Of a DNA stretch of 64,000 nt, positions 1-64,000 are shown one piece after another. How positions within the stretch are numbered: position 1 is the first letter of the stretch; each line of letters begins with the position of its first letter. The DNA lies in NCBI GenBank assembly GCA_951406725.2, contig OX597819.1:45260001-45324000 (forward strand), given 5' to 3'. Position numbers and translations under genes: made by a program. The notes below the pieces were generated by a model. The model was not told the origin of the DNA. It searched no databases and saw nothing but the letters and a program-made list of their open reading frames with translations. This DNA comes from Octopus vulgaris (Eukaryota).

Positions 1-114
1 ACGAACACGTATGCATACGCGCACGCACGCACGTACGCACGCACACACCCACACATGCACGCACACATACAGACAGACAGACAGACAGACACAGACACAT
101 GCCTCCCGCCCCCA

Positions 115-265
115 GAAGCTTAGTGGTTAAAATGTTGTACCCATAATCGTAAGATTGTAGTTTCGATTCCTGGTCCAGGCAATGCGTTATGTTCTTGAGC
201 AAGACACGTCATTTCTCTTTGCTCTAATCCACCCAGCCGGCTGAATGAGCAATCCTGCGAGAATA
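115..265 (+). mobile_element. Degenerate tRNA-derived SINE (family D head with CORE-like block)
   Basis: A-box-like TAGTGGTTA, B-box-like GTTTCGATTCC and TTCTTGAGCAAGACAC block; similar to copies at 16180, 22012 and 53860. Confidence 0.6.
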
Positions 266-328
266 CGACGTCTGATCAATAAGTATCCGGAGTGTTGCCA
301 TAGTAACAAAGCTAAAACATGCAGAATG

Positions 329-1041
329 AAACCGCTTGGCAAAGATTGACCTTAAACTCTGCTATGCATGCGCAGTAAGTTTTAACGTTCTAGCTCACTT
401 CTGCTGTTTACAGCAGTGTTTGAAAGGAAGGTGTGTAGCGCGTGATCGTTGCTTTAACCACGACAGAGAAAGTTGTCATGGTGATACCTGCTCAGAAGCC
501 TACACAAAGTTACAGAAAGTGCGTGGAAGGGAGTGCATGAGCCGCACACAAGTGTACCAGTGATTCAGACGTTTCCAAGATGGTTGAAAAATGTCGATAT
601 TGACGAACGTTCTAGGAGACACGCAACCAGCAGAACTGAGAAAAACATCACAGATGTGCTTGCAGCGGAGGGAAAATGGTCGAATCACCGTCTGTAAATT
701 ATCAGAGGATATGTAGATTAGTTACGGTTCAATTCAGTCCATTATCACTGAAGATTTAAGTATGAGACGGGTGTCTGCCAAATTTATGCCCAAACTGCTT
801 TCAGCTGACCAAAAAGACACTCTCCTTGATTGTGTGAAAAACAATGATAACTTTTTGTAAACTTTTGCCAAAATTTAATGCAGATTCTCTGCTCAACTTT
901 CTCTGTCATGGTTAATGTGACGATCACACACTACACACATTCCACCCGAGCTCTGCTGTAAACAGCTGAAGTGAGCTAAAATGTCAAAAGTTAGTGCGCA
1001 TGCACAGCAGAGGTCAAGGTCAATCCGTGCCATGCGGCTTT
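329..1041 (+). mobile_element. Non-autonomous mariner derivative with long inverted arms and a decayed transposase N-terminus
   Basis: ~475-820 translates with stops/frameshifts to ...SEAYTKLQKV..MSRTQVYQ*FRRF..DERS..RITV..L...ISYGSIQSIITEDLSMRRVSAKFMPKLLSADQK (mariner HTH plus WVP-like linker). 329-475 and ~894-1041 are imperfect inverted repeats. Confidence 0.8.
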
Positions 1042-2450
1042 ACTTCGCGTACTTTAGAATTATGCATACACACACAAGCACAGACGCATTTATCAACCAA
1101 CCCAGTCACTCCTTTTTCACTGCTGAGTAACACAGTCTACACTGCATCTTCCGATCACTTTAGGATTTGTGTACTCGATTTCCAAATTTTGTCACAACAA
1201 TCAAATACATCATCAACATCAATCTTTGGTCGACTTTCTTTTATATTCTTTCGAGTCGATAAATTAAGTTTCAGTCAGTCAAGCACTGGGTTCGATATAA
1301 TCGATTACCCCCATCTCTAGAATTTAAGGCCCCCTGCTCATTGTAGAAAGGATCATTAGACAGAGGGCTGCCTAAAATATCTATTAGTAAAATAGTTAAT
1401 ATAAAAAAAAATTTGAAACGAAAGTAACATGTTGGCCTTAATTTGACCGCAAAACAATAATTTTGAGTATAGAAGGCCAGCCGATTGTATACTGTCCATA
1501 ACCAAGCTGCTATTATATCTTATAAAACAAGATATTTTGAATGCAATCTTAATTTCGATGTGATTTTAACTGATAAATTTTGCGAGGCAATTTTCTTCCG
1601 ATGCTTGAATTTAGGCAATCTAACGATGTAGATTAACATAGTGCGTTAGAAAGAAGTAGTTTGCCTAGATAATATCGATTCAATATTAAAAGAATGTGTT
1701 AAAAGTATAATTATAAATTGTGAGCCATTAGTATTAAAAATAACACTGGCCGAATTACATCTTATGAGTATCTTATTTAATACGATCGTTTAAAAAAAAT
1801 AAATGTTTTTTTTTTCAATTCGTTCGAGTCACATTATCTCCAACATATATTAGTTCGAGAATCAGTTGAGTGTTGGGTTTGCTTGATAAATCTATGCATG
1901 GTTGGGTGGGTTGTCGAAATTCTCTGTTGGAAAGGCGTTTGCCAACTAACTACTTAAGTGGTGGTTCTGGGAAGATCCGATTGAATTCGCTATCAAATTT
2001 CTAATTCAGAATCTGGAAGCCTTCGACGACCGCACTTATCAGTTCCAAACTTTGTGATTTAAAGATATTCCCCAAACTCGCATACTAATTTATCTGTTTC
2101 TTCGTCATGTCGTGCACAAATTCATTTTGTAAATATACAGTCTGCACGAATCTTGTAACAGAAGAATGCTAAATATCTCGTCTATTTGAAGAAAGCGTTC
2201 TCCAGATTGAAACCACAACCAGCTAATCCAAAATATTGATCTTTGTACCTTAATCACTGCCGAAACGGAAATAAAATCACCATACAATGACCATCGCAAA
2301 ACAATTATTATACTGTTCGTTGCAAGGGAGTTTCAAATCCAGTGTAAGTCATTTCAAGAAAACCTTTTTAAATTTAAGTGAATTGAAACTAATGTAACTA
2401 TTTTCATCTATACCCGCGGTAGTGTAGAAAAATAAATGTAAAGAAACACT

Positions 2451-3366
2451 GGCTTCAAATTTTGGCCCAATACCAGCAACTTCGGGACAGAGGGCAAGTC
2501 GACTACATCGACCTCAGAGATCAACTGGTACTTATGTTATCGACGGCGAAAGAAGGAAAGGTAAAATCGACCTTGGAGGAGTTTGAACTCAGAAGGTAAA
2601 GACAGATGAAACGCCGCTAAGCATTTTGTCCGGCGTACTAACGATTCTGTCAGCTCGCTGCCTTAGTTTACTTAATGTTAGCAGGAAATGTATAAAACAT
2701 CATTTTAAGAAGCATGCGTGAAAAATGTTTTAAGTACCTTTATTTTAATAATTCTTTCTACTAGAGACACAAAGCCTGAAATTTGAGGGAAGGGACTAGT
2801 CGATTATATCGACCCCTGTGTTTCAGTGACATTTGATTCATCAACCTCGAAAGAGGGAAAGGTAAAATCGGCTTGGGCGGAATTTTAACTCCGAACATAG
2901 AGACGGACGAGACGCCGCTAAGCATATCACCCGGCGTGCCAACAATTCTTATGTCTTTATTGCCCACAATGATCTAAACATAGAGGGGACAAACAAGGAC
3001 AGACAAAGGGATTAAGTCGATTACATTGACCCTAGTACGTAAGTGGTACTTAATTTATCGACCCTGAAAGGATGAAAGGCAAAATCGACCTCGGCGGAAT
3101 TTGAACTCAGAACGTAGCGGCAAACGAAATACCTATTTCTTTATTACCCACAAGGGGCTAAACATAGAGGGGACAAACAAGGACAGGCATAGGTATTAAG
3201 TCGATTACATCGACCCCAGTACGTAGCTGGTACTTAATTTATCGACCCCGAAAGGATGAAAGGCAATGTCGACCTCGGCGGAATTTGAATTCACAACGTA
3301 ACGGCAGATGAAATACCGCTAAGCATTTCGCCCGGCGTGCTAACGTTTCTGCCAGCTCGCCGCCTT
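2451..3366 (-). mobile_element. Cluster of four family-A tRNA-derived SINE copies/partials
   Basis: Minus-strand head GGCGGCGAGCTGGCAGAAACGTTAGC...GAGTTCAAATTCC and central GCCTTTCATCCTTTCGGGGTCGATAAATTAAGTACCAG; repeated more than 15 times in the window. Confidence 0.85.
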
Positions 3367-3868
3367 AGTTTACGTAATATTGATAGGAAATGTATATAGC
3401 GGTATTTTAAGAAGCATATATGAAAATGTATTAAGCATCCTTATTTTACTAACGATGAAAAAATAATCATCACTTTTCGTGGGTTTTAAGTTCTCGTTGC
3501 ATCATAGTATGTCTTTATGTGGTAATGCACATATACACTTAAAGGTAGTCGTTTATACAAATGTTAAATAGAAATGTGTCGCTTCATCTGATTGCGTTAT
3601 GTGTTGCTTTACATTTTCAACTGATTCTAAAACAAGAATGTAGCTGAGATTTGTCGGATGCGAATGGATATCATGATTCTTTTGAATAACATCGAAACAA
3701 GCCTCAATCTTAGCTTTGCACTTGAAGTGTGTCTCACATCTTCAACAAATACAGTTTTCTGGTTATCTGTTGAAAACGTGAGTATTACCTTTAAACAAAG
3801 AGTTGTTTTTACTATGTTTGTTACTATTTAAAAAGTGCATTTAGAGGTGTAAAATTTGGTGAATATTA

Positions 3869-4254
3869 TCTCTCTCTATATAAACGGCAGTTTGTCTGTG
3901 CGTGTTTCTGTGTGTCTGTTTGCTTGTACCCTCACCCTGACCACGGCTTTCAACCGATTCTGATGAAACTTGACACACATATAGCCCAATGTCATAATTC
4001 AAAACTATCGCAGCGAAAATGTTGAAAAGTTCCCCCAGTTCTGAAAAAAATCGATAAATTCGACATGGTGTCGAGAATCCGAAACACGAACCACAAACTG
4101 TCTAGGGGACGCAACTCCACCTTTTTTAAATCTCAAAAAAAAAATTTACCATCATGTTTTTCCATTTTTTGGCTATTTTTTGGCTATAACTCTCTAAAAA
4201 TGCTTTATAGTTATTTCCCTTACAAACCTGAGCAACGCCGGGCGATACTGCTAG
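3869..4254 (+). mobile_element. Non-autonomous Helitron
   Basis: Starts A|TC, ends CTAG|T with GC-rich hairpin-type sequence (CCTGAGCAACGCCGGG) just upstream; no TSD or TIR. Confidence 0.75.
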
Positions 4255-4763
4255 TGCTTAAATATATTTCTCAGTTTAAGCAAAAATCGAAGAAAATGTC
4301 ACACTATGGTAATCGTTTGAAAATATCATATACCTTCAATAAGAGAGGTCTAACGTTTCGAGCGCATGTATTACTTCAGAGACAGAGAAAGAAGACAGAG
4401 AGAGGGAGAGCATGGTAGAGTGAGTGAGTGAGTGGGAAAGAGAGCGCGATAGAGATAGGTGGGAGTGAGAGAAATATAGAAAATAGTCACTTGGGAGGAA
4501 CGAAAGAAAAATTAGAAAATGAAAGAATTGGAGGATTCCGAATGTGGAAATGGAACAAATAAATCATTTTACTGAGTTCGTTTTTTACAGTTTTACATTT
4601 GGGATTAACAGATTGTATGCAATGTATTGACAATACATGCTACTCAGTGACTTAGGAGGACTTTGCGACTCCACTGTTTTGACATGATTGTATTTTTATC
4701 AGTCAAAGTTACCCTAGGATATCTGAAACTAAAGAAGAATCGTCGTTCTTGTTTAAAGAATTC

Positions 4764-5183
4764 GGATCTTTTCGGTTTGAACGGCAGTTTTTTCTAGCGG
4801 CGTCATATGAAATTGTCAGCCATAATTATGACCCTAGTATCGATCTATTGCATTTCAATCTGTTTTAGGGTTAGGGTTAGGGTTAGGGGTGGAGGAAGGG
4901 TATCTTTTTTTCTTCAGAAATGTAAATAAACGCAATCTGTTTCTTAAACGAGGGACATACTCATACGACACAGAATGTTTTCACCCAATAGACGTCATTG
5001 ATTGGTTGACACTGCAGAAATTGAAGAAAAAAATAACAAATATCTTACAAAATATAGACTTTTCTCAATAAAGCCAAGAGAAAAAAATGTTTTATAGACA
5101 CATTCTACCAGTATACGAAGTTTAAAAGTGTTTAGTTACGTGGAAATTATTTTTAAAAACTGCCGTTCAAACCGCAAAGATCC
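4764..5183. mobile_element. MITE with ~29-bp TIRs, 8-bp TSD and internal (TTAGGG)4
   Basis: TIR GGATCTTTTCGGTTTGAACGGCAGTTTTT / AAAAACTGCCGTTCAAACCGCAAAGATCC; AAGAATTC duplicated at 4756-4763 and 5184-5191. Confidence 0.9.
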
Positions 5184-5667
5184 AAGAATTCAACAAACAA
5201 ATTGTTTTCTGACGAGTACTGTTGCATGACATGTTGATCTTAAACTATTATGATCGAGTAAATAAAGTAAAATTCATAGCTCGAATAATCTGACAATATT
5301 TGGGATTTCGTGTATTTTCCATTTAGTATACGTTTACAGATCGGAATTATTTTTTGAAACAACTTATATAATACAATTAACTTCCCGAAAATCAGGGCAA
5401 TTTCATTTGCAAAAAAATAGTAATTTTATCCTTTGTACTGAGTTTTGTTTCCTCAGGTCAATTGCTTCATTAGTTTTCCAAATACATCCTTTCGAAAGAA
5501 ACAAAATATCCTGTATATGTTACGATAGGAAAATAATATTGAATAAACGTTGTGTAGAAGAAATATATGTATCGCTGCTACTTATAACTTCTCTTAAGTA
5601 CAACATCTTTATATATATATATTTTTTTTTCGGTACACAATCTTAGATTGATCACCTCGAAATTTTA

Positions 5668-5763
<96 letters not shown>

Positions 5764-6408
5764 GTATATATATATATGTATGTATACTACTTTATTCAGA
5801 AAGAGACAAGCATTTTTTCGCAATAATATGTGTGTCTGTGCTTGTGCGTGCGTGCGTGTGTGTGTGTGTGTATCTGTGTGTGTGTGTGTGTGTGTGTGTG
5901 TATCTGTGGGTGTGTGTGTGTGTGTAATTGTGGAAAAAATGCCTTTCCCCTTCTGCAGAGAAATTTGCCAATTTCTAAGGTTCGATTAACAAAAACATCA
6001 AAGTTAAGAAAAAATGTATGCGTTACGTCGTTGAAGGGGAAAGCTTCAGGATAACGAAAAGTGATTTTAGTAGAATAAGTAAGAGAGAGGGAACGAATGA
6101 AAAGTAAAACAATTTGAGAAGAGAGAATGATAAAAAAAAACGATAGACATGATAATTTACTGAAGATTATTTAACATTTCGCACATATAAGTCACGGGCG
6201 GTGCTCCAGCATGGCGCACCCTAAGGGGCGAATCGTACAAACGAATGAAAGTATATATATATGTATATATATATATAAGAAAATAGTAGAGTGAAAAAAC
6301 GACAGAAGGCTTAAATGTTAAAAAATATATATATTTGTGTCAAAATGTCTGGAGAATATTGGAAAAATTTTTTCCTTTCCTTAAAATGACATAATTTTAT
6401 AATTTTTA

Positions 6409-6447
6409 AAGAAATACCGGTTTCGCGTGTAGCTTTTCAAATTTCTT
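6409..6447 (-). ncRNA. Mirror copy of the PLE 3' UTR hammerhead-like motif
   Basis: Exact reverse complement of 8045-8083. Confidence 0.6.
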
Positions 6448-6581
6448 GTGACGTTATGTTTATATTGCATGGAGTTATCGTTGTGTTTATTTTCAGGAGA
6501 TTTCTAAATAAGGGGAGGTAGTGAGTGATTTCTTCCGGTGTAAGGGAGATAATCGCTTAAAAATTTTTTTCCTTTCCCTTG

Positions 6582-7007
6582 TTAATTTCTCTGTGTCAGT
6601 ATGTTCGGATGGTTGAGTCTGGGTTTGTACTTTTCAATGAAGAATGTTTCCTTGTTCAGTCTCATTTGTGTTGATGATCCGAAAGCACATTGGTAAAATG
6701 GGAAGATTAAAAATTGTGGCAGTAGTTGCTTTGCGCATTTCTCAATGTGCTCACTAAAAGGTATCATTCTATATTCTGGGAATGCAATCTGTTGTCGATG
6801 CAGTGTGCATCTACGCCTGAGTGATAGTCCCGTGGAACCCACGTAGTCTTGGTGGCAGCCCGAGCATTTAATGACATAAATTATGTTTTCAGAGGCACAA
6901 GTAAAGTTAGATTTGATCTTGAATTTTTGTCCCTCTTTAAAGAGGAATTCTGATCCTTCTAGCAGGTTAGGGCATGTTGCACAGTTCGATCTACCACATT
7001 TTTTTAC
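6582..7007 (-). pseudogene. Inverted copy of the PLE Zn-linker plus GIY-YIG domain
   Basis: KKCGRSNCATCPNL...IYVIKC..YVG...LN; same protein as the plus copy except for 6 extra aa. Confidence 0.9.
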
Positions 7008-7029
7008 AACCTTCTTGCAAGGTTGAAGG

Positions 7030-7911
7030 TACAAAGCCACAGACGCCAAACAATACCTTCTTTTTAATTCATGCCACCCAAGACACACTAAAACAAACAT
7101 CCCCTTCAACCTTGCAAGAAGGATATGCACAATAGTGTCAGAACAAAATACCAGGAACTTTAGACTGCAAGAACTCAAAAACACCCTAATTGACAGACAT
7201 TACCCAGCTCAACTCATAGAGGATGGGATCAGACGTGCAACAGAAATCAACATAGAAACTTTAAGAAAAGTTCAACACAACAACACACCTTCCCCGAAAA
7301 TACTACCTTACATATCTACATACAACCCCAGAAACAAAGAAGCCTTCACCATCATCACCCAGAATTTACCAATACTTCATAAAAACCCAAAATTAAAGGA
7401 AATTCTAAACATACACCAAATCATTAAAAGCTACAAACAGCCTAAATCACTTAAAAAGATTCTCACAAAGGCAAAATTGTCTTCTGAAATTACGGATGCA
7501 AAAGTAAAAAAATGTGGTAGATCGAACCTGCTAGAAGGATCAGAATTCCTCTTTAAAGAGGGACAAAAATTCAAGATCAAATCTAACTTTACTTGTGCCT
7601 CTGAAAACATAATTTATGTCATTAAATGCTCGGGCTGCCACCAAGACTACGTGGGTTCCACGGGACTATCACTCAGGCGTAGATGCACACTGCATCGACA
7701 ACAGATTGCATTCCCAGAATATAGAATGATACCTTTTAGTGAGCACATTGAGAAATGCGCAAAGCAACTACTGCCACAATTTTTAATCTTCCCATTTTAC
7801 CAATGTGCTTTCGGATCATCAACACAAATGAGACTGAACAAGGAAACATTCTTCATTGAAAAGTACAAACCCAGACTCAACCATCCGAACATACTGACAC
7901 AGAGAAATTAA
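7030..7911 (+). pseudogene. PLE ORF C-terminal part: RT thumb, linker and GIY-YIG endonuclease (truncated)
   Basis: YKATDAKQYLLFNSCHPRHTKTNIPFNLARRICTIVS (PLE thumb) ... NIIYVIKCSGCHQDYVGSTG..RRRCTLH...ETFFIEKYKPRLN (GIY-YIG). Confidence 0.9.
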
Positions 7912-8044
7912 CAAGGGAAAGGAAAAAATTTTTAAGCGATTATCTCCCTTACACCGGAAGAAATCACTCACTACCTCCCCTTATTTAGAAATCTCCTGAA
8001 AATAAACACAACGATAACTCCATGCAATATAAACATAACGTCAC

Positions 8045-8083
8045 AAGAAATTTGAAAAGCTACACGCGAAACCGGTATTTCTT
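8045..8083 (+). ncRNA. Minimal type I hammerhead-like motif (U3-A8 variant) in PLE 3' UTR
   Basis: AAGAAA T TTGAAAA GC-TACAC-GC GAAA CCGG TA TTTCTT. Confidence 0.6.
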
Positions 8084-8257
8084 TAAAAATTATAAAATTA
8101 TGTCATTTTAAGGAAAGGAAAAAAATTTTTCCAATATTCTCCAGACATTTTGACACAAATATATATATTTTTTAACATTTAAGCCTTCTGTCGTTTTTTC
8201 ACTCTTTACTATTTTCTTATATATTGACCCACGTGCTTTACCAAACAAACTTTCTTA

Positions 8258-8311
<54 letters not shown>

Positions 8312-8313
<2 letters not shown>

Positions 8314-8705
8314 CGTAGGAGTAGCTGTGTGGTAAGTAGCTTGCTTACCAACCACATGCTTCCGGGTTCATTCCCACTGCGTGGCACCTTGGACAAGTGT
8401 CTTCTACTATAGCCTCGGGCCGATTGTGAATGGATTTGGTAGACGGAAACGAAAGAAGCCCGTCGTATATATGTGTAAATATGTGTGTATATATGTTTGT
8501 GTATCTGTGTTTGTTCCCCCAACATCGCTTGACAACCGATGCTGGTATGTTACGTCCCCGTAACCTAGCGGTTCGGCAAGTACTTACAGTAAGTACTAGG
8601 CTTACAAAGAAGTAGTCCTGCAGCCGATTTGCTCGACTAAAGGCGGTGCTCCAGCATGGCCACAGTCAAATGACTGAAACAAGTAAAAGTGTAAAGAGTG
8701 AAGAG
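8312..8705 (+). mobile_element. Family-B tRNA/CORE-like SINE with internal microsatellite
   Basis: GGCGTAGGAGTAGCTGTGTGGTAAG...GGGTTCA...CCTTGGACAAGT...GGCGGTGCTCCAGCATGGCC...TGACTGAAACAAGTAAAAG. Confidence 0.85.
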
Positions 8706-8818
8706 TTTATAATGGTGCCAAATAGCACCTATTTTTATATCTTTTTGTATGCTACTATATATATATATATTGAGAGAAAGAGAGAGAGAGAATTGAGAGA
8801 CAGCCAGCCAGATAGATG

Positions 8819-8882
<64 letters not shown>

Positions 8883-8914
8883 TATACGCGTATGTATGCA
8901 TGTATATGTATATA

Positions 8915-8946
<32 letters not shown>

Positions 8947-9712
8947 CTCAGACATATGATCGTATGAGCTAGCAGATGTTTGGAAGTATACATATGTAGA
9001 AACATTGTCAATGTGTATATTATATATATATATATATACACAGACACACATATATGTATACACACACAGACACACTTATATGTATACACACACATGTATA
9101 TTCAGTCAGGTTTTTAATGCTACCTACGTTATTTGAACAATCAATTAGGGTGCAGAGCGGGAAATTCTGCTCAGATTTAATTGTCTCTGTACACAGGCGG
9201 GTATTAGGGTATTAGTCTAAAATATTCCTACAATATGTAGGAACTGAATTAAAGTATCTTCTAATTTCATTACATTCCACTAACAGATGTTCTCAGTATA
9301 TCGTAAAGACTAACAGGACAGTAGGATAGTATGCTGTAATCTTTCTAAAACTCAACAGAATTTCAGTTAGTTCTGTCCAAATGAGATAACTCATATATCG
9401 GAGAAAAACAGTATTCATGGATCATGCTTTAGTAATCAGTAATGCTTAAAGTTGACATCCAAACTCAAGTTAACTAACATGGCACGGTGATATAATTAAT
9501 ATTCTGTACCATATCAGTTATATAACGTTATCTGTCATTTAATTTAGCGTTCTATAGTTTAGTAGTCAGCCGCTTGTGTATTATGATTAGTCATTTATAG
9601 AAAGATATGTGGTATCAAGTCTTGATACGTATCTATGAGCAATCCAACAAGCTTTGTTGTTGAAGTAGTGAATTAAAGTGATACTAAAAACGTTTGTATG
9701 ACTACAATATGT

Positions 9713-9767
<55 letters not shown>

Positions 9768-9846
9768 CACATCCATCTCTGTAGCCATATTGTTACCTAT
9801 CTAGTTATCCGTATATTGATCTTGTTTTCTTTCTTTCTCCATACAC

Positions 9847-10580
<734 letters not shown>

Positions 10581-10899
10581 TAAAACAGAGAGTTACTTGC
10601 AAACAAATGTGTTAACATGTGACATTATTGACCGAGGTTACCATGGTCTTTTCCGTAGGCTTTTTTTTTCCACGGATAGACCTTATCTGTTTCCCCCTTT
10701 ACACTTTACATCATGACATTTCATGATACACGATCCCTATTGAGCGTTTTTGTTCCTTCTTTTTTTGTTTACGATCTCTTTTAATCGAAAACCTACTCCC
10801 CTTTTTTTTCTTTCTCCCCCAAAAGAAAAGCTCTACTTTGTAATTTGCCTCCTCTGTGTTCAGCCCTGTGTGGTTAATAAAGAAACATATCTATCTATC

Positions 10900-10970
<71 letters not shown>

Positions 10971-11494
10971 ATCAGTCCATCCATCCATCCATCTATCCAT
11001 CCAGCCAGCCAGCCAGCCAGCCATCCAACCAGCCAGCCAACCACCCATCTAGCAATTTCCCAGCTTCTGTTACTTTTGCTTTAAATACCTACTTGTCTTT
11101 GTCACTTATCTGTCAATGCGGGTAAAGATTAAAATACTAAGCAATAACAAAACACATACTAAGTGTTCTGATACCTTTTGATACGTTCTGAAAACTTTGT
11201 ATGTCTCTTCCTTTCTTTGACAACAGTTACTTATACTATTTAAAATCATATTTAACTGTTAATGACCATTATCTACAAATTTGCGATATGCATAGATATC
11301 GTCTGTTTGATATCAAAGTAGTAAATTTCAATTCATAGCTTTACAATCATTGTAAATGTAAAACCAGCGAGAGAGCCTTCTGAGCGTATACTCAAACCTT
11401 TTATTAACAAGTAAAAGCCAGACTCGGAGGTGGGATACTTTACAGATCTGATTCATGTACTAGAAAAAGCAACCAATCTTTCTCCAATCACTAC

Positions 11495-11680
11495 AGGTGA
11501 CCGGTAATAAAGTCACAGGAAAAAATGTCACGGTAATAAAGTCACAATTTTAGCTAGGAAAAAAAAGTCACAGGAAAAAGTCACAATTAATTTATGGTGG
11601 CCAGTAATAAGGTCACAGGAAAATGTCACAATTAATTTATGGGATCCGGACAAAACCTCTGTGACTTTTTTACCTGGATT
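11495..11680. repeat. AAAGTCAC sub-repeat cluster (foldback/Mutator-like transposon end relic)
   Basis: About seven (A)AA(G/TG/GG)TCAC units followed by an inverted GTGACTTTTT. Confidence 0.5.
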
Positions 11681-12311
11681 TTCTATACATAACATGTTTA
11701 CAAATCAAAAGATAACATTAAGTAATGCAGTCCCATATACACTGTGTATCGGAAAAGGAACGGGATGGTCACAACTGAGCGCTTTTGATAAATATCTGAT
11801 CACGGCTGTCCTGTTACATAGAACGGTTGCTTTCATAACAGAACTCCAGCTGCTTACATCAAATATATGGAATTTTCCAGCACATAGTCAAAATATTGTT
11901 AATCTCTTAAAATTTGTTGGTGACGTTGTTGCTTTAAAATTACAGGCGAGCTTAGATAGACAAACTTAGCATTGAAAAATGTCCCAGATGTGATTATCCA
12001 ATCTGTTTTGTTTTGTTTTGTTTTGTTTTGTTTTTGTTTTTCATATCTACGATTACATTTGTTGGGTGTCCGCTTTAGAAATCATGTTGGTCGTCGTGGT
12101 GATGAAAACAGCGATAGCAGTGTTGGCGATAGCAATGATGGTTTTGATGTTATTTTGTGTTGGTGGCGATAGTGATGATATATTAATAGTGACAGCAGTG
12201 GTGATAGTGGGGATGGTGGGTAATGATAATCGTGATGGGGTGGTGACGGTTTCTGGGATCATAATAATGTTAGTGATGATGTTGATTGTCATTGTGATAA
12301 TGATGAAGCAG

Positions 12312-12450
12312 TGCTGGTGGTGGTGGTGGTGGTGGTGGTGGTGGTACTGGTGGTGGTGGTGTTGGTGGTGGTGGTGGTGGTGGTGGTGGTGGTGGTGGTT
12401 GTGGTGGTTGTGGTGGTGGTTGTGGTGGTGGTGGTACTGGTGGTGGTGGG
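12312..12450. repeat. (TGG)n microsatellite
   Basis: Directly visible. Confidence 0.95.
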
Positions 12451-13126
12451 GTGGGGTTATCACAGTTGTAATATTGGATGCGATTATGCCGATAGAGACT
12501 GGTGGTAAGTATGATGTTACTGATGGCGGTCGTGAAGATGTTGACGTCCGGGATAATAATGACGATACAATAGGATATTTATGGTAATACTAGTGGTAGT
12601 ATTTGTGATAATGCTATCACCACGACTCTCAGTTCGATGAGGATATTATCTATAACAATATCACCAACGGGTAGTGAGGCTGTTGTTATATGGTCATAAA
12701 GATTATATTGATATGGGTGATGATGTCCATGTTACAACGACAATGATGGCGATAATAAGAATAATGTTTGGCTATGAACCTAGATAAGACAATGTTCTAT
12801 GAAAGGAGGCGCTTCGTACCACGGTATGAGTTTTGTGGATTGTCAATGCATTCCACAAATTCGCCCGTCAATTTAATAGTGATTTCTTACAAGCAACAAT
12901 ACCCAGAAGCCAGTGACTCTGCCGTTATCTGTCAAGTATATAGGCAACGGATTAAATGCAGTACCGGAATGAAGATATGAAACACCAAGTGAGACTTATT
13001 TTTCAATAGTGATAAAGTAGAAAGACTTTAATGTGGTCTTTCGATTTTCAAGAAAAACCAGTCAATATCTCCCTCAAAATATAGCGAACTTTCTTAAATA
13101 TAGAGGAAGAAACTGGACAATGTAGT

Positions 13127-13165
<39 letters not shown>

Positions 13166-13332
13166 GCCTGACCAGATGGTCATACCTGGAATCTTTTTGA
13201 TCATATCTCTGTTAAAAAAGAGTTGACATGGTGTTAAGCAACAAAATCATGATCCATAGTTACTTGTGTTTTCTCTTTTACATATCGTGCTGCTATTAGA
13301 AATATTTCACTTACTGTGTGTTCCACTCACTT

Positions 13333-13763
13333 ACTCTTTTACTCTCTTTTACTCTTTTACTTGTTTCAGTCATTTGACTGCGGCCATGCTGGAGCACTGT
13401 CTTTAGTCGGTCAAATCGACCCCAGGACTTATTCTTTGTAAGCCTAGTACTTATTCTATCGGTCTATTTTGCCGAACCGCTAAGTTACCGCTAAGTTACG
13501 TAAATATTCCAGCATAGGTTGTCAAGTGATATTAGGGGGACAAACACAGATACACAATCGTATATATACACATGCATATATATATATTTATATACATATA
13601 TACGACGGGTTTATTTCAGTTTCCGTCTACCAATTCCACTCACAAGGCTTTGGTCAGCCCGAGGCTATAGTAGAAGACACTTGCCCCAAGGTGTCACGCA
13701 GTGAGACTGAACCCGGACCATGTGGTTCGTAAGTAAGCTACTTACCACACAGCCACTCCTACG
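13333..13763 (-). mobile_element. Family-B SINE
   Basis: Reverse complement of the 8312/54974 copies. Confidence 0.85.
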
Positions 13764-14210
13764 ACAAATATATTTTTATATTAAAGGATCTACAACTGAA
13801 CATTTGCCCCAATTCTTCTCATTCATTAGTAACCCATTGTCACTAGTTAACAATTCCCATCGATTTTTAGAAGGTTTTATTGTTTCCAGAGTATTATAGG
13901 CTTGTTGATCCAGCGCATCCCCATTGAGGATTATCATGTAACCTCTGAATTAGGATTGGATTTTGGTCATTACCCCTTTAGTATTCGAAGCCAAATATCA
14001 AGCTCAAATATTCTACCTGTTTTGTGTTCAAACTGACCAGATCAATCTTCTCACACCTGCCCTACAATGTCATTCTAAATGTGAAAAATGACATCCTTGA
14101 AATTTGAAAGCTATGGGATAATGTATGATTAATCCAAAACAATCTGAATGAATAAGCATTACATGTGATGGAAAAATCTGAATGCTAAAGGATTAAAGCT
14201 TATCAGTATG

Positions 14211-14695
14211 CGTGCAGATTTTGCATGACTCAATTTCGGAACCAGGTCTTCTCTAGTAGTCTTTTTCATAGTAACGTACCCATAACCGTACTCTTAAAGT
14301 TGCAGTGGACCAGTTTTAGTAGAGCTTGCACCGAGTGCTTTAAGAGGCACGATAATGTACTATTGACTTATCTGGGCGAAATTACTTGTCGTACTCGGGG
14401 GTCGTGCACTGTTAACGTACGCTTTACCCGAAAATTACAACCATCGTGCAGATATTGCATAACCAGATTTCGGAACCAGATCTTCTCTAGTAGTTTTTTT
14501 TTCGTAGTTACGTACCCTTAACCGTACTCTTAAAGTTGCAGTGGACCAGTTTAAGGGTACGGTCTTTTAGTAAAACTTGCACCGATTACTTTAAGAGGCA
14601 CAATAATATGCTATTGACTTATCTGGGCGAATTTACTTATAGTACTCGGGGGTCGTGCACTGTTAACGTACACTTTACCCCAAACTTACAATCAT
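14211..14695. repeat. Diverged direct tandem duplication of a ~240-bp unit
   Basis: 14211-14445 vs 14446-14695 share e.g. TTTCGGAACCAG, AACCGTACTCTTAAAGTTGCAGTGGACCAGT and GTACTCGGGGGTCGTGCACTGTTAACGTAC. Confidence 0.85.
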
Positions 14696-14945
14696 CCTTA
14701 TTGATAGCATACAAAATACAATAGCGTGATAGTGAGAAATTAAAAAAGTAAGAAATCGATTGCAAGCAACCTGTATTATGAGTTCAGGTAGGCGGGTTGT
14801 GGGTATTGGGTATTTTCTGCAACTACAAACGTAATCTCGAGAGGATCCGATACTCTAAAGCATAATACGTTGCACTTAGTTGCTGGGTAATATCGATAAT
14901 GCTGATGACGAATATATGTTGGCGATGATGATTATGATGGTGCGG

Positions 14946-14976
<31 letters not shown>

Positions 14977-15063
14977 ACTGGTTGGAAGAAAAGGAAAATG
15001 AGACGAATGGTGATGATAATGACGGTGATGATGATGATGGTCGTGGTGGTGGTGTTGTTGTTG

Positions 15064-15095
<32 letters not shown>

Positions 15096-16179
15096 GGAGG
15101 TGGTAGAGGTGGTGGTTGTAGTAGTGGTGGTTGTCATAGTAGTGGGGTGTTTGATGATCGTGCTGGTATTGTTGACAATAGTGGTAGTGGTGGCGGTGGT
15201 GTTGATGATGGCGGTGGTAGTTGTGTTATTCTTGTTGTTGTTGGTGGTGAGAAGGTAACAATGTTGTTCATGATTTTATGTATGGTTTGATGATATTTCA
15301 TACACCATATAGACGATCGAAAACCTTTACAAAGCAAATGTCATAATTACATATAAAATCGACGTTCATACACGCCATGTAACTACAAGTACAAAGGTAT
15401 AAGTTCATTAAGTATATCTAATACAACCCCCCATATAACTTGTCGTTAGGACGTTAGTGAAGGCAATGGAGAATGTCCTAAGACACAACCGTTCACCTGT
15501 ACTTCTTATGAAATTCTTATTCGTACTTCATATTCGTACTGAACTTCTTATTCGTGATATGAATCTCTTATTCGTACATTGGTTGAGTGATATTTTCTCT
15601 GCTTTACCGCTAGCGAATTGATGATGATTTAGCTGACCGAAACATCGAATTACTCTCTACAGTATTCTTGCTAAAGAATAATAAAATTGTTGTCAACTAA
15701 GAGAATTATATAATTGCACTCTACCAAGAGTATTAAGTAATCCCTAAGTTTAAGGCAAAATTGTTTTTATAGTATACAAACAAACATTTCTCCTGAGGAT
15801 TTCGATGATCAGAAAAAGGTGAAGAGACTCTTGAGAGACCGGTTTGCCGTAAATTGGCTTCTGTTCAGATCAGATGTGCTTGATTTCTTCCCCAATTAAT
15901 AGCATAGAACATCTGCTGCTATATAAAGAAGTCAGGAATGAAGCTATCACCGTAGCTGAGTTTTAAGATTTCTGTTTTTGAGGAATCGTCATTGATTAAA
16001 GAATATATATATATATTTTATGCGCAACAGAACGTAAATAGACCATTCTATGTATGTATGTTTGTGGGTGAGTCAATTTTACATGCATACGTTTCATAAA
16101 AAACACATTGAAGGAAAAGCCTCGCTCACCATTGGAGAGCGACCGAGAAGAGGTGATAATCTAAAGTTTTTACATCAGA

Positions 16180-16515
16180 AGGCGCATGGCTCAGTGGTTA
16201 GAGCAACTGACTCACAATCATGAGAAAGTGAGTTCGATTCTCGTACAGGGCTGTATGTTGTGTTTTGATCTTGAGCAAGACACATTATTTCACGTTGTTC
16301 CGGTTCACTCAGCTGTAGAAATGAGTTGGGCCGTCACTGGTGCCAAGCTATATAGGTCTTTGCCTTTCCCTTGGATAACATCGGTGGCTTGGAGAGAGGA
16401 CTTTAGTAAACATGGGCAACTTCTGGAATTTCATAAACATCTTTGCCCAGACTTGTGCCTTGGAGGGGAAATTTCTAGGTGCAATCCCATGGCCATTCAT
16501 CAAAATACAGGTTGA
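16180..16515 (+). mobile_element. Family-D tRNA/CORE-like SINE
   Basis: GGCGCATGGCTCAGTGGTTAGAGC...GAGTTCGATTC...TCTTGAGCAAGACAC; body shared with 22012-22305. Confidence 0.8.
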
Positions 16516-17294
16516 TCCGTTAGAACTTCTCAACCAAGCTCTTGAATAGCAATTTTGGTCAAATTAGCGACGCCGGAGAAGTATCGTCGCCTTAAAGAAA
16601 CACGCCGTGTAGACTCTCAGGTCATTTAAACCATACCTATGGAGTAAAAGTAACGGGCAACGATATCAGGAGAACATCTCATATGTGGGGCCGATTCCCT
16701 TGTGGATTAGCGCAGATCCTCATGAAGCAGCTCGGTTAATCGTTCGTCATTGAACTGAACTGGAACGCAGAAAGTCTGTGAGATAGAATTTCACCTCCTT
16801 GAAGCGTGAAATCTACTTCTGTACGGCTGTTTCAGTTATAGCACCTTCGTAGAAAACACAAATGTTTCGAGCGGTCTCGGCAGCTTTGGATTGTTCACTG
16901 AAAGCGAAGAGAAGCAGGTGTCAAAATCGTGATATCTCTGAAAAAAAAAAGTTTCAGAGTAAAAAATAGAAGTACAATAAATGACACGAATAAATAAAAA
17001 CATAATGTTACGATAAAAGATATTCTTCGCGTCAATTCAAATGACATTGTAAAGAAATAAATAGATTTATTTGATGACCCAGTCTATCTACCTACATTAC
17101 CTACCTACCTACCCACCTATCTACCTACCTATCTACCTACCTACCTACCTACCTACCTACCTACCTGCCTACCTATCTATCTATCTATCTACATATATAT
17201 ATGCATGTATATATATATATATATATATATGCATATATATATACCTACGTATCTATCTAAGTATATATGCCTATCTCTCTTTTTATCTATCAAT

Positions 17295-17365
<71 letters not shown>

Positions 17366-18271
17366 TAAATATAATCTAACTATAAATATTTAAAGAACCT
17401 TCACTAACTCTTATTGACTTATACTCAAACCACCTACAGAAGTGCAATCACAACACTATAATTAATTAATTTATTTATTTATTTAATAATAAATATTAAA
17501 TCATAATTATTAAATTATGTAATATACAATATAAAATCACATGCTAAATTTTTGAATTAATACTAGTACAAAACATAACTACAAATTAGAAACAAAATAG
17601 GGTTTAAATATAGTTGCTATTTATCTAAACATTTTTATATAAGTAAAGTAATTTGTGTCTATATTTAATTTTACGCTCGTCTAATGAACTAACTAATTTA
17701 TTATGATTAGTAAAATAATATTTCTTTAAATTCACTAGTACATAACAAACAGGTATTACCACCTATACTATATGATTTCGCCTTACAAATTATCTCCCAC
17801 TTTAAATTATAGTTAATTATACGAATTAAGTATAATTTTTATGTTCTAGTGAATTTAAAGAAATATGTTTTCTTTTCTTATATGTTAACGCTGTGTATTT
17901 CCGTGTTGTTCTTTGTCAATGGAATGCTAAAAATTGTCTAAAAGTATTAAAGAAAAAGCAACTAAAGATGACTTAGCAGTGCTCTAGACCCTACTCATCT
18001 GAAGACGAGCAGGTACAAAGCTAATTTTGGATCATTAATGTAATAATGTATACAATTTAAGTAAAATTTAGCAATTATCAGCTGATGCTAATGCGCCGAA
18101 ACAGTTTTAGTGATTTGAAATAAAGCTTGTTCATTCCATCTTTACATATTAAAATTCTTCTTTTCTATAAACTCTGCCGATATTCACGGATTTCTACATG
18201 TACATCCGGAGAAATGAGAAGTCCTACTGTATGAAAGCATTTGGTGCCTGATGCTCGTGGAGTAGCTTTGG

Positions 18272-18562
18272 AAGGCATTCTATGAGGTCATTGGCTTAGT
18301 TTTGGGGGGCATTCTATTCTCGGCCGCAAGGTATGTCCTTGTGCAAGACACTTTATGCCACTCAGTGAGCAAAAATGAGTAGTACTTGTATTTCAAAGGG
18401 CCAGCCTTGTTACATCCTGTGTCACGCTGAATGTCACTGGCAACTGTGCTAAAGGTACACGCGTTTGTGGAGTGCTCGTCCACTTGCACGTTAACTTCAT
18501 GAGCAGGCTGTTCTATTGATTGGATCAACTGGAACCCTCGTCGTCGCAAACGACGCAATTCC
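18272..18562 (+). mobile_element. Family-E SINE (degenerate)
   Basis: GCAAGACACTTTAT core; 3' part CACTTGCACGTTAA...GGCTGTTC..TTGAT..GATCAA...CGTCGCAA shared with 53860-54160. Confidence 0.65.
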
Positions 18563-18607
18563 AATTGTATGTATGTATGTATGTATGTATGTATGTATGT
18601 ATGTATG

Positions 18608-18646
<39 letters not shown>

Positions 18647-18891
18647 ACACGAGTAAGCACATAAATGCAAAATAAGGTTGAAAAAATAGTACTCGAATAC
18701 GAAGACAGAGTAACTTGCTTTTTTAATTTCTATTAAAGTTGCAAAACATCACAAAAAAACTTGCTAATTCTTGATCACAGTTGCCCGTGAAACTCTGAGT
18801 AGAAGATTTTTTTGTGAGGGTTTTGCAACTTTAATAAAAAAGTATATGAAGCATATGTAGCCCTGATATTATCTACTCCAGCCCTTAACAC

Positions 18892-18926
<35 letters not shown>

Positions 18927-19140
18927 CAGGGTGACCCAAAAGTAGGTTTACAGTTATTCAACCATCTCTTTCGCATTCATTTATTAACAGTTTAAGATCT
19001 TAATTCTAAATAAAAATATGAAACCATTATTCTATGCTAATTTATTTAATTGTAAAATACAAATTTAAATGTAATAACATGTTTTGAAAGAAATTTAAAG
19101 TGCCTACGTGATAACTGTAAACATACTTTTGGGCCACCTG
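18927..19140. mobile_element. Tc1/mariner-type MITE in (TA)n
   Basis: TIR CAGGGTGACCCAAAAGTAGGTTTACAGTT / AACTGTAAACATACTTTTGGGCCACCTG, TA flanks; second copy at 34945-35159. Confidence 0.85.
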
Positions 19141-19234
<94 letters not shown>

Positions 19235-19726
19235 TGTCTTTATGCGACTTTAGACTTATGAACAAAAGTATACGGATGTACATAGGAATGCGAATGTGTA
19301 CATAACCGTAAATCTCTTTCCATTGCTCACTGTACACGATTGCGAAGTGTTTTGCTATGCGGTGACGTTTGCAATACTTATTTCCATTTCTGTGTTGTCG
19401 CTTTTAAGTGTGTATACGTTTATACTTCTATGCACGTATACGTCTATGTGTCTTTGCGTGATTATGATTGCGGAAAACCGTTCGTGTGTCAGAGTACATC
19501 TCAATTTATACGCCAGTGTATTTATGCGTGAGGGTATTTCTGATATATATATACACACACAAACACACATACAAACACATATATATGTGTGTGTGTATTG
19601 TATTATAAGTCTGCTGTATTATATATGCTTCTGTGCACGGAGTATGTGTATGTGGTACATGTGTGTTCGTCTACATAATTAGATGGAGAGCTTCAGATTA
19701 AAGACAGCTTAAACGTTTGATCTCAC

Positions 19727-19770
19727 CGAATCCAACGTTTCAATCGGTTCCACCCCACAGTGGGATATAT
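19727..19770 (-). other. Candidate 44-nt exon
   Basis: cttttctatccag|ATATATCCC...TGGATTCG|gtgaga in a unique island. Confidence 0.3.
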
Positions 19771-20319
19771 CTGGATAGAAAAGCTTTCACAGTGCTAGTC
19801 GGGTGGTTGGGTATGTGAGGGGCAGAGCGATTTTAGATGGATAGACACAGAATATATATAAATGTGAATGGGTATATGTGTCTGTGTGTGTTTGTATGTG
19901 CATGTGAGTGTATATATGTATTTGTATGTATCTAAATATATATATATATGTTTGTGTATACAGATTGACAGATGGCTATATAGAAAGATGTGTGTGTGTG
20001 TGTGTGTGTCATTTGATTTAGAGGTACAGTAGTAGACACACACACGCGCACACACAGTAGAAATTTTGACAGATAGATAGTGATAGGATAAGTCGATAGA
20101 TAAGTAAAATCAGAGGGGAAAGAGAGGCGGAAGAGAAATATGTGCATACAGACGAAATAAATAAATGAATAAATAAATAAAAATATCTAAGATAATTTCT
20201 CCCATCCTATTTTTATTTCAGCTCATTTCATTAGTAAGCATACGATATTATATTTATATAATATCATATGGATAGAAATGAATATCCAGTTGTATGTGTA
20301 TTAAACATTTTATAAATAT

Positions 20320-20525
20320 TGGTTTCAAATTTTGGCATAAGGCCAGCAAGTCCGGGGAAGGGGGTAAGTCGATTACATCGACCCCCGGTGCTCAACTGGT
20401 ACTTATTTGATCGACCTACGAAAGGATGAAAGGCCATGCCGTCCTCGGGGGAATTTGAACGTTAAAACAGGCGAACTGCCGCTATGCATTTTTGCCCGGC
20501 GTGCTAATGTTTCTGTCAGCTCACT
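20320..20525 (-). mobile_element. Family-A SINE (alternative tail)
   Basis: Family-A body with TTCAAATTTTGGCATAAGGCCAGC-type tail. Confidence 0.8.
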
Positions 20526-20612
20526 ACTTTACATTTTATAAGTACCGCGCAGGAATAATTCTTGGAGATATATTTTTTTTCCCCATTCTCGTCAAAAACA
20601 TGTAATATCGGA

Positions 20613-20841
20613 CTCTTTACTTGTTTCAATCATTTGTCTGTGGCCATGCTGGAGCACCGCCTTTACTCGAGCAAATCGACTCCAGGACTTATTCTTTGTA
20701 AGCCTAGTACTTATTCTGTCGGTCTCTTTTGCCGAACTGCTAATTTACGGGGACGTAAACACACCAGCATCGGTCGTCAAGCGATATTGCGGCGAGAAAC
20801 ACAGACACACAAACACACACACACACACACACTCATGTATA

Positions 20842-20873
<32 letters not shown>

Positions 20874-20955
20874 CGACGGGCTTCTTTCAGTTTCCGTCTA
20901 CCAAATCCACTCACATGTGGTTCGTAAGAGAGCTACTTATCACACAGCCTCTCCT
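20613..20955 (-). mobile_element. Family-B SINE, internally deleted
   Basis: Homology to other family-B copies. Confidence 0.8.
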
Positions 20956-21461
20956 TGCTCATTTATAATAGTCATGTTCGTCCGTTTGTCACTGCGTTTT
21001 CTTAAGGAAAAAAAAGGAAAAAGAAAAAAACTACTGCTAGCTCACAATTAGATTAGGCATTTCTACTTCATTTAAAATTGCTCTTTACACTAAACATATC
21101 AAGTAAATTTTAACATTTTGGTCATGTTTAAGCAGTTCATTTCTCAACCAGCTAATTTCAGGTTCAATCACACTACAGTACCCCATGACCCAGATGTGTA
21201 TTCTATAAGGACTCTGGATAGGGCAAAACCTTCTCGAAGTATAATTTATCCGAGTCGGGGAAAACTGTGAGGTAACCCATCGCAAGAGTTTGATCTGTTT
21301 ATTCTGTAATCCAATTCAACACCCTGAACTGACACTTCGGTGCCCTTACACTGTTCATAGGAAAACCGCGTCCATTCCTTTCCTCACATCATTCTGCAAA
21401 CGTCTGATAAAAGAGCCACAAACGCTATTCTCAAACATTAAAATGTCTAAGTGTGGAAGAT

Positions 21462-21783
21462 TTTTTTATGCGCCCTTTTCAAGCCTAGCCAGGCTCATGG
21501 GCACGGTTTCCCGGTTTCTATGGCGTATGTGTTCCCCCCACCCACCCCCAGCTGGACGAGACGCCAGTCCATCGCAGCGTTGCTCAAGAAACAGGAAGAA
21601 ATAGTGAGAGAAAGTTGGGGCGAAAGAGTACCACAGGGGTCGCCACCACCCCCTGCCGAAGCCTCGTGGAGCTTTTTGGTGTTTTCGCTCAATAAACACA
21701 CACAGCGCCCGGTCAGGGAATCGAAACCGCGATCCTCCGACCGTGAGTCCGCTGCCCTAACCACTGGGCCATTGCGCCTCCGC
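21462..21783 (-). mobile_element. Family-C tRNA-derived SINE with TSD
   Basis: Head GGAGGCGCAATGGCCCAGTGGTTAGGGC..GGTTTCGATTCC; CTGCGATGGACTGGCGTC block; A-tail; 13-bp TSD AAGTGYGGAAGAT at 21449 and 21784. Confidence 0.88.
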
Positions 21784-22011
21784 AAGTGCGGAAGATACAG
21801 AAATCAAAAGTGAATATTTTATAACCACTGGATATGAAAAATAGGGATGGCCTACGTAACTAAGGAACATTAATAAATTTGTAAACTAAAAGAATTTAAG
21901 TTCATGTGCTGCTCATGCTGTCGCTATTCCACTCGTAATCATATTCAAAAGCTTTTCATCACTGACCAACCCCAATCTTTTTGGTGGGGGGAGGGCGTCG
22001 TATTTAGACTT

Positions 22012-22305
22012 AGTGTCAGCACAAGGGTCAGTGATTAAAGCGTCGGGCTCATAAACACGAGGAAGTGAGGTCGATTCCCGGACACGGCTGTGTGTTGCGT
22101 TCTTGAGCAAGACACTTTATTTCATGTTGCTCCAGTTCACTAGCTGTAAAAAAGAACTGCGACGTCGCTGGTGCCGATCTGTATCGGTCTTTGCCTTTCC
22201 CTTGGTTAACATCGGTGACGTGGAGTGGGGAGGCTGGTATGCATGGATGACTGCTGGTCTTCGATAAACAGTCTTTTTCCGGTGCGTACAAACGAAGGTG
22301 GGGGG
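22012..22305 (+). mobile_element. Family-D SINE
   Basis: Homology to 16180-16515. Confidence 0.8.
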
Positions 22306-24821
22306 GCTTTACCTATTTTTAGAATTACATTACCTAATATGACCTGTATTTTTTGTATATTGGAACACTAGTTGACGAAAATTCTTAGCAGCTATTTGTA
22401 GTAGATCGAACAATAACCAAAAGAGTTTTCACTTGGTTCGTGTGGCAAGTGGAGAAGTGATCTTTGCTGGTTTGGCGTCTCGAATCTTTCTTTCGAATGT
22501 ATTCTGATTTAATACTGTTATAAATCTCATATTTTTTCCTTCGAAATGAAACATAATGATATACACACTTATTATTACCCACGTGTGAGTAAAATAATTA
22601 TTTGAAACTATAAAATGAAATACCTCCTATGTCCTTTTTGTTTTATTAGACGGAATACTAACTTCATAAGTCAATCGTATCAAATCTTGTCCTTTTTTTC
22701 AGTTTGTTAATTTATGTTATCGAATTCAATTTGTCTAATCGTTGCCTTACAGAATATAACAGAACAACTTAAGCAACACCAATATACATTAAACTCTCTC
22801 TCTCTCTATCTAACACAATGCAGGTACTCATAAACGCACACAAAATAGGTTTTCTGCTTGTTTTTCTTTAACCAAACCGACTCGCAAAGAGGTTATTCTA
22901 AAATATATTTGCAAAATACGCTGTGCAGTGGCGGAATCGACCACGCTATCAATTGGTTGCTTGAGAAATGATATTCTTAACCACATGACCATGGTTGCTT
23001 AAAATTTATTTCCGAGTGATCCTATTCATGTATCATTGAAACAAATCTGTCAGTCCAACACGTGCTTAGTATTGATATACCAGCCAAGTACTGCAACCGA
23101 TTCTCTCTCTCACCCAGATAGAGGGAGTGAGAGAGAGGGAGAATCATTGTAACTGTTTATTAGAAATCGTAAAATAACAGAGTACGCTAACTGATAAAAG
23201 ACTCGTTGGAAACGTAGAGTTCAAATATTTTATTCGAACGAAATGAAGTGTAACTGTAAATTAGTGGTTTCACCGATGGCGGCTCATGCAATAACCCTAT
23301 TGTTATTAGTTGACAATTGTCACTTTGTAGTATTGAATATCCGTTTTATACTAGTATAATCGTCAAGGCGACTTATGGTACTTGTCAAGGCTCTTAAAAT
23401 TTTTAGCTGAAATCCAACCGGGATCGACTCTACTTTTTATCCCTTTAGGGTCAATTTAATCGACTAATCTTATTCTTGCCCCGAAATGTGAGAGCATCTA
23501 CATGGTCGCTCTATCAGCTAGTAATAGTAGGTAAAACTGCCTCTAATGAAATATATATTTACATAAAGGACACAATTACAATCTTCAATACGTAGACGGG
23601 AGAGTTTGGAAGGACTACTTTTGACCAACATTATATTGGCAGAAGCGCTAGAGCTGTATTTTGTTACGGCATTGTATATTCTGAGCCCAAATGCTATCGA
23701 CACGAATTTTACTATAATTCTTTTATAGTTCTAGTGGTGCAGACTGATAAAATAATATACCAGTCAAGTACTGATTGAATCAGCTGTGTTCACCCCTCGA
23801 GAGGACCTTGTACTATGTTAAAACTTTGTGGGCCCAGATCTTGTTCTCACAAAATCTCGATAGCCCTACATTTGAATGACGACAGTTGTTTCACCGTCGG
23901 TTAGTCCGTATAAAAAAGATTCATGATCGTAGGTATTCTAGCCGTAAACACTCCGTTTACGTTAAAAAATAATGTAACTACTTTATTCGTTGTACCCGCC
24001 ACACGTTTTGTTTTGAAACAGTATAGGCATTATTTGAGGAAAATTTGGCTGCTATTTTTTGCCGGCTTAGTGACAGCTCAGTGACTCATAGTCTGGTGGT
24101 GTCATTAATGCTTATAATCTGGTTGTCGTTATTGATAATAGTAGATATCATATAGCCCCAAGTAATCTGTAGTTGAACAGATCTATGATCAAAGACATTC
24201 TAGTCGTGACCATTCTGCCTGTTTCTTTCAAGCAGAGAAAACTCAGAACATGTTATCCAACCAGTCTTTTTTGTAGATGGTAGAGTGTGTTATTTCAGTC
24301 AGGTTGAACGAAATTATAGAGACTCTTTCATTAGTTTGTAATACCATTTTTATAAGCCAATGATTATCACGGCTATAAAGAGTACTTCTAAAGCTAAACT
24401 CCTAATTCAGAGCTCACGTGACAATTATACTCGGTGTTAAAGACAAACGAATACGATGTGTCACAATATCTGACATTCACATTCTGATAAAGTAGCTTCA
24501 TTAACTTTAGAATTTTTTCAAATATTTTAATTAAATTATTTATTCCAGTTTTAATATTTTAACCATTTTATCTTTTAACTATTTAATTAACTATTGTAAC
24601 TTCATAACTATGTTAATATTTTAATTAACTGTTTTAATTATTTTTCCATAATCGCGTGCAATGGCGCGGCAGGAACAGCAGCGCGGTGGCTACATGCTAA
24701 ATATTATGTAAATTTCTTTCTCTAACTTCTTAGTTCAAATCGCGCGGTGATTGCATAAACGATTGAGTTTCGATCAAAATAAACAATCTACATACACTAA
24801 GGGTGAGTTCGATCAACGGTA

Positions 24822-24977
24822 TATACCAAGGTGTGCAGAAAATGTCCTGACTTTAGGTAAAAGAAAATAGCGCAGGATCAGCTAATTACGATTTTATTCA
24901 ACGTATTTCCCTCTCAGATTCGCACACTTATTGCAGCGGTCCTTCAGTTTCTCTAAGCGCTGCAAAAGAACTCGGCC
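24822..24977 (-). mobile_element. Mariner 3'-end relic
   Basis: Minus strand reads LEKLKDRCNKCANLRGKYVE* (mariner C-terminal motif) followed by a TIR-like end. Confidence 0.7.
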
Positions 24978-25399
24978 ATACGCGATACACCTAAAGCCAT
25001 ACATACATAGTGTATATAGTATTTATACAGTAAAACTTTCGTATTCATATCTGTTATCATTTACTTGTTTCACTTTTTTTAATGCGGCCATTCTGGGGTG
25101 ATTTCCTAAGCAAGTTCTTGCATATATATATTGAGTTTTTTTTCTGCTATCGTTTCTATTTCCAAATGCATAAATGGAGTTCTGCTGCGATAAATGTTCC
25201 TCTATTCGTGACCGTCCTCTTTTTTTCATTCAGAGACTAATAAAATAATTACAAAATTGCAATATTACATTTGCTACCGAATTTTTAAGTGTACTTGATT
25301 ATATATGGGCTTATATTTGGGTTCATACATATTTCAGTTCTGTTTATTTCTTCTTGCAGGAAGCAGTGTAATGAAGTTTATAAATGAAATAACCCATTC

Positions 25400-25430
<31 letters not shown>

Positions 25431-25452
25431 CATACATACATACATACATACA

Positions 25453-25486
<34 letters not shown>

Positions 25487-25556
25487 CATACATACATACC
25501 TATATACATATATACATACATACATTTATACATATATACATGTATACATACATACA

Positions 25557-25603
<47 letters not shown>

Positions 25604-25610
<7 letters not shown>

Positions 25611-26196
25611 TTATTATGTGAAAGCACGTGGTTGGATGTATAAAAGACAAAATACACTCTGCACCGACAGCAGATTGCATTCCCAGTATACAGAATGATA
25701 CCCTTCGGTGAACACATAGAGAAATCCGCTAAGCAACTGCTACCACAATTTCCATTTTATCAATGTGCCATTGGAACACAAACACAAGTTAGATTAAATA
25801 AGGAAACCTACTTCATTGAAAAATATAAGCCAAAACTTAAAATATAAAGCAAAACTCAACCGCTTCTAACATTCTATTCTTTCTAAACCCAATCATGTTA
25901 AATTAATAAAACCTAGTCATTCCCAACGTTTTGGATTATCTCCCTTATACCGAAAAAATCCCTGTTTACCGACCTCTGTCTGGAACTCTCATACTTCACA
26001 TCATAGCAAAGTGATGATACAATATCAGTAAAGAAATTTGAGAACTTTTAAAAGAAAATACGAAACCCGTTATTTCTGTAAAACAATGTTCCTATATACA
26101 AAATTTCATAACATTTTTCTAACATAACGATTTAAATATATTCTTTAACCATATAACACAAATCTTCTGTAGTTTTTCCACTCTATTTTGTCTTTA
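25604..26196 (+). mobile_element. Diverged PLE 3' fragment related to the 6.3-8.2 kb element, with a short inverted 3'-end piece
   Basis: TLHRQQIAFPVYRMIPFGEHIEKSAKQLLPQ..FPFYQCA..RLNKETYFIEKYKPKL; 25641-25654 is largely inverted to 26184-26196; degenerate HHR TTGAGAA...GAAACCCGTTA at 26031-26077. Confidence 0.85.
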
Positions 26197-26197
26197 C

Positions 26198-26368
26198 GAA
26201 AAAAAACAAAAGACGAAGACAGGTGGTGTACAAAACAAACAGATGTATTAGTATAATGCTCAGGAATAGAAAAAGTATTTTACGTTTCGGGCCTACGCTC
26301 TTCTACAGAAAGGAACACAGAAAAAACAAGGAGAGAAAGAAGGAGAAAAAAATGTGTGTTGTGGCTAA

Positions 26369-26370
<2 letters not shown>
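26198..26370 (-). mobile_element. Putative PLE-type 3'-end/pLTR fragment with HHR-like motif
   Basis: Repeated at 47940-48230 and 51240-51430; minus strand CTGTAGAAGAGCGTAGGCCCGAAACGTA; next to (TA)n. Confidence 0.6.
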
Positions 26371-26425
<55 letters not shown>

Positions 26426-26911
26426 GAGAGAGAGAGAGAGGGGGGGAAGAGAGAGATACAGTAGTGTGTAAATACCACTTGCTAAAATCAGAGTCATGGC
26501 TCGAAAATCACCAGAAACTCACAATAAAGATACACACGAGCAATGCAATGAACATATGAGAAATAGGCTTACCTTTGCGGTGAATACGTCAGTAAGTAAT
26601 GTATACTTCAATACCAATTGATTTTATCCTCTGCGTGTGTAGGCGTGGCTGTGTGGCAAGTACCTTGCGTTAAACATCCTCTGGGATCTTCAGTTCAAAT
26701 GAAAATTTTAACTTCTGCTTCTAAAATTTTCAATAGATTAGCTCGTGTGCTTACCTTACTTTAAAGGTCACGCTCCGTTTAAAAGGAAACTATTGCGTCT
26801 AAATTACTGTATATAAATTTGCCTTATATTGTGCTTGTAATGATGTGAACTTGCTGGCCACCTTATTATTACATTATTAATATCATTGATAACAGTTATA
26901 ATACATCTATG

Positions 26912-26965
<54 letters not shown>

Positions 26966-26968
<3 letters not shown>

Positions 26969-27130
26969 GACGGGCTTCTTTCTGTTTCCAGCTACTAAAT
27001 CCACTCACACGGCTTTGGTCAGCCTGAAGCTTTAGTAGAAGACAGTTGCTCAAGGTACCATGCAGTGCGCTCATACCGGGAACCATGTGATTGGAAAGCA
27101 AGTTTTTTTAACATGCAGCCAAGCCTGCGG
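26966..27130 (-). mobile_element. Family-B SINE 5' half
   Basis: Homology to family B. Confidence 0.75.
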
Positions 27131-27193
27131 CAATGGCTATCCCTCTATGTGTGTATGTATGTATGTATGTATGTATGTATGTATGTATGTATG

Positions 27194-27230
<37 letters not shown>

Positions 27231-27308
27231 GCTTTTGCGTGTGTGTGCGTATGTACATATATATATCGTGAATATATAATATATTAAATAATATATAATA
27301 TATGTATA

Positions 27309-27764
27309 GGCGAAGGTGTGGCTGTGTGGTAAGTAGCTTGCATTAAGCATTATTATATAATGTTTAATGTTTATTGTATGTTATTGTGTTTAAGAGGCTT
27401 AACGCCCCAATTTTAAGAAGATCACACCTCGTTTTGTCTTTTCCTTTTTCGTGAAAAAAAGAAGAGAATAATGTTTTAGAAAAAAAAAATCGGCGTGCAT
27501 TTTTTGTCTTCTCCCATTTATATTATCCTTTTTTCATCATTCACTTCATCAATATTTTTGTGCAGCACGCAAGCTACTCTGTGTCATGCCTTTATGGCAA
27601 AATTTTTTAAACAAAGTAGCTTGCTTACCAACCATATGGTTCCGGGTTGAGTGCTACTGCGTGATACCTAGGGCAAATGTCTTCTACTATAGCGTCGGGT
27701 CGACCAAAGCCTTGTGAGTGGATTTGGTAGACGGAAACTAAAAGATGCTCGTTGTATATATGTT

Positions 27765-27820
<56 letters not shown>

Positions 27821-28038
27821 ATTGTGTGTCTGTGTTTGTCCCTCAACATCGATTGACAACAGATGGTGGTATTATTACGTCCCCGTAACTTGGCGGTTCG
27901 GCAAAAGGGACCGATAGAATAAGTACTAGGGTTCCAAAGAATAAGTCCTGGGGTCGATTTGCTCGACTAAAGGCGGTGCTCCAGCATGGCCGCAGTCAAA
28001 TGACTGAAACAAGTGAAAGAGTTAAAAGAGTAAAAGAG
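27309..28038 (+). mobile_element. Family-B SINE interrupted by a 272-bp insertion
   Basis: Head 27309-27341 resumes at 27614; AAGTAGCTTGC duplicated. Confidence 0.82.
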
Positions 28039-28063
28039 TATACATATATATTGTACATATGTG

Positions 28064-28094
<31 letters not shown>

Positions 28095-28578
28095 GTACTT
28101 ATATGTGTATATATATATGTACTTATATGTAAATATATATATGTACTTATATGTGATATATATATATATATATATTCACATACATTATATGTACTAGTTT
28201 CAAATATACACGTGTGTATATGCATGTTTGTGTACGTGTATGTGTGTGTACATGAATGTGTGTATTCGTTTGTGCACGTTGTGTTTGTGTGTGCTCGTAT
28301 ATGTGTGTGTGCTTGTGTGCGTGCGTGCGTGCGTGCGTGCGTGTGTCAGTTTGAGTGCGATACTGAAATGAAATATTACTGTTGCATCAAACGGCCTCAT
28401 TGTTTTAATATATAACATAACCGGAACATCATTACACTCCAATGACCATTAACATATATAGAGATTAAAGAGAAGAACTGTTACGAAATATGATATGACC
28501 ACTACCAGTGGACATTGGTCTGAGTACGACATTTTGTGTAATTAACGTTAGAGGCCAGAGTAGGCCACCATATTATAT

Positions 28579-28613
<35 letters not shown>

Positions 28614-28615
28614 TT

Positions 28616-28670
<55 letters not shown>

Positions 28671-29158
28671 TGTTGTAATAGTAATAATATTCACTGTAGT
28701 AGTTCTAGTACTCGTAGTACTATTACAAATAATAGTAGATATTGTGTTAATTTTCGTCATTTTTTTTCTATCCGCATCTCAACCCCATTCAAAGAGTTCT
28801 CTGATCAAAGATATTCCAACTGGGACTATTCCGTCATTTGATTTTCTGTTTTTCTTTTTTTTTTTTCTTCTTTCACTTCAATTTGGTATGCAGATAAATT
28901 CGTATGCAGTTGAAGCTGCTTTTGTAGCAACTGTTGCTATTGTTGTTTAACCTCATGTTAACTCTGATTAACCAGTTTTGTGGTAAGAAGGCTTTCATCC
29001 AGTGGTTATTTCATATTTGCTCGGTAACCGTGCGTGTAAGATTACGTTATGCAATGTTTTCTGCCTTAGAAAGAAACGAAATAAAGCGTTACTGTGAATG
29101 TCTCTTAGAACCAAGGATAGCATGTACTATATTTTCGCTTGTTGTTTTAGATGTCCAT

Positions 29159-29217
<59 letters not shown>

Positions 29218-29522
29218 TGTGTGTGTGTGTGTATATATGTGTGTGTGTATATATATAGCGAGAAGTTGAGGTTATAAGAGATAATTGTGTCGCTGAGACC
29301 CAAATGTGTCAGGTAATGCTGAATAAGAGCTATAGACAGACCCTAGTTAAGTTCCAGATTCGGTAAAATTGCGAATAGAGGGTTCAACGTTGGTTCTATC
29401 CCAGAATTTTTTGCGTAATAAGATAAAAAAAACCAAGGCTGTATAGATATTAGACCTTCTATCTATAAATGCTCTATCTATACAGCCTTGGTTTTTTATC
29501 TTATTAGCAAAAAATTCTTATA

Positions 29523-29634
<112 letters not shown>

Positions 29635-29664
29635 CAGACAGTTATCCATCAACTACTTCGCCGT

Positions 29665-29963
29665 GGAGGCACATGGCGTAGTGGGTAGAGCAGCGGACTC
29701 GCGGTCGGGGGATCGCGGGTTCGAATCTCAGACCGGGTGATATGTGTGTTTATGAACGAAACACCAAAGCGCCACTCGGCTCCGGCAGAAGGTAATGGCG
29801 AAACTTCTGCTGACCCTTTCGCCACAACTTTCTCTCGCTCTTTCTTCCTGCATCTAGCAGCTCACCTGCGACGGACCGGCGTCCCGTCCAAGTTGGGAAC
29901 CCATATGCCAAGGAAACCAGGAAACCGGCCCTTATTAGCCAGGCGTGGCTCGAGAAGGAACAA
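29665..29963 (+). mobile_element. Family-C SINE variant
   Basis: GGAGGCACATGGCGTAGTGGGTAGAGC..GGGTTCGAATC; close to 60544-60823. Confidence 0.82.
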
Positions 29964-30219
29964 AGAAACCCCTTCGCCGTGTCTTGAACCAGCGTAACAT
30001 TCAACATATGACAGAGTGAGAGAGAGCTGCATCAGCATACGTCTCGTAACGTGAATACAAATACCTTGCTCAAACAAACAACGTGTACAGAGAGAGTGCT
30101 TTGTGATTTGGCAGATATTTGGCAGCTATCTTTCGCCGGTCGAGTGTTCGCATTGAGGCATATAAAGATACAGCGTGGTGCACTTTATACATGATAAATT
30201 AAATAGAAATTAGAATAAA

Positions 30220-30422
30220 GGCGCAGGAGTGGCTGTGTGATAAGGAGCTTTCTTCCCAACCACATGGTTCCGGGTTCAGTCTCACTGCATAGCACCTTGG
30301 GCATGGTACCTTCTGCTATAGCCTCGGCCGATCAAAGCCTTGTGAGTGGATTTGGTAGACAGAAAACTGGAAGAAGTCCGTTGTGTGTGTGTGTTTATAA
30401 TACACACGCACGCACACACACA

Positions 30423-30486
<64 letters not shown>

Positions 30487-30730
30487 CATGCATATAACAC
30501 ACACACACATATATGTGTGTGTATGTTATATGTATGTATTTGTGTGTCTGTGTTTTTCTGCCATCACCGCTTGACAACCGATGGTGCTGTGTTTACATCC
30601 CCGTAAATTAGCGGTTCAGCAAAAATGACTGATAGAATAAGTACTTGACTTACAAAGACTCAGTCCTGGGGGTCGATTTTTCCGACTAAAGGCGGTGTTC
30701 CAGCATGGCTTCAGTGAAACAAGTAAAAGA
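30220..30730 (+). mobile_element. Family-B SINE with expanded internal (CA)/(TA) repeat
   Basis: Homology to family B. Confidence 0.82.
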
Positions 30731-30952
30731 ATATAACCGAACCTTTTTTTTTTTATCAATCTGCCAAAATGAAATATACAGCCAGCTTCGGTTGGAAGGT
30801 CAAATCTGAAGGAAAAGCCTGCGAACAGTGGTAGGCTAGAATATCAAAAGAAACTAAAAACGAAACGAAAGATGGAAAATGGAGGAACGAATAATTTAGA
30901 AATGAATAGAACAGATGAAAAATTTAAAGAAAATTTCGCAGACGGAAAATAT

Positions 30953-32112
30953 TTATTTCATTATTACTCACAGGCTAAACATAGAGGGGATAAACAAGGA
31001 CAGTCAAAGGGATTAAGTCAATTAAATTGACCCCAGTGCGGAACTGATACTTATTCAATCGACCTCGAATGTATAAAAGGCAAAATCAACCTCGGCGGAA
31101 TTTGAACTCAGAATGTAGAGACAGACGAAATGCTGCTAAGCATTTCGCCCAGCGGGCTAACGATTCTGTCAGTTCGCAGCCTGCAGGCAGAAGATATTGG
31201 CTTCAAATTTTGGCACAAGACCAGAATTTGGAGTAGTGGGTAAGTCGATTACATCGACCCCGGGGCTCAACTCGTGCTTAATTTATCGACCCCGTAAAAA
31301 ATAAAAGCCAAAGTTGACCTCGGCGGAATTTGAACTCAGAATATGTCAGAATAAACGCCACAAAGCATTTTACCCGCCACAGTAACGATTTTTATTTCTT
31401 TATTGCCCAGGAGGGGCTCAACATAGAGGGTACAAACACGGACAGACAAAGGGATTAAGTCGATTACATCGACCCCAGTGCGAAAGGATGAAAGGCAAAG
31501 TCGACCGCGATGGAATTTAAACTCAGAACGTAACGGCAGATGAAATACAGCTAAGAATTTCACCCGGCGCGCTGACGTTTCTGCCAGCTCGCCGCCTTGG
31601 AAAAGGGGTATATGAAATATGATCATTAATAATATGAGTACAAGGTTAAAATTTAGTGGAGGAGAGTAGTGAATTATAACGATTCTAGTACTTGGCAGGT
31701 GCTTTATTTTATGAATCCTTGGAGGGATTTGAACTCAGAACGTCAAGAACCAGAAGAAATGTCTTTTCTGCAAGAGGCCTCTGTACGAAAAACTTTAACT
31801 TTTGGGGTAGGAAACTAGCCCATTACATTGATTTTAGTGTCTCACTGATTTTTATTTCGTCGACTATGAAAGGATGGAATCAAAAGTCGACCTTGGTGGA
31901 AATGAACTCAGAACGTAAAGCCTGAAGAAGTATTACGAAACATTTTAGCCGGCGAGTCAAGGTTTCAGCCAGCTCGTCGCGTGTGAGTCGGAAAAAATAT
32001 CCTTTCTAGTAAAGGCACAAGGCCTGAAGTTTGAAGGATGAGTCTACTCGATTACATCGACCCCAATACGCGACTAGTACTTAGTTTATCGACCCCGAAC
32101 AGGATGAAGGGC
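30953..32112 (-). mobile_element. Cluster of ~6 family-A SINE copies/fragments
   Basis: Repeated GTCGATTACATCGACCCC / GGAATTTGAACTCAGAA blocks. Confidence 0.8.
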
Positions 32113-32130
32113 AAAAATTACATACAAATA

Positions 32131-32291
32131 CGAGGGATGACCACTAGGTGGACATACATTATGCTAGAAGTTGACCCCTATCGTCTTACCACTAAGACAG
32201 AAATGTTCTCAAGAACATACCTTTCTTAGTGGTAAGACTACAGGGAGTCGACTTCTAGCATAATGGGTGTCCAATTAGTGGTAATCCCTCG
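32131..32291. mobile_element. Palindromic mariner-type MITE
   Basis: TA|CGAGGGATGACCACTA... ...TAGTGGTAATCCCTCG; the whole element is an imperfect hairpin; half copy at 56608-56690. Confidence 0.75.
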
Positions 32292-32762
32292 TGTATGTAT
32301 GTAATTTAATTTTTCTGAATCTTCAGATTTTTCTATATGCTAGATCACCGGTTTTAAATTGATATTAATCAAATTAATATTCATAAATGAATATATATGC
32401 CGGTGCATGTGTGTATAAGTGGGAATATTTAAGTTCATGTTTGTGTATGTGTGTATATCTATCTTTCTGTATATTTATTCAAATATTTCATGAGTGTCTG
32501 CGTGTAGGTGTGTATGTGTGTTTCTGTGTGTATGTGCATGTGTGTTTGTGTGTGTGTGTATTTGTGTTTGTGTGTGTCTGTGTGTATGTGTTTGTGTCTG
32601 TTTGTGTTTATATGTGCGTGGAGGGGTATTAAGTTTGTGTGCATGCGTGTGTGCATGTTTATGTGTGTGTGCATGATAGTAATCGTTTGCGCCTTTGTTA
32701 ATGTGAGTGTTTGCATACGTATCTCTATGCATGTGTACATATCGACAATATACTATATATAT

Positions 32763-32824
<62 letters not shown>

Positions 32825-32862
32825 TCATACATACACATATAAATGTGTATATATACATAAGG

Positions 32863-32948
<86 letters not shown>

Positions 32949-33815
32949 ATATTTATCTCTCTCTCGCCGTGTATATATATACATATATATATATATAGTT
33001 TTGTTTGTGTGTATGCATATATGTATTTATGTGTGTATGCGTATATACATATATGAATGTGAATGTGTATTTGTAATTATTCCTGCGTACGTGTGCGGCT
33101 TGTTTGGTGTGTCTGCGCATGTGTAAGTCAATGCATATATGTGAGCGTTTGTGGTATGTGTGTGTGCATTCGTCAATACGTATGTATGCATGCGTGTCTA
33201 AGTGAGTGTGTTCGTATGTGGATGCGTGTCTAAGTGAGTGTGTGTGTATGTGGATGCGTGTGTGTGTATGGGTTTGTGTTAGTGCGTGTGTGTGTTACGT
33301 GACGACCAACTCGTCATCAAAGCCTTAATGAAGTCGATCCTCTTCAGATAAGAGATGTTCTTTGATGTAAGATGAGGTTATACTAATTTTTTTTTACTTC
33401 ATATTATCCACTGCGGCCTCCACTACCACCGCTACCGACACCACTTCTACTCCACCACCAACCACCACCACCACCACCACCACCACCACAACCACCATCA
33501 CTACGATCACTCTCTTACTACAACATCAAGAACAAAAACATCAATACCTACAAAAAGAACAATAAACTATACTCCCACAACCACCACCAATGCCACCACC
33601 ACCACCACCACCCGCACCACCACCACCAACAACAACAACGCCGCCGCCACTCACGTCACTACTTTACCGCCACCACTGCCACCTACAGCACCGCACCGCC
33701 AGCAACACCACTAACACTAACACAACCACTACTAATCCTGACTATCTGTACCAACCCCAAAATCTAACACATCACCTCGTCCGCACCACTACGGCATCAT
33801 ACAAGCTACGCCAAT

Positions 33816-33857
<42 letters not shown>

Positions 33858-33988
33858 CATCAACACTCATGTCACCGCCACTACCACCACCACCACCACC
33901 ACCAACATCAACAACACACCACCATCATCACTACCAACACCACCAAAAGAACATCTAGGAGCCAACAAGGAAACCTCTATGTACTCAC

Positions 33989-34035
33989 ACCATCTGCTAG
34001 ACATAGCAGGCAAATCGCCCTCAAATTCACCTTGT
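33989..34035 (-). other. Candidate 47-nt (or 42-nt) exon
   Basis: Long pyrimidine tract, ttttgaag|ACAAGG...GATGGT|gtgagt. Confidence 0.35.
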
Positions 34036-34280
34036 CTTCAAAAGAAAAATGAAAGGAAAAATAGATAATGAATGAATACATCAATAAAGATACGCATTGA
34101 ATGATGTTGGAAATAAAAACGAGACGGTCACGGTTGGACAGCCTTGGTGACATGTCTATGCAGAGCACAACTTACTACGATGACGACGACGACCTCGACG
34201 ACCACTATGACCACGACGACGACTACGACCACGACGACGACCACCACCACTACAGCCGTCTTAACAGCACCATTATTATT

Positions 34281-34705
34281 GGGTTCAAGTCCACCAATAT
34301 TAAGAGAGATGGTAAGTCGGTTACATCTCTCCCAGGTCTTCAATTCTTTCTTATTTTATCCACTCCGAAAGGATGAAAGAGAAAGTCGACCCCGGCGTCA
34401 TTTGAAAGTCAAAACGCAAAGACGGATGAAATGCCGCTTAGCATTTTGTCCGGCGAGCTTACCGTTCTGCCAGCTCGTAAGCCTTCACCACGATTAATAT
34501 TGATTTCAATTTTTTTTGGCACGAGGCCAGCAAATATCCGGTAGGATTTAAAACGATTAAATCGATCCCAGTGGTCAACTGGTACATATATTATCGACCT
34601 CGATATGTTGAAAAGCAAAGGCGACCTCGACCCGATTCGAACGAACTTAAAATCGCACCAAATGACGCTAAACAGTTTGTGCGACGTTCTGCCAGCCAAC
34701 CGCCT
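34281..34705 (-). mobile_element. Two degenerate family-A SINEs
   Basis: Homology to family A. Confidence 0.7.
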
Positions 34706-34725
34706 TCAAATCAACCAATGTTAGA

Positions 34726-34779
<54 letters not shown>

Positions 34780-34829
34780 GTGAGTGAGTGAGAAAGAGAA
34801 ACATAAAGATAGATATGACTATTCACATA

Positions 34830-35157
34830 CAGGGTGGCCCAAAAAGTAGGCTTACAGTTATGTAGGCCCTTTAAATTTCCTTTAGAGAGAGAGAGAGAGA
34901 GAGTGAGAGAGAAAAACATATAGATAGATATATCTATTTACATACAAGGTGGCCCAAAAATTAGGTTTACAGTTATCACGTAGGCACTTTAAATTTCTTT
35001 TCAAAAATATTTTATTACATTTAAATTTCTATCTTACAATTAACTAAATTAACATAAAATAATAGTTTCATATTTTTTTATAATTAAGATTTAAACAGTT
35101 AATATGTGAATGCGAAAGAGATAGATGTAAAACTGTAAACTTACTTTTGGGCCACCC

Positions 35158-35159
<2 letters not shown>
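34830..35159. mobile_element. Tc1/mariner-type MITE (34945-35159) plus a duplicated left end
   Basis: Same TIRs as 18927-19140, opposite orientation. Confidence 0.8.
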
Positions 35160-35198
<39 letters not shown>

Positions 35199-35258
35199 AT
35201 ATATAAAATATATATATATATATATATATATATCAAGATCATCCTTCTTCGCCAGTAC

Positions 35259-35314
<56 letters not shown>

Positions 35315-35399
35315 GGTGGGTGGGTGTGTGTGTGTGTTTGTGTGTGTGTGCATATTTGCGTATTTGTTGTGTCCACGCAAAATAGTATAACAGTCTCAT

Positions 35400-35755
35400 T
35401 TGCTGCTCCACTAAATTACGCGGCCGTAAACACAACCGTTCTGGTTGTCCGGTTGTCAAGAGGTAATGTGGTGACAAACACAAAGACATACACACACATA
35501 AATATATTTACATATACATACATACAGATATATATATATATGTGTGTGCGTGCGTGTGCGTGTGTGTTTATTTATATATATATATATGTACGATGGGCTT
35601 CTTTCAGTTTCCGTCTACTAAATCCACTCACAAAGCTTTGGTCAGCCCGAGGCTATAGTGGAAAACATTTGCCCTAGGTGACATGTCGTGAGACTGAACC
35701 CGGAGTCACGTAGTTGGGAAGCAAGCTTTTTGACACACATCTACACCGGGTGCGA
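35400..35755 (-). mobile_element. Family-B SINE (degenerate)
   Basis: Homology to family B. Confidence 0.7.
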
Positions 35756-35767
35756 TGATGATGGTGA

Positions 35768-35822
<55 letters not shown>

Positions 35823-35942
35823 TGAGGATGTATGCTTGTGTACATTGTTGGCAAATATACAATACTTGCATACACGCACGTGTATAAACACAAACATATG
35901 CACCAGTACACACATTAAATCAAATTATTTATTTTTTTATTA

Positions 35943-36248
35943 ATGCGCCCTTTTTCAAACCTAGCCAGGCTCATGGGCCCGGTTTCCCGGTTTCTATGGC
36001 GTATGTGTTCCCCCCAGCCGGACGGGACGCCAGTCCCTCGCAGCGTTACTCAAGAAACAGGAAGAAGGAGTGGGAGTAAGTTGGGGGCGAAAGAGTACAA
36101 GAGAGGTTGCCACAACCCGCTGCCGGAGCCTCGTAGAGATCTAGGTCTTTTCGGTCAATAAAAACACACAACGCCCGGTCTGGGAATCGAAACCGCGGTA
36201 CTCCGACTGCGAGTCCACTGCCCTAACCACTGGGCCATTGCGCCTCCA
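35943..36248 (-). mobile_element. Family-C SINE
   Basis: Homology to 21462-21783. Confidence 0.85.
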
Positions 36249-37351
36249 CTAAACTTAAATTACGTATACATAAAGTTATACTAATTTGCTTAGATACAAC
36301 AGATTCACACGCATGTATACACGCAAACACACGCACACATTCACACATATAAACAGAAACATGCATTTACACTCACACAGTACACCCAAGCGTACGCACA
36401 CACACTCACACACACGTACAGACACAAGGCCACATACGCAAACACATGCTGATGCGCATATGCAGGTGCGCGCACGCACGCAATTTTATGTAAATACACA
36501 TCCATGATCGCATGTACTTCCGCTAACGTGCAACGAACAGAAGCGTGCGTGTATACAGACACACACGTCTGCGCGCTCACACACACACACACGCTCACAC
36601 ACTCACACATTTATATACGCAGTTTGTGACAAGGATTAAATGAACATAGTACAATCGTGGACATATGTTTGTTCCACTCGTGTTCCACTTCACATCCTCA
36701 CATTCAACAATCACCAAAACCATCAGCATTATACCCCCCCTTCTGCTGCACCTCCTTCTGTTCCCCCACTTCTCCTCCTCCTCCTCCTTCTCTTATTTCT
36801 CGTCAGAAACATCACCAACACCACCATCATTGTTCATTATTCAATATCATTAACATCAGTGTCAACATCCTCATCGTCGACGTCTTCGTTGTCGTTATCA
36901 TTACCAACAGCACCACTATCATCATCATCATCATCCTCATCATCATCATCATCATCACCATCGTCGTCGTCGTCGTCGTCATGCATTCCAATGTACACAT
37001 ACATATCTTTGTGTGTGTATATACATATACATGTATGCATATATGTATGTATGTACGTGTGTATATGTATACATACACACGCACACATACACACACTCAC
37101 ACACGCGCTCACACACATACACAAATATACACACACACATGCAAATGCATATAAGTATACGTTCATAGCTACATGTATTCGAAGTCGCTGTCAATACTAC
37201 GCTAGTTAAAGAATAATAAATTTGTACCGGACTAAATGTGATGGGTAATCCTCGAATTTGATGTAAAAATGTACATTCAAAATGGCAACTTCACGTGGAC
37301 AGAGTAGGGGATTTTTCTCCTTCCTTCTCCTTTGGTCTCTCCCATGTCTCC

Positions 37352-37388
37352 TGCTTCTGAAGAAGAGCTATGCTCGAAACATAAGGCA
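37352..37388 (+). ncRNA. Minimal type I hammerhead-like motif in a PLE-type fragment
   Basis: TGCTT CTGAAGA A GAGC-TAT-GCTC GAAA CATA AGGCA. Confidence 0.55.
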
Positions 37389-37479
37389 ACCACTCTTTCT
37401 TTCTCCGAACGTATACTTAATACTTTGCATGTGCTACGTCCTCGTGTTGTTAATTTTTCTTGTCCTCTATATAAATATG

Positions 37480-37510
<31 letters not shown>

Positions 37511-37739
37511 ATTTATCAAAAAGGCAGCAAATATATCACAAAAGCTGTTACTCGGAGTTTCAAGTTCCCGTTCTTCGGACTGTTTGAAATATATATATAT
37601 ATATATCAACATCACAATCAAGGAACGGCCATAATAGGCCATTCACCCACTAGAAATAACAGCCAAAGCTTTAACCGCAAAATAACATTAATTCCGTAAA
37701 TCAGGAGAAAATTAAAAAAAAAAAAACATTTACCCTGTA

Positions 37740-37847
37740 ATTTCTTATACGATGCACCGTTTCATCTACTGTTTAATGGTAAACTAACCTGATTAAAATT
37801 AAATCAAGCCAATCTTCCATAGGCCCTTAGATTCCTCAGTAAGAAAT
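37740..37847 (-). ncRNA. Type I hammerhead ribozyme (copy 1)
   Basis: Reverse complement of 38942-39048 (1-nt indel in the stem II loop); predicted cut between 37748 and 37747. Confidence 0.85.
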
Positions 37848-38228
37848 AGCCAGAACGGAACAGATATTTTCACGAGGCATTTCCGTCCCTGCCTCGGCAA
37901 TATCTGACCTAAAATTTTCAAATCATCGCACTCGCGCCAAATTTATCGGCAGCAAATAAATATAAGCCGCCGATTCCATTACGGATCAACCAGAAAATTC
38001 ATAATTAATCAATATAGGGTGGCAAAGAAAATTTTGTAGAATTTTTTGCCACCAGCGGCCTAGTGGGAAAAATTAAATAGTCATAGACCAATTTATAAGT
38101 TCAACATCACAATCAAGGAACGGCCATAATAGGCCATTCACCCACTAGAAATAACAGCCAAAGCTTTAACCGCAAAATAACATTAATTCCGTAAATCAGG
38201 AGAAAATTAAAAAAACATTTACCCTGTA

Positions 38229-38335
38229 ATTTCTTATACGATGCACCGTTTCATCTACTGTTTAATGGTAAACTAACCTGATTAAATTAAATCAAGCCAA
38301 TCTTCCATAGGCCCTTAGATTCCTCAGTAAGAAAT
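38229..38335 (-). ncRNA. Type I hammerhead ribozyme (copy 2)
   Basis: Reverse complement of 38942-39048; predicted cut between 38237 and 38236. Confidence 0.85.
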
Positions 38336-38941
38336 AGCCAGAACGGAACAGATATTTTCACGAGGCATTTCCGTCCCTGCCTCGGCAATATCTGACCTAA
38401 AATTTTCAAATCATCGCACTCGCGCAAATTTATCGGCAGCAAATAAATATAATCCGCCGATTCCATTACGGAATCAACCAGAAAATTCATAATTAATCAA
38501 TATAGGGTGGCAAAGAAAATTTTGTAGAATTTTTTTGCCACCAGCGGCCTAGTGGGAAAAAATTAAATAGTCATAGACCAATTTATAAGTAAATCAGGAG
38601 AAAATTAAAAAAACATTTACCCTGTAATTTCTTATACGATGCACCGTTTCATCTACTGTTTAATGGTAAACTAACCTGATGTTGAACTTATAAATTGGTC
38701 TATGACTATTTAATTTTTTCCCACTAGGCCGCTGGTGGCAAAAAAATTCTACAAAATTTTCTTTGCCACCCTATATTGATTAATTATGAATATTCTGGTT
38801 GATTCCGTAATGGAATCGGCGGCTTATATTTATTTGCTGCCGATAAATTTGGCGCGAGTGCGATGATTTGAAAATTTTAGGTCAGATATTACCGAGGCAG
38901 GGACGGAAATGCCTCGTGAAAATATCTGTTCCGTTCTGGCT

Positions 38942-39048
38942 ATTTCTTACTGAGGAATCTAAGGGCCTATGGAAGATTGGCTTGATTTAATTTAATCAGG
39001 TTAGTTTACCATTAAACAGTAGATGAAACGGTGCATCGTATAAGAAAT
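38942..39048 (+). ncRNA. Type I hammerhead ribozyme (copy 3)
   Basis: Stem I ATTTCTTA/TAAGAAAT (8 bp), CTGAGGA 38950-38956, stem II ATCTA/TAGAT, GAAA 39025-39028, stem III CGGT-GC-ATCG, GUA cleavage triplet ending at 39040. Confidence 0.88.
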
Positions 39049-39279
39049 TACAGGGTAAATGTTTTTTTTTTTAATTTTCTCCTGATTTACGGAATTAATG
39101 TTATTTTGCGGTTAAAGCTTTGGCTGTTATTTCTAGTGGGTGAATGGCCTATTATGGCCGTTCCTTGATTGTGATGTTGAACTTATAAATTGGTCTATGA
39201 CTATTTAATTTTTTCCCACTAGGCCGCTGGTGGCAAAAAAATTCTACAAAATTTTCTTTGCCACCCTATATTGATTAAT

Positions 39280-39326
<47 letters not shown>

Positions 39327-39496
39327 TAAATATGCATATCAATATGTGTATATATATATACATATATAAATATGTATATCTATATGTGTGTACGTGTGCA
39401 TTCTAAATTTTCGTATCCATACTTATATATAAATAGAGACAGAAATACTGATTTATACATATATATTCATGCAAGATTTGTCTAATTTTATACAAT

Positions 39497-39545
<49 letters not shown>

Positions 39546-39549
39546 CCAG

Positions 39550-39771
39550 TCTCATGGGCCCGGTTTCCCGGTTTCTATGGCGTATGTACTCCCCAGTTGG
39601 ACGGGACGCCATTCATCGCAACGTTACTCATTTTTGCCAGTTGAGTGGACTGGAGCAATTTGGAATGAAGTGTTTAGCTCAAGAACACTACGCGTCGGCC
39701 GGTCCAAGAATCGAAACCACAATCTTACGATCATGATGCTGACACTCTAACCACTAAGGCACGCGCCTCCA
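39550..39771 (-). mobile_element. Chimeric SINE: family-D-like head/core plus family-C tail
   Basis: Minus strand has TTCTTGAGCTAAACACTT...GCTCCAGTCCACTCAACTG then GGCGTCCCGTCCA...AGAAACCGGGAAACCGGGCCCATGAG. Confidence 0.7.
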
Positions 39772-39784
39772 CTATATATATATG

Positions 39785-39819
<35 letters not shown>

Positions 39820-40853
39820 ATACGTATACATACATTTCTAGATTTATGTTTGTATGAATGCCTCGGAACGATCTCTGTGTCTAGCTATCTATTTCACTCT
39901 CTCCCTCTCTTTCTCACTCTCTCTCTGTCTCTCTCTCTCTATCTCACTCTCTATATATGTACCACGTAAATGTATATATGTATATATACAACCACACATA
40001 CACACATTCTCACAGTCACACACACATATACATATATATAAATTGTAATAGTTATGAGTACTGTCACGTACGCATATACGTACATTTTCATGCATGTTTG
40101 TCTCCAAGTATATAATTCAATAAAACGGTAATTATAGAAGCTAATCACACGACCAGAAATGTTTTATGGGTGAGATGAGGTCAGTAGGCTGCTTGTTTAT
40201 ATATGTAATAACAAAACTGTACGAATTAATCTGTAATGACAAACGATAAAAAATACGTCTCATTCAACTGTTCCTATTTCACTTTGATGTGCTAAGTTAA
40301 GCTGGACCCTGGAGATTCAACATTCATATACACCACAGTCAGTTGGGACCCGTTGTTCTTATAACATTTTACTACTTCACGCAAAGTTTGTAAACAAAAG
40401 TTCATGTATGTATGTATGTATGTATGTATGTATGTATGTATGTATGTATGTATGTATGTATGCATGCATGTATGTATGTATGTATGTACAGGTATGTATG
40501 TATGTAGGCGTTTCATGCCACTGGAGAAAGTGTCAGTTTCTAACCTAGATCCAAGGCTCCTTCATTTGAATTTCAACTACATCAAACTGGGTATTTGTGC
40601 ATGTCTTTGTATATGAGTACGATATCTGGTCCCACTGCTGGGGCATTTTTCTATGTTTTGTTTTATATATGTATTCTCCTGCACATCTTTGCATAGCTAG
40701 ACACATCCATATGTACTTAAAAGTTAAACTTTTGGGAAGTTTGACTTATTTTGATAGTTCCTTTGGTATTTTGTATATGCAACCTTGTAATTATCTTTCT
40801 CCTTTCTGCTTTTGTAAATCCTAACTTCTCAATATTTGTGCTGAAGCATTTTG

Positions 40854-40889
<36 letters not shown>

Positions 40890-40976
40890 CTGATCTAGGA
40901 GAAATTTGAACTCAGAACGTAGCGACGGGCGAAATTTTGCCCGGCGTGCTAAGCATTTTGCTAGCTCGCCGCCTTC

Positions 40977-41021
<45 letters not shown>

Positions 41022-41214
41022 TTAATAAATAATAATGATTTACATCCTGAAAAATGTTACATGCGTACATGCTGTCACGTTTTATGTTAACTCGTTTGTT
41101 TTATGCCACCAACTTTAGTTGCTTGTCCTCCGTACAAAAAACCATTCTACATCGCTTCTCCATCTCTGAACTGTGTGCCCCTCTGCATCAACCATTGTAT
41201 TCGCGTTTACTCAC

Positions 41215-41230
41215 CAGCCAAGTCACTCTA
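41215..41230 (-). other. Candidate 16-nt (or 13-nt) micro-exon
   Basis: gaattgtttcag|TAGAGTGACTTGGCTG|gtgagt. Confidence 0.3.
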
Positions 41231-41919
41231 CTGAAACAATTCAAATCTGACAATTGATCGTTTATAAAGATTGTTTAAATTTATTAGAGAAAGGTATAAT
41301 CGATTGGTTTGAACCCCTGTACTGATGTTGTAAGATCTTGGAGAAGATGAAAGGCAACAACATGAATCTCTCTCGCTGAACCCTTTTGTTGTCGTTATTC
41401 AATAATTTCGTACTAAAGTCTTTACAATCTTCTTAAATATCTTCGCCGCTTCTCTCTTCGTCCCACTTTCTCATATTGTTATAAATCAACAAATATATAA
41501 TGAGAAATATATTCGATGTGATCGATCCCAACTCTTAATTCAGAAACGTCTTATGGCTGAACGAATCAGTTATAACTCATGGGATTTGAAATATAAACGC
41601 TGTGGTTTGAAATTATATACAAGCCGTTTAGGTACTCCGTGCTATCATTTTGTCTCAACAACTTCAAATGGAACTGGCACAGTGGTTAGAATGAGAGTGT
41701 CTAACAGTTGGATTTAGTGCGTGGCAATGTTCAGTTTGGTCCTGACTCAGTTTTATAAATATATAAGAATAATTATTACAAGCGGGACCCGTGGAAATAC
41801 TTCTGTGTAGGTCAACATATTCGAAAACATTGTATTGATATACAAAACGCAAGCAAGGAATTTCATAACATTGCTTTGAAATCCTAACATCCACAGCTAT
41901 TTGGTAAGGTTGTTTCCCT

Positions 41920-41961
<42 letters not shown>

Positions 41962-41974
41962 ATCTGTCTATCTG

Positions 41975-42109
<135 letters not shown>

Positions 42110-42781
42110 GTCTATCTACTTATCTATCTACTTATCTATCTATTTATCTATCTATCTGTCTGTCTGTCTGTCAGTCTGTCTATCTATCTATTCTCAGGAT
42201 TGTGTTACACATTTTTTCGCCCTTATTTATCATTTAATTAATACATATACGCAATTATTAGTAACTAGTTTAAAAAATTGGTACTTTTACTCTGCTTGTT
42301 CTGTACGTAAAGTTGTGGCAATTTCTCGAAGGATTGCAATTTGCTATTCTGCATTGAGGCATCCCAATTTAATTTATCTTAGTCTTGTAAGAGTTTTAAA
42401 TAAAGTCCAGAATTTAGATAGTTAGGCGCTGGCAGCTTTAACTTGGACCCTGAAAAAAGTATGTAATAATTCATGTAAAACTTGATAATGAGCCAACAGC
42501 TTATAAGTGTTTATTTACTTTAATTCGTTGAGTTAATCGCTAAATGAGAATTCAGTATATAACAAATATTATGATGTCTGCTTTAAAGTCCGACGTAAAC
42601 CAAGCGATTTACAGGTGCACCTCAATTAGTCAGCTTACATGTATAGTTGTATCCGGTGTAGTCGGAAGGTCAAAATTTCACTTGTATTATGTTCACTAAA
42701 TCTGAGCTGATCTATTCCCAGTACTTTGATATCAGCAAACATTTATGCTTTCCTTGGTTAGAACAATGAAAAATGCGATAT

Positions 42782-42815
<34 letters not shown>

Positions 42816-42817
42816 GG

Positions 42818-43000
42818 ATCTCATATCAAGATAGACAGCAAGGTCATATGCTGTTTATCTTGATATGAGATCACTATGTCGCGCATACATGGTTGTGATG
42901 CATGTACCTAGTGTACTCTTATCAGATAGGTAGTCATGATGGGTATACTGGGCTTCGCATATTTTACCCCAGTGTCACTTTGATGGCATGCACTCTTTCA
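42818..43000. repeat. Interspersed-repeat fragment with a 24-bp hairpin, between (TAA)n and (CTA)n
   Basis: GATCTCATATCAAGATAGACAGCA-8nt-TGCTGTTTATCTTGATATGAGATC. Confidence 0.55.
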
Positions 43001-43053
<53 letters not shown>

Positions 43054-43082
43054 ATAATAATAATAATAATAATAACAATAAA

Positions 43083-43340
43083 GATGCACCACATGTGCTA
43101 TATAGTTGATGATGCATGCCACTTTGACCTATGAATATTCAAGAAGGAAGGCGAAAAAATACATAAATACAACCCTCTTAAATACGTAATAGCCCGGCTA
43201 TGGAAAATGACGAAGATGAAGATAATGCCAATTATTGTTGGGTCCTTGAGAACTGTATCAGAAATTGGAACAGAGTGCAGATTAGAACTGTTAAAAAAGG
43301 TTTGCCTCCTTGTCACGGCCAGAATAAGCAGGTATTAGAT
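43083..43340 (+). pseudogene. R4/Dong-like non-LTR RLE-domain 3' relic
   Basis: CYIVDDACHFD..KEGEKIHKYNPLKYVIARLW..IMPIIVGSL..LLKKVCLLVTARI; follows (TAA)n. Confidence 0.65.
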
Positions 43341-43432
43341 AGCTGAAAAGAACGGATAGCATGGTACCGTAGGCTGCAAGTAGCAAACACGATGCGCATG
43401 CTGCAGTTGTCGTTGTTGTTGTTGTTATCATC

Positions 43433-44140
<708 letters not shown>

Positions 44141-45116
44141 TGTTGTTGTTGTTATTATTATTAGCGTCAAATCTAAATAATTGATGATAACAATAACATT
44201 AGTGGCAACAAGCGATATTAGCATTAGACAGTTATACAATAAAGTCTTAATTATATTAGAGGATACACGAAGCACCAGCTTGCTATATATAAAAATGTGT
44301 ATTAGAAGCAGCGGTACTGTTGTAAGTATTATCGAGCGCACTTGCTCAATGTAAACATTATCGAGCGCATGTGCTCAATGTACGCGCTCCCCTTGTTCGA
44401 CAGTAGGCTGCGATTTAGTGCGATGAGGAAATATCCCTCAAAGTGGCGAGCTGTCTCGACAGTCTAAACACCCAGTGCTATGAGGGAGTCGTCTCCAAAG
44501 CGCTATGCCGCAACGAATCGGAGAATAAGCAAAACACATACATTAAGTATGTGCGGTCGATAATGTTTGCAACATTATCGCTGCTTCTAATTCTTATTTG
44601 AAGTTAACCGTACGGTACATCGTCGTAGCACACCAGCGAATGGTTTTCACTTTATATGTATATAGTCATAGACAGGCGAGATTCAGTTCGCCTCCGATTC
44701 AATACAGATATGTAATGTTGATAAGCCACAAAAACGGCGATATATAGATATCCATCACTCTTGTATGGGATTTGAGGCGAGTTGTCTCGCCTGTCTATGA
44801 AGTTGAGGTGCTTTAACAATCAACGCTTTGAAGGAGCCATCCCCATCGCGCTAAACCACAGCCTGCCGACATACAAGCAGAACATAACATATATTGAGTA
44901 TGTGCGGTCGATAAAGTTTGTGTGTGTGCGCGTGTGTGTATAAGAATGTTTTAAACCCCAAAGCATCGTTATTGAGCAAGTTAGTCGAAATTTTAAAGGT
45001 GGGAATGGATGGTCAGTTCGCACTTAGTTGAAGCTTCTCTGACTTTAATTACAACACGATATGTCGAGATATATTTAAAAAATACTGACATGTGATACTT
45101 CTCAGATATAATAATA

Positions 45117-45370
45117 TATTTCTTTACTACCCAGAAGGGGCTAAACACAGAGTGGACAAACAAGGACAGACTGACGGATTAAGTCAATTACATCGACTCC
45201 AGTGCGTAACTGGTACTTAATTTATCGACCACGAAAGGATGAAAGGCAAAGTCGACCACGAAAGGATGAAAGGCAAAGTCGACCTCGGCGGAATTTGAAC
45301 CCAGAACGTAACGGCAGACGAAATACGGCTACGCATTTCGCCCGGCGTGCTAACGTTTCTGCCAGTTCGC
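45117..45370 (-). mobile_element. Family-A SINE with internal 27-bp duplication
   Basis: TCGACCACGAAAGGATGAAAGGCAAAG occurs twice. Confidence 0.85.
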
Positions 45371-46178
45371 ATAATAACCCAAGTCGTTCCTACAGCAGTC
45401 TTCAACTCCGCCTAACTGATGGGAGACAAGTTCATTTGTTTTCACAATACTCTATAGAATCTCTAATTCAGGTTACATGAGTTATTTGGTTGGAAATGCT
45501 GGTTTATATGAGAGTCGGAGAACCAAAAGACAGTAATTGTTTTCGTTTTGGTATAGTGTGAAGGTTTCTAATCTAAATGGGACTGAAAATTCACATCAAT
45601 AAAATGCCTGACATATGACAAGTATGGAGTGCTTCAATATTTTAAATAGACACTGCGTTGATTGTCACCCTGTAGAAATAAAGTTATTTACTACATGCAT
45701 ATGACAAAGAATCACAGACCGTCACTCATCGCCCTAATTGAGGTTAGATTTCGAAAAGCAGGGTTACAAAATTTGAAGTACAACTGAAGAGATAAATAAC
45801 TGCAGCTGTAAGTCACCAGTGTAAATTACTGATTATCGGTGAAGATTATGGATCTTCAACCGTAAGGCAATTTCTGGTGATTTATCATGTGAACAAGAAG
45901 TGGAAAATATCCAACATTGTAATAGACCTGATTGAAAAGTTTATTGTTCTCAAAGCAAGTGGACACTGTGGCCTTCTTGCCAAACTCACAACAGACAATA
46001 CTTATTTTTCATACTGCTCCACATACTCGAAAATATGTTCTTTTTCTATCACTCCAACCTCTTTAATTAGACAATTACAAAGCCCGTTCTCTTAAATCTG
46101 TATGTTGTTCCATACTTATGAAGCGCCTGTCAAATGAATTTAGTCTTTGAAGACTACTACATTAGTTCCTTAAGATGT

Positions 46179-46390
46179 CATGGCAGAAAGGTTAACGAGC
46201 CGGGCAAAATGTTTAGTGGTATTTCGTCTCCCGTTACGTTCTGAGTTCAATTTCCGCCGAGGTCGACTTTGCTGGGTCGATAAATTAAGCACCAGTTACG
46301 TACTGGGTTCGATGTAATATACTTAATCCCTTTGTCTGTCCTTGTTTGACCCTTCTATGTTTAGTCCCTTGTGGGCAGTAAAGAAATAAG
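46179..46390 (+). mobile_element. Family-A SINE
   Basis: TGGCAGAAAGGTTAAC...GAGTTCAATTTCCGCCGAGGTCGAC...GGGCAGTAAAGAAATA. Confidence 0.82.
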
Positions 46391-47561
46391 ATTCTTTGAA
46401 ATTTGAAGAGACATCCTCACTAAAAACTGAAGTCATAAATTGTGATCAGTTTTAATGTCTATGTCACGAAGACACTGGAAATGATTTTAGAATGTAAGGC
46501 TTCAGAAGAAAATTAGGTTATACAGGAACTACTTTCTTTGGTTCTTGATCTGACTAATACTGTTGTCAATAATGAATGAAGACAATCTTGTAGAATAGAT
46601 GACTGTAGATGACTCTGTAGCTACTGTTCATCACAATATTGGCTCAGAAATAGACAGCAGATGATTGTCAGTCTCGAGAAAGGAAAAAAGGGAAGATAGC
46701 AGCAATGAAAATGAGAAAACTGTAGTAGAAAAGAATCTCTATTGATAAGTTTGTACAGTTGACAGGTGAAGTGCTAAAGGGTCTAGAGCAATGCAGTTTT
46801 ATAAATGAACAAGAAAGATTGAAGGTTTTCATGCTGCAGGATAAATTAATCAGAATAAGACTAAAATATATCGAGCAGCTGAATTTGCATACGTTAAAAA
46901 TAAGCAGCTAAAACCCGCTCAGCGGAAGAATAGACATTTCAGAATACAGTGCTTCTCAACCAAATGAGTTAACACTGTTTCTGGAGAACATATTGTGTCA
47001 ATTTCATAACCAGTTCCAAATGTCTTGGATACATTTCGTGGTGAAAGTGATGATTCCGAAGCAGAAACTTCCTTATACGTAACTCATTAATCATGCAGTT
47101 CCATTTTGCTTCTAATTTAATGTTTTCTGTTTCTGTTATTAAGGTTTTTAATCATTTAAGGGTATTTTTTGAGGGTATGCTGAAGTGGTTAATTGTTGGG
47201 TGAGATATATGTTCTTGTTGAACGACCGGTTCTCCGTCAGAGTCACAAATCCAGCAGTTCGATTCTCTCTCAATGATGCCGAATTAGTAAACTCTGTCTG
47301 TCTGTCTGTCTGTCTGTCTGTATGTATGTATGTATGTATGTATGTATGTATGTATGTATGCATGTATATATATGTATATATGTATGTATGTATCTATCTA
47401 TCTATATAGGTACATACATATGCATACATACATGCATACATGCATAAATACATACATGTATGCATACACGCATACATACATACACACATGCATACATACA
47501 TACATACATAAATACATATATACATACGAACTTTACTAATATATATATATATAGATATAGC

Positions 47562-47643
<82 letters not shown>

Positions 47644-47866
47644 CATACATACATACATACATACATACATACATACATACATACATACATGCATATATAC
47701 GACTGAGATCAGAACCGCTCCCAGTCCCCTACTGGCGCGAGCCGTATGATGACGCTGCAAGTACCGGTCACACCCGCTTGGCGTCTGTGTTCGCTGATTG
47801 CCTGCTGGCTCTCAGTGACGACGCTTCGACTAAGAGCTGGAACGAAATCGAGAGACGTGTCGAGAA

Positions 47867-47921
<55 letters not shown>

Positions 47922-47939
47922 CATACATATATATATATA

Positions 47940-48230
47940 TAACGGGAAGCTTTATGAAAATAGACAAAAGACGAAGGCAGGTGGAAAACAAACAAACAAT
48001 TGTATTAGTATGGCGCTCAGGAAATATAAATAAAACAAGTCTTTAACGTTTCGAGCCTACGCTCTTCAACAGAAAGATACACAGAGAGAAAAAAACACAG
48101 AAAGAAGGAGAGAAAAAAAATGCGTGCAGTAACTAACGAACCAACATGGCGATCTGATTTCGGCCAGAAGTCAAAGATCAAACATGAGACGCGAGAGCGA
48201 AATTAGGGGAGATAATAGGGTTGAGTGACC
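47940..48230 (-). mobile_element. Putative PLE-type 3'-end fragment with HHR-like motif (48040-48077)
   Basis: TCTTT CTGTTGA A GAGC-GTAG-GCTC GAAA CG TT AAAGA; in (TA)n. Confidence 0.6.
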
Positions 48231-48231
48231 A

Positions 48232-48279
<48 letters not shown>

Positions 48280-48296
48280 CACACAAACACACACAT

Positions 48297-48354
<58 letters not shown>

Positions 48355-49087
48355 CTCCAGGTCATCAGCTCATCACAGATTCCGCATAAGACATGCCGGC
48401 TCGAAAAATTTCACATTTTTCCGCTTTATTTCTAGCCCCAAATGGCTTATTTTTATATCTGGTACGATGTCTCTCTCCATTTACAAGTTAAGGGTAAAAA
48501 TAAAGCAACCTTGCAAAACACAACTGATTTTGCACACAGACGCGCAGAATAACAGCAATCAAATAACGACACCAGAGTGCGCAACAAACATGTACTTCTG
48601 ACAAGAGATGTCAGTTAGTCTTTTACACCTGCCAGGCTTGTTCGTATTAGCCCGAGTTGCTGGGTAATTGTTTTGTTCCTTTAAGAATATTGTAGAACGG
48701 AAACTTTTCATAGATTGGAATTTAAATCCTAATCTCTAGAGAAATTTTATTTTTTAAAGAATACATTGAATTTGAATTACTTTAAATTTTTACGATGATA
48801 GATAACAGCAGGGGCTGTAACTTTTGAGCCTGAGTCAGGCGCGTGTGAATGATATCGAGACAAGGTCTTCTACGGGTGATTTGTTTTTTGACACAGGGCA
48901 CCTCTAAGACGACCGCCAGACGCCGAAAGAAAATAAATGTACTGCTACCTAGCTAAATAAAAGTAGCCCGGGTTATTTGGCTGAAATTACTTACTTCAAA
49001 TCAGCGTTGGCAGAAATTAAATCAGCTAGCAAATCACGTTCAATTTACTAAATTTATACTTGGGCTAAGCCCGAACAGCCCGAGTGC

Positions 49088-49156
<69 letters not shown>

Positions 49157-49160
<4 letters not shown>

Positions 49161-50426
49161 CATGCAAAAAGTAATTAGACACCTTTAATTTTCAAAATCT
49201 TTTATCTAATACGCAAAGCGAACAATTGAAACGTAATCGATAGGTAAAACTACATACTTTAGTATTCAGTTGACATTCACTTTGCAGTTTTTAATTCAGA
49301 AACTCTTTTTGGGATTGAACTGATGAGCTTTGTGGTTGTCTCTTGTGGAGTTTCTGGCCACTTTTTATGCAACGATCGAAACAGTTCATCTTGAGATTTA
49401 GGTTTCTGTCGAGTTTTTCGTATAGCTCTATCTAGTATGTTCCAAAGATTTTCAATTGGGTTCATGTCAGAAGATTGGCTCGGCCAAGGAAGCTTTTTTA
49501 TCCCATTTTCAGTCAACCATTGTTGATTCCTTTTCACTGTGTGGCATGGAGCCCCATCTTCCATGAATAAAAACTCATTTTTTTGTTATGTTATCGAGTA
49601 TATATATCGGACGTAGTCCTTGCTTAAGTATTTCGATGTATTTTTCAGAGTTTATGGTTCCAACACATTCGATCAGCTCAAAACGATCGTTGCTGGTGAT
49701 AGCTACCCACCACTACAGAAATAACACCATGTTTCACAGTTGGTTGGAATCGTTTGAAATCAAAGTTTTGATTGAGAAACCTCCAGACCCAAACACACCC
49801 GCTGTCTGAAAATAAGGCAAATCTGGATTCATCTGAGAAAATCACTCTATCCCCAAATGAACTAGATTTTTCTGAGATCGCCTTAGCCCATTTTTTCTTT
49901 TCGTGATATTAATTGGTTGAACGAGAGGTTTTCTTCTACCTGCTCGTCCATAATACCCAAGCTTATGCAGATATGTAACACACGCTCTTCGACTAACTTC
50001 TAGCTGTTTTGCACCGTGAGAAGCCTTCGAACGGGGTTCGTTTTTCCACAATTCTCTTCAAACAGCGAAGCTCCCCTTCCGAGGGCCCAGGTCGGCCTGG
50101 ACGAGAATCTGTTGATTCTTTTCTTTGGATTTTGCATTGCACTATAATTCTATTAGCAGTAGCAAGTGGAATTTGAAGATTTTCGGCAATTTTTCGCTGG
50201 CTAAGTCCCGCATCAGATTGCCCAACAATACGACCTCTTTGAAAATCTGACATTTCTGCTGAATTTTTTGTGCGTGCCATGGTTACTTCGCAACTGTTTA
50301 ATATAATGGAACCTGGAATGAAAATGAATAAGTACATTGTAAATTCTACACCACTGAAAGCATATTAAAACGCTTAGATCAGAGACTTTGAAAATTAAAG
50401 ATGTCTATTTACTTCTTGCATGTCTG
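49157..50426 (-). mobile_element. Full-length decayed Tc1 DNA transposon
   Basis: ~40-bp TIRs CAGACATGCAAAAAGTAATTAGACACCTTTAATTTTCAAA, TA flanks. Confidence 0.92.
49277..50280 (-). pseudogene. Tc1 DD34E transposase, frameshifted
   Basis: MARTKNSAEMSDFQRGRIVG..., GRRKPL, FSDESRF, EDGAPCH, WPSQSSDMNPIENLW spread over three ORF pieces. Confidence 0.92.
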
Positions 50427-50535
50427 TATATATACATAAATATACATACATACATGCATGCATGCATACATACATACATACATACATACATACATACATA
50501 CATACATACATAAATGCATACACACACACACACAT

Positions 50536-50586
<51 letters not shown>

Positions 50587-51171
50587 AATTTTCTTAAGAA
50601 ACGCATAAAAAGCGTGGAAATGCTTGAGTCAAACCCGAGACGCTAGACAAGTAAAGATATAGAGAAGTTCAACTCAGGCAGACTACGATTGGTGTATACA
50701 TATACGGGTGTAATATGATAGAATTGTCTAAAGCATATATTGATACATTTAAAATATAAAGATATAGAAATATAAAAATATATATGAATGTTAAAAATAT
50801 GCAAGGACAAATAAATATATAGATATATAAGTATAATAGAGTATAGATAAAAATATAGATAAGAATAAGGAAATATAGAAAGACATTTCTTTTAAAAATT
50901 CAAAATAAATGTATTAAAACCATTTAATACACTTCTAGTGCAAATACTATTTTTTTCTTTTTCCCCTGATGATGGGGGCACTCCTTGGAATTGAATCGTA
51001 AGACTCACATGTACTCTTTGAATGAACTCTAGAAACAATCTTCGGAATACTTCATTTCCGTTAAATATGGTACCAAAAACTCTTTTTAAAAATCTATTAC
51101 TCCCTCTATTCCATATTTTTCACATTCATATATATATGTTTATATTTCTATATCATTATATTGTGAATGTA

Positions 51172-51226
<55 letters not shown>

Positions 51227-51239
51227 GTGGTGGTGGGGA

Positions 51240-51426
51240 GAATTCGCAAAAGCATAAAAGACGAAGACAGGTGGTGTAGACAACAAACAGATGTATTAGT
51301 ATAATGCTCGGGAAGTGAAAAAGTCTTTCACGTTTCGAGCCTTACGCTCTTCCACAGAAAGGAACACAGAAAGAAACAAGGAGAGAAAATAAAGAATGTG
51401 TAGTGGGTAGCGATCTATCATGGCGA

Positions 51427-51430
<4 letters not shown>
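51240..51430 (-). mobile_element. Putative PLE-type 3'-end fragment with HHR-like motif (51324-51362)
   Basis: Homologous to 26198-26370; CTGTGGAAGAGCGTAAGGCTCGAAACGTG; in (TA)n. Confidence 0.6.
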
Positions 51431-51482
<52 letters not shown>

Positions 51483-52241
51483 ATGGTTTTGTTTTCTTTA
51501 TTTTTCTTTTCTTTTTTTTTTCTTTTGGTAAGCTGTGTCCATTTTTACAATTCTGTAAAAGATAATATTTTATAAGCTTAAGGCTTATAAGCGATCACTA
51601 TGTAATGACTACAGAAAATAGTCTAATATTGGGACGTATACTCCCTCGACGGAAAAAAGTAATGTTTCTGTACGCATGGGACCCGAACCCACAGCTCTTT
51701 GCGGGAGGTCTTTGAATTATGAATAACTAGATAGCTGATTGTTGTAGTAACAGCAATAGTAGAATTAGTAGTAGTAGCAGAAGTTGTTATTGCTGTTTTA
51801 TGCCAGTTAGATTCTCATAGACATTCCTCCCACGACTTGTCATCTTTTCCTTGGTCTATTATATTGACCACAATGTTTACGTCTTTTTCAAGACACCAGC
51901 AGTGTAATTTGAGGATAATTAGGCTACCATTTCTTGCGAGCCGGATTACCACGTAGGTGTTTCTTTTTTGTTGATTAACCCCGTAGAAGCCCTAAATTAA
52001 CCCAAATCAATCAAATGTATTTTCAAAGAATACTGGCAATGAACATTCCATGGTTTTTGTATAACCTTGACTATCACATCGTCCTTGAATTTCATGACAG
52101 AACGAGTGTCTTATAAATGGATTTTTGACTGCTATTTCTAGACGGTTGAGAGGTCACTCAGAAGCTTTCTCTATAAACTCTTTAAATAGAGAGTTAGCCA
52201 GATGAATGGGTGTGGTTGGTGGCATTAGAAGTCATACTGAC

Positions 52242-52286
52242 ATCTGCAATATTGGCAACTCAACACCGCCAATCCATTTTATGATC
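52242..52286 (-). other. Candidate 45-nt exon
   Basis: tctcttcatacag|GATCATAAA...GCAGAT|gtcagt; one open frame IIKWIGGVELPILQ. Confidence 0.28.
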
Positions 52287-52916
52287 CTGTATGAAGAGAT
52301 AGCAAGACACGCCAAGCCAAAGGCAAGCCAAGTTTTCGAGATTTTTTTCTTATCGTTGAATGAATGGGTAGAGTGAGTGAGAAAGAAAACAAACAATAAA
52401 AAATAAAATAAAATGTGTTGTTTGTTAATTGTGAGCCACCCAGGCGCTACATGAAACTCTTGCCAATATAGATTGAAAAACATACGGTTATTTGTGTGGA
52501 ACAGGCGAGAAGAAAATACTGAAGAAAAGGAAATACAACGGAAATGAGAGACGGTTGGAGTGAGAAAAAGAGATGGAAAGAGATAGTGAGAGAGAAAACG
52601 AAAGAGAGACAGACACAGAGACAGAGACAGACACAGAGAAAGAGAAAGTAAGAAAGGAAAACAACAGAGTGAGAAATTGGTAAGAGGAAGGAGAAAATGG
52701 AGATTTGAAAATAGAGAGAGAAAGATTAAAGAGAAAGAGAGAGAAAGGGGGGAGAGGTAGAATGAAAGTTAGATTGTGAAAATAAGTAAGCAAAGAGACG
52801 GAGAGTGTTAGAGAGGGAGAGAGAGAGAGAGAGAGGGAGGGTTAGATAAAAGAGAGAAATTAGAGAGAGAGAGCAAAATGTATGCAAGAGTGATAGATAG
52901 ATAGATTGACAGATGG

Positions 52917-52947
<31 letters not shown>

Positions 52948-53859
52948 GATAGAGAGATAGATAATTAGAGAGAGAGGGGAGAGAAATTAAGTGAACGAAG
53001 AGAAGGAAAAAATAAGTGAGAGAGGGAGTGGAGAGAAAGAACAGAAATATACCAGAGATTGGAAGAAGGATAAGTAGAGCAACAGAGAGAGAGAGAGGGG
53101 GGAGGGAAAGAAGAGGAAGAAAGAGAACAGAGAGTTGGAAAGAGAATAATAATATAGATGAGTGAAAAAAAAAGAGCGAGAGGAGTGAGAGAAAGAAAGC
53201 AAGTGCATGTATGTGAGAGGAGGGGTTGGGGTGGGGGGAATACGAGACAAAGAGATGAGAAATATAGGCAAAAATTTTTAGAAAGAATATGATAGGTTTT
53301 TTGTTTGTATGTGTGTATATATTATATATGGTTGTATTAATAGACGGTATGTTTGGATGCTGGTGTGTTTGTGGACATTGTACATAGATGTTTTTGGGAA
53401 TTTTTGTTAAGTGATAATCTCGATATGTATGTGTGTATGTGAGTGTGTATGCGTGTGTGCGTGTGTTTGTGCGGATGGAAGTGCCTGTGTGTGTGTATGT
53501 GTGTTTTTTGTATATCTGATTGATACGTTTTTGCGTGCTGCGACTATGATATTTGTTGATGTCTATTGTATGTGTGTGCGAGTATAATTTTGACTTGGCG
53601 TGATTGTTAGTGTATACACACTATCTACGTATGTCTATCTATACACATAGTGTATGTGTGTGTATGCATGTGTGTGTAAGTATGTATGTGTGTATGTGTG
53701 TATATGTGTGTGTATGTGCTCGCGTGTATGTTTGTGTATGTGTGTGTATATGTGTGTGTATGTTCGCGCGTGTATGTTTGTGTATGCGTGTATGTGTGAA
53801 TGTGTGTGTATGCGTGTGTACGTGTGTGTGTGTGTATGAAATATGTATTAAAATGTGAC

Positions 53860-54160
53860 GGCGTGTGGCTTAGTGGTTAGGACGTTCAGTTCACAAATGT
53901 AAGGTCATGCGTTTGAGTGCTGCCGGAGCGTTGTGCTCTTGAGCAAGACACTTTATTTCATGTTAGTCCAATCCAATCAGCTGGCCAAAACGAGTTGTAC
54001 CCTGTAAGTCAAAGTCGCACTGAATCTCCTAGAAAACTACGTCTTGGGTAAACGTGTTTGCGGAGTGTTCTACCATTTGCACGTTAAAAATTTTACGTGA
54101 TGGCTGTTCCGTTGATGGGATCAAGTGAAACACACATCGTCGCAACCGACGAAGTTCCAT
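53860..54160 (+). mobile_element. Family-E SINE
   Basis: GGCGTGTGGCTTAGTGGTTAGG head, TTGAGCAAGACACTTTATTTCA core. Confidence 0.75.
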
Positions 54161-54735
54161 TTGTGTAAAAAAAAAAACGTAAGTATATACGTGTGTGTTC
54201 AGAAATTTCAGATCGTTGGTTCGCGTCTCTCTTCGAGTGCTGGGAGTCTTATGCGATTGTAGGTTAGAGAGCATGCATTGATATATCCCAACAAACACAC
54301 AAACACGTATATCTGTGTGTGCGTGTGTGTGTGTGTGTGTGTATGTGTGTGTGTGTGCGCGCGCGTGTGTGTGTAAGCCTGTACGTGTGTTTGGTACGCA
54401 CGCTTTCAAGTAAAAAGTACAACTGCAAATAAAAAAAAAACTTCTTTAAGATACATAAACAATAGAGGTGCGGAAGAGAACATGGGAAGTACTACAATGT
54501 TCATGTCTGCCCTAAACATCAACAGGTGCATAGAAGTAGCAAAGTAGCGTATATAACGATAGAAACTGTTGGAAGAAAATAGGGATCAATGTAAGAAGAT
54601 AAACAAAGAATGAAAGGAAAAAATGGTGAAGCGAAAAGAGAAAAGATACAATACTTGCAATAAAGAGAAGAAAGAAATATATAGGTATATAGATGGAGAG
54701 TAAATAAGACGAAATACGTATAACACACACACACC

Positions 54736-54883
<148 letters not shown>

Positions 54884-54902
54884 CAGATATATATTATGTA
54901 TG

Positions 54903-54965
<63 letters not shown>

Positions 54966-54973
54966 CATACATA

Positions 54974-55357
54974 GGCGTAGGAGTGGCTGTGTGGTAAGTA
55001 GCTTGCTTACGAACCACATTGTTCTGGGTTCAATCCCACTGCGTGGTACCTTGGGCAAGTGTCTTCTACTATAGCCTCGGGCCGACCATGGCCTTGTGGT
55101 AGACGGAAACTGAAAGAAGCCCGTCGTATATATGTGTATGTGTATATGTTTGTGTGTCTGTGATTGTCCCCCCAACATCGCTTGATAACCGATGCTGATG
55201 TGTTAACGTCCCCGTAACATAGCGATTCGGCAAAAGAGACCGATAAAATAAGTACTAGGCTTTCAAAGAATAAGTCCTGGGGTCGATTTGCTCGACTAAA
55301 GGGGGTGCTCCAGCATGGCCGCAGTCAAATGACTGAAACAAGTAAAAGAGTAAAAGA

Positions 55358-55358
<1 letters not shown>
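54974..55358 (+). mobile_element. Family-B SINE, near-consensus
   Basis: Complete head-to-tail copy in (TA)n. Confidence 0.9.
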
Positions 55359-55400
<42 letters not shown>

Positions 55401-55925
55401 CAAGTCACAGTATATAGATTCAAGTAATCCTGTAGTAGCGCTCATAAAAAGAGATCCTTAATGTGTCATTGTACAGACCATTTACCAAAAGTAATATACA
55501 AGATAAGGAGAAATTACGATCAACACAAGTTTATATGTTAAGTTCCTACATACGTTCCATCGTTATCGTTGCTCAGAACGTTGCACTGGATGTTCCAAGT
55601 GCATTTAGATGTTTAAACAGAATGGATCATCTGAGAAGACATTATTGCATTATGTTACTGAAAACTAATCTCTAGTAATTCATGACTAGTATTACTACTA
55701 TATTATAATAGTACTACAATAGTTGTTTAGCCACTCTACTGGAAGCAGACTAGACAATGATAATGAACGTGGGGCATTAAACTTGAAAGTACCAGTCTTA
55801 CATCTGTTTGTTCACATAAGATACAAATACAATATCTATATATGCAATTTATGTGACAACCAACTTCCTTTCTATATACTTATACTTTTTATCTACCCAC
55901 TTATCTATCTATTATATTATGTATA

Positions 55926-56305
55926 CCTCGAGGAATGTGAAGATGCAGGCTGGAAAGTGGAGCATTTTCCAATCGAAGTTGGATGTAGAGGGTATGTTGG
56001 ACACAGTGTGAGACGACTGTTGTTATCGTTAGCCTAACTCATCGTAAAGTGAATACCGCCATGACCGATATCCAAACTAGAGTGCAGAAAGCTAGCCACT
56101 GGATTTAAAAAGACACGATGAGCAATGGCTAGAGAAATAGCAGGCTGTATTTAATAACCAGTTGATCTAGCAAGCGGGGCCTTATATCAGTGAGGGGGAC
56201 CGGTGCGCATTGATGCCAAGAGGTAAGCCTCGAAACGGTGCGCATTCTCTCCTGATGACCTTGAGTTCACCTTGTTATTTAGATTTAAATAACAAGGTGA
56301 ACTCA
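55926..56305 (+). pseudogene. HERO/NeSL-like non-LTR RLE C-terminus plus structured 3' UTR
   Basis: LEECEDAGWKVEHFPIEVGCRGYVGHSVRRLL..L...QKASHWI..KRHDEQWL; resembles the PVEVGCRGF-type motif of HERO elements. Confidence 0.72.
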
Positions 56306-56578
56306 GTGATAAAAAATCTACAGATGGAGAGGAACATAGTACCATCATGTTCTTAATGATGAAATTAACCTCTCTATCTATATATCTACCTTCTTTGTAA
56401 TGTTGACAAATGAAATAAGTATAAAAATGTACATTGTCCATTTAATTAACAAATATCTATATGGGGCTGAAGATTGCTCGACATTTTAAAACTGATGTAA
56501 TATTACAGTGTTTAATAAAATGAAGTAGCATGAAACGATTGTACTACACTACCTTGGATATCCTTGTTGCTTATTTTG

Positions 56579-56609
<31 letters not shown>

Positions 56610-56768
56610 AGGGGGATGTCCGCTAAGTGGACATCCATTATGCTAGAAGTCGACCCCTTATGATTTTACCACTAAGAAAGGAATGTTCTCAAAAAAATTT
56701 AGCAAATGCTACATATATATATATATATATATATATATGTATAAGGGTGGAAAGGAACACACGAGTTG

Positions 56769-57325
<557 letters not shown>

Positions 57326-57973
57326 CATGTATCTATATATTTATACACGTGTGTGTTTATCTAATATATACGCAGACTCACATACACATGTGTGCGTATG
57401 TGTATGCAGAAACATACATACTTATATATATATGAGTGTGTGTGTGTTTGTATTTATGAGCGTGTGTTTATGATTGATGATGTATATATATATTTACATA
57501 CATACATATATATATATATGCATAAACATATATATATATATAGGCACATACATACATATATACAGAAAGAGAAAGGGAAAGAATGAGAAAAACAGAGAGA
57601 GTGGGAGGGAGAGAGAGAGAGAGAGTAATGGATAGGAAGGCGAAAATAAACTAGTATATGCGAAAAGAAGGAGTGTAAAAACAAACGGACTAGCAAAATA
57701 TACGAACACAGAAAGAAAATAAAACGACGAATGACAGAAAGAAGGAGATAAACAGCGCGCAGAGAATGGAAAATGGAAAACAAGGAATACAAAGTGAATA
57801 ATAAGAAGAAATATGAAAGAAATTGGAGAAAAGACAGAAATATTCTTGGCTGTTTGAACGGCGTGTTGGGTTGTATAAGTTTGTATGTGATTGAGTAATG
57901 GCGGCTGGGTAACATTGACAGAATGCTGGCACTGTGTAATGGTATGTCTATATTGTATTGTAAACAAACTGAC

Positions 57974-57991
57974 GTTGTTTGCTTTCTGCTT
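57974..57991 (-). other. Candidate 18-nt micro-exon
   Basis: tttttgccgtccactttcgaacag|AAGCAGAAAGCAAACAAC|gtcagt. Confidence 0.22.
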
Positions 57992-58153
57992 CTGTTCGAA
58001 AGTGGACGGCAAAAACTACGACGACAGAAGCTATTTATCAGAATTCGTTTAGCTAGTGATTGTAGTAGTTTCGTTTGTTGTTGTTGTTGTTGTTGTTGTG
58101 TTGGTATGGGGTTTTTATTTTCGTTTGGATTATTGTTCATAATATTTCCTTCA

Positions 58154-58235
<82 letters not shown>

Positions 58236-58367
58236 GTCGTTGTTGTTGTTAATAATAATAATTTTTCCTTTTTTTTTGGATTGGTTAGGAATGGTGAATG
58301 GCGTTGGTGGAAGTTTCGGAGAACTGATATAGATTGATGGTCAAACAACTCGTGTTTTCCTCCATAT

Positions 58368-58406
<39 letters not shown>

Positions 58407-58819
58407 CATACATACATACATACATACATACATACATACATACATACATACATACATACATTCATACACACGCACACACATAAACACACACGCACAAAAA
58501 CACAACACACACTCACACAGACATATAAGTACACATACATACACAGAGAGAAACACACACATACATATACGATTATATATATGTATGTTTATGTATGTGC
58601 GTATATATTATGTTTATATATATATGTGTGTGTGAGTATGTGTGTGTTTATGTATGTAAAAGCAATTAAAACTGAGGTTATACAACGTCTTTAATCAAAG
58701 TTATGCGCTACCGCTTCTCAATTCGCCTAAAGCTTCCATTTGGTTTCTAATGACAACAGTGTGACGCTCAGAATATAATATTTGAGACATTATTTGACTA
58801 TAAGCGTAGAAATAATACC

Positions 58820-59165
58820 GATTTTAAATTGAGGCACTAAGCCAGCAATTTCGAGGGTAGCATTTTCGACCCCAGTTCTCAAATGATACTTATTTCGTCC
58901 TTTCCCGAAATGTAAAAACGCCGCTAAACATTTTACCCGGTCAGGTAACGATTTTGCAAGATAGCCGCTTGCAGTGTAGAAGTAATATTAGTTTTATATT
59001 TTTGGCATAAGGCCAGCAATTTAGGGGTACAGGGCAAGTCGGTTTCATCAACCGCAGTTGTCAGCTGGTACTTATTTTATCGACTGTGAAAGGATGAATG
59101 GTAAAGTCGACACCGGAGACATTTGAACTCCGAACGCATTATCAAACGAAATGCCGTTCAGCATT
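58820..59165 (-). mobile_element. Two degenerate family-A SINEs
   Basis: Homology to family A. Confidence 0.65.
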
Positions 59166-59518
59166 AGTCAAGGAGACAGGAATAAGAAGCCTTACAAGAA
59201 GAGAAGAGGAAAATAGATATAGACAAGGGACGGAAGAGAAAACGAAAGGAAAGTTCGAGAATGAGTCGAAGTAGATAGAAAGAAAGGATAAAGCAAATCG
59301 ACAAAGAATGCAAGAAATAAATAAATCTCCGAGTGTCCGAGTGTATTTTGGACTTCATTTATGTTTACTACTGCTCATGTGATGAACTTACTTTCCTTTG
59401 AATCTATCTAACCATCGATCGATCGATCCTTCCATCCATCCGTCCGTTCATCCATCCATCCATCCATCCATCTGTCCATCCATCCATCCATCCGTCCATC
59501 CACCCAGTCATCCATTCG

Positions 59519-59619
<101 letters not shown>

Positions 59620-60085
59620 CTATCTCTCTCTCTCTCCATATATATATATATATATTATATAACACTTGGAAAAGGATGCGTAGCGTTTGATCATACAATA
59701 AATAAATAATATATGAATATATGCATATATACATACGTATATGTACATACCTACAGATGTGTGTATATATACATACATGCACATATAACACACACATACA
59801 CACAGACACATATTCTCTTGAAGTAAAATAGGTATGTGCTTCTGAATGTTATTCTATGTTCAGATGTTGAAGCAAGTATTTATATATCTCACGACTGACT
59901 ACATTACATATTGTTTATCAACGTAATTCCACATAAGGAAGCAGTCTTGATGGGATCTTTGAGCAGATGTTGATCACTTGTGTTAAGTCATTCGCGGATT
60001 TGTCACATAATTGACAGTTTCCTTGACACTTGGATTAATAGTTTCACTCCTTTTGTTTGTGCATTATTTTCAAGCAACAGCTTAC

Positions 60086-60111
60086 CCTTTCAAAAGCATG
60101 ACCTTGGATCT
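60086..60111 (-). other. Candidate 26-nt micro-exon
   Basis: ccgtttcctcacgtcag|AGATCC...GAAAGG|gtaagc. Confidence 0.28.
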
Positions 60112-60543
60112 CTGACGTGAGGAAACGGATACGAATCGAAGAAAGTATACACATCTCTGTCAATATTTGCATCATTACCAAAGTTCCGAGTGTAATTGTC
60201 ATTTATATTCATTTATTTATATTCTGGTCTTGCTTGCGATAGATACAACCAATAGTTCTGGTCTTAAATTTAACATTTTCGGGAACTGAGCACTCTCTAA
60301 AAAGTTCGCCGTTGTTGTGTAAGGTATTTCTCTCCACGTGTTATGAGACCTCGAATGATTTCTTTCTCTGCCATTATTGTTTGATAAGGGTGGCGAGCTG
60401 ACAGAACACTAGAGCGTCAGAAAAATACTTTACGAATTTTTTTTTTTTTTTGGCTCATTACGTTCTGAATTCAGTTTATGCCACGGCCAACGTTACATTT
60501 CATCCTTTCAGGTGGACGAAAGAACCAGTCTATTTAAAGGAGT

Positions 60544-60823
60544 AGAGGCACTTGGCCTAGTGGTTAGAGCAGCGAACTCGCGGTCGAGGGATCGCGGATT
60601 CGAATCTCAGACCGGGCGATGTGTATGTGTTTATGAGCGAAACACCTAAGCTCCACGCGGCTCCGGCAGAAGGTAATGGCGAACTTCTGCTGAATTTTTC
60701 GCCACAACTTTCTCTCACTCTTTCCTCTTGCGACGGACCGGCATCCCGTCCAGGTGGGGAGCCTATACGCCAAGGAAACTGGGAAACCGGCCCTTATGAG
60801 CCAGGCATGGCACGAGAAGGAAC
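60544..60823 (+). mobile_element. Family-C SINE variant (after a family-A fragment at 60389-60530)
   Basis: Homology to 29665-29963. Confidence 0.8.
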
Positions 60824-61566
60824 TAACTATATAAAGTAGCAGTTTGAGTTCTGGATTTTATGGTATCGACTAATCCCACCCCTAAAAAGTGCTGGCCTTG
60901 TACCTTGATCACAAATAATTTTTGCTTCACAAAGACTGTTTCAATTATATTATAACGACATACGAAGGCTCCATCCTGGAACTGAACCCATCTTAAAATT
61001 TAGTCTTTCAGTGAACAGTGAACGCGAAGGTTTTGAATTACGGGGTCGCTTTATTGGACGGGTATCTCTACTGTTTTCGTCCATCCAGTTGCACCTATGT
61101 GATTTGAGGTGAATCGTGGCTACAGATGCGTGGCAACAATGCCATGACCTCATCGTTATGAAGTGAAGTTTGTAACCATTCAGCCTGAACTCTTCTGTAT
61201 GTACTGTATCCGATACGAGAAATACTAATCAAGAATTTGTACTACATGATCTTCAAATGAGCAAAGATGTGTGTCTTATAGTTTGAATTGTTTAGCCCCG
61301 AGTCAATTCTGACCGATCAGAACTATAATCAAATTTATGTTAGCTGTGAGGGTTCCATCTTTTACCTTTGTGCTAGCCAACGAGCCCTTTCGGAAAAGAT
61401 AGTGACCTTTTGATTTATGGGTTATTTAACTGCCATTTATAGCAGGCTCATCCAACACTTAGAAGCTCCTTTATTGGCATAAAACTCGGTTTATCTCGAA
61501 CACTGGTATTCGTGGGCTTTGTTTTTGCATCTGCTACTGCTCTTGTTTCTGCCGTTGTTTTCTTCA

Positions 61567-61679
61567 TCTTCTTCTTCTTCTTCTTCTTCTTCTTCTTCTT
61601 CTTCTTCTTCTTCTTCTTCTTCTTCTTCTTCTTCTTCTTCTTCTTCTTCTTCTTCTTCTTCTTCTTCTTCTTCTTCTTC
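61567..61679. repeat. (TTC)n microsatellite
   Basis: Directly visible. Confidence 0.95.
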
Positions 61680-61964
61680 CAATCAGGAGTCACGCCATCA
61701 GCCTCAAAGAATAATCTCTAATTCGAGCCTACTTTTAGCTGCTAAGAATGCGTTTGGCAACTTGAAGATCCACCCACCACACGCGATACACTGGCGGTTG
61801 AACGGGCGCGAAAGCTACGTTGTTATCCTCATTCCGTAAACGGTGGCTTTTAACGGGTGGAGAGCTGAACCATCCTGTGGTACAGAGGATTCGAAATCTA
61901 GACTAGGGTATGAAAGTTTACCACACCATAGTGGGTTACACCATGGTTCTTCTGCTTTGTGGCA

Positions 61965-62156
61965 GAAGTAGGAAGAAAGAGTGAGAGAAAGTTGTGGTGA
62001 AAGAGTACAGCGGGGTTCACCCCCACCCCGCCGGAGCCTCATGGAGCTTAGGTGTTTTTGCTCAATAAACACTCACAATGCCCGGTCTGGGAATCGAAAC
62101 CGCGTTCTTACGACCTCAAATCCGCTGCCCTAACCACTGAGCCATTGCGCCTACAC
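61965..62156 (-). mobile_element. Family-C SINE 5' part
   Basis: Homology to 21462-21783. Confidence 0.78.
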
Positions 62157-63138
62157 TGCCGTTGTTGTTTCGCCCATATTTGGCACTGATTGAACGGATC
62201 TAAGACATAACAGTTGTAACAATCTATTTCTTTTTCTTTCTTCTAGCAAAAAGAGTGTATTCCAGACTAAAATTTTCATTGTCTTTCCTTTCACAAAATT
62301 GTAGAGCGTGATTTAGGGGGATTTAGCATATATTTCTAGCACAACAGTTAACTTCATAAAAAGACTCTTTCAGCAGTTCATTACGCTTGTGTCGGTTGCA
62401 TAACAGTCGAGCAACCGTCTATCTACATGACATATATCGGCTTTAGGATTAAAACAACAACAATTAGAAAAACATCAACATGATTTTGTCCGTTAGCTCT
62501 CGGATATAACCTTATCTATAGCCTTCATTACTTAAATATATTCTAGAAGACCACCATATAATTAAGTAATTAGCTACTCAGATGTAACAAATTTGAAAGT
62601 CAGAGCTAGATATATCATATTCTACCATTTTCACTGCTGGTTGTCGTTGTTGCTTCTGTCGTTAGCATTGTGGTTGTTGTTGTTGTTTTAGCTGTCACTG
62701 TCTTTTTTATTCATTAACACTGGATCAGTCCTGATCATGCAAACTTATAATAAAAAATTGTCCAGACGTGATCTCTCCGTCTTTGCTTCAGACGTAGTGT
62801 ATCTAGAACTGGATTGTCTACTGTACCCTCCTTCCTTTGTGAAAACAGCAGAGTGCAATAAAAGGTAAATTTGGCTGCTATTTCTATCAGAGACGCCTAT
62901 GGAGTAAAAGAGCTACAACCAAGGTTATTTCATCTTAAATTTGAAAGCTGGGTCAGCGGAGAGGAGCTACAACTAGATGAAATCACAAAGCGGTTTAAAT
63001 GCAAAAGTCTTCGATATTCAAGTGGCTAAACACTGTCAGTAGAATGGTACCCAGATCGTAAGCTGGGTGCGGTCCGGTCCGGCACATTTAGAGAGTAGAA
63101 AGTTAAGGACAGAATTGCTTGCTTGAGCGAGCGTATCT

Positions 63139-63527
63139 ATTTCTTTACTACCCACAAAGGGCTAAACACAGAGGGGACAAACAAGGACAGACAAACGGAT
63201 TAAGTCGATTATAATTTATCGACCCCGAAAGGATGAAAGGCAAAGTCGACCTCGGCGGAATTTGAACTCAGAACGTAACGGCAGACAAAATACCTATTTC
63301 TTCACTACCCACAAGGGGCTAAACACAGAGAGGACAAACAAGGACAGAAAAACGGATTAAGTCGATTATATCGACCCCAGTGCGTAACTGGTACTTAATT
63401 TATCGACCCCGAAAGGATGAAGGGCAAAGTCGACCTCGGCGGAATTTGAACTCAGAACGTCACGGCAGACAAAATACCGCTAAGCATTTCGCCCGGCGCG
63501 CTAACGTTTCTGCCAGCTCGCCGCCTT
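63139..63527 (-). mobile_element. Dimeric family-A SINE with 11-bp TSD
   Basis: CGAGCGTATCT at 63128-63138 and 63528-63538 flanks a full monomer plus a head-truncated second monomer. Confidence 0.88.
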
Positions 63528-64000
63528 CGAGCGTATCTTCTCTGAAGACCTTTTGCTGTTCAGCTCGCTTGAGGGTTTTCTTACCACTTCAATTTGACCT
63601 CCTTCCTTTCTGAAATCACCAGAGTGAGAATGAATGCACATTTGGCTGCTATTTCTAACAGGATCAATGACCACTTTACTACCGATGATTTTGTTGCTGT
63701 TAAAGCTACTCCTGTCGATTTTTATTGTTTGTTGTAACTGCACTTGTTTGTTTGCTTGTTTGTTGATGATGTTTTTTGTTGATCATGTTAAATTGCTGCC
63801 AGTGTTTTGTTGCCACTCGATGTATTTCGCAGTTGATTATTCTACCAAAATGGACGTTGTATACTATCGTTACCGCTGTTGCCGCTATTTTTTCTGATGT
63901 TGATGCTGCTATTTATTGCTTCTGTCTCTATCGTTGTTGTTGTTCCTGCTCCTGCTGCTGTTGTTCTTGTTCTTGTTGTTGTTCTCGTTGTTGCTGGTGC

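Follow-up and report, generated by a model that had tools for sequence, protein, structure and literature searches.

A putative hammerhead retrozyme family in the octopus genome with two-armed insertions resembling those of Penelope-like elements

Introduction

The window, the whole stretch of 64 kb of octopus DNA analysed here, contains a short non-coding unit that is repeated in both orientations inside (TA)n and carries a hammerhead ribozyme motif. The question raised by this locus is what kind of element it represents and how its inverted copies came to lie in one insertion. Non-LTR retrozymes have been described in coral, mussel and axolotl, with circles detected by Northern blot and Penelope-like elements (PLEs) proposed as movers (Cervera and de la Pena 2020, PMC7229834). 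According to a vertebrate survey whose sampling, as presented, includes no mollusc, Xenopus retrozymes show pLTR homology, and 24 of 57 Xenopus families match transposable elements, mostly PLEs (bioRxiv 10.64898/2026.07.22.740005). In these accounts, the support for the circle-plus-PLE model of animal retrozymes consists so far of co-occurrence and of homology to pLTRs (PMC7229834; bioRxiv 10.64898/2026.07.22.740005), and a competing view in the field is that the arrays expand locally once inserted. A preliminary sequence-only reading of the window had assigned the element to the non-LTR retrozymes moved by PLEs and knew of no cephalopod example. In the literature searched, no description of the octopus family or of a two-armed retrozyme architecture was found either. 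The main text of the 2026 O. vulgaris repeat annotation contains neither 'ribozyme' nor 'retrozyme', and its library may hold the unit unlabelled (PMC13282606). As far as this literature goes, the octopus family seems to be the first case of a hammerhead retrozyme from a cephalopod.

Structure of the element in the window

A non-coding unit of about 490 bp, reported earlier as two direct copies, one partial and 1.2 inverted copies in (TA)n, was recovered in this form by BLAST and TRF. By BLAST within the window, the unit of about 489 bp at 37606-38100 is repeated at 38101-38590 with 97.6% identity, a partial copy is found at 38589-38680, and inverted copies occupy 38686-39180 and 39181-39282 (98%). 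The identity among the copies of the element is in the range of 97.6-98.4%, and the tandem period given by TRF is 488. No ORF of at least 130 aa is present in 37606-39282, and the element has no LTR and no terminal direct repeats beyond the units themselves. The monomer has a GC content of 36.6% and is highly self-paired, with a z value of -5.06 for the linear fold and a circular fold of -139 kcal/mol (z -5.6 against 40 shuffles).

A motif scan of both strands of the whole window returned three type I hammerheads, all within 37606-39282. Two are on the minus strand, at 37740..37847 (core 37839, predicted cut 37748|37747) and at 38229..38335 (core 38327, cut 38237|38236), and the third is on the plus strand at 38942..39048 (core 38950, cut 39040|39041). 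The minus-strand cuts are 489 nt apart, so the exact release of the complete monomer at 37748..38236 (minus strand) as a self-excised, circularisable RNA is predicted. Each hammerhead consists of an 8-bp stem I (ATTTCTTA/TAAGAAAT), CTGAGGA, stem II ATCTA/TAGAT, GAAA and CGGTGCATCG, with the cut after TA|. The type I features CUGANGA, GAAA, NUH, stems I-III and an open stem I are therefore all found. When the core is held open, stem I folds into 8 bp, a 3x2 internal loop and 5 more pairs, and stem II into 5 bp, an internal loop and then a long hairpin. This fold has -32.3 kcal/mol and lies 1.4 above the free minimum of the region (-33.7). A stem I with an internal loop is also known from the Schistosoma hammerhead. 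The former assignment of stem III as CGGU-GC-AUCG had to be given up, since a GC loop of 2 nt is unable to close the stem in a monomer; stem III is more plausibly a helix of 4 bp closed by a palindromic UGCA loop, or a 12-bp duplex if two copies pair as a dimer. Dimeric hammerheads with a short stem III are among those described in PMC4209133.

The check with hammerhead covariance models gave no detection, as no Rfam hammerhead family matched the element at the gathering score or at E<=10, a failure that can presumably be put down to the 57-nt stem II insert. Long stem II inserts were also observed in four unrelated hammerhead-like motifs of the octopus genome (L073, L077, L078 and L097), so the extended stem II is less unusual than it had seemed. 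The sense strand of the unit contains many runs of T4+. Transcription by Pol III was considered and is unlikely in view of these runs.

Dispersal of the family and conservation of the ribozyme

The window occupies positions 45260001-45324000 of contig C6. The genome is that of Octopus vulgaris; its mitochondrial COX1 and a protein labelled with this species name are 100% identical. In the assembly searched (2.80 Gb, 227 contigs), the core 19-mer has 806 exact matches on many contigs compared with 0 for the reversed control, which settles the proposed check of genomic copy number in favour of a dispersed family. On contig C1 alone, 68 core matches form 34 clusters, and from this proportion the family comprises roughly 400 loci. 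The element is not the product of chance or of an assembly fold-back, given these matches and the fact that the two arms differ in their end points and each runs into a separate (TA)n. For the analysis of insertions, the first set was made up of the 40 best-scored of 1411 candidate loci (the window element and 39 others), and the second set of 37 further loci in genome order (28 new C1 clusters and the first 9 new ones on C2). The 77 loci are spread over many contigs. The statistics of arms and ends refer to 75 of the 77, with L123 (double insertion) and L130 (rearranged fragments) left out, and at least two complete hammerhead spans are present in 47 of 129 arms. Between 36 and 70% of the unit words also occur in 20 of the 23 sequencing runs listed, under four organism labels and with no RNA run listed among them, an observation that is uninformative on expression or species spread.

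Among BLAST-aligned copies of the first set, one of 129 has an altered CTGAGGA and one of 141 an altered GAAA, and this low change is of limited weight because copies this young would vary little anyway. More telling are the lineage-fixed changes in CUGANGA, a motif outside the pattern used to select the copies. These are confined to N7, where all four bases (G, C, A, U) are found, and they suggest that the hammerhead core was kept by selection except at this position. Furthermore, paired swaps from A-U to G-C were seen in both stem II and stem I, and 96.7% of cells are paired over 36 pairs. The count for covariation is small, three pairs changed on both sides (4 cells), a value reached in 2 of 500 shuffles, for a set of 23 of 62 variants that are related sequences from a core-requiring extraction. 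It is likely that the predicted ribozyme cleaves itself. For Xenopus retrozyme dimers, cleavage in vitro is given for one of nine (bioRxiv 10.64898/2026.07.22.740005).

Two arms with two fixed ends

The architecture of the insertions was overlooked in the sequence-only reading. Taking the first base 3' of the ribozyme cut as unit position 1, each insertion at the 77 loci consists of one or two 5'-truncated tandem arms. Two-armed insertions are always head-to-head, with tail-to-tail arrangement in 0 of the 77 loci, and a (TA)4 is found no more than 20 nt away at 139 of the 154 outer flanks. Outer 3' ends do not coincide with the ribozyme cut but are located about 131 nt (site A) and 236 nt (site B) past it. 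Site A (125-137) accounts for 64 of 129 arm ends, 42 of them at 131, and site B (229-243) for 56, with 40 at 236, so that 120 of the 129 ends fall in one of these two ranges. By comparing the two arms of the same insertion (54 two-armed loci), the combination A+B was observed in 47 cases, A with another end in 4 and B with another end in 3, and neither A+A nor B+B occurred. If the arms chose their sites independently, 47 A+B pairs out of 47 would have P=7e-15. The rule is seen in both sets taken alone (A+B in 30 of 40 loci of the first and 18 of 37 of the second, with AA/BB in 0 of each).

Sites A and B are 105 nt apart, and each follows a TTGATT, at unit positions 121 and 225 respectively, at a distance of 3-4 nt plus AT. 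A third TTGATT, at unit position 430, is buried in the stem II hairpin and is not used as an end. When 16 monomers are folded as circles to a consensus, positions 43-55/247-258 form a helix that closes a domain with both sites in it, site A forms the 3' edge of a hairpin loop, and at most of the pairs that vary the changes are pairing-compatible only. The arm length averages 0.8-0.9 kb and reaches 3.5 kb, the lengths of partner arms are uncorrelated, and 29 of 54 arm-arm junctions overlap by at least 1 nt.

The window element is an A+B insertion of this kind. Its left flank is the (TA)n target at 37588..37605, followed by the A-type left arm on the minus strand (37606..38680), whose outer 3' end is unit position 136 next to (TA)n. 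From the outer end, this 5'-truncated tandem array is composed of units 1-136, 1-489 and 137-489, which is exactly 978 nt or 2 x 489, then a jump within the arm that leads from unit position 137 to 46, and finally 1-46 and 444-489. The piece past the jump (38589..38680, minus strand) is the copy formerly described as a partial unit; it is indeed present and is now recognized as the inner end of the left arm, with the 3' half of the hammerhead only and no CUGANGA. The arms meet head to head in a 4-nt overlap (microhomology) at 38677..38680, unit positions 444/128. The B-type right arm on the plus strand (38677..39282) comprises units 128-489 and 1-236 and contains an internal copy of site A (39168..39177, unit about 128-136) at the 3' edge of the hairpin loop after TTGATT. 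Beyond it, a 'tail' of about 105 nt continues to site B (39266..39282, plus strand, unit about 229-243), also after TTGATT, which is the end point of B-type arms. The arm ends at unit position 236 and is followed by the (TA)n target of the right flank (39283..39318). The left bound of the element at 37606 is thus retained from the previous annotation, and the right bound was moved from 39281 to 39282.

One template for both arms

In the first set, 15 of 31 loci had a non-diagnostic variant common to both arms, compared with 0.53 on average and 5 at most in 20,000 permutations, and the subfamily agreed between arms in 30 of 31. Over 38 loci, the divergence was 0.56% within arms and 0.57% between arms of the same locus, with a 95% interval from -0.11 to 0.14 for the difference; between loci of the first set it was 0.87%. 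The best reading is that both arms were made from one template in one event: the shared variants and subfamily indicate one template, and the equal divergence within and between arms indicates one event. Using the calibration of JC 0.09 = 25 My given in PMC13282606, the observed divergence would correspond to about 0.8 My or less, a figure that includes RT and assembly errors.

The ribozyme junction was crossed 220 times by copying, its 24-mers are exact in 120 of 132 cases, and only 4 of 129 arm 5' ends lie at positions 1-10. A cleaved linear monomer was rejected as the template on the basis of these 4 stops at the cut against 220 crossings. It follows from the crossings that the template was either a ligated circle or an uncleaved multimer. 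RNA reads over the junction GUA|UAAG would be no proof of a circle, as the same junction exists in the genomic tandem.

Several subfamilies (90-99% alike) occur, each as homogeneous multimers. At L122, 7 full or near-full units carry one variant set, and at L043, which belongs to the window's own subfamily, the arms have about 7 units. Such homogeneous multimers require a bottleneck through the monomer and re-amplification. On the other hand, strictly locus-private, fixed variants number only 5, the locus consensus is identical to that of another locus in 36 of 58 loci, and 10 minor alleles in 7 loci are common to some but not all monomers; these are not predicted by a pure monomer circle without later duplication or dimeric templates. 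The idea that all arm-shared variants are locus-private was weakened as more loci were added, with the 5 private ones remaining. Stops within 3 nt of whole turns were found in 6 of 105 arms, including the left arm of the window, compared with 1.5 expected (P=0.004). This excess is given little weight as support for a circle, because it is post hoc, ranks only 23rd of the 489 offsets at 5 nt and could also come from pausing on a linear multimer.

Coding Penelope-like elements of the same genome

The genome search for GIY-YIG revealed an ORF of 781 aa with RT and GIY-YIG matches and a CX4CXXC linker (16 copies, 95-100% identity), and an ORF of 775 aa with at least 76 identical (100%) copies among those scored. 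Judging by these identical 775-aa copies, intact and active PLEs are present in the octopus genome. A third coding PLE family lies in the window itself at 6279-8268. The CX4CXXC linker is given as a mark of Neptune/Nematis (Craig 2021, PMC8557442), and the coding PLEs are here provisionally assigned to this type from the linker motif rather than from a tree.

The two-armed loci of the coding families also combine one short and one long end, in 4 of 4 loci of the 775-aa family, 3 of 3 of the 781-aa family and 1 of 1 of the third family (8 of 8 in total), with tails of 30-40 nt. The (TA)n targets, the fixed internal 3' ends and the head-to-head arms are thus common to the unit and the three coding families. 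The hammerhead cores of the latter are, by eye, the variants UUGAUAA, UUGAAAA and CCGAAGA, compared with the canonical CUGANGA of the octopus unit.

The three coding families share no sequence with the unit, and no similarity was found between the unit and 61 PLE-bearing loci of a few families, with 150 of 6136 GIY-YIG candidates scored. The comparisons took in 45 GIY-YIG loci, where the one match was 53 bp of the ribozyme element lying in L072, and 18 loci of the 775-aa family. A DNA search of the genome with the tail only returned the ribozyme family alone. PLE-like coding pieces are located near 5 of the 77 loci, none of them continuous with the unit. A partner PLE recognizable by homology to the unit was therefore not found among the loci compared.

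Discussion

The octopus family agrees with metazoan non-LTR retrozymes in its non-coding tandem units with one type I hammerhead each, GC below 50%, the absence of LTR, PBS and PPT, a strongly folded monomer, hundreds of dispersed loci and co-existing PLEs. Its length of 489 nt, which had been regarded as unusually long, falls within the published consensus lengths of 51-972 bp (bioRxiv 10.64898/2026.07.22.740005). It differs from metazoan retrozymes, as these have been described, in the head-to-head two-armed insertions with two fixed internal ends, and in a 57-nt stem II insert in place of the usual 4-bp helix II. Unlike Xenopus retrozymes, which are often homologous to PLE pLTRs, the unit matches none of the sampled PLE loci. 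With newt/axolotl satellite 2 and Schistosoma Sm-alpha it has in common a type I hammerhead whose stem III is short and palindromic and which is capable of acting as a dimer (as described in PMC4209133 and PMC7229834). However, satellite 2 and Sm-alpha are long satellites, whereas the octopus family is found as dispersed short arrays with intact insertion ends; its sequence is presumably unrelated to theirs.

The insertion anatomy is closest to that of EN+ PLEs. An inverted 5'-truncated copy with a 30-40-bp tail at one end is described for PLEs (Craig 2021, PMC8557442; Arkhipova 2013, PMC3846280), and the PLE protein was reported to cut and extend both strands of AT-rich DNA, to be a predicted dimer and to start at two internal sites that bound the tail (Frangieh 2024, PMC11167929). 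The octopus family shares with EN+ PLEs the 5' truncation, the tandem and inverted head-to-head copies, a tail confined to one end, a pair of internal sites 3' of the hammerhead cut at which RT starts, and AT-rich or (TA)n targets. Unlike PLEs, it has no ORF, its whole unit is 489 nt, both arms are multimers, and its tail is about 105 nt rather than 30-40 nt. Moreover, the tail of PLEs is presented as optional or often at one end (PMC8557442, PMC3846280), whereas the strict one-of-each pairing was counted here on 54 loci. The fixed 3' ends, the A+B pairing, the head-to-head arms and the (TA)n targets all support the initial suggestion of a non-LTR retrozyme moved by PLEs. We consider it very likely that insertion was driven by a PLE with two fixed start sites. 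Provided that a PLE was the mover, a circular rather than a linear multimeric template is likely, with clearly less assurance.

We propose, as the probable course of events taken as a whole, that a non-autonomous non-LTR retrozyme is mobilised in trans by a Penelope-like (Neptune-type) RT/GIY-YIG protein. A tandem arm would be transcribed, and its type I hammerheads would excise the 489-nt monomer, which would then be ligated to a circle, as the structure and the coral, mussel and axolotl retrozymes suggest. The PLE protein, probably a dimer, would bind the folded domain of unit positions about 43-258 with its two RT start sites 105 nt apart, and would cut both strands of a (TA)n tract, by analogy with Frangieh 2024. 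Each free 3' end would prime one cDNA, one at site A (about 131) and one at site B (about 236), using 2-3 nt of AT microhomology; here the fixed ends and the A+B pairing are observed and the priming itself is presumed. Both RTs would copy back through the ribozyme junction for 0.1-7 turns and stop roughly at random, a step based on the arm lengths and the 220 junction crossings, and the two cDNA ends would be joined head to head, often at short microhomology such as that of the 29 overlapping junctions. A more specific version can be put forward only tentatively, with slightly less than even confidence. In this version, insertion takes one step, in which two Penelope-type RTs act on one circular ribozyme RNA, are obliged to use different start sites and are each primed by one (TA)n strand, and the RNA is recognized by its fold and not by homology to the PLE. 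If true, it would explain the 'tail at one end + inverted copy' of PLEs as obligatory asymmetric double priming, and the genome would then provide evidence that a retrozyme undergoes rolling-circle target-primed reverse transcription.

The alternatives concern either the template or the origin of the arms. The same PLE machinery with its two start sites could have copied an uncleaved linear multimer transcribed from one or few long source arrays per subfamily, so that the hammerhead is little needed for mobility. With the anole PLE in vitro, insertion takes place without need of hammerhead cleavage and uncleaved RNA is the dominant substrate (PMC11167929); the junction read-through fits a multimer equally, and the minor alleles limited to some monomers of 7 loci and the mostly non-private haplotypes are in its favour. 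However, 5'-truncated copying only shortens arrays (mean arm about 0.8 kb), and yet the L043 arms have about 7 units; every unit has the fixed substitutions of its subfamily, the longest arrays in the 77 loci and in the first 100 of the 806 matches have about 7 units, and the hammerhead core appears to be kept by selection save at N7. We therefore consider a linear template unlikely. The growth of arrays by unequal crossing-over or slippage after a PLE had inserted monomers or short tandems, with gene conversion homogenising the inverted arms, is quite improbable. Adjacent units do have minor alleles in common in L032, L040, L045 and L043, and satellite birth by local amplification has been proposed in the survey cited above (bioRxiv 10.64898/2026.07.22.740005), but units within an arm are no more alike than those of opposite arms, arm lengths are continuous without a whole-unit bias, and long arms stand on both sides of a single insertion.

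An inverted arm might also arise by fold-back self-priming, a mechanism put forward for the PLEs of rotifers (PMC3846280), from L1-style twin priming, or through carriage by an ordinary LINE, and these routes together are very improbable. Three of 54 junctions are exact fold-backs and 5 are within 10 nt, compared with 2.4 expected (P=0.09), and fold-back priming was rejected on this count. Twin priming was likewise rejected, since a stop near site A, at 121-141, is seen in only 4 of 50 B arms, and the other 46 stop away from it. Carriage by a LINE is at odds with the missing poly(A) end, the internal fixed ends and an A+B rule that matches the coding PLEs. That the hammerhead is a dead relic, or that the two-armed arrays are artefacts of long-read assembly, is hardly credible: the missing Rfam match would agree with it, but all consensus core positions are intact, with one alteration each in the aligned CTGAGGA and GAAA motifs, N7 varies and the stems show paired changes, and many chromosomes carry such arrays, dozens of loci in all, whose ends are asymmetric and whose flanks differ.

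Mobilisation in trans by a PLE protein thus remains our preferred reading. The retrozyme class, the unit length and the PLE hypothesis are already known. What is new is the insertion anatomy, in which each arm has one of two fixed internal start sites separated by 105 nt and both arms are copied from one haplotype in a single event. This anatomy agrees with that of coding PLEs in the same genome, to which no homology was detectable. In this young family the scars of insertion are still preserved, and they are of the Penelope type, with one start site per arm in all 47 classifiable two-armed loci. It offers a minimal substrate of 489 nt, exact predicted starts, a known target and intact, active PLE proteins of the same genome, so that the questions of the circular template and of the tail and inverted copy are testable in the in vitro system of Frangieh 2024. 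As for the source of the variants, ADAR editing was rejected, since only one of the 5 fixed private changes is A>G, and among 143 singletons there are 5; the ratio of G>A (40) to C>T (24) matches the base composition.

Variation within the putative 489-nt retrozyme family

In one arm of a family member elsewhere in the genome (L133:3116-4845), the 423A substitution, with unit positions counted from the first base after the predicted hammerhead cut, alternates from unit to unit (no, yes, no, yes). Such a pattern would be expected from a circle of two units or from duplication of a pair of units. At another locus (L123), two two-armed insertions of different subfamilies lie about 500 bp apart and are independent; each was judged by eye to combine both outer arm ends, at unit positions ~236 and ~131 (B+A), and the locus was excluded from the pooled arm counts. 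The sequence TTTGGCGCG at unit position ~293-302 (window 38847-38857, + strand) is invariant in all 16 aligned monomers. It resembles an E2F site, and it is possible that it represents an internal promoter element.

Other hammerhead-like motifs

A minimal hammerhead-like motif with CTGAAGA, a short stem II, GAAA and a weak stem I was found at 37350-37389 (+), with a TA/TG tract about 80 nt downstream of it. By its appearance the motif belongs to the 3' end of a different repeat of PLE type, and its fold was no better than those of shuffled sequences. Directly adjoining the left side of the retrozyme element, a short repeat-like piece at 37511-37585 (-) carries CCGAAGA...GAAAC and a near-palindromic stem III; it is possibly a decayed hammerhead remnant, and the fold test of this piece gave nothing significant. 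Long stem II inserts were also observed in unrelated hammerhead-like motifs at five other loci of the genome (L078:89-573, L073, L077, L097, and L099). The first of these is a two-armed, head-to-head insertion with (TA)n at its end, and it may represent a further non-autonomous family of the same kind as the 489-nt retrozyme.

Coding Penelope-like elements

The window contains a 5'-truncated coding Penelope-like element at 6279-8268, which sits in (TA)n as two head-to-head arms. Its coding span runs from the RT thumb to GIY-YIG with 49-52% identity to the coding 781-aa family of the same genome, its tail of ~40 nt is on the right arm, and TTTCTTAT closes both ends. A hammerhead-like motif with the variant core TTGAAAA...GAAACCGGTA was noted within it near 8050-8085. 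Two very young PLE families of the Neptune/Nematis type, the 781-aa and 775-aa families, were encountered elsewhere (L095-L110 and L152-L167). In these families the RT-EN ORF is preceded by another ORF, and the hammerheads have variant cores, TTGATAA and CCGAAGA, judged by eye. A Pfam search with the 479-aa upstream ORF of the 781-aa family returned nothing above the cut-off. At L155 and L156, the 775-aa family forms tandem arrays of complete 4270-bp units.

Additional observations

A weak tRNA match (34.7 bits) at 16187-16244 (+) is probably a tRNA-derived SINE head. COX1 on the mitochondrial contig (G000:C227) is seemingly spread across three frames, and dozens of nuclear COX1 copies (40 matches) occur on many contigs.
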